Shown here: positions 1-64,000 of the stretch, in pieces
Numbering within the stretch: the first letter of the stretch is position 1
How the letters are laid out: each line of letters opens with the position of its first letter
Source of the DNA: Motiliproteus sp.
Lineage (GTDB): Bacteria; Pseudomonadota; Gammaproteobacteria; Pseudomonadales; Balneatricaceae
Length of the DNA: 64,000 bases
Direction of reading: 5' to 3'
NCBI GenBank assembly: GCA_047633175.1
Contig: JBLIEQ010000014.1
Coordinates: forward strand, 24,843-88,842
Translations under genes and position numbers: made by a program
The notes under the pieces: generated by a model
Seen by the model: the letters and a program-made list of their open reading frames with translations, nothing else
What the model was told of the DNA's origin: nothing
The model's database searches: none

Positions 1-331
1 GACGGTAATATTCGACCGTTTCATCAAGGTGCTCAAACAGCGGCTTTCTATCAAAATAGCCACTTCCAACAATATAAGCGGCAGTTTCAAAGCGGTCGAT
101 TATCTGTAGCTCAACTGCTGTCAGGCCCTTAAGGAGGTAGCCCCTGACCTGTCGTTGATCGTCTTCGAGCAATACCGGGAAGGGGTTCCAGTCGTGAACC
201 ACAATCGCTTTGGCGTAGTAACCGCTGAGCGTATGCGGGGTTTTAGTCGGAATCCGCTGTAACAGCGCCTGCAGTACCTTATCGAAACACAGGGTACCGT
301 AGACGAAGATTGAGCCGCTCAATCGACTCAC
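1..331 (-). CDS. gamma-glutamylcyclotransferase-like (AIG2/GGCT family) protein, partial; the 3' end runs off the window
   Basis: My own minus-strand translation gives (L/V)SGSIFVYGTLCFDKVLQALLQRIPTKTPHTLSGYYAKAIVVHDWNPFPVLLEDDQRQVRGYLL..., which carries the FVYGTL signature of the family. It is absent from the ORF track because it is open at the window edge. The start is either TTG at 322 or GTG at 331; the GTG overlaps the upstream stop as GTGA. Confidence 0.55.
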   Translation of the reverse strand, partial: MSRLSGSIFVYGTLCFDKVLQALLQRIPTKTPHTLSGYYAKAIVVHDWNPFPVLLEDDQRQVRGYLLKGLTAVELQIIDRFETAAYIVGSGYFDRKPLFEHLDETVEYYR

Positions 332-1818
332 AGGCTGATCCAGACAGATTTCAGATCGGTATACTTGTCCATCGCATGCAGCGACTTATCGCGACCGTTA
401 CCCGAACCCTTAACACCGCCAAACGGCATGGTGCTGTCACCGCCACCCCAGCTATTAACCCAGACCATACCGCTCTGAATCTTGGCGCTGACACGGTGCG
501 CCCGCGACAGGTTATCGGTCCAGATCGATGCACCCAGGCCATACATGCAATCATTGGCCAGTGCCAGGGCCTCCTCTTCAGTCTCGAATTCGGATACCGC
601 CAGTACCGGGCCGAAAATCTCTTCGCGCACGAAGGTCATCTGGTTGTTGGCATCGGTGATAATCGTCGGTCTCGCGAAGTAGCCCTGCCCTTCGACATAT
701 TCAGGCAAGCCGCCTACCAGTATTTTGCCACCCTCGTCGATGGCTGATTGGATGTAGCGCTCGACCGTTGCCAGTTGGGCACGATCGACCATCGGTCCCA
801 TCCTTGTCTGTGGATCTAGCGGATTACCCGGCTGGTAGGCCGCAGCGGCTTCGACCAGGGCATCGAGGAATTGCGCCTTGATCGCCTTGTGCAGATACAA
901 CCGTGACCCGGCGATACAGACTTCGCCTTGATTGCAGAAGATCGCGGCCGCCGCCGTCGTGGCTGCTTTGTTGATATCGGCATAGTCATCAAACACCACC
1001 ACCGGTGACTTGCCACCGGCTTCGATCCAGACGCGCTTCATATTCGACTGGCCGGAATAGCCCATCAGCATTCCAGCCACTCGGGTCGAGCCGGTGAACG
1101 CCAGGACATTGACATCGTTGTGGAGCGCCAGCGCCTTGCCGGCGGTATGACCGTAGCCGGGCACGACGTTTAAGACCCCGTTGGGCAGGCCCGCTTCGGT
1201 TGCCAATTCAGCCAGCCGCAGCACGCTCAACGAGGCTTTCTCGGAGGGTTTCAGCACCACGCTGTTACCGGCACTCAGCGCCGGCGCCAGCTTCCAGGTG
1301 GCGATCATCAGCGGGTAGTTCCAGGGGGTAATCGCCGCCACCACTCCGGCAGGATGCTGGCTGATCAATCCCAGGGTATTATTATCGGTCGGGGCGATCT
1401 CACCATACTGCTTATCGACGGTTTCGGCGGTCCAGCGCAGGCAATCGATGGCATCGGGGATATCGATGTTAATCATCTCGAAGATCGATTTACCCATATC
1501 CAGGGTGTCGAGTACGGCGAATTCATCCTGGTGCTGTTCGACCAGATCGGCCAGTTTCAACATCACCCGTTTGCGCTGAGCCGGCGCTGCCTGAGACCAT
1601 TCGCCGGAGCGGAACGCCTGCAGGCCGCTGGCAACGGCGACATCGACATCGGCCTGATCACAACTGGCAACATCGACCAGCCGCTGTTCGGTGGCCGGGT
1701 TGATTGAGGCAAAGGTCTCGCCGCTCAGCGCAGGCCTGAAGCGGCCATCTATATAAGCCTGTCCATGCAGGGTCAGTGTTTTAGCTAATTCGTTCCAGTC
1801 GGTAGTGGTCTTCATCAT
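328..1818 (-). CDS. NAD-dependent aldehyde dehydrogenase, PuuC-like (gamma-glutamyl-gamma-aminobutyraldehyde dehydrogenase type)
   Basis: 496 aa ORF, collinear with E. coli PuuC as I recall it. Shared stretches include WNYP, LKPSEKA, FTGST, EAGGKSP, CIAGSR, EEIFGPV and a C-terminus GNGRDKSLHAMDKYTDLKSVWISL. Confidence 0.9.
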   Translation of the reverse strand: MMKTTTDWNELAKTLTLHGQAYIDGRFRPALSGETFASINPATEQRLVDVASCDQADVDVAVASGLQAFRSGEWSQAAPAQRKRVMLKLADLVEQHQDEFAVLDTLDMGKSIFEMINIDIPDAIDCLRWTAETVDKQYGEIAPTDNNTLGLISQHPAGVVAAITPWNYPLMIATWKLAPALSAGNSVVLKPSEKASLSVLRLAELATEAGLPNGVLNVVPGYGHTAGKALALHNDVNVLAFTGSTRVAGMLMGYSGQSNMKRVWIEAGGKSPVVVFDDYADINKAATTAAAAIFCNQGEVCIAGSRLYLHKAIKAQFLDALVEAAAAYQPGNPLDPQTRMGPMVDRAQLATVERYIQSAIDEGGKILVGGLPEYVEGQGYFARPTIITDANNQMTFVREEIFGPVLAVSEFETEEEALALANDCMYGLGASIWTDNLSRAHRVSAKIQSGMVWVNSWGGGDSTMPFGGVKGSGNGRDKSLHAMDKYTDLKSVWISL

Positions 1819-2019
1819 CGATTCTCTTAGGCGGGTGACCCTGGCGTGCGGCTGACCCGGTTGGCTGGCTACTGAACATTAAATACAGTAATGATAAGCA
1901 GCCTATTCAATCGCGATGCCGATTGGATATATCCCCGTGGGGGTATTTTTGGTTATCTGCTGGTGCGTTGTTGGGAGACAAGGGGTCAGGTCTTTCAATG
2001 TGCGAGTGGAGGCAGGGGG

Positions 2020-2235
2020 TCAGCCCTTGCTGATGCTCAAGCGAACTAGCGCATACAGGGTGAGGCAAACAAACAGGGCCAGAGCGGGTAACAGGACGAC
2101 ATCCAGATAGCCTACCACCGAGGAAAGGCCTATAGCTCCAAGCAATATAACCAAGATTGGAGTAAAGCAGCACAATGCAGCGAGAGCGCTGCCGATAATA
2201 CCCGTCTTGAGTAGAGCCGTGTTTTTTATCATCAC
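2020..2235 (-). CDS. MerF-like two-helix membrane metal (Hg-type) transporter
   Basis: 71 aa. The stretch IIGSALAALCCFTPILVILLGAIGLSSVVGYLDVVLLPALALF closely matches the MerF N-terminal helix pair with its vicinal CC. The second C-terminal CC pair of canonical MerF is absent. Confidence 0.7.
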   Translation of the reverse strand: MMIKNTALLKTGIIGSALAALCCFTPILVILLGAIGLSSVVGYLDVVLLPALALFVCLTLYALVRLSISKG

Positions 2236-2317
2236 TTAATAGCCTTGTGTTATAGATTCACTAGATGCCCTTCGCCGTCAGAACAGCTGAGCACGGACTC
2301 TCGAATATAGTTATTGC

Positions 2318-2764
2318 TCAGGTTGGAAACTCCTTGAGGCAGCACTTCCCTGATGGGTTTCTGATGTCACAAGCACAGTTTTTAAGCTTGGTCTGCTCCA
2401 TGACAAAGACCCTGCTGGCGCAGGTTCCTGTCTTTTCGATCTCTGCCATGATTCTTGAATGGCTAATACCGAAGCAGTAGCAAATAACTCGACCTGGCTG
2501 TGTTGATTTGTGACCGACCTCCGCGCGAATCTGAGAGGCGTCAATAGCGGCACCTCCGTTAGAAAAATACACGGTATTGCAGCTAGTGCTTCTGCAGAAG
2601 TAGAAATCATCGGGCGGTAGCTGCTGGTTAAGAGGGGCGACCACCTGGTGCATCAGAGTGACCCGCTCAACGCGTTTCGCAGAAATGCCACAACAGGGAC
2701 AGGAAGCCGCTTGCCTGGTCTTGGCCGTTACCTTTTCAGAACTGGATGAACAGCAACTGTCCAT
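2318..2764 (-). CDS. cysteine-rich metal-binding protein (CopZ-N-terminal / BFD-like zinc-finger or Fe-S type)
   Basis: 148 aa with CC, CPCC, CxxxC, CYC, CAC and KCC motifs. It lies directly upstream of the MerF-like gene on the same strand and downstream of the MerR-type promoter. Confidence 0.6.
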   Translation of the reverse strand: MDSCCSSSSEKVTAKTRQAASCPCCGISAKRVERVTLMHQVVAPLNQQLPPDDFYFCRSTSCNTVYFSNGGAAIDASQIRAEVGHKSTQPGRVICYCFGISHSRIMAEIEKTGTCASRVFVMEQTKLKNCACDIRNPSGKCCLKEFPT

Positions 2765-2845
2765 TGAGTGTCACTCCTGTCATGCAGATGGGTTACCCGC
2801 CTTCGCCGTGGTGGTGGTGGTTAGCGAAGCGATACTGTTATCCTC

Positions 2846-2876
2846 AGTATAAAACCTGTAGTAACTACAGATTCAA
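2846..2876 (-). promoter_or_regulatory. MerR-type promoter/operator: TTGAAT-N19-TATACT with the palindrome CTGTAG-TAA-CTACAG inside the spacer
   Basis: Read on the minus strand: -35 TTGAAT (2876-2871), a 19-nt spacer (2870-2852) and -10 TATACT (2851-2846). The perfect 6-3-6 palindrome at 2856-2870 sits inside the over-long spacer. This is the hallmark architecture of MerR-family activated promoters. Confidence 0.7.
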
Positions 2877-2898
2877 GCGCAGGGAGGGAGAAAGTTTG

Positions 2899-3312
2899 AT
2901 GGCAAAAAAAAGGGAGACGCTGAGCATTGGCGGACTATCGACGCTGACCGGCTGCAATATCGAAACCATCCGCTATTACGAGAAGATGACCCTATTGCCA
3001 GCCCCCGCCAGAACCGCGGGAGGGCATCGACTGTACCCGGTAACCTTACAGAAACGTCTGATGTTTATTTGTAGGGCTCGCCGACTGGGCTTCACCCTGG
3101 AAGAGGTGCGCCATCTGTTAGGACTAACCGAGGGTGACTACTCATGCGCTGAGGTCAAGCAGGTGGTCCTGGGCCACCTGGGTGTTGTTAGAAACAGAAT
3201 TGAGGAACTCGTCAGGTTGGAGACCAACCTGACGTCGATGGCTGCCCAATGCACCGGTGGAGCGTTGCCCAACTGCGCGGCGATAGACAGCCTGTTTGAT
3301 ATGACCGACTAA
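2899..3312 (+). CDS. MerR-family metal-responsive transcriptional regulator
   Basis: The HTH LSIGGLSTLTGCNIETIRYYEKMTLL is followed by a coiled coil. Cysteines fall at positions 83, 118 and 126 counted from ATG 2899, close to MerR C82/C117/C126. AGGGAGGGAG lies upstream of ATG 2899, so the track ORF start at 2746 is an upstream extension. Confidence 0.9.
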   Translation: MAKKRETLSIGGLSTLTGCNIETIRYYEKMTLLPAPARTAGGHRLYPVTLQKRLMFICRARRLGFTLEEVRHLLGLTEGDYSCAEVKQVVLGHLGVVRNRIEELVRLETNLTSMAAQCTGGALPNCAAIDSLFDMTD

Positions 3313-3331
3313 CAGCAAGGGCGCACAATGC

Positions 3332-3362
3332 AAGACCTGACCCCACAAATGCAGGTCTTTTA
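3332..3362 (+). terminator. possible intrinsic terminator after the MerR-family gene
   Basis: AAGACCTG / CAGGTCTT form an 8-bp stem with a 12-nt loop, followed by a short T run. Confidence 0.4.
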
Positions 3363-3409
3363 CTGTGGGAGCCGGGCTCCCTGCGATCACAAGGCCCCAC
3401 AAAAAAAGC

Positions 3410-5191
3410 TTAGAACTGCTCCTCGGGGAGCGCCAGGGTAGCCGCACTGCCGCTGACCACTGCGGCGACGCAGGCGCCGGTACGCGGTAACAGCTGCTCG
3501 CAGTAAAAACGCACCGTGATCAGTTTGGCATTCAGAAATTCTGGATCACCCCCGGCCGATTCCTGCAGCTCCAGAGCCCGGAGCGCGCTGCGGGCCATCA
3601 GCCAACCGCCGGTCAGGTAACCGAACAACAGCATAAAGTTAACACTCACGCTGGCGGCGGCCTGAGGATCCTCAGGCGCTGTCGCCAACAGCCACTGCTG
3701 GGCACGATTCCCATCATTTAGGGCGCTGCGCAATGCCTGGGCGACGGGCGCAAATCGAAACCCAACCGCATCGACGGCGGTTAGCGTCGCCTCTATATCT
3801 TCCAGTAACAGTGCCATCGACTGGCCGCCGTTAACCAGGTTCTTACGCCCGACCAGATCCAGCGCCTGGATGCCGGTCGTGCCTTCATAGATCGGCAGGA
3901 TCCGCGCATCACGGTAGAACTGCGCCGCGCCTGTCTCTTCGATATAGCCCATGCCGCCATGGATCTGCAACCCGAGGCTGGTGACCTCCTGGGCAAGCTC
4001 GGTGATCCAGCCTTTGATGATCGGGGTCAGGAGTTCGGCTCGCCCCTGATGGGCACGCGCCTGCTCGGGGTCTTGCGACCGCTGGGCCTGATCGATCTCC
4101 GAGGAGCCCAGATAGGCCAGCGCCCGCATCGCCTCGATTGACGCCCGCATCTGCATCAGCATTCTGCGGACATCGGGGTGCTTGATGATCGCGATCTGAG
4201 AGCCGTCTTTCTGAGTCCCCTGCAACCGCGCCTTGGCATAGTCCCGTGCATGCTGGTAGGCCCGTTCGGAGATCGCCAGACCCTGCAGCCCCACACCCTG
4301 GCGGGCATGGTTCATCATCGTAAACATGTACGTCAGGCCCCGGTTCTCCTCGCCGATCAGATAGCCTATCGCACCGCCCTCATCACCAAAACTCATCGCG
4401 CAGGTCGGGCTGCCGTGGATGCCCAGCTTATGCTCCAGCGACAGCGCCCTGGCATCATTGCGCTGGGCCGGGTTGCCCTGGTCATCGAGGAGAAACTTGG
4501 GGACGATAAACAGCGAAATCCCTTTAACGCCGGCCGGGGCATCGGGGAGGCGAGCCAACACCAGATGGACGATGTTCTCGGTCATCTGATGATCGCCCCA
4601 GGTAATAAAGATCTTCTGTCCGCTGATCCGGTAGTGTGCACCCTCGCGCACTGCACGGGTCTTAATCGCCGCCAGATCGGAACCGGCACCCGGTTCGGTC
4701 AGATTCATCGTCCCGGTCCACTCACCGGTGACCATCTTCGGCAGGAATTTTTGCTGCAGCTCCTCACTGCCATGATGGATGATCGCCTCGATCGCGCCTT
4801 GGCCCAGCAGCGGGCAGAGCGCCAGCGCCATATTGGCCGATTGCCAGATCTCCATCACGGCCGTACCCAGTAGGTTCGGCAGCGCCTGCCCACCGAAGGC
4901 TTCTGGCGCCGTCAAGGATCCCCAGCCGCCCTCGACATACTGCTGATAAGCCTCAGCAAAGCCGGGGGTCTGCTGCACCCCCTCGGCATTCAGCGTCGGC
5001 AGTTGCTGATCGCCGACCCAATTCAACGGTGACAGCACCTCGGTGCCCAGCCGCCCCGCTTCGTCGAGGATGGCGTTAGACAGCTCGGCATTAACGTCCT
5101 CAATGCCCAGCTTCTGGCAGAGGCTGTCGAAGCCGATCAACTCGTTGATCACAAACTGCATATCGGGATAGGGGTGGCTATATTTAGTCAT
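3410..5191 (-). CDS. long-form acyl-CoA dehydrogenase (about 590 aa class with extra C-terminal domain, DmdC/AidB-like)
   Basis: 593 aa. The core shows ACAD motifs (TEPGAGSDL, GGMGYIEETG...YRDARI) and is followed by a C-terminal helical extension. Confidence 0.88.
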   Translation of the reverse strand: MTKYSHPYPDMQFVINELIGFDSLCQKLGIEDVNAELSNAILDEAGRLGTEVLSPLNWVGDQQLPTLNAEGVQQTPGFAEAYQQYVEGGWGSLTAPEAFGGQALPNLLGTAVMEIWQSANMALALCPLLGQGAIEAIIHHGSEELQQKFLPKMVTGEWTGTMNLTEPGAGSDLAAIKTRAVREGAHYRISGQKIFITWGDHQMTENIVHLVLARLPDAPAGVKGISLFIVPKFLLDDQGNPAQRNDARALSLEHKLGIHGSPTCAMSFGDEGGAIGYLIGEENRGLTYMFTMMNHARQGVGLQGLAISERAYQHARDYAKARLQGTQKDGSQIAIIKHPDVRRMLMQMRASIEAMRALAYLGSSEIDQAQRSQDPEQARAHQGRAELLTPIIKGWITELAQEVTSLGLQIHGGMGYIEETGAAQFYRDARILPIYEGTTGIQALDLVGRKNLVNGGQSMALLLEDIEATLTAVDAVGFRFAPVAQALRSALNDGNRAQQWLLATAPEDPQAAASVSVNFMLLFGYLTGGWLMARSALRALELQESAGGDPEFLNAKLITVRFYCEQLLPRTGACVAAVVSGSAATLALPEEQF

Positions 5192-5280
5192 AAAAAGTCA
5201 CTCATAACGAGGGTCACTCTCAACAAGAATTAAAGGTGTGATTGCGGTCTACGGCCCTGGGTAAAGAGCCGAAAACCACG

Positions 5281-7647
5281 TTATAGAGCGGTCTTCTGGG
5301 CCTGCGGCTCTTTGGGTCGCAGGATCAGGCGCGCCAACGCGGGTAGCAGGATCAGCGCCCCGAGCATGTTCCACAGGAACATAAAGGTTAGCAGTATCCC
5401 CAGATCGGCCTGGAATTTAATCGGTGACCAGGCCCAGGTACCCACGCCTATCGCCAGGGTCAGGCCGGTAAAGGCAACCGCCTTGCCGGTGCTGCGCAAC
5501 GTCAGCAGGTAGGCATCGGTCAGCGACTCCCCCGCCCGCAGATAACGCTCCAGCTTGGTATAGATATAGAGGCCGTAATCCACGCCGATGCCCACCCCCA
5601 GGGCGATCACAGGCAGGGTTGCCACCTTGACCCCAATGCCCATATAGGTCATCAGCGCCTGACAGAGCACCGAGGTCATCGCCAGCGGCAGGATAATACA
5701 GACCACTGCTTTCACCGACCTGAAGGTTAACAACACCAGCAAGCCGACCACCCCGTAGACCCAGGCCAGCATCTGATACTGCGCCTTCTCTATCACGATA
5801 TTGGTCGCCGCCTCGATACCGGCATTGCCGGCCGCCAGTTCGAACTGCAGCTCATCACTGTTGTGCTCAGCGGCAAAAGCAGCCGCCGCATCCGCCACCC
5901 GGGTCAGGGTCTCGGCCTTGTGATCGTTAAGATAGATCACCACCGGCAGGAAATTACAGGCGCTGTTGAGCATCCCCGGTGGCACATGCTTACCGCTGGT
6001 GGCCGAATTCATTACCAGTTGATTCCGCGAGAGCTCGGCCCATTTAAAGTTACCCTCGTTCATCCCTACCAGGCCGCGCTTAGCGACGTTGACCATGGAG
6101 AAGGACGACTGCACCCCCGCCTGAGTTTCGATCATGGCCTGGAAGTCTTCGACTAGGGTCAGAGTCTCGTAGCTGACACAGGCCGCATCAGCAGTCTTAA
6201 CCATGACCACAAACAGATCGGCGCTGGTGGTGAAGTTAGCGGTAATAAAGGCATTATCGCGGTTATAGCGTGAGTCCTGGCGCAGCTCCGGGGCACCGGC
6301 ATCCAGGTCGCCAATCTTCAGATCGCCGCTGTACACCACCCCCCAGATCACCAGCACTGCGGAGATCAGTACGGTCAGGGTGGCGGGTACCGGACGGGTA
6401 AAGGACGTCAAGCTGATCCAGAGTTTGTCCAGGATATTAAAGTGATCGCCTGCCGCACGGACGCCGGTGTAGGACAGCACGATCGGCAGCAGCACCAGAT
6501 TGGTCAGCACCACGGTGGCGATCCCCAGGCTGGCAGCGATCGCCAGCTCTTTAATCACCGCGATATCGATCACCATCAGGGTGATAAAGCCGATACCGTC
6601 GCTCAGCAGGGCGATAAAACCGGGAATATAGAGCATCTTGAACGCTAGGCGGGCGGCACGGTATTTATCCACGCCGTTGCCCACCTCGATGGCGGTCGCA
6701 TTCACGATCTGTACGCCGTGAGAAATAGCGATCGCGAAGACCAGGAAGGGCACCAGCATCGAGTACGGATCCAGCTCGAACCCCAGCATCCGCAACAATC
6801 CCAGCTGCCAGATCACCGCCACCAGCGAACAGCCCAGCGGCACCAGCGTGCCGGTCCAGCAGCGCGAATAGACGTACATCAGCACCAGGGTGATCCCGAT
6901 CGCTGCGGCAAAGAACAGCCCGACCTTAGACGCGCCCTCGATCAGATCCCCCACCACCTTGGCAAAACCGGTGATGTGAATCTTGACTGTCGGGGATTCA
7001 TATTTTTGCCGCACCAGCCGCTCCAGCCGCTTCGAGAGCTGGTCATAATCCAGGGCCTCCCCAGTCTCTGGATTGATATCCAGGAGGGGTGCCAGGATGA
7101 TCGCCGATTTAGCATTATTGGCAACCAGGGAGCCGATGCTGCCCGATTTGGCGACATTAGCGCGGAGCTTATCCAGTTCGCTGGCAGAACCATCATAGTC
7201 GGCCGGGATCACCGGCCCGCCCACAAAGCCCTCTTCGGTCACTTCGGTCCAGCGCACCTCGGGCATCCAGATCGACTTCAACCCGGAACGATCGACGCCG
7301 GGAATAAAAAATACCTCGTCGTTGATCTGTTTCAGGGTTTCCTGAAATTCGGCACTATAGATCGTCTCGTCGGTGGTCTCTACCGCGATCCGCAACCGGT
7401 TACCCAGGCCTGCCATCTGCTCTTTGTTCTGCAGATAGTTATGAATATAGGGGTGACCGGTGGGGATCATCTTTTCATAACTGGCCCCCAGGGTGATCTG
7501 CGAGGCGTAATAGGAAAATAGGGCGGTGAGTCCGAGGAAGATCAGCAACAATAGAGGACGTCTGCCGAACAACAGCTGCTCTACCTTCGCTTCTGATTTA
7601 TCCAGCGGATGCACACGCGGGGTATCCTGATGTTTACTGTACGTCAT
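5281..7647 (-). CDS. RND/MMPL-superfamily transporter (HpnN-like, 12 TM with two periplasmic loops)
   Basis: 788 aa with two blocks of hydrophobic helices separated by soluble loops. Only 2 nt separate it from the upstream BNR gene stop. Confidence 0.85.
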   Translation of the reverse strand: MTYSKHQDTPRVHPLDKSEAKVEQLLFGRRPLLLLIFLGLTALFSYYASQITLGASYEKMIPTGHPYIHNYLQNKEQMAGLGNRLRIAVETTDETIYSAEFQETLKQINDEVFFIPGVDRSGLKSIWMPEVRWTEVTEEGFVGGPVIPADYDGSASELDKLRANVAKSGSIGSLVANNAKSAIILAPLLDINPETGEALDYDQLSKRLERLVRQKYESPTVKIHITGFAKVVGDLIEGASKVGLFFAAAIGITLVLMYVYSRCWTGTLVPLGCSLVAVIWQLGLLRMLGFELDPYSMLVPFLVFAIAISHGVQIVNATAIEVGNGVDKYRAARLAFKMLYIPGFIALLSDGIGFITLMVIDIAVIKELAIAASLGIATVVLTNLVLLPIVLSYTGVRAAGDHFNILDKLWISLTSFTRPVPATLTVLISAVLVIWGVVYSGDLKIGDLDAGAPELRQDSRYNRDNAFITANFTTSADLFVVMVKTADAACVSYETLTLVEDFQAMIETQAGVQSSFSMVNVAKRGLVGMNEGNFKWAELSRNQLVMNSATSGKHVPPGMLNSACNFLPVVIYLNDHKAETLTRVADAAAAFAAEHNSDELQFELAAGNAGIEAATNIVIEKAQYQMLAWVYGVVGLLVLLTFRSVKAVVCIILPLAMTSVLCQALMTYMGIGVKVATLPVIALGVGIGVDYGLYIYTKLERYLRAGESLTDAYLLTLRSTGKAVAFTGLTLAIGVGTWAWSPIKFQADLGILLTFMFLWNMLGALILLPALARLILRPKEPQAQKTAL

Positions 7648-7649
7648 GA

Positions 7650-8885
7650 TCAGTTTCCTTGCTTAGCGCTGGATGTCGGGACCGTTGTCGAGGCCGATGT
7701 CGGGGCAGAAAGCACAGGGGACAGCGCCAGAGGCTGAGCCCCGGCCAGACCCACCACCAGGATTCGATCAGCCGTCAGAGGCACGACCGCCATGCTCGGC
7801 GCAGGGATCGCTAAGCGCTGCATCCTAAAAGGCTGACCCGGTGACTTGACCAGTACCGCGCCGAAGCTGCCCACCAACACCAGGGTGCCATCCTCAAGCT
7901 GGGCGGCACCGGTGAGGGTACGCTTGAGCGGCAAGTCCAGCTGCTCCCAGCTATCACCACCGTCGGCACTGATAAAGGCGTGCCCGCGCAGGCCATAGAC
8001 CAGAAGCCGGTCATCGCCCAGCGACTGAGCGCCAAAGAAAGACCCCTCATAGGGCGATGCCAGCGCCTCCCAGCGATTATCGCCGTTAAGGCGTCGAAAC
8101 AGCACCCCCGCTTCTCCAGCGATCAGCACCCCGTTGTCGGTATAGGTGATCGCATTGAGGTGAAAGCCATTCGGATTGCCGAGTTCCTCCATCATCGGCT
8201 GCCAGCTCTTACCGCCGTCCTGAGTCGCCAGCAGCAGACCGTAGGCACCCAGCACATAGCCGTGGTCGGCATCGATAAAGGCCACATCCAACAGGGTGCG
8301 CAGCAACTTATCCTCTATGGCAAACTGGGCGTCCTCGGCACGAAACTGCAGCTCATCCAGCAGATCTTCCGTACTCTCGGGGTCCGCTACGGCACGGGCC
8401 AGCAGCTGCTGATAATAATCGGCCACCAATTGATTGATCTGCGGACCATCGAGCGCCAGGGTCCAGCTTTCACCCTGGTCGGTGCTGTTTAGCAGGATGC
8501 TGTCATGCCCCACTGCCCAGGCCGACGTGTCGGTCGCGGCATCGACCGCGGTCAATAGCACCGAGACCGGCACCTGCGCCTGACGCCAGTGCCCTCCCTG
8601 ATCGAATGAGATCAGGATGCGGCCCCGCTCACCGACGCTCAACAACCGGTCCGCCATCGGGGTGATATCCATCAGCGGAAAACGCTGCCCGGCATCGACA
8701 GGGGCCGAGGGGCGAGAGGCCCGGTCCGGCAGCGCCGCGAAGGAGAGTGTCGGCAGGATCAGCAGTGCCATCAGCACTGTCATCAGCACTGCCGTCGGAA
8801 GTACGGAGTCGAGGTGGCGTTGCTGAGGTCGGGAATGCCTGCAGACAAACGCAGAGCATCGATAAGGGAGATCATAATTAGCCAT
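7650..8885 (-). CDS. secreted BNR/Asp-box beta-propeller protein (Ycf48-like)
   Basis: 411 aa with an N-terminal signal-like segment. Four SxDxGxxW Asp-boxes are present: SFDQGGHW, STDQGESW, TQDGGKSW and SADGGDSW. Confidence 0.78.
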   Translation of the reverse strand: MANYDLPYRCSAFVCRHSRPQQRHLDSVLPTAVLMTVLMALLILPTLSFAALPDRASRPSAPVDAGQRFPLMDITPMADRLLSVGERGRILISFDQGGHWRQAQVPVSVLLTAVDAATDTSAWAVGHDSILLNSTDQGESWTLALDGPQINQLVADYYQQLLARAVADPESTEDLLDELQFRAEDAQFAIEDKLLRTLLDVAFIDADHGYVLGAYGLLLATQDGGKSWQPMMEELGNPNGFHLNAITYTDNGVLIAGEAGVLFRRLNGDNRWEALASPYEGSFFGAQSLGDDRLLVYGLRGHAFISADGGDSWEQLDLPLKRTLTGAAQLEDGTLVLVGSFGAVLVKSPGQPFRMQRLAIPAPSMAVVPLTADRILVVGLAGAQPLALSPVLSAPTSASTTVPTSSAKQGN

Positions 8886-9018
8886 AACCGCTTAACCCAG
8901 TACGTTATTGTAATTATTGTGTGTTGTTCACTCAGTCTCTATCGCCTGCGGCCCCACTTGGGGTTGATCACAACAATCAAGCCAACGGCAAGATCTGCTT
9001 TAGTGTCTAAGTAAGCGT

Positions 9019-9165
9019 AAATATAGTGCATGATTAGTCGTAGTTAGGCTACTAAGCCTTCTTCGCTAACTTATTGATTTTAAAACATAGGTTGCTGCCG
9101 ACGCGCCATAAGATACCACCTTGGCGCCTGAGGATAGACTGGCAGCCGATAGTTTGGCTTCAAAT
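9019..9165 (+). repeat. copy 1 of a ~147-nt collinear conserved block (partner at 11681-11827)
   Basis: Both copies share these blocks at identical spacing, with no indels: AAATATAGTGCATG, TTAGGCTA, TTCG.TAAC.TATTGAT, GCGCCATA.GATACCACCTTGGCG, GATAGA and GGCAGCCGATA.TTTG.CTT. Confidence 0.85.
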
Positions 9166-9310
9166 TCGGGCTGATGCCCCAGCAGAGAGCACCAGAGTAG
9201 AGGTCTGGCAGAGTTCCAATTTCGGGATGCTGAAGATCGATTCCGGAAAAACCGTTATCCGTGTTCGGCATGGGCCAGGACAGACACTCAACCAAAGGTC
9301 AGCCCCCGCG

Positions 9311-10000
9311 TTAGTCCCGATGCAACAGGGCGTGATGCTGGGTAACTATCAAGGTTCTGGAGGAGTGCAGCTCTCTGGAAACCCACATATGGGTCAGCTT
9401 AGGTAATAGCTGTTCGCTGCTGCAGTTATACAAACGCCGTAGAAAGAGGCGGCTTTTAGCGTTCAAAATATAGGGGTGACCAGACAGCAGAGGACGCGCA
9501 TAGAGCTTCGGGTTCAACCCCCGCAGCGGCACTTTGACCAGAGAGAGCGCATGGCGCCTCAGCGCGTCCTGGATAGAATAAAAACGCATATTATTGAGCA
9601 TACAAAGGGTCTGCAGAAAATCCCCAGGCGTTATACGGTAGCGCTCACAGAGTGAACCCACGAGAAGTAACTGCTGGGACACCCTGGCATCGTCCAGGTA
9701 GAGGTAACAGGCATCCTCTTCGACGGCATCGAGAATGATCTCTGAAAAATTAATTTTTTTACCCAAAAAGCGTGAAATCTCAGCGGGTTTAGCGTTGAAC
9801 TCAGGAGCGTCACCCGCATACTGGCGGCTGATGCCCGCGTGCGATACTTTGTAAACACTACGCTTCTCGTCGTCCAGCACGTAAAGCTTGATAGCACCGG
9901 TATTGATATCAAAAGAGACATTAAACAGACGTTCCCGCTTGATATACTCGGGAATATCGCTAAAACCACAGTCTTCAAAGATAAAGTTTAAGTCATACAT
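9311..10000 (-). CDS. hypothetical protein, no family recognised
   Basis: The track ORF is 9311-10126. I prefer the internal ATG at 10000 (MYDLNFIFEDCGF...) or 10024, because the longer form overlaps the divergent gene that starts at 10061. GC looks lower than in the flanks. Confidence 0.5.
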   Translation of the reverse strand: MYDLNFIFEDCGFSDIPEYIKRERLFNVSFDINTGAIKLYVLDDEKRSVYKVSHAGISRQYAGDAPEFNAKPAEISRFLGKKINFSEIILDAVEEDACYLYLDDARVSQQLLLVGSLCERYRITPGDFLQTLCMLNNMRFYSIQDALRRHALSLVKVPLRGLNPKLYARPLLSGHPYILNAKSRLFLRRLYNCSSEQLLPKLTHMWVSRELHSSRTLIVTQHHALLHRD

Positions 10001-10060
10001 GGGGAGCAGCCCTGTTCCGACCATCAAGATCTCAACAAAAACCGTCGAGGCTATCTGATC

Positions 10061-11470
10061 ATGTCCTATAACGCCAGCCCACTGGTTTTCGAAGAACACT
10101 CCTCCGTACTGGCCGAATGGTGGCAACGGGGGCTACAAGGCCAAACCCTGATCTATCTGGATGCGCATCTTGATTTGCAATCGATCAATCATAACCGTCT
10201 GCAGAGACTCCTTGATGCTAATTCAGCGGCAACCGTTCAGTCATTAGAAAAACCTTCCCACCTGCTACCCGACGGCGACTATGTCCATAGCCTGGAAAAC
10301 TTCCTCTATCCAGCCAGCCGGCTCGGAATTATCGACCACCTGATCTGGGTAGCGCCCCCCCACATTGATGTCGGGCTGACCCCCTCCGTGATAGAACATG
10401 TACAGCAGATGGACGGCATTACCTTCGAGGAGCTATCCCGTTTCAGACGCTCCGAAGGGGGCTGGCTTGAAGGGCGATTAGCGGGACTAAAAATTACGAT
10501 TTGCCGTCTGGAGCACTTAACGGAGCTCGCGCTTCCGAGCCATACGTTGCTGGATATAGACACCGATTTTTTTGTTGCACTACCTCAGGATCGAGCCTGG
10601 ATCAGCCCTGCAGAAGTCTACCGCCTCCTCCATAAGGCCGTTCCTAAGCCTGACCTGATCACCCTGTCCCGCTCAGTGAGCAGCGGTTTTATGCCGCTAC
10701 GTTACCGTTATTTTGCAGATCATCTGAAAGCGCTTTTCGAGCAGGATCGCGAATCAGCAGCCCATTTCGAAACACTCTACCAGTTGCAAAGGAGTAGTGA
10801 TCGTTTAGCATCACAGCGGAAACTGATGGAGGAGCTTGAAAGATATCCGCAGTGCGCAGCCACGCACTATCTCTGCGCCGAAGACTCAACCCATCCCGAA
10901 TCCTATCAGAGCAGCGCGGCCGCAATATGCAAAGCCTATGCGTTCGATCCATTTCAGATCGCCAGCGAAACCGCTAACAGGCATTTACAAACCTCGAGCC
11001 ACACCCTGGACCGACTCGCTCAGCGCCTGGGTCAAGCACCCCTGATAACCGCGGATACCCGGCTTATTGCTCTCGGTCTTGCCTACGCAGAACGCGGCGC
11101 GCCTGAACAGGCGTTACAGTGTTATCAGCGCTATGGCCAACCCCATCCGGCCTTGGCGCTAGCGATCGCCGAACGACTCACAGCCAGCACCCAGCATCCT
11201 CAATTATTCGACTTACTCACCACCGCAACCACAGAAGACGCGTCGGGATCTGTCGCTCAGCTGATGTTAGCCTCCTGGTATTTAAAAAAGGAGAATATCA
11301 GCGCGGCAACAACGGCTCTTGAAATAGCCCACGCTCGAGCACCCGCCTGGTTAGCCCCCTTGCGAGGGTTAGCCCAGCTACAGGCTCGATCAACACCCCC
11401 TGGAACCAGGAATCGATTTGCGACCCTGCTCGCAGAAAGGGTGGCTACCCTGGGTGCTTTAATCAGATAA
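10061..11470 (+). CDS. hypothetical protein: N-terminal UPF0489 / arginase-deacetylase-like region plus C-terminal helical (TPR-like) region
   Basis: 469 aa. LIYLDAHLDL and LLDIDTDFF resemble the metal-ligand strands of UPF0489/ureohydrolase-fold proteins, as I remember them. The C-terminal third is Ala/Leu-rich helical repeats. Confidence 0.6.
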   Translation: MSYNASPLVFEEHSSVLAEWWQRGLQGQTLIYLDAHLDLQSINHNRLQRLLDANSAATVQSLEKPSHLLPDGDYVHSLENFLYPASRLGIIDHLIWVAPPHIDVGLTPSVIEHVQQMDGITFEELSRFRRSEGGWLEGRLAGLKITICRLEHLTELALPSHTLLDIDTDFFVALPQDRAWISPAEVYRLLHKAVPKPDLITLSRSVSSGFMPLRYRYFADHLKALFEQDRESAAHFETLYQLQRSSDRLASQRKLMEELERYPQCAATHYLCAEDSTHPESYQSSAAAICKAYAFDPFQIASETANRHLQTSSHTLDRLAQRLGQAPLITADTRLIALGLAYAERGAPEQALQCYQRYGQPHPALALAIAERLTASTQHPQLFDLLTTATTEDASGSVAQLMLASWYLKKENISAATTALEIAHARAPAWLAPLRGLAQLQARSTPPGTRNRFATLLAERVATLGALIR

Positions 11471-11660
11471 AGCTATCTTGGCAGGCGGTGATAGTCGCGC
11501 CACAGTCCCGTGGATTGAGGGTGCGGTTAGGGTCTGCCTGATAGCGTCACTCGGCGGTAATCGTCAATGAAGGTCATGAGCCTCCCTGGCTACGATCACT
11601 ATTCTCGGTCAGCCTCTTTGAAGGCTAATCGAGAATAGCCTGACCTACTGCGATATCTGC

Positions 11661-11689
11661 TTGAACTTCTCAGCAAGCAGAAATATAGT
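11661..11689 (+). promoter_or_regulatory. sigma70-like promoter TTGAAC-N17-TATAGT in front of the DUF1302 operon
   Basis: -35 at 11661-11666, a 17-nt spacer and -10 at 11684-11689. The -10 sits at the first bases of repeat copy 2, which implies a leader of about 230 nt. Confidence 0.5.
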
Positions 11690-11827
11690 GCATGGAGGGT
11701 TGATTTTAGGCTAAAGAGTCTGTTTCGTTAACGTATTGATCTTAATGCCCAGACCACACCCAGTGCGCCATAGGATACCACCTTGGCGTCCAGAGATAGA
11801 TGGGCAGCCGATATTTTGACTTAGGAT
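11681..11827 (+). repeat. copy 2 of the ~147-nt collinear conserved block
   Basis: See copy 1. The best-conserved core, GCGCCATA...GACTT, is roughly four-fifths identical by eye. Confidence 0.85.
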
Positions 11828-11927
11828 AGCCCAACCACCCTGGATAGCTTTATATCGATCAGGATGCTGCACCGCAGCAGCGGTGGCTAAACATAATAGT
11901 TATAAAAATAAAATGAAGGGTGTAATC

Positions 11928-13721
11928 ATGAAGATGTCGGACTTGAAAAAGCCTGTATCGCTACGCAGGCGCCGCTTCGCGCTCGCGCCTCTGGGGGCCG
12001 CTATGTTGCTGGCGACCCTCAACGTCCAGACGGCCCAGGCCGTCACCTTCGAACTGGGTGAGGTCGAGGGTAGCTTCGATTCATCACTGTCGATCGGCAT
12101 GAGTCAGCGGATGTCGGACCGCGACCAAGCCTACTATTCAACAGGTAACGGCGGCACGGCGACCTCCAACACCATGGATGACGGCACCCTCAACTTCGAC
12201 AAGAATGACATCTTCACTAAGACCTTCAAGGGCGTGCATGGCCTGTCGCTGCGTCATGAAAACCTCGGCCTCTTCGTACGCGGTAAATACTGGTACGACT
12301 TCGAGCTGAATGACGGTTATCAGGATCACGGCAACGAGGTCAACAGTTACACCCCCGGCAAGCTCAGCGACGATGGCTTCCACGACCTGGCCAAGTTCTC
12401 GGGCGCCGAAATTCTGGATGCCTATGTCTATGGCGAATTTGAGGTCGCCAACACCCCCCTCGACCTGCGTCTGGGTCGCCAGGTACTCAGCTGGGGCGAG
12501 TCCACCTTTATCCAGGGCGGCATCAACGTCATCAATCCGGTCGATGTATCGGCCTTCCGTCGCCCTGGCGCCGAGATCAAAGAGGGGCTGATGCCGGTCA
12601 ATATGCTGTTCGCCTCGGCTGGGCTGACCGATAACCTGTCGGTCGAAGGCTTCTATCAGCTGGAGTGGGAAAAGACCGTGGTCGATGGCTGTGGCACCCT
12701 GTTTTCGGGCGCCGACTGGGCCGCCGATGGCTGCGATCGCTTAGCCTTTGCCAGCACGATACCCGATTCAACCAACTTAGCAGCGGGAACCTTTGTTAAT
12801 CGTTCTGCCGACCAGGAGCCGGATGACAGCGGTCAGTTTGGCCTCTCCTCTCGCTACTATGCGGACAGTATCGATACCGAGTTCGGTGCCTATTACATCA
12901 ATTATCACAGCAGAACTCCCTACGTAAGTGCCTTTAGGTCATCAACAGGCCCGCACCCGGCAGTGGGTGGACCCAATCCATTTACGGGTACCTACACCGT
13001 GGCTTACCCTGAAGACTTGGAACTGCTGGGCCTGAGCTACCAGACCAGCGTCGGTACCTGGGCGCTGTCTGGCGAGATCAGTTACCATCCCGACCTGCCT
13101 CTACAGATCAACGGTAATGATCTACTGAGCGCCTTCCTGACCGATGGCAATAACCCCGCCAGCCCAGTCAACAGCCGTGTAGCAGCAACACCACAGGGCG
13201 CGTTGGTCAACGGCTATGACGAGTACGATGTCTACCAGATCCAGAGCACCGCGATCCAGTTCTTCGACCGGGTGCTGGGTGCCAGCCGCCTGTCGCTGGC
13301 CGCAGAGATCGGCGCCACCTACGTCGAGGGTCTCCCCGATGCAGAAAGCTCCTCAGGAGGCCTGCCTAGCAACCCACGTTACGGCCGCGCGACGGTATTT
13401 GGCTCAGGCGCTGCGGGCGAAGAAGGCTATACCACCAAGTTCGCCTGGGGTTACCGCGTCCGCGCTTCCCTGGCCTATAAGGATGTGATCGCAGGGATCA
13501 ACCTGACGCCAACCGTGGCCTGGTCGCATGATATTGAGGGTAACTCGCCCTCGCCTGCGCAGCAGTTCAACGAGGGCAGCAAGTCGATCAGCATCGGCCT
13601 GGGTGCAGACTATATGGCCCGATACACCGCTAACGTCTCTTATACCGATTTCTTCGGCGGCGACTACAACTACCTGACCGACAAAGATTACCTGTCCTTG
13701 AGTCTGGGTGTGTCGTTCTAA
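11928..13721 (+). CDS. DUF1302-family outer-membrane protein
   Basis: A signal peptide ending ...QTAQA precedes VTFELGEVEGSFDSSLSIGMSQRMSDRD, the typical DUF1302 N-terminus. The protein looks beta-barrel-like and ends in an aromatic residue (...SLGVSF). Start chosen at ATG 11928, preceded by GAAGGG. Confidence 0.85.
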   Translation: MKMSDLKKPVSLRRRRFALAPLGAAMLLATLNVQTAQAVTFELGEVEGSFDSSLSIGMSQRMSDRDQAYYSTGNGGTATSNTMDDGTLNFDKNDIFTKTFKGVHGLSLRHENLGLFVRGKYWYDFELNDGYQDHGNEVNSYTPGKLSDDGFHDLAKFSGAEILDAYVYGEFEVANTPLDLRLGRQVLSWGESTFIQGGINVINPVDVSAFRRPGAEIKEGLMPVNMLFASAGLTDNLSVEGFYQLEWEKTVVDGCGTLFSGADWAADGCDRLAFASTIPDSTNLAAGTFVNRSADQEPDDSGQFGLSSRYYADSIDTEFGAYYINYHSRTPYVSAFRSSTGPHPAVGGPNPFTGTYTVAYPEDLELLGLSYQTSVGTWALSGEISYHPDLPLQINGNDLLSAFLTDGNNPASPVNSRVAATPQGALVNGYDEYDVYQIQSTAIQFFDRVLGASRLSLAAEIGATYVEGLPDAESSSGGLPSNPRYGRATVFGSGAAGEEGYTTKFAWGYRVRASLAYKDVIAGINLTPTVAWSHDIEGNSPSPAQQFNEGSKSISIGLGADYMARYTANVSYTDFFGGDYNYLTDKDYLSLSLGVSF

Positions 13722-13755
13722 AGGCGCGTTAACGTATTTTGTAAGGATAATAATA

Positions 13756-15111
13756 ATGAAGACTGTATTCTCAAATAAGCACCGCCTCAGCGTCGCTATT
13801 CTGGCGACCAGCGCGCTGTTAAGCGCGCATACCCTGGCTGCCGTCAGTGCGGAGGACGCCGCCAAACTGGGCGCCAGCCTGACGCCGGTCGGCGCGATCC
13901 AGGCGGGTAATGCCGATGGCTCTATCCCGGCCTGGACCGGTGGCCTAACCCAGCAGGTTGCGCGTGGCGACAACCCCTTCGCCGACGAACAGCCGCTGTT
14001 TACGATTACCGCCGTAAATGTCGAGCAACATGCCGCTCTCCTGACGCCGGGCCAGGTGGCGCTGTTTAAAGCCTATCCCGACAGCTATCAAATCCCGGTG
14101 TACCCGACTCACAGGACCGGCGCCTATCCGCAGAGCATCTACGCCAAGGCGATCACCAATGCCACCACGGCAGAACTGACCGCCAACGGTCTTACCGGCT
14201 ACGATGAGGCGATCCCCTTCGCGATCCCTCAAAATGGTCTGGAGGTGCTTTGGAACCATATCACCCGCTACCGCGGGGGTTCGGCGCAACGCACCCTGAT
14301 GCAGGCCCCGGTACAGCGCAACGGCAGCTATACCGCCGTTAAATTGGTCGATGAGTTTATCTTTCCAAACTATCTCGCCGATGGCTATGATCCCGAACAG
14401 GATGACAATATCCTGTTCTATTTCCAGCAGAAGATCACCGAGCCGGCACGCCTGGTCGGTACCACCCTGCTGGTGCATGAAACGATCGATCAGGTGGTCC
14501 AGCCACGGCTGGCCTGGATCTATAACTCGGGTCAGCGTCGAGTAAGGCGTGCACCCCAGGTCGCCTATGACGGACCCGGTACCGCATCAGATGGCCTGCG
14601 CACCACCGACAACTTCGACATGTTCAGCGGCTCGCCGGACAAGTACGACTGGAAACTGGTCGGTAAGCAAGAGAAGTATATCCCCTACAACGCCTTTGAA
14701 CTGGGGTCTCCACGCCATGAGTACGATGACATCATTCAGCCCGGTCACATCAATCCGGCGCTGACTCGTTATGAGAAGCATAGGGTCTGGGTGGTTGAGG
14801 GGACACTGAAAGAGGGTGAACGTCATATCTATGCCAAGCGCACCCTGTATGTCGATGAGGACACCTGGCAGATCGCCGTTGCCGACCACTACGACGGTCG
14901 CGGTCAACTCTGGCGTGTCGGTGAGGCCCATGCGACTCAGTACACCGGGGTTAACGTGCCCTGGTATTCGGCTGAGATCCTGCATGACCTGCAGTCCGGT
15001 CGCTATCTGGCGCTGGGGCTGACCAACGAGGAGGACCCGGTGGTCTTCGGCTTTGACGGCCGGCATAAGGATTACACCCCCGCCGCCCTGAGACGCTCCT
15101 CCAAGCGCTAA
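13756..15111 (+). CDS. DUF1329-family (LolA-like fold) periplasmic/outer-membrane protein
   Basis: A signal peptide is followed by AEDAAKLGASLTPVGAIQAGNADGSIPAWTGGL, the typical DUF1329 start. ATG 13756 has AAGGA upstream. Confidence 0.85.
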   Translation: MKTVFSNKHRLSVAILATSALLSAHTLAAVSAEDAAKLGASLTPVGAIQAGNADGSIPAWTGGLTQQVARGDNPFADEQPLFTITAVNVEQHAALLTPGQVALFKAYPDSYQIPVYPTHRTGAYPQSIYAKAITNATTAELTANGLTGYDEAIPFAIPQNGLEVLWNHITRYRGGSAQRTLMQAPVQRNGSYTAVKLVDEFIFPNYLADGYDPEQDDNILFYFQQKITEPARLVGTTLLVHETIDQVVQPRLAWIYNSGQRRVRRAPQVAYDGPGTASDGLRTTDNFDMFSGSPDKYDWKLVGKQEKYIPYNAFELGSPRHEYDDIIQPGHINPALTRYEKHRVWVVEGTLKEGERHIYAKRTLYVDEDTWQIAVADHYDGRGQLWRVGEAHATQYTGVNVPWYSAEILHDLQSGRYLALGLTNEEDPVVFGFDGRHKDYTPAALRRSSKR

Positions 15112-15140
15112 CCCGCTCAGAGAGTAAAGCTCTGCTCTTC

Positions 15141-15170
15141 AGCCCCGCCGGTTCGCCGGCGGGGCTTTTT
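15141..15170 (+). terminator. rho-independent terminator
   Basis: AGCCCCGCCGG-TTCG-CCGGCGGGGCT followed by TTTTT, 30 nt after the DUF1329 stop. Confidence 0.85.
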
Positions 15171-15288
15171 ATGTACAGGATGTACGGTATGCCGCGGGCG
15201 CAGGGATGCGCAGGAGCGGCGATGTACAGGATGTACGGTATGCCGCGGGCGCAGGGATGCGCAGGAGCGGCGATGTACAGGATGTACG
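15171..15288. repeat. 51-bp perfect tandem repeat, 2.3 copies
   Basis: The unit ATGTACAGGATGTACGGTATGCCGCGGGCGCAGGGATGCGCAGGAGCGGCG occurs at 15171-15221 and 15222-15272, with a partial third copy at 15273-15288. Two more hairpins follow, at about 15289-15317 and about 15310-15330. Confidence 0.95.
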
Positions 15289-15578
15289 TGCCTAAAAATG
15301 CTCCTGCATTTTAGGCATTACCGCCATCCCTGGCGGTCATATGTCGCGGGCGGGGGTCGTTGTCAGTTCCCGACAACAACGGCATAGCTACGTCCCTGTA
15401 GCCAATGCTCAGGAGCTGCGATAGTCTGCTTTGGGGTCAGGCTTTCATAACTGGATAAAACCATGAAAGCCTGACTCTCATTTTTGTTCGCAACGATCAG
15501 TTCCCCCCAGCGCGTAATTTCTGGTATATCTAACGTCTGGCAAACGAAAGCCTTCACCCTACCGGAGCCCTGACCGAG

Positions 15579-16592
15579 ATGCTGCACGAAGCCACCACCC
15601 AGGCAAGCTGGGCCGTCGCCATCAAACGCACCCTGGAGACCTATGGCTGCGACCCCGCGCCCATTTTTGCAGAGGCCGGCATCCATCTGGAGGATCTCAC
15701 CGACCCCAACGCCCGCTTCCTTACCCATAAGACCTCCGCACTGATGCGTCAGGCGGTCGCAGCCACCGCAGATCCCGCCTTCGGTCTGGCCGTAGGTCGG
15801 CATATGCGTCCGACCTCGGCGCATGCAATGGGTTTTTCTATCTGGGCCTCCAATAATCTGTGTGAAGCGATCGAACGGGTACAGAAGTTTTTTAAGATCT
15901 TTACCACCAGCTGCTACTGCAGCATCGAGAAACGAGGCGATCAGTATCTGATAAGCTCCCACGCCTACCCTGCTTATCAGTCCGTGATCGGTTCAGAAGA
16001 TCAGGAGGCTATGTTTTCGACTATTCTGCAGACCTTCCGCCACCTGGTGCCCGGGCGTTTAAACGTCAACCGGGTCGGACTTTCGCGCCCGGGACCGCCT
16101 GCCAATGTCGCTGATTTCGAGCGCTTCTTTAAATGCCCAATCGAATGGGGCTATAACGGTATTTACGTACTCTTGGATGCCGAACAAGTCGAGGCGCAGC
16201 TGCCGACGGCCAATGCGGAGCTGGCGCTGCAAAACGACAAGCTATGCCAGGATTATATCGTCCGATTTGACCGCCAGGATATCGTCAATCAGGTCTCCAA
16301 CACGCTGGTGGAGCTCTTGCCGCAGGGGGAGCCCGGGATGGCGGAGATCGCCTCCAAGCTGATGATGAGCAGCCGGACACTGCAACGCAAACTGAACAAC
16401 CATGACACCAGTTTCAAGCAGCTGCTCGAAGCGGTTCGCAAGCAGATAGCGATTCAGTACATCCGCCAGACCCATATCCCTATAGGCGAGATCAGTTATC
16501 GACTGGGGTTTGCCCATATCAATAACTTCTCCCGGGCCTTTAAACGCTGGACCGGTATCACTCCGATCAATTATCGCGATAACAAGCACTAA
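15579..16592 (+). CDS. AraC-family transcriptional regulator with N-terminal Arabinose_bd-type (OruR/ArgR-like) ligand domain
   Basis: 337 aa. The C-terminal double HTH reads ...IGEISYRLGFAHINNFSRAFKRWTGITP. Confidence 0.88.
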   Translation: MLHEATTQASWAVAIKRTLETYGCDPAPIFAEAGIHLEDLTDPNARFLTHKTSALMRQAVAATADPAFGLAVGRHMRPTSAHAMGFSIWASNNLCEAIERVQKFFKIFTTSCYCSIEKRGDQYLISSHAYPAYQSVIGSEDQEAMFSTILQTFRHLVPGRLNVNRVGLSRPGPPANVADFERFFKCPIEWGYNGIYVLLDAEQVEAQLPTANAELALQNDKLCQDYIVRFDRQDIVNQVSNTLVELLPQGEPGMAEIASKLMMSSRTLQRKLNNHDTSFKQLLEAVRKQIAIQYIRQTHIPIGEISYRLGFAHINNFSRAFKRWTGITPINYRDNKH

Positions 16593-16604
16593 GCCCCGAG
16601 GCTG

Positions 16605-17114
16605 CTAGGTCATCACTTTCATGTTGTTGTTTCTATCCCTGCTTTGACGAATCAGCGCATCACTGGCAACGCCAGGCCGCGTTTTCGCCAGCCGGTCGTA
16701 GAGCAGCACATTGACCGTGGCTGCGAGGTTCAGACAGCCGATGGTCGGGATATATACGACCGCATCGGCGCGATCGATCAGCGCCTGGTCAATAGATCCA
16801 TCTTCGGGACCAAAGATATAAAAGGCATGCTCAGGGTGTTGAAAATCTGGCAGCGGTGTAGCACCCTCTACCAGCTCGACACAGACCACCCTCATCGGTA
16901 CGCTGATGTCCGGCAGTAAAGCGTCGACCCCCAGCAGAGGTATCTCGTCGCTGGCCCTGTGGGTATCGGTCGAAAAACGGGCTGCCCGATCGTAACGCAT
17001 CCCGGTATAGAACACCGCGTCAACCCTGAAGCATCCTGCCGCCCGCATCACCGCACCGACATTGGTAGGACTTTTGGGATTGATCAGACCAATATGGACT
17101 GTCGTTGCTTGCAT
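16605..17114 (-). CDS. SpoU/TrmH-family RNA 2'-O-methyltransferase
   Basis: 169 aa with SPOUT motifs NVGAVMRAA, YIFGPEDGSI and IPT.GCLNLAATVNVLLY. Confidence 0.85.
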   Translation of the reverse strand: MQATTVHIGLINPKSPTNVGAVMRAAGCFRVDAVFYTGMRYDRAARFSTDTHRASDEIPLLGVDALLPDISVPMRVVCVELVEGATPLPDFQHPEHAFYIFGPEDGSIDQALIDRADAVVYIPTIGCLNLAATVNVLLYDRLAKTRPGVASDALIRQSRDRNNNMKVMT

Positions 17115-17563
17115 GTATAAGGCTCATAAGTAGATTCAAGCTCCCCAGCCCAGATGGGTGTCTGAGGTCGATTGCGGAGCAGATGTGTCTGCTGCCACCC
17201 CCTTGATGAAGGTGATCGTTCAGGATGCCGGCCGGTTGTGACTGCATTCAGGGCCGCTGTACGGCTACCCGGGAGCACCTGAATAGCATTGCTGGAGTAC
17301 ACATTGTTTTGTTGTCTGCCCGGCTAACACTGGTTAGTATACCGCATGTTAAAAATATATTGATGACATCTGCACCGGGTCCGATCAGCGAATCATCCCG
17401 ACCTAAGAACTCCAGGTTCGTTTTAATCAGTGAATAAAATTCATTAGTTAACACCGGCACTTAAAAATAGCCATCCTGGTTGAGCAGAAAAATAGATGTA
17501 ACTTTATTTGGTCGTTAGAAAGGCACCGCTGATAGAGTACTACCATTAAGCAATCGATAGCTG

Positions 17564-18565
17564 GTGAACAAAGTGATAAATGTAAAAATTAAAATGTTAA
17601 TTGTTAGCTTGCTGGCCGCTAATTCTCTGTACGCCAGCGCCAGCGAATATGACAATATTAAAATATTGATAAACGATGGGCGTTCAAAAAACGCAATGGC
17701 ATCAATCGATCGATTATTGGAAAACAATCAGGCGGACAAACGCGCCCTGTTGCTTAAAGGTTATTTACTACACTCGACCGAAAAGCTTGATCAGGCGCAA
17801 CGGGTGTATGAAAGGCTTATTCAACTCGACCCCAACATGCCCGAAACATACAACAACCTCGGAGTACTGTTCGCAGAAAAAGGCGACAAGGAAAATGCGA
17901 CAAGAATATTGATCAGCACCTTTGATACGAACCCTGCCTATGCGGCGGCCTATAGTAATCTAAGAGGCATATTTAACGAAATAGCCGCAAACACCTATCG
18001 GGAAATATTAAAGGGCGGAGAGGGATCCTCAGTCCAGTCCACATTCAAACTAACCCTGTTAAAGGATTCTGAATTTTTAGCGGCTGAGTCGACCGCAATT
18101 GAAAATTTGGCGCTAGCCGCTTTAAACGAAAAGGAATCAAGCGAACCAACACCCGTAACGCCTAAACCAGTGCCAACTGCAATAGCAACAACACCTATAG
18201 TAACTCCAGACGTCCAGCCTAAGACAGATACCCGTGGAATAATTGACTTAATTACTAACTGGTCGCTCGCCTGGTCTTCTCAAAATCCGGATCTCTATTT
18301 AAGCTATTATCAGGATAACGCTATAATTGAACCCGGAATTTCTCGCGCTCGCTGGGAAAAAAATCGACGCAGCCGAATCCTGTCACCTGAATACATTCAG
18401 GTAACAATAGATACGCTGGACGTTAGCTTAGAGAATACAGAGTCCGCTACGGCGAGTTTCAAGCAGACTTACCGCGCTTCAAATTATCAGGACGTCGTCT
18501 TCAAGAAAATGACTTTTATAAGAAGTGGCGAAGACTGGAAAATACTACAAGAACAAGCCCTATAA
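17564..18565 (+). CDS. secreted TPR-repeat protein with Pro/Thr linker and C-terminal NTF2-like module
   Basis: The order is a signal peptide (...SLYASA), TPR repeats (LLKGYLLHSTEKLDQAQRVYERLIQLDPNMPETYNNLGVLF...), the linker EPTPVTPKPVPTAIATTPIVTP, and a C-terminal W..AW...(D/N)...YL..Y...W...R...I...F.Q.Y.S..YQD..(F/L)KK......W.I module. Confidence 0.8.
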   Translation: MNKVINVKIKMLIVSLLAANSLYASASEYDNIKILINDGRSKNAMASIDRLLENNQADKRALLLKGYLLHSTEKLDQAQRVYERLIQLDPNMPETYNNLGVLFAEKGDKENATRILISTFDTNPAYAAAYSNLRGIFNEIAANTYREILKGGEGSSVQSTFKLTLLKDSEFLAAESTAIENLALAALNEKESSEPTPVTPKPVPTAIATTPIVTPDVQPKTDTRGIIDLITNWSLAWSSQNPDLYLSYYQDNAIIEPGISRARWEKNRRSRILSPEYIQVTIDTLDVSLENTESATASFKQTYRASNYQDVVFKKMTFIRSGEDWKILQEQAL

Positions 18566-18579
18566 AGGTATATTGACGC

Positions 18580-18599
18580 CGCACAGGTAACGCTGTGCG
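18580..18599. terminator. hairpin between convergent genes (possible bidirectional terminator, no U-tract)
   Basis: CGCACAG-GTAACG-CTGTGCG. Confidence 0.35.
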
Positions 18600-18632
18600 T
18601 ACGCCACTATCCGCTTCAGCTAATATCGACTT

Positions 18633-19910
18633 CTATAACTTTATAAGTTGAATGTTTGTTTCTCTGACAATAAGCCATTTTTCATTCTCTTTCTCGAGCA
18701 TCAATTTTTTTAACGTTTTATCCTGATAGTCGGAAGATTCATAGCTAAGCCAAAATTCGATCTCGGCATGGGAGGCAGTAGCTTGAACTGTATTGACATG
18801 GGTAATGGACAGTTTTATCCAGTCTGGTTCTGATACTCGTAGCGCTCGAATTTCAGACCAGCGCTCTAGGGTCATCCTATCCTGAGGGGAAAACTGGCTG
18901 GAGTAGGTGGCGAGATACTTATTAACATCCTGTTGTTGCCACGCCATTTCCCATTGGGCGATGGCCTCGGCAAGTGGACCCATAGCAGCCTTCTGGGTCT
19001 CCGTTACCACTGAGATACTCGGAGTAACGCTGCGTTGCGCTTCGGCGTCTCCTGAGTTTAAGGCTGATTCCATTGTTATGGAGGGTCGCAGATAACTAAC
19101 TAACAACAACCCGACGACTAAAATCGGCATAATAACACTTAACGTAAGCAGGGCCTTTTTTTGATCGAGCCGGGGCTTGAACGTACCATTCTCTCTCAGC
19201 AAAACTCTTAGCTCTTTTTTGGTGACAAGATTATTACCGGCCAGCGTGGCTATGATCGCCAGAGACTGAGGTTTACCTTTACTGATTGAATACGCGTACT
19301 GCGCCGCTTTAACGCTGAGCCTGATCTGGCTCGCTTCATGGTTGATAAAATCAAGCCACTGTTGCCTTGTGATCTTAGCCAGTCTTAAGCTCTGGGTAAC
19401 TCGCTGCACAAAGCCATAACAACGCGGGTGATTCAAGAGTCTATCCAGTGACTGCTCACCAAAAAGGACCACCCGTACCAGCTGCTGATCGGTATCCTGC
19501 AGATTGGTTAAAATACGAATATGCGCTAATACTTCGGGAGCCAATTGATGGGCATCATCAAAAAACAAAACCAGATTTTTGTTTTCCCCTTCGTTTTCCT
19601 CTTTATCATCAAAAAGAAATTTCGACAAACTAGCTACAAAATCATTCTCTACGCTAATATCAAGTTGCTTTATGATGGCATCATCAAGGTCGTCAATCGA
19701 CATATCAGCCCGCGGAAAAAAAACCACATTATCATATTTATTTTCAAGTTCCATTTGTAATTGCAAAAAAAGCGTTGTCTTTCCAATCTGTGGATCACCG
19801 ATTACTTTAACAACACCTTCACGAAATAAAAGCGCCTGTTTTATTTGTTCACATGTTTTTTCATGCGGTCTTAAGTTAATAAAATAGTCTCTATTTTCTT
19901 GCATCGTCAT
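18633..19910 (-). CDS. ExeA/GspA-like AAA (AAA_22-type) ATPase, single TM, periplasmic NTF2-like C-terminal module (paralog 1)
   Basis: Walker A is GDPQIGKTT and the Walker B-like stretch is LVLFFDDAH. A TM helix LLTLSVIMPILVVGLLLVSYL follows, then a C-terminal module shared with three other proteins in the island. Its start overlaps the upstream stop as ATGA. Confidence 0.85.
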   Translation of the reverse strand: MTMQENRDYFINLRPHEKTCEQIKQALLFREGVVKVIGDPQIGKTTLFLQLQMELENKYDNVVFFPRADMSIDDLDDAIIKQLDISVENDFVASLSKFLFDDKEENEGENKNLVLFFDDAHQLAPEVLAHIRILTNLQDTDQQLVRVVLFGEQSLDRLLNHPRCYGFVQRVTQSLRLAKITRQQWLDFINHEASQIRLSVKAAQYAYSISKGKPQSLAIIATLAGNNLVTKKELRVLLRENGTFKPRLDQKKALLTLSVIMPILVVGLLLVSYLRPSITMESALNSGDAEAQRSVTPSISVVTETQKAAMGPLAEAIAQWEMAWQQQDVNKYLATYSSQFSPQDRMTLERWSEIRALRVSEPDWIKLSITHVNTVQATASHAEIEFWLSYESSDYQDKTLKKLMLEKENEKWLIVRETNIQLIKL

Positions 19911-21358
19911 AATTCATCCAGACTTAAGAAAAACTTGGCTATCTTTTTATTATCCCGTTCAGCATTAATGGTATATAACTTACCGAGACCCTTGTATGAA
20001 AAACGTTGCAGTAATTGTCGACTAGTGACTGAGTAGCCTCTGTCTTCGCCGGAGTTACCATTTTTGCTACCCACAAAACCCACTAAATTAACTTTTGATG
20101 CGCCACCCTTCGGGTCTACATAATCTATAAGAAGAAGTCGATCGGTTGACAACAAACTGAGCGTTTCTCCAAGTTCAAGTCGCCGCTCTTTATCGTTCAG
20201 TCTTATTTTCAGATAAGCGGCAGTCTGCACCAGGTCAGCCAACGGGCCCTGCTCAGGGTTTCTTACCTTTACAAAGATCCGACCACATAAATACTGGTCT
20301 TTCAAAACACGGATCGACGTGGCATCAGCCAAAAGAAAAGATTTTCCGATATCATTAAGACTGCCTATCTTTTCTATATCAACTACTACTCCGCGCTGAT
20401 AATTAGTATAAGCCTGAAGTACCTCCAACGTATCGCCTTTGTTCAACTCAATAGTTTCACCGTCATGATAAGCGACTGCACGGGAATCGTTGATTGAAAC
20501 AAGCATATGAGACAATTGGGGCTTAAGGACAGACTGTAGATTCTGTTCCTGTTGAATATCAAACTCATCCATAAAAGCGTTGACCATCATGGTTTGATAA
20601 CTTACTTTCAAATCCAGTGACTGGATATTTTTCGAGGTTTCTATACCATAAGATTCAATACCATGCTGATAGAGGGCATAGAAAGTAGCCGATTGTTTTT
20701 GTTCTTTGTGAACAGAGTTGGACGCCTTGGTTCGCGTATTCTTAAATTTAAGTTTGTGATCGTTAATCTGTATATTCTTATTAACGAGCGCCACCACTTT
20801 CTGAGCCCTTTTTTCGAGGTTCAGTGTTACGCCTTGCTGATTCGTAAATTCGGCTCGGTCCGCAATGACGGCCTGCCCCCATCTTCTAGGATTTCGTAAC
20901 TCGCTGATTGTCTCTGGGGAATAGAAACCATAGCCATCATGTAAATTGAGTAACACATCACTTTTCGCGATCAATTTTTTGAGAACTTCAACGATATCTT
21001 TTTCATATATATGTTGATGACCGGATTCATCCAAGCCATCCATTGGCGTATTGAAATTCCGATTCATATCATCGTTGATGCCTCTAATATTATTGACTAT
21101 TGCAGGCATATTAGCCCGGGGCACTACGATAAGAGTCCCTTTGCGAAGGCGTGTATCCGCAAAGATATCTGCGGTGAGATAACCTCCGGGCTCATTATGC
21201 ATTCCACCGATTATGAGCATGGTCTTACCGGGCAGTTCACCTTCAATATGATAGACATGGAGTTCGTGATCGGTATTTTCAAAGTGGCTAGTAATAGTAG
21301 TCTGCGACATCGCCTGGCCGCTTAACACAAGAAGAAATACACACAAGACTTTAATCAT
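19907..21358 (-). CDS. secreted Csd4/Pgp1-like (M14-superfamily) peptidoglycan carboxypeptidase
   Basis: A signal peptide is present. The motifs GGMHNEPGG, DMNRNF, LIAKSDVLLNLHDGYGFY, NPRRWGQAVIAD, ATFYA and ETSK match, block by block, my recollection of H. pylori Csd4. Confidence 0.75.
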   Translation of the reverse strand: MIKVLCVFLLVLSGQAMSQTTITSHFENTDHELHVYHIEGELPGKTMLIIGGMHNEPGGYLTADIFADTRLRKGTLIVVPRANMPAIVNNIRGINDDMNRNFNTPMDGLDESGHQHIYEKDIVEVLKKLIAKSDVLLNLHDGYGFYSPETISELRNPRRWGQAVIADRAEFTNQQGVTLNLEKRAQKVVALVNKNIQINDHKLKFKNTRTKASNSVHKEQKQSATFYALYQHGIESYGIETSKNIQSLDLKVSYQTMMVNAFMDEFDIQQEQNLQSVLKPQLSHMLVSINDSRAVAYHDGETIELNKGDTLEVLQAYTNYQRGVVVDIEKIGSLNDIGKSFLLADATSIRVLKDQYLCGRIFVKVRNPEQGPLADLVQTAAYLKIRLNDKERRLELGETLSLLSTDRLLLIDYVDPKGGASKVNLVGFVGSKNGNSGEDRGYSVTSRQLLQRFSYKGLGKLYTINAERDNKKIAKFFLSLDEL

Positions 21359-22594
21359 TCAAATCTTACCCGAAGAGGGCGCCCCTTCAAAAATAATTCT
21401 CCATTTATCGCCTTCTTTTTTCCAGTACTGTCTTTTAGTATCTTTTCCATTGAAATTATTACTCATGTAGTGCTGTTTAAAGGTCACTACAAGAATATTT
21501 CCCTGACCTGGATAGGAGAAGAAACTGAGATTTTTTAGATCAATATTAACATAAGACTTGGCTTTATTTATTCTTATTTTTTTGGCCGACCAGGCGATAT
21601 AATCTTCCCGACCATTATCGAAGTCATGCGAGTAGTTTGACAGATAGTCCTGTGTATCGAGACTTTCCCAGCTTTTCTTCCAATCATTAACAAGCTGACT
21701 AAAGGGTTGCTGCTGCGCTAACCAATCTGATTCCGTAAGCCACTCTATGTTCTCTCCAATAATTACCGGTGTCGAGTGAATATCGATGATTGAATCGAGT
21801 TGTGCAAAATCATAATTGGTTAAAGACACACAACCTTCGCTGGCAAGGGGGGCACGGCTATACGTATCCGTCGGTGAGCCATGCAACCAGATGCCGTTGC
21901 CAGTCTTCTGCTGCTGAGCATCTAATGCATTGGGATAGTTCAACGGCAAAGCGCCGGATCCATATTTATCAGGTAAATTTTTTGCTGCCAGCCTTGTGGT
22001 GACAAAATAGACGCCTACCGGTGTTTTCTTGTCACCACTGATAAACTTTTCTGCGCCCTCGCTGCCACTCGACGCGTAAAAATCTTTCACTAAAACGGGC
22101 TTTCCCGACTTATTCTCAAACAGATACAACCGAGATTTGCTTAGATCTACGACGATGGCATGCGATTGGCCGTCTGCCATTTTTACTAAACTTTTGGGGA
22201 TGCTGCCGTTTTTTGGCTTCTGGGTTCGATACTGACCGCGGACCACTGCTTCTTGACGTAACTCTTCGACTAGACTCGACCTTATTGGAACGGCAGCGGC
22301 AAAGGACTCAATCGGATTGGCCTGCGCACTAACTAGATCGGCAAAGATAACTTGCGCCAGTTTAAACTCGGGCGTGTGCTGAGTGATCGCCAGCAAGCGC
22401 TCCATGGCTTCTTCTAGTCGGTTTTGATCAATGTCCTCAATAGCCGCAAGGAAATCACCCTCCACCGTAGAGAGGCTCACCGCGTAACTGATGCTTGTTG
22501 TAAACGGAAATGCGATTAAAAACATCCCGATTGAAAATAGTGGCGTCCACTTCATAAGTCGTTGATAACCACCTAGGTTTTTGCTATTTACCAT
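21359..22594 (-). CDS. secreted YkuD-fold L,D-transpeptidase-family enzyme (Csd6/YafK-like) with C-terminal NTF2-like module
   Basis: A signal-like N-terminus and a helical region precede KTPVGVYFV...LPLNYPNALD...GNGIWLHGSP...SEGCVSL, which contains the catalytic His and Cys. The NTF2-like tail reads W..SW...D...YL..Y. The stop directly abuts the carboxypeptidase ATG. Confidence 0.85.
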   Translation of the reverse strand: MVNSKNLGGYQRLMKWTPLFSIGMFLIAFPFTTSISYAVSLSTVEGDFLAAIEDIDQNRLEEAMERLLAITQHTPEFKLAQVIFADLVSAQANPIESFAAAVPIRSSLVEELRQEAVVRGQYRTQKPKNGSIPKSLVKMADGQSHAIVVDLSKSRLYLFENKSGKPVLVKDFYASSGSEGAEKFISGDKKTPVGVYFVTTRLAAKNLPDKYGSGALPLNYPNALDAQQQKTGNGIWLHGSPTDTYSRAPLASEGCVSLTNYDFAQLDSIIDIHSTPVIIGENIEWLTESDWLAQQQPFSQLVNDWKKSWESLDTQDYLSNYSHDFDNGREDYIAWSAKKIRINKAKSYVNIDLKNLSFFSYPGQGNILVVTFKQHYMSNNFNGKDTKRQYWKKEGDKWRIIFEGAPSSGKI

Positions 22595-22669
22595 TATAGT
22601 AATTGGCTAATTTTTGAGTTGTAAATAATACCCGATCGGTCCGCTTGATGCTATGAGTTCGCCTTAATG

Positions 22670-23290
22670 ATTAGTGTTCGGCGTCAACTATCTTGGCCGG
22701 TCGCGCGACAACTATGATGGCCGGTTAGGCGTCGACACTTTTTAGTCTGTTTCGCTTGTTTTATATGGTGCAGTTTCCGATAGTCTCGCCCTCTAGTTCG
22801 GTAATTGTCTTGTAGTGTATGAGTCGATCAATGGCTGCGACCGTCATCATGCTGTCCGGGAAAATATAATCCCATGCGCTGAAGGGTTGGTTGGCCGTGA
22901 TGATGAGGCTGCCGCTTTCATAGCGATGGGCGATGAACTCAAGCGGACCCGGGTTTCGGCATCCATTTTTTTCACATAGCCAATGTCATCAATAATGATG
23001 AGGCGGTATTTATCCAGCCGTGTCATAGCTGTCATCAAGTCAAGGTCCCGCATTGCTTCCTGCAAGTGCTGAACCAGCACGATGGCTGAAAAGAGTTTGC
23101 AGCGGATGCCTTGCTCGATAGCCTAGGACCCAGCGTCGTTGCAACATGGGCTTCCCTGTACGACTAGGCCCTAGCAAAAGGATGTTGTCGGCATTGTGTG
23201 CCCATTGAATATCCTGTTGCAACTTGGCCAGAATACACCCTTGATTCGGCTTGCTAAAACGGTAGTGATCAAGTAGTTTTGCTAATTCTA
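22670..23290 (-). mobile_element. IS21-family remnant: one terminus with two ~17-bp direct repeats plus a frameshifted istB; no istA
   Basis: CAACTATCTTGGCCGGT (22685-22701) and CAACTATGATGGCCGGT (22709-22725) resemble the multiple terminal repeats of IS21-family ends. IstB-like peptides lie next to them. Confidence 0.65.
22761..23290 (-). pseudogene. istB: istB (IS21 helper ATPase) pseudogene, frameshifted
   Basis: The fragments NILLLGPSRTGK, LDKYRLIIIDDIGYV, ANQPFSAWDYIFPDSMMTVAAIDRLIH and ...ELEGE fall in different frames. The last two come from my own translation. Confidence 0.7.
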
Positions 23291-23295
23291 ATTGT

Positions 23296-23440
23296 CTTCC
23301 CGTTTACGGTAAACTTCTGTTATCCATAAAATTATCTACACGGAGATAGGTTCCTGACTGCTATTGAGGACATTGATCAAAACCGGCTGAAAGAGGTGTA
23401 TTGAGCGATAACTGGCAATCACTCCATACAGACATACACG
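23296..23440 (+). pseudogene. remnant of a second, oppositely oriented YkuD-enzyme gene (N-terminal region only)
   Basis: The plus-strand translation KLSTGDRFLTAIEDIDQNRLKE compares with SLSTVEGDFLAAIEDIDQNRLEE in the intact gene. GCTATTGAGGACATTGATCAAAACCG is identical over 26 nt. Stops and frameshifts are present. Confidence 0.8.
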
Positions 23441-23917
23441 CTGGTTTTGAACAACGACTCGCGTGCAGTTGCTTACCCTGATGGCCAAACTATTGAATTG
23501 AACTAAGGCGGTACTTTAAAGCACTCCCCACTTACACTAATTTTTAACGTGTTCTTATTTTAGAACAGAACGTGGATCTAGCGGATGTCGCTTCGACCCG
23601 CATTTTTAAGGCCCGTATTACGTGGCTGGATTGAGATACAGATCACTCCGTACCTAAAAATAAAGCTGGAGGATAAATGTTGGTGATTTTTTAACTTTGT
23701 ATAAATACGGAGTCTATTTCCAACCACAGCCTCCTTGTTGTTGACTATGTGGGCTTACAGATGAAACATCGTGGATAGCAAAAAAGCAATACTGACGAAG
23801 ACTGACGGAGCTTAGTCACTAGTCGCCAATTGATATGGTTTTTATTAAAGGGTCTAGAGGTTAAACTTACGCTGAACAACAAAATTATTGCAAGTTTTTA
23901 AGTCTAAATGGATGATG
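23441..23917 (+). pseudogene. remnant of a second carboxypeptidase gene (C-terminal ~40 percent, decayed)
   Basis: TLVLNNDSRAVAYPDGQTIELN*GGTLK compares with HMLVSINDSRAVAYHDGETIELNKGDTLE, and YLKIKLEDK with YLKIRLNDKE. The DNA stays collinear with the 3' end of the intact gene right up to the ATPase start. Confidence 0.8.
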
Positions 23918-25339
23918 ACGATGAAAGAAAATAGGGATTTTTTTATTAGTTTCAAACCACATGAACAAGCATGCGAACAAATAAAGCAGACACTTTTACT
24001 TCCTGAAGGCGGCATTAAAGTTACCGGTGATGAGAATTCTGGAAAAACAACACTTTTTTTACAGCTGCAAATGGATCTTGACAGTGATCGTTATGATTTG
24101 GCTTGTTTCCCAAAGGCCGACATATCGATTGAAGAGCTTAACAAAGCCATTATAAAAAAACTCGACATTAACTCAGGAAAAGATTTTTCAACCAGCTTAT
24201 TGAAAGTACTGATCGAAAATAAAACAAAAAATAAACAACTGGTTTTATTGTTTGATGATGCGCATCAATTGACGCCTGACATATTAGCGTATGTACGTAT
24301 TTTGACCAACATCCAAGATACTACTCAACTGCTGGTACGGGTGATCTTTTTTGGCGAACAGTCGCTAGATAGACTGCTGTATCCTTCTAATTGCTATGGC
24401 TTTTCCCAACGAGTTACTCAGAGACCAAGCGAGGCTAAGATCACCAAGCAACAGTGGCTCAACGTTATCAGCCAGGAAAACAGCCAGATCAGACTCAGCC
24501 TTAAAGCGGCACACTACGCCTATTCAATCAGTAAAGGGATACCTAAATCGTTAGCCATAATCGCTACTCTGGTCGACAAGCAACAGTTTCACCCAACGAC
24601 CAAAAAAGATCTTAAAGCTTTACTGAGAGACAATGCCATTTTCAAAACACGGTCCAAACTAAAGACGACCCTGATTATATTAGGTGTATCAACGTCTATT
24701 CTTTTCAACGGATGGTTGTTTATTATTTATATACAACCTTCCCAGAAAACAGAATCAGTATTCGACTTCAGTCATAAAAAAGAGCCCCTGGAAAATACAG
24801 AAAATGGCGACGCAACGCAACACACCGCCGCTCTCGCTCCCGTTCCCGTTCCCGCTCCCGCTCCCGTTCCCGTTCCCGCTCCCGTTCCCGTTCCCGCTCC
24901 CGCTCCCGCTCCCGCTCATATTAAAAATATTCCGATGGAAGCAAAAACTGCAAACCAGAAAAAAGTTTTTGATGATATTGAAAATGCCATCGCCTACTGG
25001 GTAATAGCGTGGCAACAACAAGATGTTGATAATTATCTAGCCGCCTATTCCAGCCACTTTATACCCACTGATAAGATGACTCTTGACCACTGGTCTGAAA
25101 TCAGAGAGCAGCGAGTATCAACGCCCGATTGGATAAAACTGTCCATCACCGGAGTCAACAGGGTTAAAGTATCAGCCACCCATGCGGAGATAGAATTTTG
25201 GCTTTGGTATCAATCATCTGACTACCAGGATAAAACCTTAAAAACATTGATTCTCGAAAAAGAGAATAATGAGTGGCAAATTGTTAGAGAAATAAGTCTT
25301 AATATTCAAGAGCTTAAAGGCGATGCCATACAAGGCTAA
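23915..25339 (+). CDS. ExeA/GspA-like AAA ATPase, single TM, (A/V)P-repeat linker, periplasmic NTF2-like module (paralog 2)
   Basis: The start MTMKENRDFF is chosen by analogy with paralog 1 (MTMQENRDYF). Walker A is GDENSGKTT and the Walker B-like stretch is LVLLFDDAH. About two-thirds of positions are identical to paralog 1 by eye. Confidence 0.85.
   Translation: MTMKENRDFFISFKPHEQACEQIKQTLLLPEGGIKVTGDENSGKTTLFLQLQMDLDSDRYDLACFPKADISIEELNKAIIKKLDINSGKDFSTSLLKVLIENKTKNKQLVLLFDDAHQLTPDILAYVRILTNIQDTTQLLVRVIFFGEQSLDRLLYPSNCYGFSQRVTQRPSEAKITKQQWLNVISQENSQIRLSLKAAHYAYSISKGIPKSLAIIATLVDKQQFHPTTKKDLKALLRDNAIFKTRSKLKTTLIILGVSTSILFNGWLFIIYIQPSQKTESVFDFSHKKEPLENTENGDATQHTAALAPVPVPAPAPVPVPAPVPVPAPAPAPAHIKNIPMEAKTANQKKVFDDIENAIAYWVIAWQQQDVDNYLAAYSSHFIPTDKMTLDHWSEIREQRVSTPDWIKLSITGVNRVKVSATHAEIEFWLWYQSSDYQDKTLKTLILEKENNEWQIVREISLNIQELKGDAIQG
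24836..24916 (+). repeat. in-frame GCTCCC/GTTCCC hexanucleotide array encoding (A/V)P x13.5
   Basis: 81 nt encoding APVPVPAPAPVPVPAPVPVPAPAPAPA, inside the paralog 2 periplasmic linker. Confidence 0.95.
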
Positions 25340-25527
25340 CAGGGCGCTCCACACAGCAATTTCTGCAGGACTTCACTATTAATTCTAGAGTGTTAGTTCT
25401 TGTATAAATTTACGGGCTTTATCATTAATGAGCAGCCATTTCTGGGTTAGACTGCACAGCTATGCCCAGTGCGTGCTGCGGGCTGCACTAAATGATTCTC
25501 GATCATCCTCCTGAAGAAGCAGAAATT

Positions 25528-26361
25528 ATGAGTAGCCAAGCGCCGGCATTCAAGATCAAGGCGGTCAACCTGCCTGTCTTGCAACTCCACATTTTCACCA
25601 CCGATATGGCTCAGCTCAAACATGAGTTGGCGTTACGTCTTAGCCAGACCCCCGATTTTTTCGCCAGCACCCCTATAGTGCTAGAACTCACAGGGATAGC
25701 CGTCGACGATGCTGTCCTGGATTTCTCCGCACTGACCGCATTTATGCGCGAGCATGGCATGTGTCCTGCCGGCGTGTCAGGCGGGTCAGAGCAGCAACGG
25801 AATGCCGCCGCAGGTTCCGGCCTGGGTCTGTTTCCGACAACGCCTGCCAGAACGGCCGGAACAGCAGAATTACGAGCACCAGGGATGACGCCCGCCGATG
25901 TGATTGAGGTGCCAGAAATACAGCCGCTGCAGACCCAGCCCGAATTGCCGGGTATCGTCGAAAGGACAGCGGTTCAAGCGGTTGTCCCACCCACCGAAAC
26001 TCTCGCCCAGACAGTTTCTGTGATTCGACCGACGATGGTGATAGACCGGCCGGTGCGTACCGGACAGACCATTTATGCCGAAGGCGCGAACCTGGTACTC
26101 CTCGCAATCGCCAATGCCGGTTCCGAACTGATCGCAGACGGCGATATCCATGTCTACGCACCGCTGCGCGGCAAGGCCATCGCAGGAGCCCACGGCAATG
26201 AAGCCGCGCGTATCTTCGTGCATAAGATGGAGGCGGAGCTGCTCTCCATCGCCGGTTGTTTCAAGGTTTTTGAGGATGGCGTGCCTGAGAATGTCCGCGG
26301 CAAGGCTGCGCAGATCCATCTACAGGGCACGCGCCTAGAGATTCAGCCGCTATCTATATGA
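25528..26361 (+). CDS. minC: septum site-determining protein MinC
   Basis: MSSQAPAFKIKAVNLPVLQL..., a C-terminal beta-helix (IYAEGANLVLLAIANAGSELIADGDIHVYAPLRGKA), and minD-minE downstream. Confidence 0.9.
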   Translation: MSSQAPAFKIKAVNLPVLQLHIFTTDMAQLKHELALRLSQTPDFFASTPIVLELTGIAVDDAVLDFSALTAFMREHGMCPAGVSGGSEQQRNAAAGSGLGLFPTTPARTAGTAELRAPGMTPADVIEVPEIQPLQTQPELPGIVERTAVQAVVPPTETLAQTVSVIRPTMVIDRPVRTGQTIYAEGANLVLLAIANAGSELIADGDIHVYAPLRGKAIAGAHGNEAARIFVHKMEAELLSIAGCFKVFEDGVPENVRGKAAQIHLQGTRLEIQPLSI

Positions 26362-26457
26362 TAGGCGGCGGCCTTAAAATTGATGGCCAGTTTATGGCTT
26401 TTTATAGTCGCTTTACGGGTAAAATACACTAGAATTTTAATTATCAGGATGTGAAAC

Positions 26458-27267
26458 GTGGCTAAAGTAATTGTTGTAACGTCAGGAAAGGGTGGGGTCG
26501 GAAAAACCACCACAAGCGCCAGCTTCTCTACCGGTCTGGCTATGCGCGGCAATAAGACCGTGGTGATCGATTTTGATGTTGGCTTGCGCAATCTCGACCT
26601 TATTATGGGCTGCGAGCGCCGAGTGGTCTATGACATTATCAATGTTATCAATGGTGACGCTTCACTCAAGCAGGCCCTGATCAAGGACAAGAACTGCGAC
26701 AATCTGTATGTTCTGCCCGCCTCACAGACGCGCGATAAAGAGGCGCTCAAGCTGGATGATGTCGGACGCATCCTCGATGAACTCAAGGAAAGTTTCGATT
26801 TCATCGTCTGCGATTCTCCCGCCGGTATCGAGGCGGGCGCGTTCAATGCGATGTATTACGCCGATGAGGCGCTGGTGGTGACCAATCCCGAAGTTTCTTC
26901 GGTACGGGACTCCGACCGGATTCTCGGTATACTCGCAGCCAAGTCCAAGCGTGCGGTAGACGGAGCAGAGCCGGTCAGAGAGCATCTTCTGGTCACCCGA
27001 TACGACCCCAAGCGGGTGCGTTCAGGCGAGATGCTGTCGGTTGAGGACATCCAGGAGATCTTGCGTATCCCGCTGTTGGGCGTGATCCCGGAGTCCGGCC
27101 TGGTACTGCAGGCCTCCAATTCCGGCACGCCCGCCATCCATCTGGAGAAGAGCGATGTGGCCAGGGCTTACCGTGATATGGTGAGTCGCTTTATGGGTGA
27201 AGAGCTGCCGATGCTGTTTACTGCTGAAAAGGCGGGAATATTTAAACGACTACTGGGGGGGAGCTGA
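26458..27267 (+). CDS. minD: septum site-determining ATPase MinD
   Basis: [18 protein letters not shown] with a deviant Walker A. GTG start. Confidence 0.95.
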
Positions 27268-27268
27268 C

Positions 27269-27553
27269 ATGCCCATGATAGTCAGACTGATTGATTACCT
27301 GCGCGGAAACGAAAAGAAGACCGCCTCCGTCGCCAAGGAACGTTTACAGATTATTCTGGCTCATGAGCGTGCCGGGCGCGGCGCGGCGACGCCGGACTAC
27401 CTGCCTGCCCTGCAGGAAGAGCTTATGGCGGTGATCGCCAAATATATCCAAATCGACCGGGATTCCTTCAAGGTTCAGCTGGAGAAACACGATCAGTATG
27501 ACGTGCTTGAACTCAATATCACCCTGCCGGACAAGGTGAACGTCAAGCGCTGA
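27269..27553 (+). CDS. minE: cell division topological specificity factor MinE
   Basis: ...[19 protein letters not shown]..., 94 aa from ATG 27269, immediately after minD. Confidence 0.9.
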
Positions 27554-27599
27554 ACGAGGCGCTTGCTCAAATAGCCCTGCGGGAGCTTACCCTGTGAGA

Positions 27600-27621
27600 G
27601 CCTGCCTGCAGGCGATTTTTT
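27600..27621 (+). terminator. weak intrinsic terminator candidate after minE
   Basis: GCCTG-CCTG-CAGGC followed by GATTTTTT. Confidence 0.4.
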
Positions 27622-27635
27622 AATTTATCCCGCCC

Positions 27636-27732
27636 CCTCAACAAGCCGTTCGATCACCTCCGAATCTAGCTGCTCCCGTTTCAGACGCTGTAACTCAGCC
27701 TGAAAAGCTGCATGCTGGGCCCACTCGTTCGG
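27636..27732 (-). pseudogene. fragment of a diverged yaeQ-like gene (internal ~33 codons)
   Basis: My minus-strand translation PNEWAQHAAFQAELQRLKREQLDSEVIERLVEGAG* compares with YaeQ at 28622-29167: RWWNQHASTLAEFRRLKLVQLDAEVIERLVTG. Confidence 0.65.
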
Positions 27733-27915
27733 TCAAGCTGCTGTTAGCCTTGCCGAGTCGTTCCACTCGATCAAACCAGCGAAGTAGTCACCACAACAAA
27801 TACAGATGATCACTTTTAAGTATAATTATTAAAAAATTCAGTCTCATGTAAGCTTTCTCAATTATTATCGGCATTATTCATCAACAATAATTAAATTCGA
27901 AGGAAGCATTTCAAC

Positions 27916-27945
27916 ATGAAGCCTTTCAACATGAAGCCTTTCAAC
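27916..27945 (+). repeat. 15-bp perfect tandem duplication that includes the start codon (ATGAAGCCTTTCAAC x2)
   Basis: The units are 27916-27930 and 27931-27945. They give MKPFN-MKPFN at the N-terminus. Confidence 0.95.
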
Positions 27946-28287
27946 ATAAAGAATGGCCATCAGTCGTTAATGCTAAGTGCAGCGCTTATTAGCGCTATAG
28001 CATTCACAGGATGCGCTGAGCAAGAAGAGATCACTGATACTACAGAACCACCCACCAACGTGATGAATGAAGTCATCGATAGTGACGTAACTATGAGAGT
28101 TAGAAAGGCACTCCTTAATGATGACAGTCTGCAGAAATTTGATATTACAGTGGTAACCCGTAAAGGAGATGTTCTAGTTACCGGGGAGGTAGGCAGTAAA
28201 AATATGATTGACCATGTCAAGAATTTAGTCATAAGAGTGGAAGGCGTTCACTCCCTTCACGAACATCTTACAATCAACGCATCGTAA
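27916..28287 (+). CDS. BON-domain lipoprotein (OsmY-like)
   Basis: Lipobox AFTGC. The BON domain reads VTMRVRKALLNDDSLQKFDITVVTRKGDVLVTGEV...VEGV. AT-rich context. Confidence 0.8.
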   Translation: MKPFNMKPFNIKNGHQSLMLSAALISAIAFTGCAEQEEITDTTEPPTNVMNEVIDSDVTMRVRKALLNDDSLQKFDITVVTRKGDVLVTGEVGSKNMIDHVKNLVIRVEGVHSLHEHLTINAS

Positions 28288-28621
28288 TCATATAAGTTTA
28301 TATCGTCATGCTGAAAAGCCTCGAAGGTTTTTGACTTATAAGGTGCTAGCTGCTTAATATGTCGTTGCCAAAGATTCCTTGATATCCTGGTAACTATTCA
28401 GCATATGCATCGACTTGAAATTATGGCGCATTTGTTCCAAGAGACGCCGTGCTTATATATGAACCGACCCCTGTAGGCTTCGCTTTGGCTTCCATGCTAA
28501 AGAGACCCTTGCCACAAAAAACCATAATCAATCAAATAGCGAATGTTAATGTGCTGAACAATCACATCCCCTGATGACAAAGTGCTATAGCGCCGGAGGA
28601 GGCTGTCATCTTACCGCCTGA

Positions 28622-29167
28622 CTATTCCTCCCAGCCCTGCTGTAAACAGTTCAGCTTCATCTCCCCCTGTTGGTCATTAAGTCCCAGATAAAGATCGTCA
28701 TCCTGACGGTTTAGCTGCAGCTCAAAACCGGCTTTCATCCCTGTCACAAGCCGTTCGATCACCTCTGCATCCAGCTGCACCAGCTTCAGGCGCCGAAATT
28801 CTGCTAGGGTGCTGGCGTGCTGATTCCACCAGCGATGCGCATTAGCGCCATAGCTATAGAGCGTTAAGCGCGGATGGCGTTTATTGAGTTTTTTGAGCCG
28901 GTCCAGATCGGGCTGACCGATTTCGATCCAGTGTTGCACCTCTTCATAATCATTGCGCAACCAGATCGGCGCTTCATCGGAGGAGACCCCGCCGCCAAAT
29001 TTAAGTCCCGGCTCATACTCCAGCCCCAGCGCCAGCAGCCGTGCCAGTAGCCGCTCTAGCGACTCCGACGGGTGCTGGGCTACCGTAAGATCAAACTGCT
29101 CATAGCAGTGCCTGTCCATATCACTGATAAAAAATTTAACCTTGAAAATACGACTGCCTTTGGCCAT
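28622..29167 (-). CDS. yaeQ: YaeQ-family protein
   Basis: IFKVKFFISDMDRHCYEQFDLTVAQHPSES matches the YaeQ N-terminal signature. 181 aa. Confidence 0.85.
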   Translation of the reverse strand: MAKGSRIFKVKFFISDMDRHCYEQFDLTVAQHPSESLERLLARLLALGLEYEPGLKFGGGVSSDEAPIWLRNDYEEVQHWIEIGQPDLDRLKKLNKRHPRLTLYSYGANAHRWWNQHASTLAEFRRLKLVQLDAEVIERLVTGMKAGFELQLNRQDDDLYLGLNDQQGEMKLNCLQQGWEE

Positions 29168-29230
29168 TACATCCTATCCTGTAGTTCGTTTGTGGGTCGT
29201 TGGACGCGGATACTGTCTGGTTGGCTTGAA

Positions 29231-29950
29231 TCAAAACAGCGAGGGTTGCACTGCTGCTTCTGCCGATGACGAGGCCAGCTGCCAGTCGATGGGTACCTCC
29301 CCTCGCGCCTGCAGATAGGCATTGGCCCTGGAAAAATGGCCCGATCCCAAAAAGCCGCGATACGCGGACAACGGCGAGGGGTGCGGGGCTCGCAACACGC
29401 AGTGACGTCCGGTATCAATAAAGGCTCCTTTTTTCTGCGCATAGCTTCCCCAGAGCATAAAGACCAGGCCCTCCAAGCGCTCGTTAAGCAGCTGGATAAC
29501 ACGATCGGTAAAGCGCTCCCAGCCCTGGCCCTGATGCGAATTCGGACTGGCCTGCTGCACCGTCAGCACCGCATTAAGCAGCAGCACCCCCTGCTTCGCC
29601 CAAGCCTCCAGACAACCATGATCAACCGGCGTACAGCCGATATCCTGCTGTAGCTCTTTGTAGATATTGGCCAGTGAGGGCGGGATCTTTACCCCCGATT
29701 TCACCGAGAAGCTCAACCCATGGGCCTGACCAGGACCGTGGTAGGGATCCTGACCGAGGATCACGACCTTGACCCGATCTGGCGGGCAGAGGCTGAGGGC
29801 ATTAAAAACCTCCTCAGACGGCGGGTAGATCGTATGTTGGCGAGCCTGCTGCGTTAAAAATGCCTGCAGAGCCTGCATATACGCACAGCTAAACTGATCG
29901 GCCAGGGCCACCTGCCAACCCAGCGGCAGTTGCTGCTCATTCATCTGCAT
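29231..29950 (-). CDS. ung: uracil-DNA glycosylase
   Basis: [22 protein letters not shown] and HPSPLSA motifs. Confidence 0.93.
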
Positions 29951-29974
29951 ACCCTTAGCGCCGACCGCCAGCGC

Positions 29975-31519
29975 TTACTCCTGTTCGCTGCCGGGCTTAT
30001 GCTCAGGCCGCATATGCGGGAACAGCAGCACATCGCGGATCGAGGGAGAGTCGGTAAAGTACATCACCAGACGGTCGATCCCTATACCTTCACCGGCAGT
30101 CGGTGGCAGGCCGTATTCGAGTGCATTGATGTAATCAGCGTCATAGTGCATCGCCTCATCGTCGCCGCCCTCTTTCTCGGTGACCTGATCCATAAAGCGC
30201 TGTGCCTGATCTTCGGAATCATTCAACTCGGAGAAGCCGTTCGCGATCTCGCGGCCGCCCAGGAAGAACTCGAAACGGTCGGTCACCAGCGGGTCGTCAT
30301 CGTTACGGCGCGCCAGCGGTGACACTTCGGTCGGATAGTGAGTAATAAAGGTCGGCTGACTCAGTAGATGCTCGACGGTCTCCTCGAAGATTTCGATCTG
30401 CACTCGACCCAGGCCCCAGCTGTCGCTGAGCTTGATACCCAACCCCTGGGCGATCTCGCGAGCCTGGGATACGTCGGCCAGTGCCTCGGCGCTGATCGCC
30501 GGATTAAACTGCAGCACCGCATCAAACACACTCAGACGGGTAAAGGGTTTGGCCAGGTCGTACTCGATCGTCTCCAGCACCTCGCCCTGATCGTCCTTGA
30601 CCGTATTGACCAGGGTGGTGGTGCCAAGCACCTGCTGGGCCACGGTACGCAGCATATCCTCTGTCATATCCATCAGATCTTTGTAATCGGCATAGGCCTG
30701 ATAGAACTCGAGCATGGTGAACTCGGGGTTATGGCGGCTCGACAACCCTTCGTTACGGAAGTTACGGTTGATCTCGAACACACGCTCGAAACCGCCCACC
30801 ACCAGCCGCTTAAGATACAGCTCGGGGGCGATGCGCAGGTACATATCGATATCCAGCGCATTGTGATGGGTCACAAAGGGACGTGCCGCCGCGCCGCCCG
30901 GAATAACCTGCAGCATCGGCGTTTCGGCTTCGACGAAGCGACGCTCGGAAAGATAGTTGCGGATCGCGGCCACGATCTTGGCGCGAGTCTCGAACACCTG
31001 ACGCGACGCGTCATTGGTGATCAGATCGACGTAGCGCTGCCGGTAGCGCTGCTCGGTATCCTGCAGCCCCTTATGCTTATCGGGCAGCGGCCGTAGATTC
31101 TTGGTCAACAGCTCGTTGCAGCCCATATCGACATACAGATCACCCTTGCCCGACTTGTGCAGGATGCCTTTGATGCCCACGATATCGCCCAGATCCATCG
31201 CCTTGGCGAAGGGACGTGCCGCTTTATTCACATACAGCTGGATTCGGCCGCTCATATCCTGGAGAACCGCGAAGGCGCCACGATTAAGCATGATTCGGCC
31301 CGCTACTGCGACCTCAATCGCCAGACCTTCGAGCTCCTCTTTGGTCTTGTCGCCATGCTCAAGCTGCAGATCCTCCGCATAACTATCACGGCGAAAACTG
31401 TTGGGGAACGTATAACCTTCGGCGCGTAGCGCCTTGAGCTTTTCGCGACGCTCAGCAACGAGTCGGTTCTCTTCGGGTTGAACGCCATCCTGGTGCGGAG
31501 CAGTTTGCTTGTCTGACAT
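29975..31519 (-). CDS. lysS: lysine--tRNA ligase (class II)
   Basis: 514 aa with class II motifs (FRNEG, ...GIGIDRLVM). Sits downstream of prfB, as in E. coli. Confidence 0.95.
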
Positions 31520-31685
31520 CGGTATCGCCTTAACTTATGTTTCTTTAAATCGGAATTCGGATGCTATCAACTGACGCGTCTGAGCGAAGGTCAGGTTAGG
31601 CAAAATTCGGTGAAAGAGCGCAGTTTGCTGGTGCAAATGAGGATCTTGAACCGATTTTAACGACACCTGGCCGAGCTCAGGCGCG

Positions 31686-32783
<1,098 letters not shown>

Positions 32784-32895
32784 CGGTTTCCACTATTTTA
32801 TGCGAGTCTGAGAGTCTTAAGACCAAACAAAAGCGTAGATTTTACCTGAAATATGCCTAGTTTGGATAGCCGTCACGCAAGTCAATATGGGAATG

Positions 32896-35400
32896 CTAGA
32901 GCGCCTGAAACTGCAGTTTCTGGACCATCTGCAGCAACGCCTGCTTTAACGCCGGCTCAGTCGTCATCATCCGGTGCAGGGTCCTGGCCGGTATCCACAA
33001 CAGGTCGACAGGGCTGGCTGCGCGTAACCCGGTGCTGTGGTGATCGACAAAGAGGGCGCTGAAGCCTGCATAACAACCCGGCCCCAGCACATCGAGCACC
33101 CGCGTCTGGCCGGTCTCAGTATCCCGATCGACCCGTTCGACAACACCACGGACCACAATAATCAACGCCCTATGCTGCTCCTCATGCTCGACGATCATAT
33201 CCTGTGGCTGATAGATCCGCTGTTCCGCGATGCTGAGCAGCTGCGACAGCGATTCGGGGCTTAATTCAGCGGCCCAGGCCGCATCACGGATCAGCTGCAG
33301 CGGGTCGGGTAACAATACCGTTTCAACCTCAGAAAAATGGCGCTGCTGCAGGCGGTGGCTGATCTGCCCCTGCATCCGTTCGGCCTCGGCAGGATCGAGC
33401 AAGGCCTGCCGCTGCAACGCCTCCACCAGGGTCCGCTTCTGAATCAGCAGGGTGCGTTGGGCGCTGTGCAGCTCCGCCTGGCGGGCCCACTCAGGAAAAC
33501 TGTTTTTTAACTGCAGCAGCATGGCGTAGGTTTCATGTTTGTTGCGCACCAGCTCGGCACGCGCCCTGCGGGCACTGGGAATATCAACCGTCAGGGCATC
33601 GACCTGAGCCAAGGCCGCATTCTGAGCCTGCACAAAACCGCGCGCCATATCGTAACCTAGGATCAGATGCTTATAGGCGATACGACTCGCCAGCCGCTCC
33701 AGTAAGGGCACTCGATGCAGCCACGCGAGTGGTAAGGAACCATTCCAATAACGCTGTAGCTGCGGCCGCGGATGAATTCTGGGGGCACCATCAAGCGCCT
33801 GATCTACCGCATCGATCAGCCTTGAAGTCGCCTCGCGCCCCAAGAACCCCTCTGTGTATTGCGACCAGTAGCTGCTGCGCTCGTGCTCCAATAACCGGCG
33901 CCGGTACTCTGTTTCCCGCTCGGCCGCCGCGTGCTGGGCCGGCTTACTGCCCTGGACCTCAGGAACCGCCACCACGATCGGAGCCAGCGCATTACGCTCG
34001 ATCTCCTGCCAGTCGGAGAGCTGAGTCAGCGAACGCTTCTTAAACTCCGGCAGGCGTGCGACCATCTGCCGCTGAATGGTCTGCTCGGCACGATCAATCA
34101 TCGCCTGCTTACCTGGCGGTAACCGGTCCAGCCCCAGCCGAGCGAACAACCATCCCATGCTGCTGCCGTTGATCACGATGGTCAGCACCACGATGCCGGC
34201 GGTCAGAAACAATACCTGTTCGCCCCAGCGGCTGTCGACGCCCGGATGCTGCGCCAGCATCAGCGCCAATGCCAGAGCGACGGCACCGCGCAGACCGCCC
34301 CAGATCAACACCAGCGCCTTGTTCCTTCCCAGGCCGAAACCCAGGCGCTGCAGCAACGGCATCAGCACCACCACCGTACAGGCTCTGATCAGCAGCAGCC
34401 CCAGATAGAGCGCCAGCAGTAATCCCCAGCTGGTGGGATCGAAGAGTTCGACACGATCGGCTATCAACAACCCCACCACCAGGAAGATCAGCGTATTGGC
34501 CATGTACGCCAGCAGACTCCAGAACGCGTGCAGAAATTCGAGCGCTTCGGGAGAAAATCGGGCCCGGCCCTTACCTGCCAGCACCAACCCGAACACCACC
34601 ACCGCCACCACACCTGACGCATCGAGCACGACGTCGGTGACAAAATAGACCAGATAAGCACAGGCGATCGACAGCGTGGTCTCGACCAACGGATCGTTAT
34701 AGATCCGCCCTACGGCGATAATAAGCAGCTTGCCGCACAGCCAGCCAGCCAGACCACCCAGGGCGACGGTCCAGAGTAACTCGAAGGCGATAGCACCCAG
34801 GCTGATCGAGGCCTCATCGACACTCAATAAAATAGAGAAACAGACCGAGAACAGCACAATAGCCGTGCCGTCATTAAACAGCGACTCACCCTCAAGCAGG
34901 GTTTCCAGCCGTTTACGCGAACTGACGTCGCGCAGTAGCGCCACCACCGCCACCGGGTCGGTGGCGCTGATCAGGGCACCGAACAGGAAGGCTAGCGGCC
35001 AGCTCCAGTCCCAGGGCAACAACCAGCGCACCAGCACGGCCGTTAACAGCGCACTGATCAACATGCCCGGCAGTGCCAGCAGCGCGACCTGCGGCAGGGC
35101 GCGACGCAGCAGATGCGGCTCCAGCGAATAGGCTGATTCGAAGATCAGGGTGGGAAGAAAAAGAAACAAAATCAGATGAGGGTCGAGGTGGGTGACGCTT
35201 TGTAAAACCTGATGAAACGCTGGCAGAGAATCGCTCAGAAGCAACGAACGATCGAGCCATCCGACCAGCAATCCGACCAGCAGCAGCATCACCGAGTAGG
35301 GCACCCGGCTGTGGCTGGTCAGGTGGCGTAAGACCGACCCAAGCAGCAGCGCGACTGCGATCATCAACACCACCATCACCCCGGCCTGGGTTGCGATCAT
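32896..35400 (-). CDS. CPA1-type Na+/H+ (cation:proton) antiporter fused to a C-terminal cyclic-nucleotide-binding domain
   Basis: The N-terminal ~420 aa are polytopic (ATDPVAV, LFNDG). A long helical linker follows, then a C-terminal cNMP-like beta-roll (...VLDVLGPGCYAGFSALF...RAASPVDLLWIP). Start moved to ATG 35400, preceded by AGGAG. Confidence 0.8.
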   Translation of the reverse strand: MIATQAGVMVVLMIAVALLLGSVLRHLTSHSRVPYSVMLLLVGLLVGWLDRSLLLSDSLPAFHQVLQSVTHLDPHLILFLFLPTLIFESAYSLEPHLLRRALPQVALLALPGMLISALLTAVLVRWLLPWDWSWPLAFLFGALISATDPVAVVALLRDVSSRKRLETLLEGESLFNDGTAIVLFSVCFSILLSVDEASISLGAIAFELLWTVALGGLAGWLCGKLLIIAVGRIYNDPLVETTLSIACAYLVYFVTDVVLDASGVVAVVVFGLVLAGKGRARFSPEALEFLHAFWSLLAYMANTLIFLVVGLLIADRVELFDPTSWGLLLALYLGLLLIRACTVVVLMPLLQRLGFGLGRNKALVLIWGGLRGAVALALALMLAQHPGVDSRWGEQVLFLTAGIVVLTIVINGSSMGWLFARLGLDRLPPGKQAMIDRAEQTIQRQMVARLPEFKKRSLTQLSDWQEIERNALAPIVVAVPEVQGSKPAQHAAAERETEYRRRLLEHERSSYWSQYTEGFLGREATSRLIDAVDQALDGAPRIHPRPQLQRYWNGSLPLAWLHRVPLLERLASRIAYKHLILGYDMARGFVQAQNAALAQVDALTVDIPSARRARAELVRNKHETYAMLLQLKNSFPEWARQAELHSAQRTLLIQKRTLVEALQRQALLDPAEAERMQGQISHRLQQRHFSEVETVLLPDPLQLIRDAAWAAELSPESLSQLLSIAEQRIYQPQDMIVEHEEQHRALIIVVRGVVERVDRDTETGQTRVLDVLGPGCYAGFSALFVDHHSTGLRAASPVDLLWIPARTLHRMMTTEPALKQALLQMVQKLQFQAL

Positions 35401-35425
35401 CGTTGCCGCTCCTGGCAGTCCTTGT

Positions 35426-36061
35426 CTACTGTGCCTTGGTAACACCCCAGTTGGCGATCACTTTTGAAATATCATCATATTGCTCCATATAGTGCGCAAA
35501 CTGATTCCTGAACACCAGACCTATATTGATCCCTTCGACAACCAGGTTCTCAACTTTCCACTGCTCCTGATCATTCAGAAACAGCGAGTACTGCACCTGA
35601 TAACGCTCACCGCCTTTGAGAGCGATGGTTGAACCGACACTGGCGCGTATGCCTCTGGCATCATAATCGGCACTCTCAACCTCAAAGGTATCCAGCTCAT
35701 CGAGCCGATCCAGCCCCTTGCTGTAGGTGCTGACCAGGGTGCGTTTAAACACATTATTGAAGAGCTGCAGCTGGTCATCGCTGGCCTGACGAGCATATTT
35801 ACCCATCACCTTGCGCGAGATCCGCTTAAAATCGATCACCGGCCCAAGCTCATTCTCCATCAACTCCAGCAGCCCCTGCTCCGGCATACCGGCAATCAGC
35901 ACCTGATCAGTGATCAACTTCTGGATCGACAGATAGCTGGCATTAATCACCTGCTCCGGCTTTTCCTGAGCCGCCTGCAGAGGCGCCATCACCCCTGCGG
36001 ACAACAACCCCAACAGCAACAACAGAGAGGTCTTGATCCCCTGTATCGACACGCTTTTCAT
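35426..36061 (-). CDS. MlaC/Ttg2D-family periplasmic phospholipid-binding protein
   Basis: Signal peptide, then ...DFKRISRKVMGKYARQASDDQLQLFNNVFKRTLVSTYSKGL. Confidence 0.72.
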   Translation of the reverse strand: MKSVSIQGIKTSLLLLLGLLSAGVMAPLQAAQEKPEQVINASYLSIQKLITDQVLIAGMPEQGLLELMENELGPVIDFKRISRKVMGKYARQASDDQLQLFNNVFKRTLVSTYSKGLDRLDELDTFEVESADYDARGIRASVGSTIALKGGERYQVQYSLFLNDQEQWKVENLVVEGINIGLVFRNQFAHYMEQYDDISKVIANWGVTKAQ

Positions 36062-36112
36062 ACGACCACTCCTTATAGTTAAATTAATTTAGGGTTCGGG
36101 TACCGTCCGGCG

Positions 36113-36490
36113 CTACACCAGCGGCCAGTTCTTGGCTGCAATCAGGCCCCAGGTCATCACCAGCAGTAACAGGGCCAAGAAGACGGCGGCTGAACCTATA
36201 TCTTTGGCCCGGCCGGACAGGGGGTGCAGCTCGGCACCGACCCGGTCAACGACCGCTTCGATGGCGGAGTTCAACAGTTCCATCAACAATACCAGCCCCA
36301 GGCTTAACCAGAGCAAAACCAACTCCAGGGTATCCGCCGCAACTAGAAAACCCAGCGGCAGCAGCGCCAGCGCCAGCAGCGACTCCTGCCGGAATGCCGC
36401 CTCATGCGTCCAGGCCGCTTTAAAACCCTGCCAGGAGTACTTGGCCGCATAAAGAATACGGATCAAACCTGTTCGTCCCGGTTTAGCCAC
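36113..36490 (-). CDS. dgkA: diacylglycerol kinase
   Basis: ...AFRQE...ELLNSAIEAVVDR...GRAKD.GSAAV. GTG start at 36490 with GGAG 7 nt upstream. The longer track ORF overlaps the flavodoxin gene. Confidence 0.85.
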   Translation of the reverse strand: MAKPGRTGLIRILYAAKYSWQGFKAAWTHEAAFRQESLLALALLPLGFLVAADTLELVLLWLSLGLVLLMELLNSAIEAVVDRVGAELHPLSGRAKDIGSAAVFLALLLLVMTWGLIAAKNWPLV

Positions 36491-36998
36491 GTTCAAACTC
36501 CTCGCGAATCTGTACACACCACCGCTCAACCCGCTGCGCGGTCTGCTCGTGCTGACAGTCTTCGTCGAGCGCCAGACCCACAAACCGGGTCGCATCTGGA
36601 GTTAACCCTTTAGAGGCGCTGAAGTCATAACCCTCGACCGGCCAGTAACCGACCAGCTGAGCACCCCGGTCAACCAACCGATCGTGCAACAGCCCCATCG
36701 CATCAAGAAACCAGTCTCCGTAGCCGACCTGATCGCCCAAACCGAACAGCGCGATGCGTTTACCGCTAAGTGATAGGCTATCGAGTTCTCCCCAGACCTC
36801 TTCCCATTCAGACTGGATCTCACCGTAATCCCAGGTTGGAATACCCATAATGATCTGATCGTAATCGTTTGCGTGCAGCAGGGGCTCATCGGCCACGTTG
36901 TAAAGATCGAGCTGATCCTGGGTAAGCGTTCGCTCGATCAATTCGGCTATATCTTCGGTATTTCCGGTGGTGGAGCCGTAAAACAGGGCTATCTTCAC
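36483..36998 (-). CDS. long-chain flavodoxin
   Basis: MKIALFYGSTTGNTEDIAELI..., IPTWDYGE, and collinear with E. coli FldA. Confidence 0.9.
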   Translation of the reverse strand: MKIALFYGSTTGNTEDIAELIERTLTQDQLDLYNVADEPLLHANDYDQIIMGIPTWDYGEIQSEWEEVWGELDSLSLSGKRIALFGLGDQVGYGDWFLDAMGLLHDRLVDRGAQLVGYWPVEGYDFSASKGLTPDATRFVGLALDEDCQHEQTAQRVERWCVQIREEFERG

Positions 36999-37051
36999 AC
37001 GTCTACTCTCTTAAATTGCTTTAGCACGGCTGCCGCACTCGAATCTGGCAT

Positions 37052-37381
37052 CTATTTTTTTGTGGCGAAGGCGTCGAAGGCACCCTGGGAGACCCGCTCT
37101 ATCGACTCCCGGGCTTCGGAAAACGCCTGCAGATTATCTTTGCGAGCCTGCTGGAAGGTCTCTTCTACCAACTGGGTGTATCTTGCCTGCAGCTCAAGCA
37201 ACTCCTCTGTCGAGCTACACTGCTTAAGCTCTTTAGTCTGGCTCAGGGTCGAATTCATGCACGCCTGAGCACAGGCGATCTGCTGTTTGGTCAGCCGGTC
37301 CAGCATCCGGGTCTGAATCTCCATCAACTCTTTGAAGGGCTCCATCGATGCATTCACTTTCTTTGATATATCCTGAAACAT
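37052..37381 (-). CDS. phasin-family (PHA granule-associated) protein
   Basis: 109 aa, all-helical, with an N-terminus of the ...PFKELMEIQTRMLDRL... type. Confidence 0.55.
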   Translation of the reverse strand: MFQDISKKVNASMEPFKELMEIQTRMLDRLTKQQIACAQACMNSTLSQTKELKQCSSTEELLELQARYTQLVEETFQQARKDNLQAFSEARESIERVSQGAFDAFATKK

Positions 37382-37538
37382 CCGCCTTCCCCTTACCCTA
37401 CAGTGTTGTTGACGATGACTTTGACGTAGACCTTGACTTTGACGCCGAGACAGACCGAAACTTCCGCCCCGTCTTTTCCATGAGACGGGAAAGCGCGTTA
37501 TTATAATCCCCCGCCAAAGCGGCTGTACAGCAAGACAA

Positions 37539-37626
37539 CCCTATAACCTATAACCTAAACCTGTAACCTGTACTTGTAACCTGTACTTGTAACCCGTACT
37601 TGTAACCCGTACTTGTAACCTAAGAC
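37539..37626. repeat. compound short tandem repeat: CCTATAA-type heptamers, then 4.5 copies of the 13-mer TGTAACC(T/C)GTACT
   Basis: The 13-mers are at 37562-37574, 37575-37587, 37588-37600 and 37601-37613, with a partial copy at 37614-37620. The array lies about 60 nt upstream of gloA. Confidence 0.95.
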
Positions 37627-37684
37627 AGGAACAGGAATAAGCACGCCGCTAAAATGCCAGCAACCCCAACAGGAGATCTCGATT

Positions 37685-38068
37685 ATGCGCCTACTACATA
37701 CCATGCTCCGCGTCACAGACCTCGAGCGCTCAATCAAGTTCTATACCGAACTCCTCGGGATGCAGCTGCTGCGTAGCAGTGAGCACCCCGAGGGACGCTT
37801 TACCCTCGCCTTTCTCGGCTACGGTGATGAGGCGACTAACACCGCCCTGGAGTTGACCCACAACTGGGATACCGACCAGTACCAGCATGGCGATGCCTTC
37901 GGCCATCTCGCCATCGAGGTCGAGGATGTCTACCAGGCCTGCGCTCAGATCAAAGCCCAGGGCGGCAATGTCGTCCGCGAGGCCGGGCCCATGAAGCACG
38001 GCACCACCATCCTGGCCTTTGTAAAAGACCCGAATGGCTATTCGATCGAACTGCTTGGCCCAAAGTAA
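37685..38068 (+). CDS. gloA: lactoylglutathione lyase (glyoxalase I)
   Basis: MRLLHTMLRVTDLERSIKFYTELLGM... Confidence 0.93.
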   Translation: MRLLHTMLRVTDLERSIKFYTELLGMQLLRSSEHPEGRFTLAFLGYGDEATNTALELTHNWDTDQYQHGDAFGHLAIEVEDVYQACAQIKAQGGNVVREAGPMKHGTTILAFVKDPNGYSIELLGPK

Positions 38069-38114
38069 TCTCCGCCCTCCCCTAATGGACCCTTCACCCT
38101 GGACACCTGAATCG

Positions 38115-39398
38115 ATGCAGATCACTCCCGACGACATGCGCTTTGATCAGCAGCATATCTGGCACCCCTACAGTTCGATGACCGACCCGCAGCCGGTGTA
38201 TCCCGTCGCCTCTGCTCAGGGGGCCTACCTGCACCTCGCCGATGGCAGGCAACTGCTCGACGGCATGTCGTCCTGGTGGTCCGCTATCCACGGCTACGGT
38301 AATCCGGCCCTTAATGCGGCAGCCAAGCAGCAGATTGATGAGATGGCTCACGTGATGTTTGGCGGGCTCACCCATAAGCCGGCCATCGAACTCAGCCGTA
38401 AACTGGTGGCGATGACGCCCGAGGGGCTCGATAGGGTGTTCCTCTGCGACTCGGGGTCGGTCGCGGTGGAAGTTGCGATCAAGATGGCAATCCAGTACTG
38501 GCAGGCCCGCGGCCAAGGCGATAAGACCCGCATGCTCTCGCTGCATAATGGTTACCATGGCGACACCTTCGGGGCCATGGCGGTATGTGATCCGCTGAAT
38601 GGCATGCATGAACTGTTCAGCGGCGTACTGGCTCAAAACCTGTTTGCTCCCGCGCCTCAGTGCGGCTTTGAGCAGCCCTGTGCGGATGCCGACATCGCCC
38701 CGCTGCGCGCCTTGTTCGAGCAGCATCACCAAACGCTGGCTGCATTGATTCTCGAACCGATTGTTCAGGGCGCCGGCGGGATGCGTTTCTATTCGCCAGA
38801 CTATCTCAAACAAGCCAGGGCGCTCTGCGACGAGTATGGACTGCTGCTGATTGCTGACGAGATAGCGACCGGCTTTGGCCGTAGCGGCCGATTATTCGCC
38901 TGTGAGCATGCGGCGATCAGCCCGGATATCCTCTGCCTCGGCAAGGGCCTCACCGGCGGTTACATGACCCTGGCAGCCACACTGACGGCCGCCGCCATCG
39001 CCGACACCATCTCCGGGGGTGGCGCCGGTTGCTTTATGCACGGACCCACCTTTATGGCCAACCCCCTGGCCTGCGCGGTGGCCAACGCCAGCCTGCAGCT
39101 GCTTGAGGATGATCCCTGGCAACCCCGAGTAGCGCGCATCGAGGCCGGACTCAGGCAGGGGCTGGAACCCTGCCGAAAACTCCCGGGCGTCGCTGATGTC
39201 CGGGTACTGGGCGCCATAGGTGTGGTGGAGATGAAGACAGCGGTTAATATGAAGACAATGCAGCAAGCCTTTGTCGACCAGGGCGTCTGGGTCAGACCCT
39301 TTGGCAAACTGGTCTATGTAATGCCACCCTATATAATGACCACCGAGCAACTGGATCAGCTGACCCAAGCGCTGGTCACAGTCTTATCAAATAGCTAA
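38115..39398 (+). CDS. bioA: adenosylmethionine-8-amino-7-oxononanoate aminotransferase
   Basis: FDQQHIWHPYSSM...SSWWSAIHGY...ADEIATGFGRSG. Start chosen by length match to E. coli BioA; 38085 is also possible. Confidence 0.9.
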   Translation: MQITPDDMRFDQQHIWHPYSSMTDPQPVYPVASAQGAYLHLADGRQLLDGMSSWWSAIHGYGNPALNAAAKQQIDEMAHVMFGGLTHKPAIELSRKLVAMTPEGLDRVFLCDSGSVAVEVAIKMAIQYWQARGQGDKTRMLSLHNGYHGDTFGAMAVCDPLNGMHELFSGVLAQNLFAPAPQCGFEQPCADADIAPLRALFEQHHQTLAALILEPIVQGAGGMRFYSPDYLKQARALCDEYGLLLIADEIATGFGRSGRLFACEHAAISPDILCLGKGLTGGYMTLAATLTAAAIADTISGGGAGCFMHGPTFMANPLACAVANASLQLLEDDPWQPRVARIEAGLRQGLEPCRKLPGVADVRVLGAIGVVEMKTAVNMKTMQQAFVDQGVWVRPFGKLVYVMPPYIMTTEQLDQLTQALVTVLSNS

Positions 39399-39411
39399 GG
39401 ATTTCAGCCCT

Positions 39412-39852
39412 ATGGCACGTATCAAGATAGAGATGCCCCGTCACTTCACCTTTAGCACCGAATTACCGGTGCGCATCAGCGACATCAACTACGGGGGACA
39501 CTTGGGTAACGACGCCGTGCTGGCGATGGTGCATGAGGCACGGGTACAGTTTTTAAAGCAGTATCAATATGCCGAGCTGGATATCGAAGGTCTGGGCCTG
39601 ATCATGACCGATACGGCCATTATCTACAAAGCCGAGGGGTTTCACGGCGACCTGATTCAGATCGACGTGGGAATCGGGGATTTCAACAAATATGGCTGTG
39701 ATTTTTACTTCCTGCTCAGCAACCGCAAGACCGCCGTCGAGGTCGCCCATGCCAAGACCGGGGTGGTGTTTTTCGACTACGCACAACGCAAAGTCGTCGG
39801 CGTTCCTGAGGAGTTCAAGACCAAGTTCATCAAACAGGCCGAGAAGGAGTAA
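39412..39852 (+). CDS. hotdog-fold acyl-CoA thioesterase (4HBT/YbgC-like)
   Basis: 146 aa. ...RISDINYGGHLGNDAVLAMVHEAR.... Confidence 0.75.
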   Translation: MARIKIEMPRHFTFSTELPVRISDINYGGHLGNDAVLAMVHEARVQFLKQYQYAELDIEGLGLIMTDTAIIYKAEGFHGDLIQIDVGIGDFNKYGCDFYFLLSNRKTAVEVAHAKTGVVFFDYAQRKVVGVPEEFKTKFIKQAEKE

Positions 39853-39855
39853 TTA

Positions 39856-41232
39856 TCAATACTCCTGATAATGGCCCGCCGCCAGATCCTGGAACTTGGA
39901 GTGCTTGCCGATAAAGGCCAGCCGACAGGTTCCTATCGGGCCGTTACGCTGCTTACCGATAATAATCTCAGCCTGACCCTTATACTCGCTGTCTTCGTTA
40001 TAGACCTCGTCACGATAGATAAACATGATCACGTCGGCGTCCTGCTCGATCGCACCGGATTCCCGCAGGTCCGAGTTAACCGGGCGCTTGTTGGGACGAT
40101 TTTCCAGACTCCGGTTGAGCTGTGAAAGCGCGACTACCGGACAGTTCATCTCCTTGGCCAGCGCCTTGAGGGTTCTCGAGATCTCAGAGATCTCCTGAGT
40201 CCGGCTCTCGGCCTGTCCTTTCAGCGACATCAGCTGCAGGTAGTCGACCATAATCATTCCCATAGAGCCATGCTCGCGCATAATCCGCCGCGCCCTGGAA
40301 CGCATCTCGCTTGGCGAAATACCCGAGCTGTCATCGATATAGAGGTTCTTATCCTTGAGCAGATTGACCGCATTGGTCAATTTTGGCCAATCATCCTGCT
40401 CCAACTTACCATCCCGTACCCGGGTCTGATCGATCCGCCCCAGGGAGGCGAGCATCCGCGTTACCAGACCCTCGGCCGGCATCTCCAGGCTGAAGACTAG
40501 GATGGGTTTATCCTGTGACATCAGCGCATTTTCGACCAGGTTCATGGCGAAGGTGGTCTTACCCATCGACGGCCGTGCCGCGACGATAATAAGGTCAGAC
40601 TTCTGCATACCGGAGGTCATCTTATCGAGATCACTAAAGCCCGAGCTAAGGCCGGTCATGGTACTGCCGGAGGTAAACAGCTGATCGATCCGATCCAGAG
40701 CACTCTCAAGCAACGGATTAACGCTCCGCGGTCCGCCCTCTTTACTGCGCCCCTCGGCGATCTGCAACACCTTGCGCTCAGCCTCATCGAGAATATCCTC
40801 ACTCGATCGACCCTCGGTATAGAACGCCGTTTCGGAGATCTCATTCGCCACCCCGATCAGGCGCCGCAGGGTGGCCCGCTCCTTGACGATATTGGAGTAG
40901 GCGCGCACGTTGGCCGTGCTCGGCGTATTCCGGGCCAGGTCGATCAGATAGTCGATACCGCCCACCTGATCCTGGGCCTGATGCCGGTCCAGCTCCTCGG
41001 ACAGGGTCACCACATCGATCGGTTGCTCGGCCTTAAACAGCGTATCCATGGTCCTGAAGATGACCCGGTGCTCGGGGCGATAAAAATCGTCCGCGACGAT
41101 AATTTCATTAACGGCATCCCAGATGGAGTCGTCCAGCATCAGACCTCCCAGCACCGACTGCTCGGCTTCCAGCGAGTGCGGGGGGGTTTTGGCGCTAAGT
41201 AGTTCGGGATCGAGCTCTGAGATCTGCGGCAT
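39856..41232 (-). CDS. dnaB: replicative DNA helicase DnaB
   Basis: PHSLEAEQSVLGG and the Walker A ARPSMGKTTF. Start at ATG 41232 (MPQISELD...). Confidence 0.95.
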   Translation of the reverse strand: MPQISELDPELLSAKTPPHSLEAEQSVLGGLMLDDSIWDAVNEIIVADDFYRPEHRVIFRTMDTLFKAEQPIDVVTLSEELDRHQAQDQVGGIDYLIDLARNTPSTANVRAYSNIVKERATLRRLIGVANEISETAFYTEGRSSEDILDEAERKVLQIAEGRSKEGGPRSVNPLLESALDRIDQLFTSGSTMTGLSSGFSDLDKMTSGMQKSDLIIVAARPSMGKTTFAMNLVENALMSQDKPILVFSLEMPAEGLVTRMLASLGRIDQTRVRDGKLEQDDWPKLTNAVNLLKDKNLYIDDSSGISPSEMRSRARRIMREHGSMGMIMVDYLQLMSLKGQAESRTQEISEISRTLKALAKEMNCPVVALSQLNRSLENRPNKRPVNSDLRESGAIEQDADVIMFIYRDEVYNEDSEYKGQAEIIIGKQRNGPIGTCRLAFIGKHSKFQDLAAGHYQEY

Positions 41233-41330
41233 GGTGACAACTATAGAGTGAGAAGCGGGGAAACAAACGGCATAGGCCTGAGCAGCCACCAGCCGTGATA
41301 AAAGGTACCTTGTAGCTTACTAAAATTACA

Positions 41331-41369
41331 AAAAAAAAGCACCGCCAGGTTTCCCTGACGGTGCTTTTT
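41331..41369 (-). terminator. bidirectional-looking intrinsic terminator downstream of rplI
   Basis: AAAAAAAA-GCACCGCCAGG-TTTC-CCTGACGGTGC-TTTTT. Confidence 0.7.
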
Positions 41370-41441
41370 AATACTAAGCAGAATCACTGCGCGCAGCGAC
41401 CCGGCTAGTCGTATAGCCTTTACTTAACAGCTATTCAGCAA

Positions 41442-41888
41442 TTATTCAGCAACAACAGCCAGTTTGACTGTAGCAGTCACGGCGCTGTGGATCTGAACAT
41501 CGACCTCGAAGTTACCGAGTTCGCGGATAGCACCTTCAGGCAGACGCACTTCGTTTCTATCAACCTCAGCACCTGCGGCGATGATAAGATCTGCGATATC
41601 ACGAGTACCGATTGAACCAAACAGCTTACCTTCATCACCGGACTTAGCGACGATAGTTAGCTCGAGTACGTTCAGAGTCTCGGCACGTGCCTGAGCGGCA
41701 GCCAGCTTCTCAGCTGCAATCTTTTCCAACTCGACCCGACGTACTTCGAAGCTTTCGATGTTGGTCTTAGTCGCAGGGACCGCTTTGCCAAAAGGCACTA
41801 GGAAATTACGCCCGTAGCCAGCTTTGACGCTTACTTTGTCGCCCAGACCACCAAGCCTGCCAACATTCTCGAGTAGAATAACTTCCAT
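41442..41888 (-). CDS. rplI: 50S ribosomal protein L9
   Basis: [32 protein letters not shown]. Confidence 0.95.
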
Positions 41889-41923
41889 CTCGTAAACCTC
41901 TTCAGTTTCTTCTGAGCCTAAGC

Positions 41924-42841
41924 TCAGGTTCTTGCCTTCAGCCGGTGTCTGATGTCGATAAAACTATCAGCAACTGCCAGCATGATCAGCAAGGCTATCA
42001 GATAAGGTCCGGCTATAAACATCCCCGTATAAAAGGCGATTAACCAAGACCTGCTTAAACTTCTTTTTGCAACGGTACCGTGGATCAATGCCATACCGGC
42101 CATCATAAAGGGCGTAATCATCACCGGCAGCCAGCGAACCATCTCCCCTGGCAGGCTATCGGCCAATACCAGAACGATCAGACCTGCCGCCGCAAATAGC
42201 CGCGGCAGCCGCAAACCGTGAAACTCTTCCCTGAATCCGCCAGGGTTGTAGAGCATCGACTGCCACCAGCGCGATAACGCCAGAGAGCTCAGCACAGTCC
42301 CGAGATAACTCGCCACGATCACGCCTAACAGCAGCTCTCGTAACCAGTTAACGTCGATCTCCTGGGCTACCTGCGGATGGGTCTGCTCGAGAATCTCGAT
42401 CAGCTGCCCCGCCGCTGTAGTGACCTGGATCAGCGTACCCGGCAGTAACGTATCGATCAGAAAACTGATCATCAGCGCCACCACGGTGGCCACAGACAGC
42501 GTCTGCGACCAGGATACGGTCCGCTTCAACACAACCGCCAGAGCGGTGGTCCCTATAAGAGCGACCAGGGGTGAAGCTTCATCCCGCCAAACCAGCCAGA
42601 CCAATGCGGGCAACAGAGCCCAGAACATCAATCCCACCCCGTCGCTGACCGTTCTTCGAAGAACGACCAGACCGACGATAGCAGCGCTCAGTGTCATCAA
42701 CACCGTGGCTACCAGCCCTAATAATAACCGGGCACTTCCCGCTTCGACCCACAAAAAAAGCAGTGGAATCGAAGCGCTCAGTACCGTTGCAACAATTGCC
42801 TGCAGCCGACCACGCATTACCCACTCGGCCAGTGCACGCAT
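41924..42841 (-). CDS. polytopic inner-membrane protein of unknown function, in the conserved slot between rpsR and rplI
   Basis: 305 aa with about 8 hydrophobic helices. As far as I recall, Pseudomonas-type genomes have a gene in the same position. Confidence 0.65.
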
Positions 42842-42864
42842 TATATCTTTTCCCTTAAGCCGAC

Positions 42865-43092
42865 TTACTGGTGGCTGTCGGTGTAGGGCAGCAATGCAAC
42901 ATAGCGAGCACGCTTGATAGCGGTCGCCAGCTGACGCTGGTATCTAGCCTTAGTACCGGTGATACGGCTAGGAACGATCTTGCCAGTTTCGCTGACGTAA
43001 CCCTTCAGGATCTCAAGATCTTTGTAATCGATCTGAACAACGCCTTCAGCGGTAAAACGGCAAAACTTTCTGCGGCGGAAAAAACGAGCCAT
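42865..43092 (-). CDS. rpsR: 30S ribosomal protein S18
   Basis: [13 protein letters not shown]... Confidence 0.95.
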
Positions 43093-43129
43093 TATGTCTC
43101 TCCTAATAAATGTCTATGCGTGAACTGAC

Positions 43130-43582
43130 TTATTCTGCGTCAGTCGCTGGAGTGTCTTCAGCAGCGGGAGCTGGAGCCGGAGCTTCGCTAGTCGCTGGAG
43201 CGTCGTCAGCCTGATCTTCACGCCTTGGGGCTTCACGGCGAGGAGGCTTACGGTCATCACGAGCTTCAGAAGCCTTGATAGCAGAAACACCTGTTACCGC
43301 TTCCTTCATCCGTACAACCAGGTTACGAATAACAGCATCGTTAAACCGGAACAGGTTGGACAGCTCGACCAGAGCTTCGTTGCTGCACTCAACATTCATC
43401 AGAACATAATGAGCTTTGTGGATCTTGTTGATGGGATATGCCAACTGACGGCGGCCCCAATCTTCCAGACGATGAATCGCACCGCTATCACCTTCGATAA
43501 TGCTGGTGTAACGCTCGATCATAGCCGGGACTTGTTCACTTTGATCCGGGTGGACCATAAACACGATTTCGTAATGACGCAT
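43130..43582 (-). CDS. rpsF: 30S ribosomal protein S6 (with extended acidic/Pro-Ala C-terminal tail)
   Basis: [23 protein letters not shown] lies upstream of ATG 43582. Confidence 0.95.
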
Positions 43583-43706
43583 TGTGTTCTCCTTATGGGT
43601 TAACAGCCTCCCAACACGCGAACCTGAGTGTTCAGTGAGAAGCAAGGAGTTAACTTGGTTTTGGGATCGCGGATGTTACAGCAATAGCAAACCACGGGCA
43701 AGCAGA

Positions 43707-44462
43707 TTAATTCGCTGCAGGCAGCGCCAGGGCCTGGCGCTGCCGCAGCGCCTCAAACAAACAAACGCCGGTGGCCACCGAGACATTGAGACTACTGACC
43801 GAGCCTGCCATAGGAATTTTGAGCAGTTGATCACAGTTCTCCCGAGTTAAACGGCGCATCCCTGATCCCTCAGCCCCCATCACCAGCGCCATCGGCCCTG
43901 TCAGTGATGCCTGACTCAGCGACTGCTCCGCCTCTCCTGCCGTTCCTGTAACCCAAACACCGGACTGCTGCAGCATCTTGAGCGTGCGCGCCAGGTTAGT
44001 CACCACGATATAGGGCACGGCCTCTGCGGCGCCACAGGCGACCTTGATTGCCACCGCATTAAGCGGTGCCGAACGATCCTTGGGTGCGATCACGGCATGC
44101 ACCCCGGCCGCATCTGCGGTCCGCAGACAGGCGCCCAGGTTATGGGGATCGGTGACCCCGTCGAGCACCAGTAAAAACGGCGCCTCATCCAGCCCACCCA
44201 GTAGCTGCTCGAGAAAGGTTTCATTGCAGGCCTGCAGCGCCTCGACCTCTGCGATCACCCCCTGATGAGAACCCTCCACCAGCCGATCCAGCGCCTTACG
44301 CTCCACCAGCTTCACGGCCACTCCCTGCTGCTGAGCCAGCTCCAGCACCTCCTGGATACGCTTATCCTGGCGCTCCTGCTGCACGACAAGGCCCTTGACC
44401 CGCGAGGACTGGCGTTGCAAGAGCGCGCTCACCGCATGGATACCAAAACAATACTGACTCAT
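43707..44462 (-). CDS. rlmB: 23S rRNA (guanosine-2'-O)-methyltransferase RlmB-type (SpoU family)
   Basis: An N-terminal SpoU_sub_bind-like region and SPOUT motifs (DPHNLGACLRTA, LVMGAEGSGMR, SLNVSVA). Its ATG overlaps the hemH stop as ATGA. Confidence 0.85.
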   Translation of the reverse strand: MSQYCFGIHAVSALLQRQSSRVKGLVVQQERQDKRIQEVLELAQQQGVAVKLVERKALDRLVEGSHQGVIAEVEALQACNETFLEQLLGGLDEAPFLLVLDGVTDPHNLGACLRTADAAGVHAVIAPKDRSAPLNAVAIKVACGAAEAVPYIVVTNLARTLKMLQQSGVWVTGTAGEAEQSLSQASLTGPMALVMGAEGSGMRRLTRENCDQLLKIPMAGSVSSLNVSVATGVCLFEALRQRQALALPAAN

Positions 44463-45481
44463 ACATCTGCTCCATACGCCGGCTCGAACCACTGTCCGGC
44501 CTGCTCTTTAACCAGCTGCAGCAGCAGCTCTATATGTACCGGATCCGCATTTAACGCCGGGATGTAGCGGTACTGCTCGCCGCCGGCCTCGACAAAGCCC
44601 TCGCGGTTCTGGATCGCAATCTCTTCCAGGGTTTCCAGACAGTCCGCCGAAAACGCCGGGCTGATCATATCTACCGACTTTACCCCCGCCTTGGCCAGAT
44701 CCTTCAGGGTGATATCGGTATAGGGCTTAACCCATTGGGCCGGACCAAAGCGAGACTGAAACGTAGCCAGATACTGGGTATCGTCCAACCCCAGCGAGGC
44801 CGCCAGCAGGCGTGCGGTCTGCAAGCACTGCTGCGGATAGGGATCGCCCTTATCGGCGTAGTCTTTAGGGATACCGTGAAAACTCATCAGTAGCTTTTCT
44901 GCCGGAGCCTGGGTCTGCCAATGCTGCCTGACCGACGCTGCCAGCGCCTCGACATAGAGCGGATGGTCATGATAATCCTTTGAAATACGGATATCTGCCA
45001 CCTCACGCTGTGCCAGTTGAAACCGGGCGACCTGATCATAAATAGGGGCGGTGGAGGTGGCGGAATACTGCGGATACAGCGGCAGCACCAGCAAGCGCTG
45101 GTAACCCTCCTGGCGCAGCTTAACGAGCAACCGACTCAGACCCGGCTCACCATAGGTCATCGCCGCATACACATCCGCAGACCGATCCCCATACTGCGCG
45201 TCCAACGCCTGCTGCAACGCCTCGACCTGTTGCTTGAGGATATTTCGCATCGGCGAACCCTCATCCCAGATAGACGCATAGAGCTTGGCGACCTTCGCCG
45301 GACGCACCCGCAGGATGAGCTGATTTAACACCAGCCACCAGAACCCGCGCTTCAGGCCCCCGCCTTCTATCACCCGCCGATCCCACAGAAACTCCTTAAG
45401 AAAACGGCGCACACCCTCGGCGGTCGCCTCTTTCGGAGTCCCAAGATTAACCAGAACAACCGCTGTTTTTGTCATATTCAT
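44459..45481 (-). CDS. hemH: ferrochelatase
   Basis: AVVLVNLGTPKEATAEGVRRFLKEFLWDRRV, LPLYPQYS. Confidence 0.93.
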   Translation of the reverse strand: MNMTKTAVVLVNLGTPKEATAEGVRRFLKEFLWDRRVIEGGGLKRGFWWLVLNQLILRVRPAKVAKLYASIWDEGSPMRNILKQQVEALQQALDAQYGDRSADVYAAMTYGEPGLSRLLVKLRQEGYQRLLVLPLYPQYSATSTAPIYDQVARFQLAQREVADIRISKDYHDHPLYVEALAASVRQHWQTQAPAEKLLMSFHGIPKDYADKGDPYPQQCLQTARLLAASLGLDDTQYLATFQSRFGPAQWVKPYTDITLKDLAKAGVKSVDMISPAFSADCLETLEEIAIQNREGFVEAGGEQYRYIPALNADPVHIELLLQLVKEQAGQWFEPAYGADV

Positions 45482-45826
45482 AAAAACCCTTCACCTCAAG
45501 CGCTCAGCTGCGCCCTCCCTATTTAAGCTGGGCCATTATTCACGACCCGGCGCTCAAAATACAGAGACCCACCCCCACAAACAGCGCCTCTTTGGCAATC
45601 AATCCTTTCCCTGCGCACCTCAAGCCGGCTGCGCACCGGAAAATCCGCCTCAAACGGCGGCCTGCTGTTACACCCAGAGCACAGGGCACAAGCAGAACCC
45701 TTCGCTGACCGACCTCAACAAACCGGTTGATCGCCGGTCCATTAACGTCGCCGACGACCTGGCAATTACCGGATGGAGTGCGGCCCAGCTCAAGCCTGTG
45801 CGTGTTAACCCGCCTGCATTGAGCGA

Positions 45827-46594
45827 TCAAGCCACGAGCCAGCCCTGCAGTCCTCTATATAACACCAGCAGCGCAGACGCCGTGGAGATAATCAAGAGCA
45901 CGGGTTTTGCTGAGCGGGCATTGATATGCCCGTCCAGCCTGGTGGCCAACCAGAACCCCAGCAGAACCCCCGGCAACAGTCCCAGGCTAAGCAACAGGCT
46001 GGCCTGGTCGACAAGGCCTTGCTGAACAAGCATCACGATAGAGATCGGCGTACCGATCAGAAAAAAAGCCGCCAGCTCATTACGCGCGGTAATTCGGTTT
46101 TGCTCCTGATAGACCAGCGCGATGGGAGGTCCTCCTATGGAGGTGGCGGTGCCGATCAATCCGGAAAAAAAGCCCCCTATTACCAGATTCCGGGGGGACG
46201 TTGTTATCCTGGAGGTCCGCCAAGTCAGCAAGACGGCCAGCACGAGCGAAGCCCCGAACATCAAGCTGAGACCGTATTGCGGCACCGCAACCAGCAGCTC
46301 CGCTCCACACCAGGATCCCGGCAGGCGGGCGATAATGGCCGGCATAATGCGTCGCCAGCTCAGCGTAGACTGCGCCTTGAAGACCACCAGAAGAGACAGG
46401 CTGAATCCGAGAATCAATATCGGACCAGGAACAAAAGCCGGATTAATCAGGTAGAGCAAGGGCGCGGCCATCAGGCCAAAACCGATGCCCACGCTGGTTT
46501 GCAGCAGGATACCGCAGGTCACAATCAGCAGTGCCAGCAGGTCAATATCAGCGAGGGCCATCAGGCATTCAGACAGGTCGATCAGCGCACACAC
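45827..46594 (-). CDS. TauE/SafE-family (DUF81) anion/sulfite exporter
   Basis: Polytopic, with two halves each carrying G..G....G(G/I)GGG-type motifs. An alternative start lies at 46561. Confidence 0.75.
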   Translation of the reverse strand: MCALIDLSECLMALADIDLLALLIVTCGILLQTSVGIGFGLMAAPLLYLINPAFVPGPILILGFSLSLLVVFKAQSTLSWRRIMPAIIARLPGSWCGAELLVAVPQYGLSLMFGASLVLAVLLTWRTSRITTSPRNLVIGGFFSGLIGTATSIGGPPIALVYQEQNRITARNELAAFFLIGTPISIVMLVQQGLVDQASLLLSLGLLPGVLLGFWLATRLDGHINARSAKPVLLIISTASALLVLYRGLQGWLVA

Positions 46595-46614
46595 TGACGC
46601 GCACGGCAGCCGTC

Positions 46615-47361
46615 TTAGCGACCACCGGCACCCTGCTGGGACAGATCGTTGTTGGAAACCAGGATCCCGGTACCTATTTTATTGATCTGAGCCCACACCT
46701 CGCTGTCGATCTCGATACCCCGCTCTACCGTCTGCTCCTTGTTTTTGGCGATGTCGGCAGCGCTGATATAGCGCGCATTGCGGTTACCCTTGGATTGTTG
46801 CAAAGACGCTGTCAGGTCGACCCTGGAACTACAGATAATCGTCAGCGACTGCTTGTCATCGACGAGGGGTATGCTGGTAATCGCTTCGCTGTAGCTGGGG
46901 TAGCGCTCACCGGCCTTGATCGCGGCGGCATGCTCGGTCACCACCGCACTACCGTTCTGCCAGTAGGCCGCCACACTGATGCCGCATCGACCTCGGTCAG
47001 TCAGCGCCTTGAGGATAAACATCCGGTTGTGGCAGTTATGTACGGTCACCGTGGCGATACCGTTCTCCAAGGCTTTGGCGTGCGCTAAATCGACCGATGC
47101 GGCGATGCAATTAAACGCGCTGCGGCCGTGGCTGTCGATAATGGCGGAGGTACTGTCCTCATAGATAACGCTACTCAGTGGCTTATCCAGATCATCGGTG
47201 ATGTAGGGAAGCGCATACGCCAGCTCGGCTAAACCATTAAGGCCATGCTTCTCCAGCCAGAGGATCATATTGGCGGCATCTTCATAGTTGCCGACACTAT
47301 AATGGGATGCTTCGAAGCAGCGGCGTAGGGCTGCCTTGAGTTCGTTCATGGATATATTCAT
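46615..47361 (-). CDS. conserved hypothetical protein (recalled as DUF3726-like; N-terminus reminiscent of the Ldh_2 family)
   Basis: 248 aa. Its start overlaps the upstream stop as TGATG. Confidence 0.6.
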   Translation of the reverse strand: MNISMNELKAALRRCFEASHYSVGNYEDAANMILWLEKHGLNGLAELAYALPYITDDLDKPLSSVIYEDSTSAIIDSHGRSAFNCIAASVDLAHAKALENGIATVTVHNCHNRMFILKALTDRGRCGISVAAYWQNGSAVVTEHAAAIKAGERYPSYSEAITSIPLVDDKQSLTIICSSRVDLTASLQQSKGNRNARYISAADIAKNKEQTVERGIEIDSEVWAQINKIGTGILVSNNDLSQQGAGGR

Positions 47362-49082
47362 CAGGACTTTCCCGCCTGCAGTGGCGCGAGTGGCATAAAC
47401 CAGTCGTCGTTAAACGGTTTACCGATATCTTCCAGCAGCGGCGCTCCCTGGAACATGGTGTTACGAACCCACAGCCGTGAACGGGGATCGAACTTACCCA
47501 CACCGAAGAACGCCAGCTTGCAACGCAGCAGGTGCATCGGCAGGACATCACGATCCAGCAGGTTGGCCTGAATATCCCCATACACGCAGCGATTCATGCT
47601 CTGTATCCGCCGTACGATGCCGCGCATTTTCGGGCGCGCCACCATAAAGCGAGCCGTCGTATGCTCAGGATTCTGAGTGATGTATTGGCACAGCACCTCA
47701 TAGCATTTGTGCACCGCGTAACCGACCCCCAGCGCCATCTGTTTCTGCTTGGCTTCTTCATCGGCGACGCTGCCCAGACGCGGCTCCATCTTCTCTTCGG
47801 AACGGTACCAGCAGGTCTCGCGCGCCCCCTCGGCTTTGAAGTCGATGATCAGTGCCCAGCCGTAGCGGCTTTCGATCACCGTCTTGAGTTGCTGCAACGG
47901 CATCAGCGGATCCAGGTCGAGAAACTCTTCGGCATCATGGTAATCCTCCAGCTCGTCGACCAGCTCGGGATAGAGCTCCAGCATGATCGATACCAGCATC
48001 TCTTGTCCTTGCAGAGAGTTGTTTGCTTCACTCCAGGCGACCAGTGCGTCCCAGTCGTCGAAGCCACCGGCGGCATAAGCCTGCAAGGCATCAAGATCTT
48101 TCAACACTTGCGTATTGTTGTCGGCTTGCCACGCATCTTCGGTGGCGGTATCACGGGTATGCTGGGCACAGCGTTCAATCAGGATGCCCAGTTGCTGCCG
48201 GACCTGGGTGTTGATGCTGCCCAGCACCCGAATGCGGGCCAGCGCCAGCTCACGCATTTCGATCCACTGGTTAATCAGCAGCGGATGATTAACCAGAAAC
48301 GGAGCCATGCCCAGACCGGTGGAATTACCGATACCGAAGTAACGCTTAATCTCCGGCTGCATGGGCTGAAAGCTGTCCGGGGCCTGGTGGCGGGCGATAT
48401 GCTCAGCCTGCAGCAGGCTAAAGTTACGCAGCATCAGGCAGACAAACATCTCGCCGGCAAATGGCCGGGAAAAATCCGGGTATTTGGCACGAACCTTTTC
48501 CCAGTCGGCCATGCCGAGCTTACCGCTACCGTAGACGGCCGTGGTGCGGTACAGGTAACCCACCTGGGTAATTCGATCGACGTCCGGTTGTTTGCCCTGG
48601 GCCAGCTGGTCCACAACATAGTCAAAATTTCTGGCGCTGCGGTTGGCGCGCGACAATACAAAGACTCGGGAATCCACCCGCCCCGCTTCCTGTTTGGGGA
48701 CATTTTGACGCAGCTTCTCCAGATAAGCATCTTCTACCCGGCCTTCCACCAGGGCCATCGCCAGATCCCACTGGGTGGCAATAACTCTGTCGTTGCGATT
48801 TTCGGGAGACAGGTAGTCAGAAAAGATCACGAAACTGAAGAGCCCCTGGGGTGCCTTAACTTCATAGACGACCGTCCCATAGCCCTTGGCATCCAAATCA
48901 AAGCGGGCCGCCTCAATCTGCCATCGTTCACGCATGATCCGGCGCACCAGGGTGCGCATGAAACTCAGGCGACTCTGATGTAAAGCGCCCAGACGCTTGA
49001 GGTCCATCACCTGGCTGGGTGGACGGAGCGGTAAGGCATTATCACCCCTCAAGGCGTTCTGAATAGCGGCAGAAGTCGTCAT
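47361..49082 (-). CDS. large conserved hypothetical protein, no family recognised
   Basis: 573 aa with normal amino-acid composition. It is first in an apparent three-gene operon. Confidence 0.7.
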   Translation of the reverse strand: MTTSAAIQNALRGDNALPLRPPSQVMDLKRLGALHQSRLSFMRTLVRRIMRERWQIEAARFDLDAKGYGTVVYEVKAPQGLFSFVIFSDYLSPENRNDRVIATQWDLAMALVEGRVEDAYLEKLRQNVPKQEAGRVDSRVFVLSRANRSARNFDYVVDQLAQGKQPDVDRITQVGYLYRTTAVYGSGKLGMADWEKVRAKYPDFSRPFAGEMFVCLMLRNFSLLQAEHIARHQAPDSFQPMQPEIKRYFGIGNSTGLGMAPFLVNHPLLINQWIEMRELALARIRVLGSINTQVRQQLGILIERCAQHTRDTATEDAWQADNNTQVLKDLDALQAYAAGGFDDWDALVAWSEANNSLQGQEMLVSIMLELYPELVDELEDYHDAEEFLDLDPLMPLQQLKTVIESRYGWALIIDFKAEGARETCWYRSEEKMEPRLGSVADEEAKQKQMALGVGYAVHKCYEVLCQYITQNPEHTTARFMVARPKMRGIVRRIQSMNRCVYGDIQANLLDRDVLPMHLLRCKLAFFGVGKFDPRSRLWVRNTMFQGAPLLEDIGKPFNDDWFMPLAPLQAGKS

Positions 49083-49245
49083 TATTGATATCCTTTATGG
49101 CTGCGCATCTACTCGTTTATTCGATCCTCGTCGCACGCCGGGATCCGCTGAGACCTCTGAAACCGACTTGCTGACATTCTCTACGAGCTTGATTGCCATC
49201 ATCGGCCAACAAGCCGATGTCAGACAAATAAAAAGGATATATCGA

Positions 49246-49266
49246 TTGATAAGCGAAACTTATCAA
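49246..49266. promoter_or_regulatory. LysR-type box TTGATAAG-CGAAA-CTTATCAA
   Basis: Perfect 8-5-8 inverted repeat, about 165 nt upstream of the 573-aa gene. Its core GATAAG-N5-CTTATC is identical to the site at 50466-50482. Confidence 0.55.
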
Positions 49267-49497
49267 GACACCTGAATTAATTACTTTTACTATAAAAAAC
49301 AGGACCGTAGACTGGAATGAAATCCCAACAACACTCCAGCAACCCCTCTCCAGGTACGCCTGCATCTGTGTTGGTTCGCATAGGCCCATGAAAGCTGGGA
49401 TTGCATCTCAGCCTACCTCGCTTCTTTTGTAGGTTAGGCTTCAGCCTGACGAAGTGGAGGCGTATGGGTCGCAACAATTATGGGTACAGAGCCTTCT

Positions 49498-50391
49498 CTA
49501 GGGTTTGCTGCTGGCGAGGATAAAGTCGACCAGCGCCCTAGCGGGCGGCGGCAGCGATCTGTTGCTGAGCTGCACGATACCGATCCGCCGAATCACGGTG
49601 GGTGCAACCAGGGGAATAAACTTCAGGGTCGTACTCTCCTTTGGGAAGGCGTACCAGGGCAACGTGGTAATGCCGAACCCGGCTTCCAGCATCGCGATCA
49701 ATGAGATCATATTGGATACATAAAACTGTGACTGGCCCAGCAAGGGGCTCGCCTCACTGTCTTCGAGCAGGCGGGAGGTACCATTACTGATCAGCCGGTG
49801 CCGGAGCAATGCCTTCCAGTGAAGCCCTTCGTTATCAGCCAGCGGATGATCGTTGGGGCAGACCACGCCGATACGGTCTTCCCAGATCGGAGTAAAGGTC
49901 TTGTCGCTATGATCCTGTTCGTGAAACAGGTGAGTGATACCAAAATCTACTTGCTGATCTTCGACCATCTTCAACACAGCATTCGAATTATCATCAAAAA
50001 AACTGACGTGCAGGTCAGGCGTATCGGCCACAAATCGAAGCAGCAGATCTGGCAACACTCGACTGGCGATGGAGGGCACCGACGCAAGCCGCAGGTGCCC
50101 GGTCTTATGCTCGGCCAGCAGTGTCATATCTTCGGCGATACGATCATGGTGGGCGATCAGCTCTTTTGCCTTGGGTAGAAAATGATGTCCGTACGGGGTC
50201 AGCTCCGTCTTAGCCGTCTTGGCATTGCGCTTCTCGAACAGTCCCTCGCCGAGCTTGTGCTCCAGATCCTTTATCGACAGCGAAATTGCCGGCTGAGTAC
50301 GGTGCGCTTTTTCGGCAGCCGCATGAAAACCTTTCAGCTCGGCAACCCAGACGAAGTGACGTAGTTGGGCAATTTTCAATTCTGGCAGCAC
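49498..50391 (-). CDS. LysR-family transcriptional regulator
   Basis: LRHFVWVAELKGFHAAAEKAHRTQPAISLSIKDLE. It is divergent from the aldehyde dehydrogenase operon. Confidence 0.92.
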   Translation of the reverse strand: MLPELKIAQLRHFVWVAELKGFHAAAEKAHRTQPAISLSIKDLEHKLGEGLFEKRNAKTAKTELTPYGHHFLPKAKELIAHHDRIAEDMTLLAEHKTGHLRLASVPSIASRVLPDLLLRFVADTPDLHVSFFDDNSNAVLKMVEDQQVDFGITHLFHEQDHSDKTFTPIWEDRIGVVCPNDHPLADNEGLHWKALLRHRLISNGTSRLLEDSEASPLLGQSQFYVSNMISLIAMLEAGFGITTLPWYAFPKESTTLKFIPLVAPTVIRRIGIVQLSNRSLPPPARALVDFILASSKP

Positions 50392-50465
50392 GACAATCTC
50401 CCGAGACTACGACTAACGAATAAGATAGCCTACCGACAAGGCGGCCTATCGATAGCAAGACAGCA

Positions 50466-50482
50466 GATAAGGAAATCTTATC
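50466..50482. promoter_or_regulatory. LysR-type box GATAAG-GAAAT-CTTATC (T-N11-A) in the divergent intergenic region
   Basis: Perfect 6-5-6 inverted repeat between the lysR start (50391) and the ALDH start (50559). Confidence 0.6.
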
Positions 50483-50558
50483 GACAAATAGTATTTACTA
50501 ATTTTTATTATTGAAGCACAAAGCCTATTATTTTTCCAACAACATTCGAGAGGTGAAC

Positions 50559-52001
50559 ATGTCTGATTCCGTATTTCGTAATTATATCGCTGGTGAGTGG
50601 GTAGAAGGTAACAGCAGCTTGGCCAATATCAGCCCGGCCGATACCAGTGATCTGATCGGCCATTATGCCCAGGCGGATAAAGCACAAACCATCGCTGCCA
50701 TCGCAGCCGCAGCCGCAGGTCAAGTCGAATGGGCCAAGAGCGGCCTGGAGCAACGCTACTCGGTCTTGATGGCGATCGGTGATGAACTGATCGCACGCAA
50801 AGATGAACTGGGTAAGCTACTGGCCCGCGAAGAAGGCAAGACCCTGGCGGAAGGCGCCGGCGAAACCTACCGCTCCGGTCAATTCTTCCATTATTACGCC
50901 GCCGAAGTACTCCGCCAGATGGGTGAAACGGCTGACTCCGTTCGCCCGGGTGTCGAGATTGAAACACGCCGCGAGCCTGTTGGCGTGGTTGGGGTCATCA
51001 CCCCCTGGAACTTCCCGACCGCAACGGGCGCCTGGAAGATCGCACCGGCACTGGCCTTCGGTAACGCCGTCGTCTTCAAGCCTGCCAACCAGGTCCCGGC
51101 AAGCGCCTGGGCACTGACCGAAATCATCTCCCGTCAAGGTCTGCCTGCGGGCACCTTCAACCTGATTATGGGGCCTGGCGCCGAAGTGGGTGATGCCCTG
51201 ATCAACTCGCGTGGTATCGATGCCCTGACCTTTACCGGATCGCTGGAAACCGGTCGGAAAGTGGCGGTAGCCACGGCCGTCAACCTGATCAAATGCCAGC
51301 TGGAGATGGGCAGTAAGAATGCTCTGATAGTCCTCGACGATGCGGATCTCGATAACGCGGTCGAATGTGCCGTTGGTGGCGCCTACGGCGGTACCGGCCA
51401 GAAATGTACCGCCTCTTCACGACTGATCGTTACCGAGGGCATTCACGATCGTTTTGTTGCCGCCGTCATCGAGCGCATGAAGAAACTGGTCGTTGGTCAT
51501 CCGCTGAAAGAGGGTGTTCACATTGGTGCGGTCGCCGATGCCCGCCAGATGGAGCAGAACCTCCGCTACCTGGAAAGCGCCAAGCAGGAAGGTGGCAAAC
51601 TGGTCTACGGCGGCGAGGTCCTGACAGAGGACACCGAGGGTTATTACATGCGCCCCGCCCTGTTCACCGAAACCACCAACGCCATGACGATCAACCGTGA
51701 AGAAGCCTTTGCGCCGATCGCCTGTATTATCAAGGTCAAGGATTACGAAGAGGCGCTAACCACCCTTAACGACACCAATTTTGGCCTGACGGGTGGTATC
51801 TGCACCACATCACTGAAGTACGCCACCGACTTTAAACGCAGTGCCAAGACGGGCTGTGTGATGATCAACCTGCCCACAGCCGGTACGGATTACCACGTAC
51901 CCTTCGGCGGTCGTAAGGATTCCAGCTTCGGACCCCGTGAACAGGGCACCTATGCCAAAGAGTTCTATACCGTTGTTAAAACTACGTATATGCGCGCGTA
52001 A
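50559..52001 (+). CDS. NAD(P)-dependent aldehyde dehydrogenase (alpha-ketoglutaric-semialdehyde dehydrogenase-like)
   Basis: FRNYIAGEWVEG..., VITPWNFP, FTGS, EMGSKN, CTASSR. ATG 50559 has GAGAGG upstream. Confidence 0.9.
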   Translation: MSDSVFRNYIAGEWVEGNSSLANISPADTSDLIGHYAQADKAQTIAAIAAAAAGQVEWAKSGLEQRYSVLMAIGDELIARKDELGKLLAREEGKTLAEGAGETYRSGQFFHYYAAEVLRQMGETADSVRPGVEIETRREPVGVVGVITPWNFPTATGAWKIAPALAFGNAVVFKPANQVPASAWALTEIISRQGLPAGTFNLIMGPGAEVGDALINSRGIDALTFTGSLETGRKVAVATAVNLIKCQLEMGSKNALIVLDDADLDNAVECAVGGAYGGTGQKCTASSRLIVTEGIHDRFVAAVIERMKKLVVGHPLKEGVHIGAVADARQMEQNLRYLESAKQEGGKLVYGGEVLTEDTEGYYMRPALFTETTNAMTINREEAFAPIACIIKVKDYEEALTTLNDTNFGLTGGICTTSLKYATDFKRSAKTGCVMINLPTAGTDYHVPFGGRKDSSFGPREQGTYAKEFYTVVKTTYMRA

Positions 52002-52013
52002 CGGAGTTTTATC

Positions 52014-53030
52014 ATGCAGCAAGTAGCGAATCAAAACGTGCACAGCGACCTGATTGTCATCGACGGTCTCCAGTATTCCAACTGGAACCGAGAGATCTTT
52101 GAACAGCTCCATCGCGGTGGCGTCACGATGGTCCACGCGACTATCGTGTACCACGAGCAGATTCGCGAAACCCTGCTGCGAATTGCCGAATGGAACCGAC
52201 ACTTCGAACAGCACAGCGACCTGATCATGCCGGTCAAGAGTGCCGACGATATCCGTCTCGCGAAGCAGCTCGGCAAGGTTGGCATCCTGTTCGGCGCCCA
52301 GAACTGCTCTCCGATTGAAGATGACATCGGCATGATTGAGGTGATGCGCGAGCTTAACCTGATGATCATGCAGCTGACCTATAACAATCAGAGCCTGCTG
52401 GCCTGTGGTTGCTACGAAGCCGAAGACAGCGGGGTCACCCGCTTTGGTCGGCAGGCAATCAAGGAGATGAACCGCGTCGGCATGGTGGTGGATATGAGTC
52501 ACAGTGGCGAGCGCAGTACCCTGGATGCCATCGAAATCTCCGAGCGTCCGATCGTGATTTCTCATGCGAACCCAAGCAGCTTTCATGCCGCCAAGCGCAA
52601 TAAGTCGGACCGGGTGCTCAGGGCACTGGGCGAGTCCGGTGGCTTGCTGGGCTTCAGCCTCTACCCGTTTCACCTGAAAAATGGTCCTGACTGCACCCTG
52701 GAAGATTTCTGCAACATGGTTGCCAGTACCGCCGATCTTATGGGCATCGATCAGATCGGCATAGGAACCGATCTGTGTCAGCAACAGCCGGCGTCTGTCC
52801 TGGAATGGATGCGCAACGGCCGTTGGTCTAAAGAGATGGATTACGGCGAAGGCTCCAAGGCCAATTCAGCCTGGCCGCGGCCCTTAACCTGGTTTCGTGA
52901 TAGTCGCGATTTTCCCAACCTTACCCATGGCCTGCTGGATCGCGGGTTCAGCCTGGAAGAGGTTGCCAAGATCATGGGGCGTAACTGGCTGCATTTCCTC
53001 GATGAGGCGTTAAAACCACAACGTTCCTAA
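52014..53030 (+). CDS. M19-family (renal-dipeptidase-like) metallohydrolase
   Basis: VIDGLQ..., VVDMSHSGERST, VISHANP. Confidence 0.82.
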   Translation: MQQVANQNVHSDLIVIDGLQYSNWNREIFEQLHRGGVTMVHATIVYHEQIRETLLRIAEWNRHFEQHSDLIMPVKSADDIRLAKQLGKVGILFGAQNCSPIEDDIGMIEVMRELNLMIMQLTYNNQSLLACGCYEAEDSGVTRFGRQAIKEMNRVGMVVDMSHSGERSTLDAIEISERPIVISHANPSSFHAAKRNKSDRVLRALGESGGLLGFSLYPFHLKNGPDCTLEDFCNMVASTADLMGIDQIGIGTDLCQQQPASVLEWMRNGRWSKEMDYGEGSKANSAWPRPLTWFRDSRDFPNLTHGLLDRGFSLEEVAKIMGRNWLHFLDEALKPQRS

Positions 53031-53149
53031 ACCGCCTTTAACAACACCAGGTAAAACCGATGACGCAGTGCTTACCCGCCCTGCGTCATCTTAGCAATAC
53101 CCTGATCAACCCATAAATATAACTATAAGAGATCCATCGGGAGACTAAA

Positions 53150-54727
53150 ATGAGCAGTAACCAAACCCAGGCTAACCGGCCTAAAGATGAGCCGGCGATG
53201 TCGAAAACCAAATGGCTGGAAGGTGTCGATCTTCCCGTATTTCTGATCAGCGGCGGCATTTTAGTGCTGTTTGCTGTCTTGGCCCTGTACGACATCAAGA
53301 TGGTGTCGGGCTGGGTCAATACCGGCTTTGCTACTTCGACCAAATTGTTCGGTGCCTATTGGCAGCTACTGTTATTACTAACCTTCTTTATCGGGATCAT
53401 CCTGGCCGTTAGCCGTACCGGTGGGGTCGTTCTTGGGGGTATCAAAACTCCAGAGATATCCACCTTCAAGTGGGTCTCGATCATCATGTGCACCCTGCTC
53501 GCCGGTGGCGGCGTATTCTGGGCGGCAGCCGAGCCGATGGCACATTTCACCTCGCCACCACCGCTGTTTTCAGGCATGGCGGGCAGCGAAACAGGGACCA
53601 CTCAGGCCGCTTTCAATGCCCTGGCGCAGAGCTTTATGCACTGGGGCTTCCTGGCCTGGGCTATTCTCGGCAGCCTGACCGGCATCGTCTTTATGTACCT
53701 GCACTATGAAAAAGGCCTGCCGTTAAAGCCACGTACGCTGCTCTACCCCGTATTCGGCGATAAGGTCATGACCGGCCCGCTGGGCACTATTGTCGATACC
53801 TGCTGCGTACTGGCGGTTGTCGCAGGTACCGTCGGACCTATCGGCTTTCTCGGCCTGCAGGTGAGCTTTGGCTTGGAAAAACTGTTCGGCATCCCCGATA
53901 CGTATCTCACTCAGGTCAGCATCCTGGTGGGCCTGATCTGTATCTATACCCTGTCGGCAGTCAGTGGTGTGACTAAGGGTATCCAGATACTCAGCCGCGC
54001 CAACGTCATCCTGGCAGTCTCGCTGATGGCGTTCATCCTGATCTTTGGCCCAACGGCGTTTATCATCGACGCTTACCTGCATGGATTCGGCCTATATCTG
54101 GACCAGTTCATCCCGATGGCGACCTTCCGCGCTAGCCCGGCATGGCTGGACTGGTGGACCGTATTTTTCTGGGGCTGGTTCCTAGGCTATGGTCCGTTGA
54201 TGGCGATGTTTATTGCCCGCATCTCTCGGGGCCGTACTATCCGCCAGATGATACTCTTGATCTCGGTCGTCGCACCGGTCATCACCTGTTTCTGGTTCAC
54301 CATCGTTGGCGGCAGTGGTCTGGCGTTTGAATTGGCCGATCCTGGAGTGATCTCGGGTCCCTTTACCGGATTCAACCTGCCTGCGGCTCTGCTGGCGATC
54401 ACCGAGCAGCTGCCCATGGGATTCTTTATCTCGGTGTTGTTCCTGATCCTGACTACCATCTTTGTCGCCACCACGGGTGATTCTATGACCTACGCGATCT
54501 CGATGGTCATGACCGGAACAGATCATCCACAACCTGCTATCCGGGTGTTCTGGGGTGTCATGATGGGCGTGATCGCAGCGCTACTCATCTCCATAGGCTC
54601 CGGCGGCATCTCCGCGCTGCAGTCCTTCATCGTCATCACAGCGGTCCCAGTGTCATTGATATTGCTGCCGTCCCTGTGGACCGCTCCGCAGATCGCAATG
54701 AAGATGGCCAAAGAACAGGGGCTCTAA
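53150..54727 (+). CDS. BCCT-family (betaine/carnitine/choline-type) transporter
   Basis: 525 aa, 12 TM, with a Trp-rich TM8 region (WTVFFWGWFLGYGPLMAMFIARISRGRTIRQ). Confidence 0.9.
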   Translation: MSSNQTQANRPKDEPAMSKTKWLEGVDLPVFLISGGILVLFAVLALYDIKMVSGWVNTGFATSTKLFGAYWQLLLLLTFFIGIILAVSRTGGVVLGGIKTPEISTFKWVSIIMCTLLAGGGVFWAAAEPMAHFTSPPPLFSGMAGSETGTTQAAFNALAQSFMHWGFLAWAILGSLTGIVFMYLHYEKGLPLKPRTLLYPVFGDKVMTGPLGTIVDTCCVLAVVAGTVGPIGFLGLQVSFGLEKLFGIPDTYLTQVSILVGLICIYTLSAVSGVTKGIQILSRANVILAVSLMAFILIFGPTAFIIDAYLHGFGLYLDQFIPMATFRASPAWLDWWTVFFWGWFLGYGPLMAMFIARISRGRTIRQMILLISVVAPVITCFWFTIVGGSGLAFELADPGVISGPFTGFNLPAALLAITEQLPMGFFISVLFLILTTIFVATTGDSMTYAISMVMTGTDHPQPAIRVFWGVMMGVIAALLISIGSGGISALQSFIVITAVPVSLILLPSLWTAPQIAMKMAKEQGL

Positions 54728-54857
54728 CACCGCCCTCAGCACGAACAGGGCACCGCCTGACCGGTGCCCTCCTTATCCCAAGGAGTGGTCGCTATACCGC
54801 TCTTTTTTTTGTTCATCTGTTTGATTCGTTTAAGTCATTTATGGGTAGGCCATCGCT

Positions 54858-55235
54858 ATGAAAAAAGCTGTAAAAACCAAATTGTTCGCTTCTAAGGCAC
54901 CCCTGGAGTGGGCGGTCATCGCCAATGGCCAGCTCTCCACTGCCCAGATCCCCATCGACACCGAAGGTAAGGTGGTTGAGGGTGGCATCGAAGCTCAGGC
55001 GCGTCAGACGATGGAAAACTTTAAGCATACGATTGAAGCGGCTGAATTAACGATGGCCGATGTGACTCAGGTGCTTATCTATGTCACCGCACGGGATCAG
55101 TTGCCGGCGTTCAACAAGGTGTACGCCGAGTATTTCGACGCTCCCTATCCCAATCGTGCGGCGATGATCGTCGCCGGCCTCGCGCGCGAAGAGATGCTCT
55201 GCGAAGTCGTCGCTTATGCGGCGGTCCCTGAGTAA
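54858..55235 (+). CDS. RidA/YjgF-family protein
   Basis: 125 aa. ...YVTARDQLPAFNKVYAEYF...PNRAAMIVAGLAREEMLCEV. Confidence 0.85.
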   Translation: MKKAVKTKLFASKAPLEWAVIANGQLSTAQIPIDTEGKVVEGGIEAQARQTMENFKHTIEAAELTMADVTQVLIYVTARDQLPAFNKVYAEYFDAPYPNRAAMIVAGLAREEMLCEVVAYAAVPE

Positions 55236-55270
55236 GCCACAGACGGCCAGAATCATTTACAGACGTAAAT

Positions 55271-55297
55271 GAGCCTGAACAGTCCCTGTTCAGGCTC
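55271..55297 (+). terminator. hairpin after the RidA gene (no U-tract)
   Basis: GAGCCTGAACAG-TCC-CTGTTCAGGCTC. Confidence 0.45.
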
Positions 55298-55330
55298 CCT
55301 ACTCCCTACTCCCTACTCCCTACTCCCTAC
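55296..55330. repeat. heptanucleotide tandem repeat (TCCCTAC)x5, perfect
   Basis: Counted directly; it begins inside the 3' arm of the preceding hairpin. Confidence 0.95.
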
Positions 55331-55575
55331 TGCTGCCGGTTCGCATAAGGCCGCAAACATGAGCACTAATGCCATCGGCCTGTCCTTGGCACGGTATAAT
55401 CTGCGGATCAGGTCCGCTATCATCCCCAGAGGCAATCTGGCTAGGGCGTCATACGCTATCCATCAGACCCAACCTGACCAGAATGCGTCTTCAACCTGCA
55501 CTGCGGTCTTAGGTATCAACTCAATCCCTCCCCCGTAGATAAGCACTCACGCCCGATTTTAAGGATTAATTTACT

Positions 55576-55950
55576 ATGCTTTTAGGCGTTTGCCTCGGCA
55601 CTAACAACCTCGCCCATGCGGCCGCATTTTACGACCATCTGCTCAACACTCTCGGCATGGTACGCACGATGGAAGCGGACGACGAGATCGGCTACGGCCT
55701 ACCCGGCGGGCCCAGCTGCTTCTGGGTCATACAACCCTTCGATCAACAGCCGGCAACCCGCGGCAACGGCACCCAGGTGACCTTTAAAGCAGTCAGCAAC
55801 GCGGCCGTAGAAGCGTTCCACCAGGCCGCATTAGCGTTTGCCGGTACAGACGAAGGCACCCCGGGTTACCGGTACCGCCCAGGTTACTTCGGCGCTTACT
55901 GTCGAGACCTCGACGGCAATAAGCTGCACGTCATGCACGCATCAGAATAA
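55576..55950 (+). CDS. VOC (glyoxalase/bleomycin-resistance/dioxygenase) family protein
   Basis: 124 aa. ...GTNNLAHAAAFYDHLL...YCRDLDGNKLHVMH. Confidence 0.8.
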   Translation: MLLGVCLGTNNLAHAAAFYDHLLNTLGMVRTMEADDEIGYGLPGGPSCFWVIQPFDQQPATRGNGTQVTFKAVSNAAVEAFHQAALAFAGTDEGTPGYRYRPGYFGAYCRDLDGNKLHVMHASE

Positions 55951-55983
55951 TAACCCGCCGGCCACAGGGAGGGGCATAACCAT

Positions 55984-56011
55984 AAAAAAACCCGCCATTA
56001 GGCGGGTTTTT
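55984..56011. terminator. bidirectional intrinsic terminator between the VOC gene and adk
   Basis: AAAAAAA-CCCGCC-ATTA-GGCGGG-TTTTT. Confidence 0.8.
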
Positions 56012-56039
56012 AACAGCGTGTCACTCGGGGCATTGAGGC

Positions 56040-56699
<660 letters not shown>

Positions 56700-57100
56700 T
56701 CACTCCATAATTTAAAAATTGATTGGTATGCAGGCCTGATCTTAGAGGCTTACCATAACGCAACACTGCGGCTTCGGTCTTACGTTCTAATAGCCGGCTA
56801 CAGGTCGTCTAAACACGGAGCTAAAACACCAAGCCTGAAAACGAATCCAGTGCAGCAAGCATCCTTTCTCAGGAAACGAAAATTAACAGCCTGCAAGGTA
56901 ATCACTTTGCCGCACTGCCGCAATACGACATTAGAACTACCGACAAAACAACGGTTTCTTTTAAGACAGCTGGACAGCGTAGTCGATTCGCTCGCCCGAC
57001 TCAATAACAGTTGCACGGCCTGCTTCGACGGGGTGGGTCAGATTTGCGAACCTCGTTAATGCTGCCTATCATTGCCAGCTGCTAAACGGAGAATAGCGCC

Positions 57101-58471
57101 ATGCCCCCTCATCAGCACTCTCATCTGCACTCTGAGCCTTCGGCCCCAGCTGCTACGCATACCCCAGCCCCTCGGCGCCTGATCCTGTCGCGTCGTTTCG
57201 GCCCGTTTTTCCTCAGCCAATTTCTGGGGGCGTTCAATGACAATCTTTTCAAGAACACCCTGATACTGATTTTTGTCTTCGAAGCAGCCGGTCAGGCGGC
57301 AGGAAAGATCGATCAACTCACCAACCTCGCCGCCGGACTCTTTATCCTGCCTTACCTGCTGTTCTCGGCCCTGGCAGGTCAACTTGCGGATCGCTTCGAG
57401 AAGTCACGCCTGATCACCCTGCTCAAAGCCCTTGAAGTGCTGCTGATGTCGCTGGCCGGTTACGCCCTGCTGCAGCATCAGGTCAGCCTGCTGCTGGCAC
57501 TGCTGTTCATGATGGCAACTCAATCGGCGCTATTCAGTCCGATTAAGCACTCGATCATCCCCCAGCACCTGCCATCCGCGCAATGGATGCCCGCTAACGG
57601 CCTTATCGAGGCTGGCACCTTTGCAGCTATCTTATCCGGCACGCTGGTGGCTGGGGTACTCTACCCACTCCAATACGGCACCGAAATACTGGTGGCGCTG
57701 CTCGGTTTTCAGGCGTTGTGCGGCTGGTTCAGCTCGCTCTTTATTCCCAAGACCCCGGTCAACCCCAGCCACCGAATTGATCTTCATCTTTGGCGCCAAA
57801 GCCGGAACCTGCTAGCTAGTGTCTGGCACGACAACCAACTCAGGCTATTGATGCTATTAATCTCCTGGTTCTGGTTTATCGGGGCCGCCTACCTCACCCA
57901 GATACCACACTATGCCGAAGCCAATCTGGGCGGCGGTAGCTACAGTGTCAGCTGGCTACTGTTTTTCTTTACCCTGGGAATAGGTGCCGGTTCCGCCCTT
58001 TGCCATAAAGCTAAACACGACCCTCTGGGACGCGACCTTATCCTGATCGGCCTGGCCGGACTGCTGCTGGCCGGACTCGATCTTTATTGGGCAACACCTG
58101 CCACTCCGTTGCCGGCTGGTGCAGGCCTGAGCGCGTTGCCAAGCCTTAGCAGTCTGAGAGTCACGCTGGATTTTGTGCTTATCGGGCTCTTTGGCGGACT
58201 CTACATCGTCCCGCTGTACACCCTGTTTCAAGCCCACACCAACGACGACAACCGAGCCCAGTGCTTCGCCGCCAATAATATTCTTAATGCCCTGCTAATG
58301 ATCGCCTCGGCGCTGGCGGGGGGCATCTTATTAGGTGTCGCCGGCTGGAGTATCCCCGCATTTTTTGTCCTCCTGGCCCTGCTCAACCTGATCCCTATCA
58401 TCGCTGTCCTTAAGTACAAATCCAGCTGGATAACGGCTTCGCGGCAACGCTTCAGAGCTAAGACTCCTTAA
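57101..58471 (+). CDS. MFS transporter, LplT-like (lysophospholipid transporter type)
   Basis: FFLSQFLGAFNDNLFKN... and 12 predicted TM segments. Confidence 0.75.
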   Translation: MPPHQHSHLHSEPSAPAATHTPAPRRLILSRRFGPFFLSQFLGAFNDNLFKNTLILIFVFEAAGQAAGKIDQLTNLAAGLFILPYLLFSALAGQLADRFEKSRLITLLKALEVLLMSLAGYALLQHQVSLLLALLFMMATQSALFSPIKHSIIPQHLPSAQWMPANGLIEAGTFAAILSGTLVAGVLYPLQYGTEILVALLGFQALCGWFSSLFIPKTPVNPSHRIDLHLWRQSRNLLASVWHDNQLRLLMLLISWFWFIGAAYLTQIPHYAEANLGGGSYSVSWLLFFFTLGIGAGSALCHKAKHDPLGRDLILIGLAGLLLAGLDLYWATPATPLPAGAGLSALPSLSSLRVTLDFVLIGLFGGLYIVPLYTLFQAHTNDDNRAQCFAANNILNALLMIASALAGGILLGVAGWSIPAFFVLLALLNLIPIIAVLKYKSSWITASRQRFRAKTP

Positions 58472-58667
58472 CCTGCGCTACCTATCCACCTATAAGCCAT
58501 TTATAACGCTAACCCCCGAAATAACAGCGACAGGAGGGATCACCGCGTGTCTCTTGGATGCGATACCGACCAGCATGGCTGACGACCCTTGCATCCGGCC
58601 CGGACCCCGTATTAGATTGTTCTATAATGACTGCGCAGCGGTGATGTGGAATATGGAGAAGGACGTA

Positions 58668-59078
58668 ATGGATTACGAGGAAGTTTTCGACCAGAGTTTC
58701 GAGCGCTGTCTGCACCGTAAGGTGTTGCCATCCTTCTTTCAATGCTTCTACAGTCGTTTTTTTGGGGCAGACCCGCGCATCGCCCAGGCATTCAGAAATA
58801 CCGAAATGGCCAGACAAGAGACCATGTTGGAGAAGTCGCTCTATCGCCTGCTGATGTTTTATACCACCAACAGCTCCGACGATTACATCGAGGCTATCGC
58901 GATTCGGCACAACCGCCATAACCTCGACATCTCCCCCGAGCTGTATGATCTATGGCTGGAAAAACTGCTGGTGACTGTCGCCGAGTTCGACCCGCTGTTT
59001 GACGACAGCATCGAACTGGCCTGGAAACTGGTGCTGGCCCCCGGCATAACCTATATGAAACACAAACATGCGCACTGA
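58668..59078 (+). CDS. globin-fold (protoglobin/sensor-globin-like) protein
   Basis: A 136 aa helical protein from ATG 58668 (GGAGAAGG upstream). FYSRFFGADPRIAQAF...IAIRH....LDISPELYDLWLEKLL matches the globin-domain pattern. Confidence 0.6.
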   Translation: MDYEEVFDQSFERCLHRKVLPSFFQCFYSRFFGADPRIAQAFRNTEMARQETMLEKSLYRLLMFYTTNSSDDYIEAIAIRHNRHNLDISPELYDLWLEKLLVTVAEFDPLFDDSIELAWKLVLAPGITYMKHKHAH

Positions 59079-59093
59079 TAAATCCTGAAAAGA

Positions 59094-59327
59094 CTAGGCC
59101 TCGGGAGCGGGCTTGCCTGATTTAGCGCTTTTGTTCTTTTTGTTCTTTTTCTGCTGCTTTTTTTTCTGCTTAAAGGCCCACAGCCCGCCCTTAACGACCC
59201 CCTTTTTTTCCAGCCCCAGCGCCCGGGTAAAACGATCCCGCAGCCGGTCGACTCTTTCCTCTTTACGCTGATTATCTTTAAGAAAGCGGACAGCGCTGAT
59301 ATCAACAACCTTATCTGTATCTGACAC
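59094..59327 (-). CDS. small lysine-rich hypothetical protein
   Basis: 77 aa with a C-terminal KQKKKQQKKNKKNK tract. No homolog recognised. Confidence 0.4.
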   Translation of the reverse strand: MSDTDKVVDISAVRFLKDNQRKEERVDRLRDRFTRALGLEKKGVVKGGLWAFKQKKKQQKKNKKNKSAKSGKPAPEA

Positions 59328-59449
59328 CTGTATTCACCTCCAGATATAAACAAGCAACGGCACGGTTTGCCAGCTTACCCCAGCCTGCTAAGCTGTCAAA
59401 TCTTTCCCGCATCCCGACAGCATCCGCCCCAGGAACCAGAGCCCTATCC

Positions 59450-62020
59450 ATGCCCGACCCTTACATTCTTCCATCCATACCTAAGCTTTCTATGCTTAAC
59501 AAGTCCGCGCCAGACAGCCTGGCCGCCCTGCCGATAGATGCGCTGCTGCCCGAACTCTGCCAGGCACTACGCCAGCATTCCTGCTGTGTGCTGCAGGCGT
59601 CTCCCGGTGCCGGCAAGACCACTCGTGTGCCTCCTGCACTGCTGGATCAGCCCTGGCTAAATGGCCAGAAGATCCTGATGCTGGAACCGCGCCGTATCGC
59701 AGCCCGCAGCGCCGCCGGTTTTATGGCCCGCGAACGCGGCGAGCAACCCGGGGGGACGATCGGCTATCGCTCACGCCTGGATACCAAGGTCGGCCCCAAC
59801 ACCCGGATCGAGGTCGTCACCGAGGGAATCCTGACCCGGATGCTGCAATCTGATCCTGCGCTGGAAGGCATCGGCTGCGTTATTTTTGATGAATTTCATG
59901 AACGTAATCTTCAGGCGGATCTGGGGCTGGCGCTGCTGCTACAGTCACAACAGCTGCTGCGTGACGAGCTGCGCATCCTAATCATGTCGGCGACCCTGGA
60001 ACCGCTGCCACTGCTCGAGCTGCTGGGTAAGGACTGCCCCATCATCAGCAGCGCCGGGCGCAGCTTTCCGGTTGAGACACACTATCTCGACGGCTCGCCC
60101 TCGCCCTTTGATCCCGAGCGAGTCGCCCGTGCCATCGAACAGGCGCTTCAGGGCGACGATGGTAGCCTGCTCTGCTTTCTGCCCGGCAGCGGCGAGATCC
60201 ATCGCACCCTGCAGGCACTCAGGAAACGCTCCCTGCCCGGGACCCCGGAACTGATTCCGCTCTATGGTGGCCTATCGGCCCAGCAGCAGGATCTGGCCAT
60301 CGCACCCAGCGCCGCGGGTCAGCGCAAGGTGGTACTGGCGACCTCCATCGCCGAGACCAGCCTGACCATCGACGGCATCAGCACCGTGGTCGATTGCGGC
60401 CTGATGCGCCTGCCCCGCTTCGATCCGCGTAGCGGTATGACCCGCCTCGAGACCCAGGTCGTCAGCGCCGCCTCGGCCGATCAGCGTCGCGGGCGCGCCG
60501 GCCGGTTGCGCCCCGGCCGCTGTTTCCGGCTCTGGTCCGGATCACTCCCGCTCAGCGCCCAGTCACCGGCCGAGATACTGCATGCCGACCTAGCCCCGCT
60601 GGTACTGGAGCTGGCGCACTGGGGCTGCAGCGCAGACGAGTTAAGCTGGCTCGATCCGCCACCACCCATCCATTTGCAACAGGCCCGGGAGCTGTTGCTG
60701 CAACTCGGCGCGCTGGATGCCTCTGGCGCACTCACGCCCAGCGGTAAGCAGTTGTCACAACTAGGCACGCATCCACGCCTGGGAACGATGATGCTGCACG
60801 CCAAACGCCTCGGCCTGGGCTGGCTGGGATGTCAGATCGCCGCGCTGCTGAGCGAACGCGATCCGCTCTCCAGTCGCGACCAGGGCGCCGATCTGCGGGC
60901 CCGCCTGCTGCAGCTGCAGCACGGTCGTAAAGAGCCACAGCTGCAACGCATCCGTGAGAGTGCCCGCCGCTGGAACCGGCAACTCCATACCGGCACCCAG
61001 CCCGGCCCTGACGACCCTTTTAACAGCACCGACAGTGCCGGGCTGCTGCTGGCGTTCGCCTTTCCTGACCGGATAGGGCAACGTCGCGGTGCTGACAGCC
61101 GCCAATACCTGCTCCGCAACGGCAAAGGCGCCGAGTTTCGTGACTATGATCGCCTCTGTGAATCCGCCTATCTGGTCTGCGCCGAACTCGACGGCCACGC
61201 CCGCAGCGCACGCATCTTTCTGGCCGCCGCGGTTGAGTTGGACCAGCTGCAGCAGCAGTTTACGGCCCAGCTGGTTCATAGAGACCAGATTGGCTGGAAT
61301 ACCAGCACCCAGTCGGTCCGCGGCCATCGCGAGTGCTGGCTGGGCAAGCTGCGCCTGCAGCACCACCCTATCAGTGAGCTGTCCGAGCAGCACTGTATCG
61401 ACGGCCTGCTGGACGGCATCCGTCAACTCGGACTCGACTGCCTGCCCTGGAACGACAACAGTCGCCGCCAGCAGCAACGCCTGGCACTGATGCGCCATCT
61501 GGAAACCCGGCAGACCTGGCCCGACCTGTCCGACAGCACGCTGCTAGCTACCCTGGAGCAGTGGCTGACTCCCTATCTGAGCGGCCTCAAACGTCTAGCC
61601 CAACTCAAGCGCCTTAACCTGAGCGAGATTCTGAACAGTCGCCTGAGCTGGGAGCAGCAGCAACAGCTCGAACGCCAGCTACCGCTGAGCATCCAGGTAC
61701 CCAGCGGCTCCAACATCCCCATCGATTACAGCAATCCGGAGCAGCCGGTATTGGCCGTGCGGTTGCAGGAGCTGTTTGGCTTACAACAGGGCCCCTCGCT
61801 GATCGATGGCAAGCTGCCCATAACCCTGCAGCTGTTATCACCGGCACGACGGCCGATCCAGGTCACCCAGGATCTGGCCAGCTTTTGGAATACGACCTAC
61901 CCCCAGGTCTGCAAAGATTTAAGAGGCCGTTACCCCAAGCATTTTTGGCCAGAAAATCCTCGCGAGGCCGTTGCCACCAGCGGCACCAAGAAAGCCATGG
62001 CCCGGCAGCAGAAGAGCTGA
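59450..62020 (+). CDS. hrpB: ATP-dependent RNA helicase HrpB (DEAH-box)
   Basis: ASPGAGKTT, DEFHER, SATL, TSIAETSLTI, QRRGRAGR and a C-terminal HrpB-specific domain. An alternative start lies at 59492. Confidence 0.92.
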   Translation: MPDPYILPSIPKLSMLNKSAPDSLAALPIDALLPELCQALRQHSCCVLQASPGAGKTTRVPPALLDQPWLNGQKILMLEPRRIAARSAAGFMARERGEQPGGTIGYRSRLDTKVGPNTRIEVVTEGILTRMLQSDPALEGIGCVIFDEFHERNLQADLGLALLLQSQQLLRDELRILIMSATLEPLPLLELLGKDCPIISSAGRSFPVETHYLDGSPSPFDPERVARAIEQALQGDDGSLLCFLPGSGEIHRTLQALRKRSLPGTPELIPLYGGLSAQQQDLAIAPSAAGQRKVVLATSIAETSLTIDGISTVVDCGLMRLPRFDPRSGMTRLETQVVSAASADQRRGRAGRLRPGRCFRLWSGSLPLSAQSPAEILHADLAPLVLELAHWGCSADELSWLDPPPPIHLQQARELLLQLGALDASGALTPSGKQLSQLGTHPRLGTMMLHAKRLGLGWLGCQIAALLSERDPLSSRDQGADLRARLLQLQHGRKEPQLQRIRESARRWNRQLHTGTQPGPDDPFNSTDSAGLLLAFAFPDRIGQRRGADSRQYLLRNGKGAEFRDYDRLCESAYLVCAELDGHARSARIFLAAAVELDQLQQQFTAQLVHRDQIGWNTSTQSVRGHRECWLGKLRLQHHPISELSEQHCIDGLLDGIRQLGLDCLPWNDNSRRQQQRLALMRHLETRQTWPDLSDSTLLATLEQWLTPYLSGLKRLAQLKRLNLSEILNSRLSWEQQQQLERQLPLSIQVPSGSNIPIDYSNPEQPVLAVRLQELFGLQQGPSLIDGKLPITLQLLSPARRPIQVTQDLASFWNTTYPQVCKDLRGRYPKHFWPENPREAVATSGTKKAMARQQKS

Positions 62021-62200
62021 GAGAGATGCTAAAATTACTCAAAAACACTGATCTGATTTTGATGTTCAACCGTATAAAGTTAAGGGATCGCATGCAGACT
62101 GGCAGTTTAAGGCTCCTGCAACAACGGCACATACCACGTCCCTGTGGGTCGGCTCCCACAACAGCACATCGCCGCTACATCAACCATAGCGAGTCAACAA

Positions 62201-62383
62201 ATGTTTTCAATCTTTAAAAAAGATCCTGCAAAAAAATTAAATAAGCTTTATGGCATTAAACTCGAACAAGCCATGCAGGCACAAAGAACTGGTGATATAC
62301 AAGGCTATTCTGATCTGACGGTTGAAGCCGACCTGCTCTATAAACAGATCCTAAAACTAGAGCAAGATTTAAATAAAAAATAG
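62201..62383 (+). CDS. small helical protein (recalled as Lacal_2735/DUF6435-like)
   Basis: MFSIFKKDPAKKLNKLYGIKLEQAMQAQRTGD..., 60 aa from ATG 62201. Confidence 0.5.
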   Translation: MFSIFKKDPAKKLNKLYGIKLEQAMQAQRTGDIQGYSDLTVEADLLYKQILKLEQDLNKK

Positions 62384-62430
62384 CACCTCAGTAGGCGGCG
62401 CACACAGCAGGTACCGCCGGCGAGAAAAAT

Positions 62431-62874
62431 TTAGCGGCTCCGATTCAACGGGGGGAGTTCACCGAATTTTAACGCGTACTTTTGCAACAGTTCAGATTCG
62501 GTTACTCGAGGCTCTGAACTAGCAACAAATTCTAAGAAAAGGTTTTTATAGGGGAAAATTACCGATATTTCGTGATTCTGCTTGTACCTAAAGCCACACT
62601 CATGTGATTCAGAGGTGTAGCTTGGGGAAATACTATTTTTTAGCTCAGCGACTCTGCATATAAACGAATTCGCTTGCCCAATATACAAAACCCCTTCGTC
62701 GTCTCTGGCCAGTAAACGACTGACGGGGACTGGATTAGATTCTTGAACATTCAAACACTTGAGAACATATACGCCGCCGTCTTCACCGTGACTCTCGTTT
62801 ATCTTGTGCCACACAGCTTCCGACGCGATGAAGAACTTATTCAATGACCGACTCCTTGGCGCTTCGCGATGCAA
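62431..62874 (-). CDS. hypothetical protein with a GIY-YIG-like motif pair
   Basis: GGVYVLKC ... GVLYIGQANSFICRVAELK. AT-rich context. Confidence 0.5.
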   Translation of the reverse strand: MHREAPRSRSLNKFFIASEAVWHKINESHGEDGGVYVLKCLNVQESNPVPVSRLLARDDEGVLYIGQANSFICRVAELKNSISPSYTSESHECGFRYKQNHEISVIFPYKNLFLEFVASSEPRVTESELLQKYALKFGELPPLNRSR

Positions 62875-63192
62875 TAAAAAAGTTGCGGTGTGGCTAACGT
62901 TGCAAACAGGCTGCGGCCAAAGAGAGCAAAAGACTGAGTGCTGTATATCCTTATTAGCATCCGGATCTCCCTAGTCAAAGCCTGTGATCGACATTACGGA
63001 TAACGACTTGGCACGTCAGCCACCTGAGCTATCGAACTATACCGCATAAATAACACTAGGTGATATTTAATCAATTTTGATAATTAGCCAAATCAACAGC
63101 GAGGGCGGCTTGGATAAACCCTGTCACTGTGGCACAGACCGGCAGATAACGCGCAATCGCTACCTTTTACCCGTCCTGACAGGCGACCGGGA

Positions 63193-63201
63193 GGGGGGGG
63201 G
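63193..63201 (+). repeat. G9 homopolymer in the upstream region of the substrate-binding protein gene
   Basis: Counted directly: GGGAG followed by nine G. Confidence 0.9.
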
Positions 63202-63308
63202 ATCGTCAAGAGACTGGTGGTCCTGCAGCTACGACCAAAGATCCTGCTACGCCCGACCCTGAAACTGTTATCATACCCATCTTAAGAGGAAGTAGAGGAT
63301 GAACCGGT

Positions 63309-64000
63309 ATGCTGTTCAAGCCATCCATATTCTGGGCCAGCTGTATTTTCCTGCTGCCCTGCCAGGCTTTTTCCGATCAAACCCAAGATCAGCCACGCCT
63401 GCAAGCGTCGCTTGCATCCCCACAAAAAGTCCCCATCAGCTGGATGTCGGAAGAGTACCCACCCTTTAACCACACCGATAGTCAGGGTCAAGCCCGTGGC
63501 CTGTCGGTGGAGATACTGGCTGCCATCTGGAAACAGGCCGGATTACCGAAACAGCCGATTGAGTTTTTACCCTGGGCGCGATCTTATACGCGGCTGCTGC
63601 GCACACCCGAGACCGCCCTATTTTCGATGACTTACACGCCTAAACGCGAACAACTGTTCCGCTTCGTCGGACCTATCGTCGCCACCCGTATAGTACTGCT
63701 GGCGCCACTTTCGGCGGGTCTGCATATTGCCGATGCCTCCGATATAGGTGCGCTACGTATCGGCGTAGTCAGGGATGATATAGGGGCGACACTGCTGTCT
63801 GATCTGGGCATTTCTGAGGACAGGATCGTCTACAGCAATCAGGCGGACAACCTCATTCAACTGCTCCACCGAGGGCGGGTGGATGCCATCGCCTACAGTC
63901 ACGGCGTCGCGGTGTGGAACATGCGCCAGGCGGGTATAGATCCCCGATTGTATGAAAGTATCTTTACACTGCTGCAGGGAGAACTCGGCTTCGCCTTTCA
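63309..64000 (+). CDS. periplasmic solute-binding protein, family 3 (amino-acid-ABC-type), partial; runs off the window
   Basis: My own translation is MLFKPSIFWASCIFLLPCQAFS..., with SWMSEEYPPFNH...GLSVEILAAIW...LPWARSY...F..SMTYTPKREQLF.FVGP. It is not in the ORF track because there is no stop in the window. GAGGA lies 9 nt upstream. Confidence 0.72.
   Translation, partial: MLFKPSIFWASCIFLLPCQAFSDQTQDQPRLQASLASPQKVPISWMSEEYPPFNHTDSQGQARGLSVEILAAIWKQAGLPKQPIEFLPWARSYTRLLRTPETALFSMTYTPKREQLFRFVGPIVATRIVLLAPLSAGLHIADASDIGALRIGVVRDDIGATLLSDLGISEDRIVYSNQADNLIQLLHRGRVDAIAYSHGVAVWNMRQAGIDPRLYESIFTLLQGELGFAF

Follow-up and report, generated by a model that had tools for sequence, protein, structure and literature searches.

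A predicted peptidoglycan stem-peptide trimming operon with a membrane-anchored AAA+ partner in a marine gammaproteobacterium

The window that we analysed, a 64,000-nucleotide stretch of a Motiliproteus sp. genome (assembly GCA_047633175.1, contig JBLIEQ010000014.1), carries three adjacent genes predicted to encode an LD-carboxypeptidase (gene 1), a second carboxypeptidase (gene 2) and an AAA+ membrane protein (gene 3), with a gene for a TPR protein converging on them (Table 1). The first-pass annotation had described the three as packed without spacing, which the sequence bears out: the stop codon of gene 1 (21359–21361) abuts the ATG of gene 2 (21356–21358) in AAG ATT TGA ATG ATT AAA, and the stop of gene 2 and the start of gene 3 overlap as ATGA (19907–19910) in GAA TTA TGA. 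The first of these junctions is abutting or 3 nt wide in five relatives too, and the M99 stop and ATPase start overlap by 4 or 8 nt in four of the five. Because the same junctions and gene order recur in relatives, the three-gene arrangement is not due to chance. Promoter-like and terminator-like sites at the operon were not above shuffled expectation.

Two start sites deserve comment. Gene 1 may begin at the ATG at 22555, giving a product of 398 aa with its signal peptide at the N terminus; its homologues, at 398–399 aa, match that length. The public gene call for the M99 gene begins 16 codons downstream (467 aa), whereas the signal peptide of gene 2 comes from the longer 483-aa open reading frame (ORF). 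Purifying selection acts on all four genes of the cassette, with dN/dS values against the closest relative of 0.084 (gene 1), 0.08 (gene 2), 0.28 (gene 3) and 0.21 (TPR gene); gene 3 evolves about three times faster than both enzymes.

Table 1. Features of the cassette and its surroundings (positions in the window)
Feature	Position	Strand	Description
Gene 1	21359..22594	-	411-aa ORF; predicted YkuD + Cds6_C LD-carboxypeptidase
Gene 2	19907..21358	-	483-aa ORF; predicted Peptidase_M99 carboxypeptidase with signal peptide
Gene 3	18633..19910	-	425-aa ORF; predicted bitopic inner-membrane AAA+ protein
TPR gene	17564..18565	+	Convergent to gene 3; secreted, Cds6_C at C-terminal end
Low-GC island	17000..25500		GC ~0.39–0.47 against 0.53–0.59 in flanks (composition profile)
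Second AAA+-TM-Cds6_C paralogue	23915..25339	+	Intact ORF (Pfam, alignment)
Pseudogene relics of second operon copy	23276..23916	+	tblastn; inverted repeats I4, I5
Relic of YkuD aa 22–63	23276–23398	+	tblastn
Relic of M99 aa 283–312	23432–23521	+	tblastn
Relic of M99 aa 403–482	23716–23916	+	tblastn; runs into paralogue ATG

The gene 1 product consists of a YkuD domain (aa 145–279; PF03734, 1.6e-16) followed by a Cds6_C NTF2 domain (aa 301–403; PF24125, 1.5e-26), in agreement with the YkuD fold and NTF2-like tail noticed in the first-pass annotation. Its best match in the PDB is Bd1075 (7O21, 7e-36), followed by Csd6 (4XZZ, 8e-21) and Pgp2 (6XJ6, 5e-20). The protein was checked for loss of the catalytic His and Cys, and both are kept (His238 and Cys255); the Cys+2 residue is Ser, where LD-transpeptidases have Arg. 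Domain order, catalytic pair, a non-Arg residue at Cys+2 and conserved NTF2 pocket residues are thus shared with Bd1075, Csd6 and Pgp2, whereas the N-terminal region (aa ~30–130) differs from that of Bd1075 and the Bd1075-specific C-terminal Trp303 is missing. The gene also differs from those systems in sharing an operon with an M99 enzyme gene; csd6 and csd4 are not known to be linked in Helicobacter pylori, nor are pgp2 and pgp1 in Campylobacter jejuni.

The gene 2 product matches Peptidase_M99 (1.1e-31) and, by phmmer, Csd4 (~1e-25). Its AF2 model (pLDDT 83) aligns with Csd4 over ~486 columns and all three domains (Foldseek, 4e-29; next best match 3.6e-10), with an identity of only ~20% in the structural alignment, and so has the three-domain architecture of Csd4 (PDB 4WCK/4Q6M). 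The Csd4/Pgp1-like assignment made earlier is upheld, and a check for membership of a non-peptidoglycan M14 clade placed the 483-aa protein in the Csd4/M99 clade instead. The metal and catalytic positions H54, E56, H140 and E240 align to Q46, E49, H128 and E222 of Csd4; E56, H140 and E240 do not vary among 24 homologues, and within the clade H54 is conserved too. Csd4/Pgp1 and the gene 2 product have in common the catalytic Glu, the second His ligand and the Asn-Arg substrate motif, whereas Csd4 uses an atypical Gln as its first metal ligand (GIQGDEPGG), where the protein here has His in a motif one residue shorter (GGMH-NEPGG). The unusual H-x-E spacing of this motif counts against the predicted enzyme role. 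Gene 2 occurs in Gammaproteobacteria, whereas Csd4/Pgp1 were described as mainly delta/epsilon in the founding papers (PMC3310797, PMC3310789).

The gene 3 product comprises an NTPase domain (aa 10–245) with a Walker A motif at aa 38–45 and a Walker B motif at aa 114–119 (VLFFDD), a transmembrane (TM) helix (~aa 248–272), a disordered linker (274–303) and a Cds6_C NTF2 domain (aa 304–424). Pfam matches to AAA_22 (5.8e-15) and Cds6_C (7e-17) support the earlier description of an AAA_22 domain joined by a TM helix to the same NTF2 module as in gene 1. The AF2 model is confident (pLDDT 85); in Foldseek its N-domain matches Cdc6/ORC, RFC, RuvB and MuB, and its C-domain superposes on the NTF2 domain of Bd1075 with an rmsd of 2.1 Å. 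The predicted topology resembles that of ExeA/GspA of Aeromonas, with an AAA_22-type P-loop domain in the cytoplasm, a single TM helix and a domain for wall binding in the periplasm, although the last is Cds6_C rather than the PG_binding_1 of ExeA. Homology of the NTPase domain to ExeA/GspA, MshM and the PEP-CTERM-associated ATPase TIGR03015 is detectable, so the proposed ExeA kinship stands, but as a distant one: gene 3 scores 60.6 bits against TIGR03015 (1.5e-16), far under the cut-off of 324.5 bits.

Gene 3 belongs to an undescribed family of AAA+-TM-Cds6_C proteins with ~100 representative clusters, the profile of which is also matched by classical ExeA proteins. Walker A is kept in 67–69 of 70 members. 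Walker B reads DD or DN in 58 of the 70, against DE in ExeA, and the catalytic Glu is mostly absent; no member has the sensor arginine of ExeA, the Arg of GxPR being replaced, usually by Gly, and the N-terminal FGL...PF motif of ExeA is absent from these proteins. Given the atypical Walker B and the missing sensor arginine, these proteins may hydrolyse ATP slowly or not at all, and their N-domain may have no more than a scaffolding role. The nucleotide-controlled scaffold suggested in the first-pass annotation is a tentative idea: the conserved Walker A fits it, but the changes at the catalytic Glu and sensor arginine do not.

The ExeA likeness suggests another function, in which AAA+-TM-Cds6_C proteins would help, in the manner of ExeA/GspA/MshM, to assemble a machine that spans the envelope (a secretin, pilus or exopolysaccharide exporter), and the enzymes would open or mark the wall locally for it rather than shape the cell. 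Besides the distant homology, some family members carry the source annotations 'MshM' or 'ExeA', and one fusion protein (P0245), in which an ExeA-type NTPase and TM helix are joined to Cds6_C and a YkuD domain that appears to have lost its Cys, is encoded a few kilobases from pilin-like N_methyl genes. In two genomes, moreover, cellulose-synthesis genes or a GH8 gene precede the cassette. We nevertheless consider this function quite unlikely, with the ExeA motifs missing, the TIGR03015 score so low and no secretin, pilus, T2SS or exporter gene within ~15 kb in the window or inside any of nine cassettes. ExeA has a GspB/secretin partner, whereas the neighbours of gene 3 are wall hydrolases and no ExeB/GspB-like partner was seen. 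A functional parallel may lie in the shape complex of H. pylori, in which Csd5 and Csd7 serve as membrane scaffolds. Both are bitopic inner-membrane proteins with a periplasmic wall-binding domain that organise shape-determining peptidoglycan hydrolases; a sequence relationship with gene 3 is not expected, and Csd5 has no NTPase domain.

Four proteins of the island share the Cds6_C module, which Pfam finds in the gene 1 product, the gene 3 product, a second ATPase paralogue and the TPR protein; the last matches Pfam TPR families and PF24125 (5.6e-13), with its NTF2 domain at aa 227–331. Each of the four modules has an identical or conservatively replaced residue at the positions of the Pgp2 pocket residues Y233, K257, K307 and E324, three of the four also have an equivalent of F242, and the pocket positions are invariant or near-invariant throughout the ATPase family. 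In Pgp2 this pocket binds peptidoglycan (PMC8038945) and in Bd1075 it directs the enzyme to one cell face (PMC8938487); by similarity, each Cds6_C module here would bind peptidoglycan.

Across several phyla, an LD-carboxypeptidase gene lies directly upstream of the M99 gene in 66 of 72 informative loci. The first-pass annotation had expected the three genes to be co-conserved, which holds in one gammaproteobacterial clade, where the four-gene cassette occurs in 9/9 distinct genomes, with flanks of at least three different kinds; elsewhere the pair mostly occurs without the ATPase, which is absent downstream in 63 of 67 loci having downstream sequence. The TPR-Cds6_C gene, convergent to the ATPase gene in L001, L003, L004, L009, L092 and L093, is a fourth conserved member, and only in this clade do the ATPase and a separate TPR-Cds6_C gene stand within the operon context. 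In the operons of other clades their place is taken by a bitopic membrane protein or a TPR fusion, and the role of Csd5 and Csd7 also resembles the one suggested for the bitopic 'mid-gene' of delta-type operons. Conversely, some AAA+-TM-Cds6_C proteins are orphans, or lie beside a short AAA_22 gene, far from M99 and YkuD genes. The P0245 fusion, with an ExeA-type NTPase, YkuD and Cds6_C in one chain, speaks for a link between the ATPase and trimming enzymes, but the apparent loss of its YkuD Cys speaks against it. As the pair occurs without the ATPase and the ATPase family without the enzymes, the ATPase is an accessory rather than a core part.

The cassette in this marine gammaproteobacterium is horizontally acquired. 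It lies on a low-GC island between a SpoU-type methyltransferase gene and minCDE, together with an IstB-like insertion-sequence fragment. The intact paralogue on the island shares 60% amino-acid identity with gene 3 (dN/dS between the two, 0.29) and has a Pro-Ala-Pro-Val repeat linker; inverted repeats I1–I3 relate to it, and I4 and I5 to the pseudogene relics, which lie in operon order and are each interrupted by in-frame stops and shortened by large deletions. A second, divergently oriented operon copy has thus decayed, leaving the paralogue as its only intact gene. The first-pass annotation had described neither this copy and its paralogue nor the Cds6_C end of the TPR protein and the low GC of the locus. 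With such a history, and with the faster evolution of gene 3 and its weak Pfam matches to nSTAND and NB-ARC models, the ATPase could have come along as a passenger, or as a defence-type STAND NTPase, its position being a neutral by-product of mobile elements and its function uncoupled from that of the enzymes. This is very improbable because all nine genomes keep the gene order and the overlapping junctions while ATPase identity falls to 28–34%. When cassette and flank GC were compared in the window, L003 and Alteromonadaceae-type metagenome-assembled genomes, the two were equal in the last, so the cassette is resident there; the ATPase also has its Cds6_C module in common with the gene 1 enzyme, and PADLOC defence models gave no match.

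Mobility would also suit a general peptidoglycan-editing or maintenance module without a role in shape, serving stress tolerance, control of LD-crosslinking or lipoprotein attachment, or recycling, with the ATPase and TPR protein merely co-localised wall-binding proteins. The pair is found in many phyla with rod-like or undocumented shapes, and YkuD-fold enzymes have diverse wall functions, the one here weakly matching LdtF/DpaA/YafK. However, the trimming pair gives Helicobacter, Campylobacter and Bdellovibrio their helical or curved shape, and the closest characterised relatives, Bd1075, Csd6, Pgp2 and Csd4, all determine cell shape (PMC8938487); Csd4 homologues of >50% similarity were reported only from organisms with a curved or helical form (PMC3310797). 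Four proteins, moreover, carry dedicated targeting modules, which points to a spatially restricted action rather than to editing in bulk, and we regard a purely general function as rather unlikely.

We think it probable, though far from certain, that the cassette trims stem peptides in two steps, with a membrane-anchored AAA+ protein as an accessory peculiar to the clade and with a TPR protein, and that it acts in wall remodelling. By homology, the gene 1 product would convert tetrapeptide stems to tripeptides in the periplasm, and the gene 2 product, as a DL-carboxypeptidase with the activity described for Pgp1 (PMC3310789), would convert these to dipeptides there, much as Pgp2 provides the Pgp1 substrate according to the title of reference 21 in PMC8938487. 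In the gammaproteobacterial clade, gene 3 would be co-transcribed with the pair and probably translationally coupled to it. The Cds6_C modules would bring the LD-carboxypeptidase, the AAA+ proteins and the TPR protein to the same peptidoglycan feature, with the TPR protein bridging partners and the AAA+ protein acting as an ExeA-like oligomerising nucleotide switch that tethers the trimming site to the inner membrane, which would limit trimming to certain places or times. The enzymes belong to a known type; the ATPase is a new partner, with a putative role in ATP-dependent control. The output would be a local loss of cross-linkable stems, which could lead to cell curvature or another local remodelling of the wall.

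The three tightly packed genes examined here encode a YkuD-type LD-carboxypeptidase (gene 1), a Peptidase_M99 protein (gene 2) and a membrane ATPase (gene 3), and together with a convergent gene for a TPR protein they form a cassette. An ORF check placed the reading frames exactly where the first-pass annotation had put them, and the junctions described there are seen in the sequence: the TGA of gene 1 abuts the ATG of gene 2, and the gene 2 stop and gene 3 start share an ATGA. In five relatives, the gene 1 stop and gene 2 ATG are abutting or separated by 3 nt, and in 4 of these 5 the M99 stop and ATPase start overlap by 4 or 8 nt. The true start of gene 1 is ambiguous and may be the internal ATG at 22555 rather than that at 22594; the former gives a protein of 398 aa with an N-terminal signal peptide, the latter one of 411 aa, and homologs are 398–399 aa long. 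A promoter-like site at 22625-22596 would be compatible with initiation at 22555, although promoter-like and terminator-like sites as a whole occur in our scan no more often than in shuffled sequence. In a public gene call the M99 gene starts 16 codons late, giving a protein of 467 aa that has lost its signal peptide.

Coordinates of the cassette genes, the second copy and related proteins at other loci (window positions unless a locus is named)
Feature	Position	Strand	Basis or remarks
Gene 1, YkuD-Cds6_C	21359..22594	minus	ORF, 411 aa
Gene 2, Peptidase_M99	19907..21358	minus	ORF, 483 aa
Gene 3, AAA+-TM-Cds6_C	18633..19910	minus	ORF, 425 aa
Secreted TPR protein, Cds6_C at C-terminal end	17564..18565		convergent to gene 3; PF24125 5.6e-13
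Second AAA+-TM-Cds6_C paralog, intact	23915..25339	plus	60% identical to gene 3
YkuD relic, aa 22-63	23276-23398	plus	tblastn
M99 relic, aa 283-312	23432-23521	plus	tblastn
M99 relic, aa 403-482	23716-23916	plus	tblastn; continues into paralog ATG
Delta-type mid-gene	L044 8935-9951		also L016, L020, L022, L032, L038, L082 and ~58 more loci
TPR-YkuD-Cds6_C fusion	L006 6031-8004		also L010, L012, L013, L014

Gene 2 belongs to the clade of Csd4, a shape-linked peptidoglycan carboxypeptidase, as the first-pass annotation had suggested, and not to another M14 or AstE clade, according to Pfam, PDB sequence and Foldseek searches. Its Pfam match to Peptidase_M99 (1.1e-31) scores 110.8 bits against a cut-off of 27, and Csd4 entries are the sole PDB family matched by its sequence (~1e-25). 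The AlphaFold model (pLDDT 83) matches Csd4 over all three domains (4e-29, ~486 columns), the next-best Foldseek match being succinylglutamate desuccinylase at 3.6e-10. As in Csd4, two C-terminal beta domains are present (model strands at aa 282-480), and there is a weak, below-cut-off match to PF17129 (4.8e-4). Residues E49, H128 and the catalytic Glu E222 of Csd4 align with E56, H140 and E240, none of which varies among 24 homologs; the putative first metal ligand, Q46 in Csd4, is His54. The motif around the putative metal site, GGMH-NEPGG, has one residue fewer than GIQGDEPGG of Csd4 or GIHGNEPGG of other M99 proteins, so that aa 48-56 (window 21190-21216) show H-x-E rather than H/Q-x-x-E spacing. 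The shorter motif is strictly kept in every M99 protein that shares 42% or more identity with the query.

The reading of gene 1 as a YkuD enzyme with an NTF2-like tail is borne out by Pfam matches to YkuD (PF03734, 1.6e-16) and to the NTF2-like module Cds6_C (PF24125, 1.5e-26). By sequence, the nearest solved structure is 7O21 (7e-36), followed by Csd6 (4XZZ) and Pgp2 (6XJ6). 7O21 is Bd1075, a Bdellovibrio LD-carboxypeptidase that produces cell curvature and whose NTF2 domain directs the enzyme to the convex cell face (PMC8938487). The catalytic residues, the loss of which would have counted against the first-pass annotation, are retained as His238 and Cys255, and alignments checked by index pair them with Bd1075 H141/C156 and Pgp2 C174. 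Two residues after the Cys, where most LD-transpeptidases carry Arg (PMC8938487), gene 1 has Ser257 (EGC-V-S), whereas Csd6 and Pgp2 have Ala and Bd1075 has Val. In common with the Csd6/Pgp2/Bd1075 group, the C-terminal Cds6_C module has equivalents of all five pocket residues of Pgp2. From its sequence, gene 1 is predicted to cleave the meso-Dap–D-Ala bond in tetrapeptide stems, as this group does.

The Cds6_C module recurs in gene 3, its paralog and the TPR protein. In Pgp2, the pocket of this module binds peptidoglycan, and its residues Y233, F242, K257, K307 and E324 are required for helical shape (PMC8038945). Most of these positions are matched in the other cassette proteins bearing the module, and they are invariant or near-invariant columns of the entire ATPase family. 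Recent shuffling of modules within the window was considered and rejected: the YkuD module is just ~18-22% identical to the other three, and the two ATPase paralogs are the only close pair. Such low identity indicates old, separately maintained copies.

Equivalents of the Pgp2 pocket residues in the cassette proteins, from alignments; those of E324 rest on an invariant C-terminal Glu, because the Pgp2 alignments end before E324
Pgp2	ATPase	LD-carboxypeptidase	TPR protein
Y233	Y332	Y317	Y245
F242	F340	F325	A253 (not conserved)
K257	R355	K339	R268
K307	K401	K387	K314
E324	E417	E403	E330

For gene 3, Pfam (AAA_22, 5.8e-15; Cds6_C, 7e-17) and the structural model agree with the proposed AAA_22-type NTPase, TM helix and NTF2 module in common with gene 1. 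In the model (pLDDT 85), an AAA+ domain with lid (aa 10-245) is followed by a long hydrophobic helix (aa 248-272), a linker predicted to be disordered (aa 274-303) and an alpha+beta cone (aa 304-424). Foldseek groups the N-domain with Cdc6/ORC, RFC, RuvB and MuB, and its superposition of the C-domain on the NTF2 domain of Bd1075 gives 2.1 A. Lys/Arg residues ahead of the TM helix predict, by the positive-inside rule, that the NTPase faces the cytoplasm and the NTF2 domain the periplasm. The layout is that of ExeA/GspA, with an AAA_22 P-loop domain, a single TM helix and a predicted periplasmic C-terminal domain, but gene 3 has no match to the periplasmic PG_binding_1 domain (PF01471) of those proteins and carries Cds6_C in its place. 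The Walker B and sensor motifs also differ, being FFDDAH and GKPQ in gene 3 and IDEAQ and GTPRLIN in classical ExeA. Against TIGR03015, the model for the XrtA/PEP-CTERM system-associated ATPase, gene 3 scores 60.6 bits with a cut-off of 324.5. The ExeA-like layout could indicate a secretion or pilus assembly factor; we found no GspB, secretin or pilus genes in the window or in nine cassettes, and this role was unsupported by any neighbourhood examined.

Conservation of the operon was surveyed in 80 loci anchored on M99 from GTDB species representatives (Desulfobacterota, Nitrospirota, Latescibacterota, Gemmatimonadota and gammaproteobacterial MAGs), annotated with HMMs built from the window domains. 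A YkuD-Cds6_C gene lies directly upstream of M99 in 66 of 72 informative loci; these 72 include 2 in which a contig end leaves only a Cds6_C fragment upstream, and exclude 8 loci with less than 2.5 kb of upstream sequence. Of 67 loci that extend far enough downstream, 4 have an AAA+-Cds6_C gene directly after M99; all four have an M99 at least 55% identical to the query and fall in one clade. After metagenome contigs were added, the survey covered nine distinct genomes of this clade (the window, L003, L004, L007, L008, L009, L092, L093 and the partial L001), with two more cases implied. The first-pass annotation had treated the three genes as a unit; their co-conservation holds inside this gammaproteobacterial clade, where the ATPase immediately follows M99 in 9/9 genomes, and fails elsewhere, where the enzyme pair mostly occurs without it. 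The ATPase is dispensable in most lineages.

Within the clade, the convergent TPR-Cds6_C gene is also present in genomes with enough sequence, and the cassette occupies at least three distinct flanking contexts. Directly upstream of it are cellulose-synthesis-type genes (BcsB, GH8 and BcsC) at L092 5-5103 and a GH8 gene at L093 4569-5669. Between the ATPase and TPR genes lie ORFs without a Pfam match at L004 11137-11787 (216 aa) and L092 10032-11210 (392 aa), and a 443-codon stop-to-stop ORF 3′ of the ATPase at L007 3831-5159 has Cds6_C as its sole match.

Other lineages carry different accessories. In delta-type operons (65 loci), a conserved, unannotated bitopic membrane protein of ~200-260 aa, with a TM helix, a coiled coil and a beta-rich C-domain, is encoded between the two enzyme genes; it was absent from the gamma-type and Nitrospirota-type operons examined. 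In a Nitrospirota-type clade, the YkuD-Cds6_C enzyme adjoining M99 bears an N-terminal TPR region (~660-710 aa in total), a fusion that ties the TPR accessory to the LD-carboxypeptidase. The survey thus identifies the enzyme pair as a conserved core to which a membrane or TPR accessory has been added lineage by lineage.

The window also holds the remains of a second operon copy. Upstream of an intact ATPase paralog (dN/dS against gene 3, 0.29), three relics of the enzyme genes keep the operon order, each with stop codons and large deletions. Together with inverted repeats, they indicate that a second, divergent copy decayed and left the ATPase alone intact. The paralog linker contains a tandem repeat with a 12-nt period (24816-24923) encoding a periplasmic Pro-Ala-Pro-Val run. 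A short minus-strand ORF (22847-23080) in the gap between the divergent units matches IstB_IS21 weakly (E 0.0015, short of the Pfam cut-off) and is probably what is left of an IS21-family element.

Both copies lie in a low-GC island (~17.0-25.5 kb; GC ~0.43 versus 0.53-0.57 in the flanks) bordered by a SpoU-type methyltransferase gene and minCDE. An anti-phage defence island was considered and rejected: no PADLOC model matched except for one weak TPR-driven match. The nearest relative, the Motiliproteus sp. MAG L003 (Oceanospirillaceae, Gammaproteobacteria), has the cassette at the identical chromosomal site with the same GC contrast and without the second copy; its enzymes are 86% identical to those of the window (dS ~0.85). 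In Alteromonadaceae-type MAGs the GC of the cassette equals that of its flanks (0.45-0.49 versus 0.41-0.47), and the cassette therefore probably reached the Motiliproteus-like lineage by horizontal transfer from a donor of this type. The dN/dS values between the window and L003 are 0.084 (LD-carboxypeptidase), 0.079 (M99), 0.279 (ATPase) and 0.210 (TPR protein). All four genes are constrained, and the accessories evolve ~3 times faster than the enzymes; clade-wide, ATPase identity falls to 28-34% and M99 identity is still 58-61%.

Word-index homolog searches with the ATPase, as a single sequence or a 78-sequence profile, gave almost no useful matches, and an exhaustive profile search was used. 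It returned an AAA+-TM-Cds6_C family with 99 representatives, clustered at 50% identity, at E<1e-30, known in public records only by the generic names 'AAA family ATPase', 'MshM' or 'ExeA'. Both AAA_22 and Cds6_C are present in 70 of the 78 best profile matches, and 102 of the top 151 (the best 150 plus P0002) have an NTPase, a TM helix directly after it and one or two Cds6_C modules. The NTPase portion of the profile is matched by classical ExeA proteins, which end in a PG_binding_1 domain. Among 70 family members, the Walker A G/GK is kept in 67-69 and the Walker B Asp in 69. The position after this Asp, which normally holds the catalytic Glu in AAA+ proteins, has D in 47 members, N in 11 and E in 8, and the ExeA GxPR sensor-Arg position is Gly in 57 and Arg in none. 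This pattern suggests that nucleotide binding is kept and hydrolysis is slow or altered, and that the family ATPases may be switches or scaffolds rather than motors.

One protein from this search, P0245 (L089 8001-9893), is a 630-aa fusion of an ExeA-type NTPase, TM helix, YkuD domain and Cds6_C; its YkuD Cys is apparently replaced (VGIAVGN), and a few kb upstream of it are pilin-like N_methyl genes. Divergent members are not beside trimming enzymes: P0124 is an orphan, and P0151 and P0154 each form a conserved pair with a short AAA_22 gene that precedes them. A pair of this kind marks a separate subfamily (L090 5517-7925 and L091 4287-6722), in which a ~308-aa AAA_22 gene precedes an AAA_22-TM-Cds6_C gene among housekeeping neighbours, with no M99 or YkuD gene seen nearby. 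Periplasmic linkers across the family range from ~30 to more than 200 aa. The search also returned proteins of 838-1087 aa (P0134, P0150 and P0158) that carry four or five Cds6_C modules in tandem after an N-terminal TPR region, and others with two to four Cds6_C and otherwise no recognised domain.

Taken together, the domain-level reading of the three genes in the first-pass annotation was correct, and the enzyme assignments of genes 1 and 2 are strong. The best-supported interpretation of the cassette is a two-step stem-peptide trimming module with clade-specific AAA+ and TPR accessories, in which the Cds6_C modules would direct the enzyme, the membrane-anchored AAA+ protein and the TPR protein to one wall feature. 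Four findings support functional coupling of the ATPase: the long-term retention of the overlapping gene order, the Cds6_C module common to ATPase and enzyme, the P0245 fusion, and the fact that other clades have recruited membrane partners in parallel. How the ATPase acts we infer by analogy with ExeA and the membrane scaffolds of the Helicobacter shape complex. The core chemistry and enzyme families are known, genes 1 and 2 being added members. Our literature search, which covered few subscription journals and so is weak evidence of absence, found no earlier description of an operon that joins AAA+-TM-NTF2 and TPR-NTF2 proteins to the enzyme pair, or of the ATPase architecture.

In the founding papers, Csd4 and Pgp1 were mainly delta/epsilon proteins (PMC3310797, PMC3310789); the survey shows that the LD-/DL-carboxypeptidase operon is widespread well beyond the Epsilon- and Deltaproteobacteria. 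How wall-trimming enzymes are confined to one cell side or zone is an open question in morphogenesis, and no mechanism is known by which a protein would be directed to one lateral wall (PMC8938487). The cassette offers a natural, compact test case: four co-inherited proteins, three with the NTF2 module for which peptidoglycan binding and a role in localisation have been demonstrated, one of which three is predicted to span the inner membrane with a nucleotide-binding domain. We tentatively raise the possibility, which we consider rather doubtful, that AAA+-TM-Cds6_C proteins form a class of nucleotide switches in the inner membrane that has so far gone unrecognised, and that their nucleotide-dependent oligomerisation in the cytoplasm would set where in the sacculus the periplasmic LD- and DL-carboxypeptidases act. 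Retention of the second paralog would then hint at hetero-oligomeric assemblies and, if true, such a switch would provide a mechanistic basis for the asymmetric targeting of shape-determining wall hydrolases.
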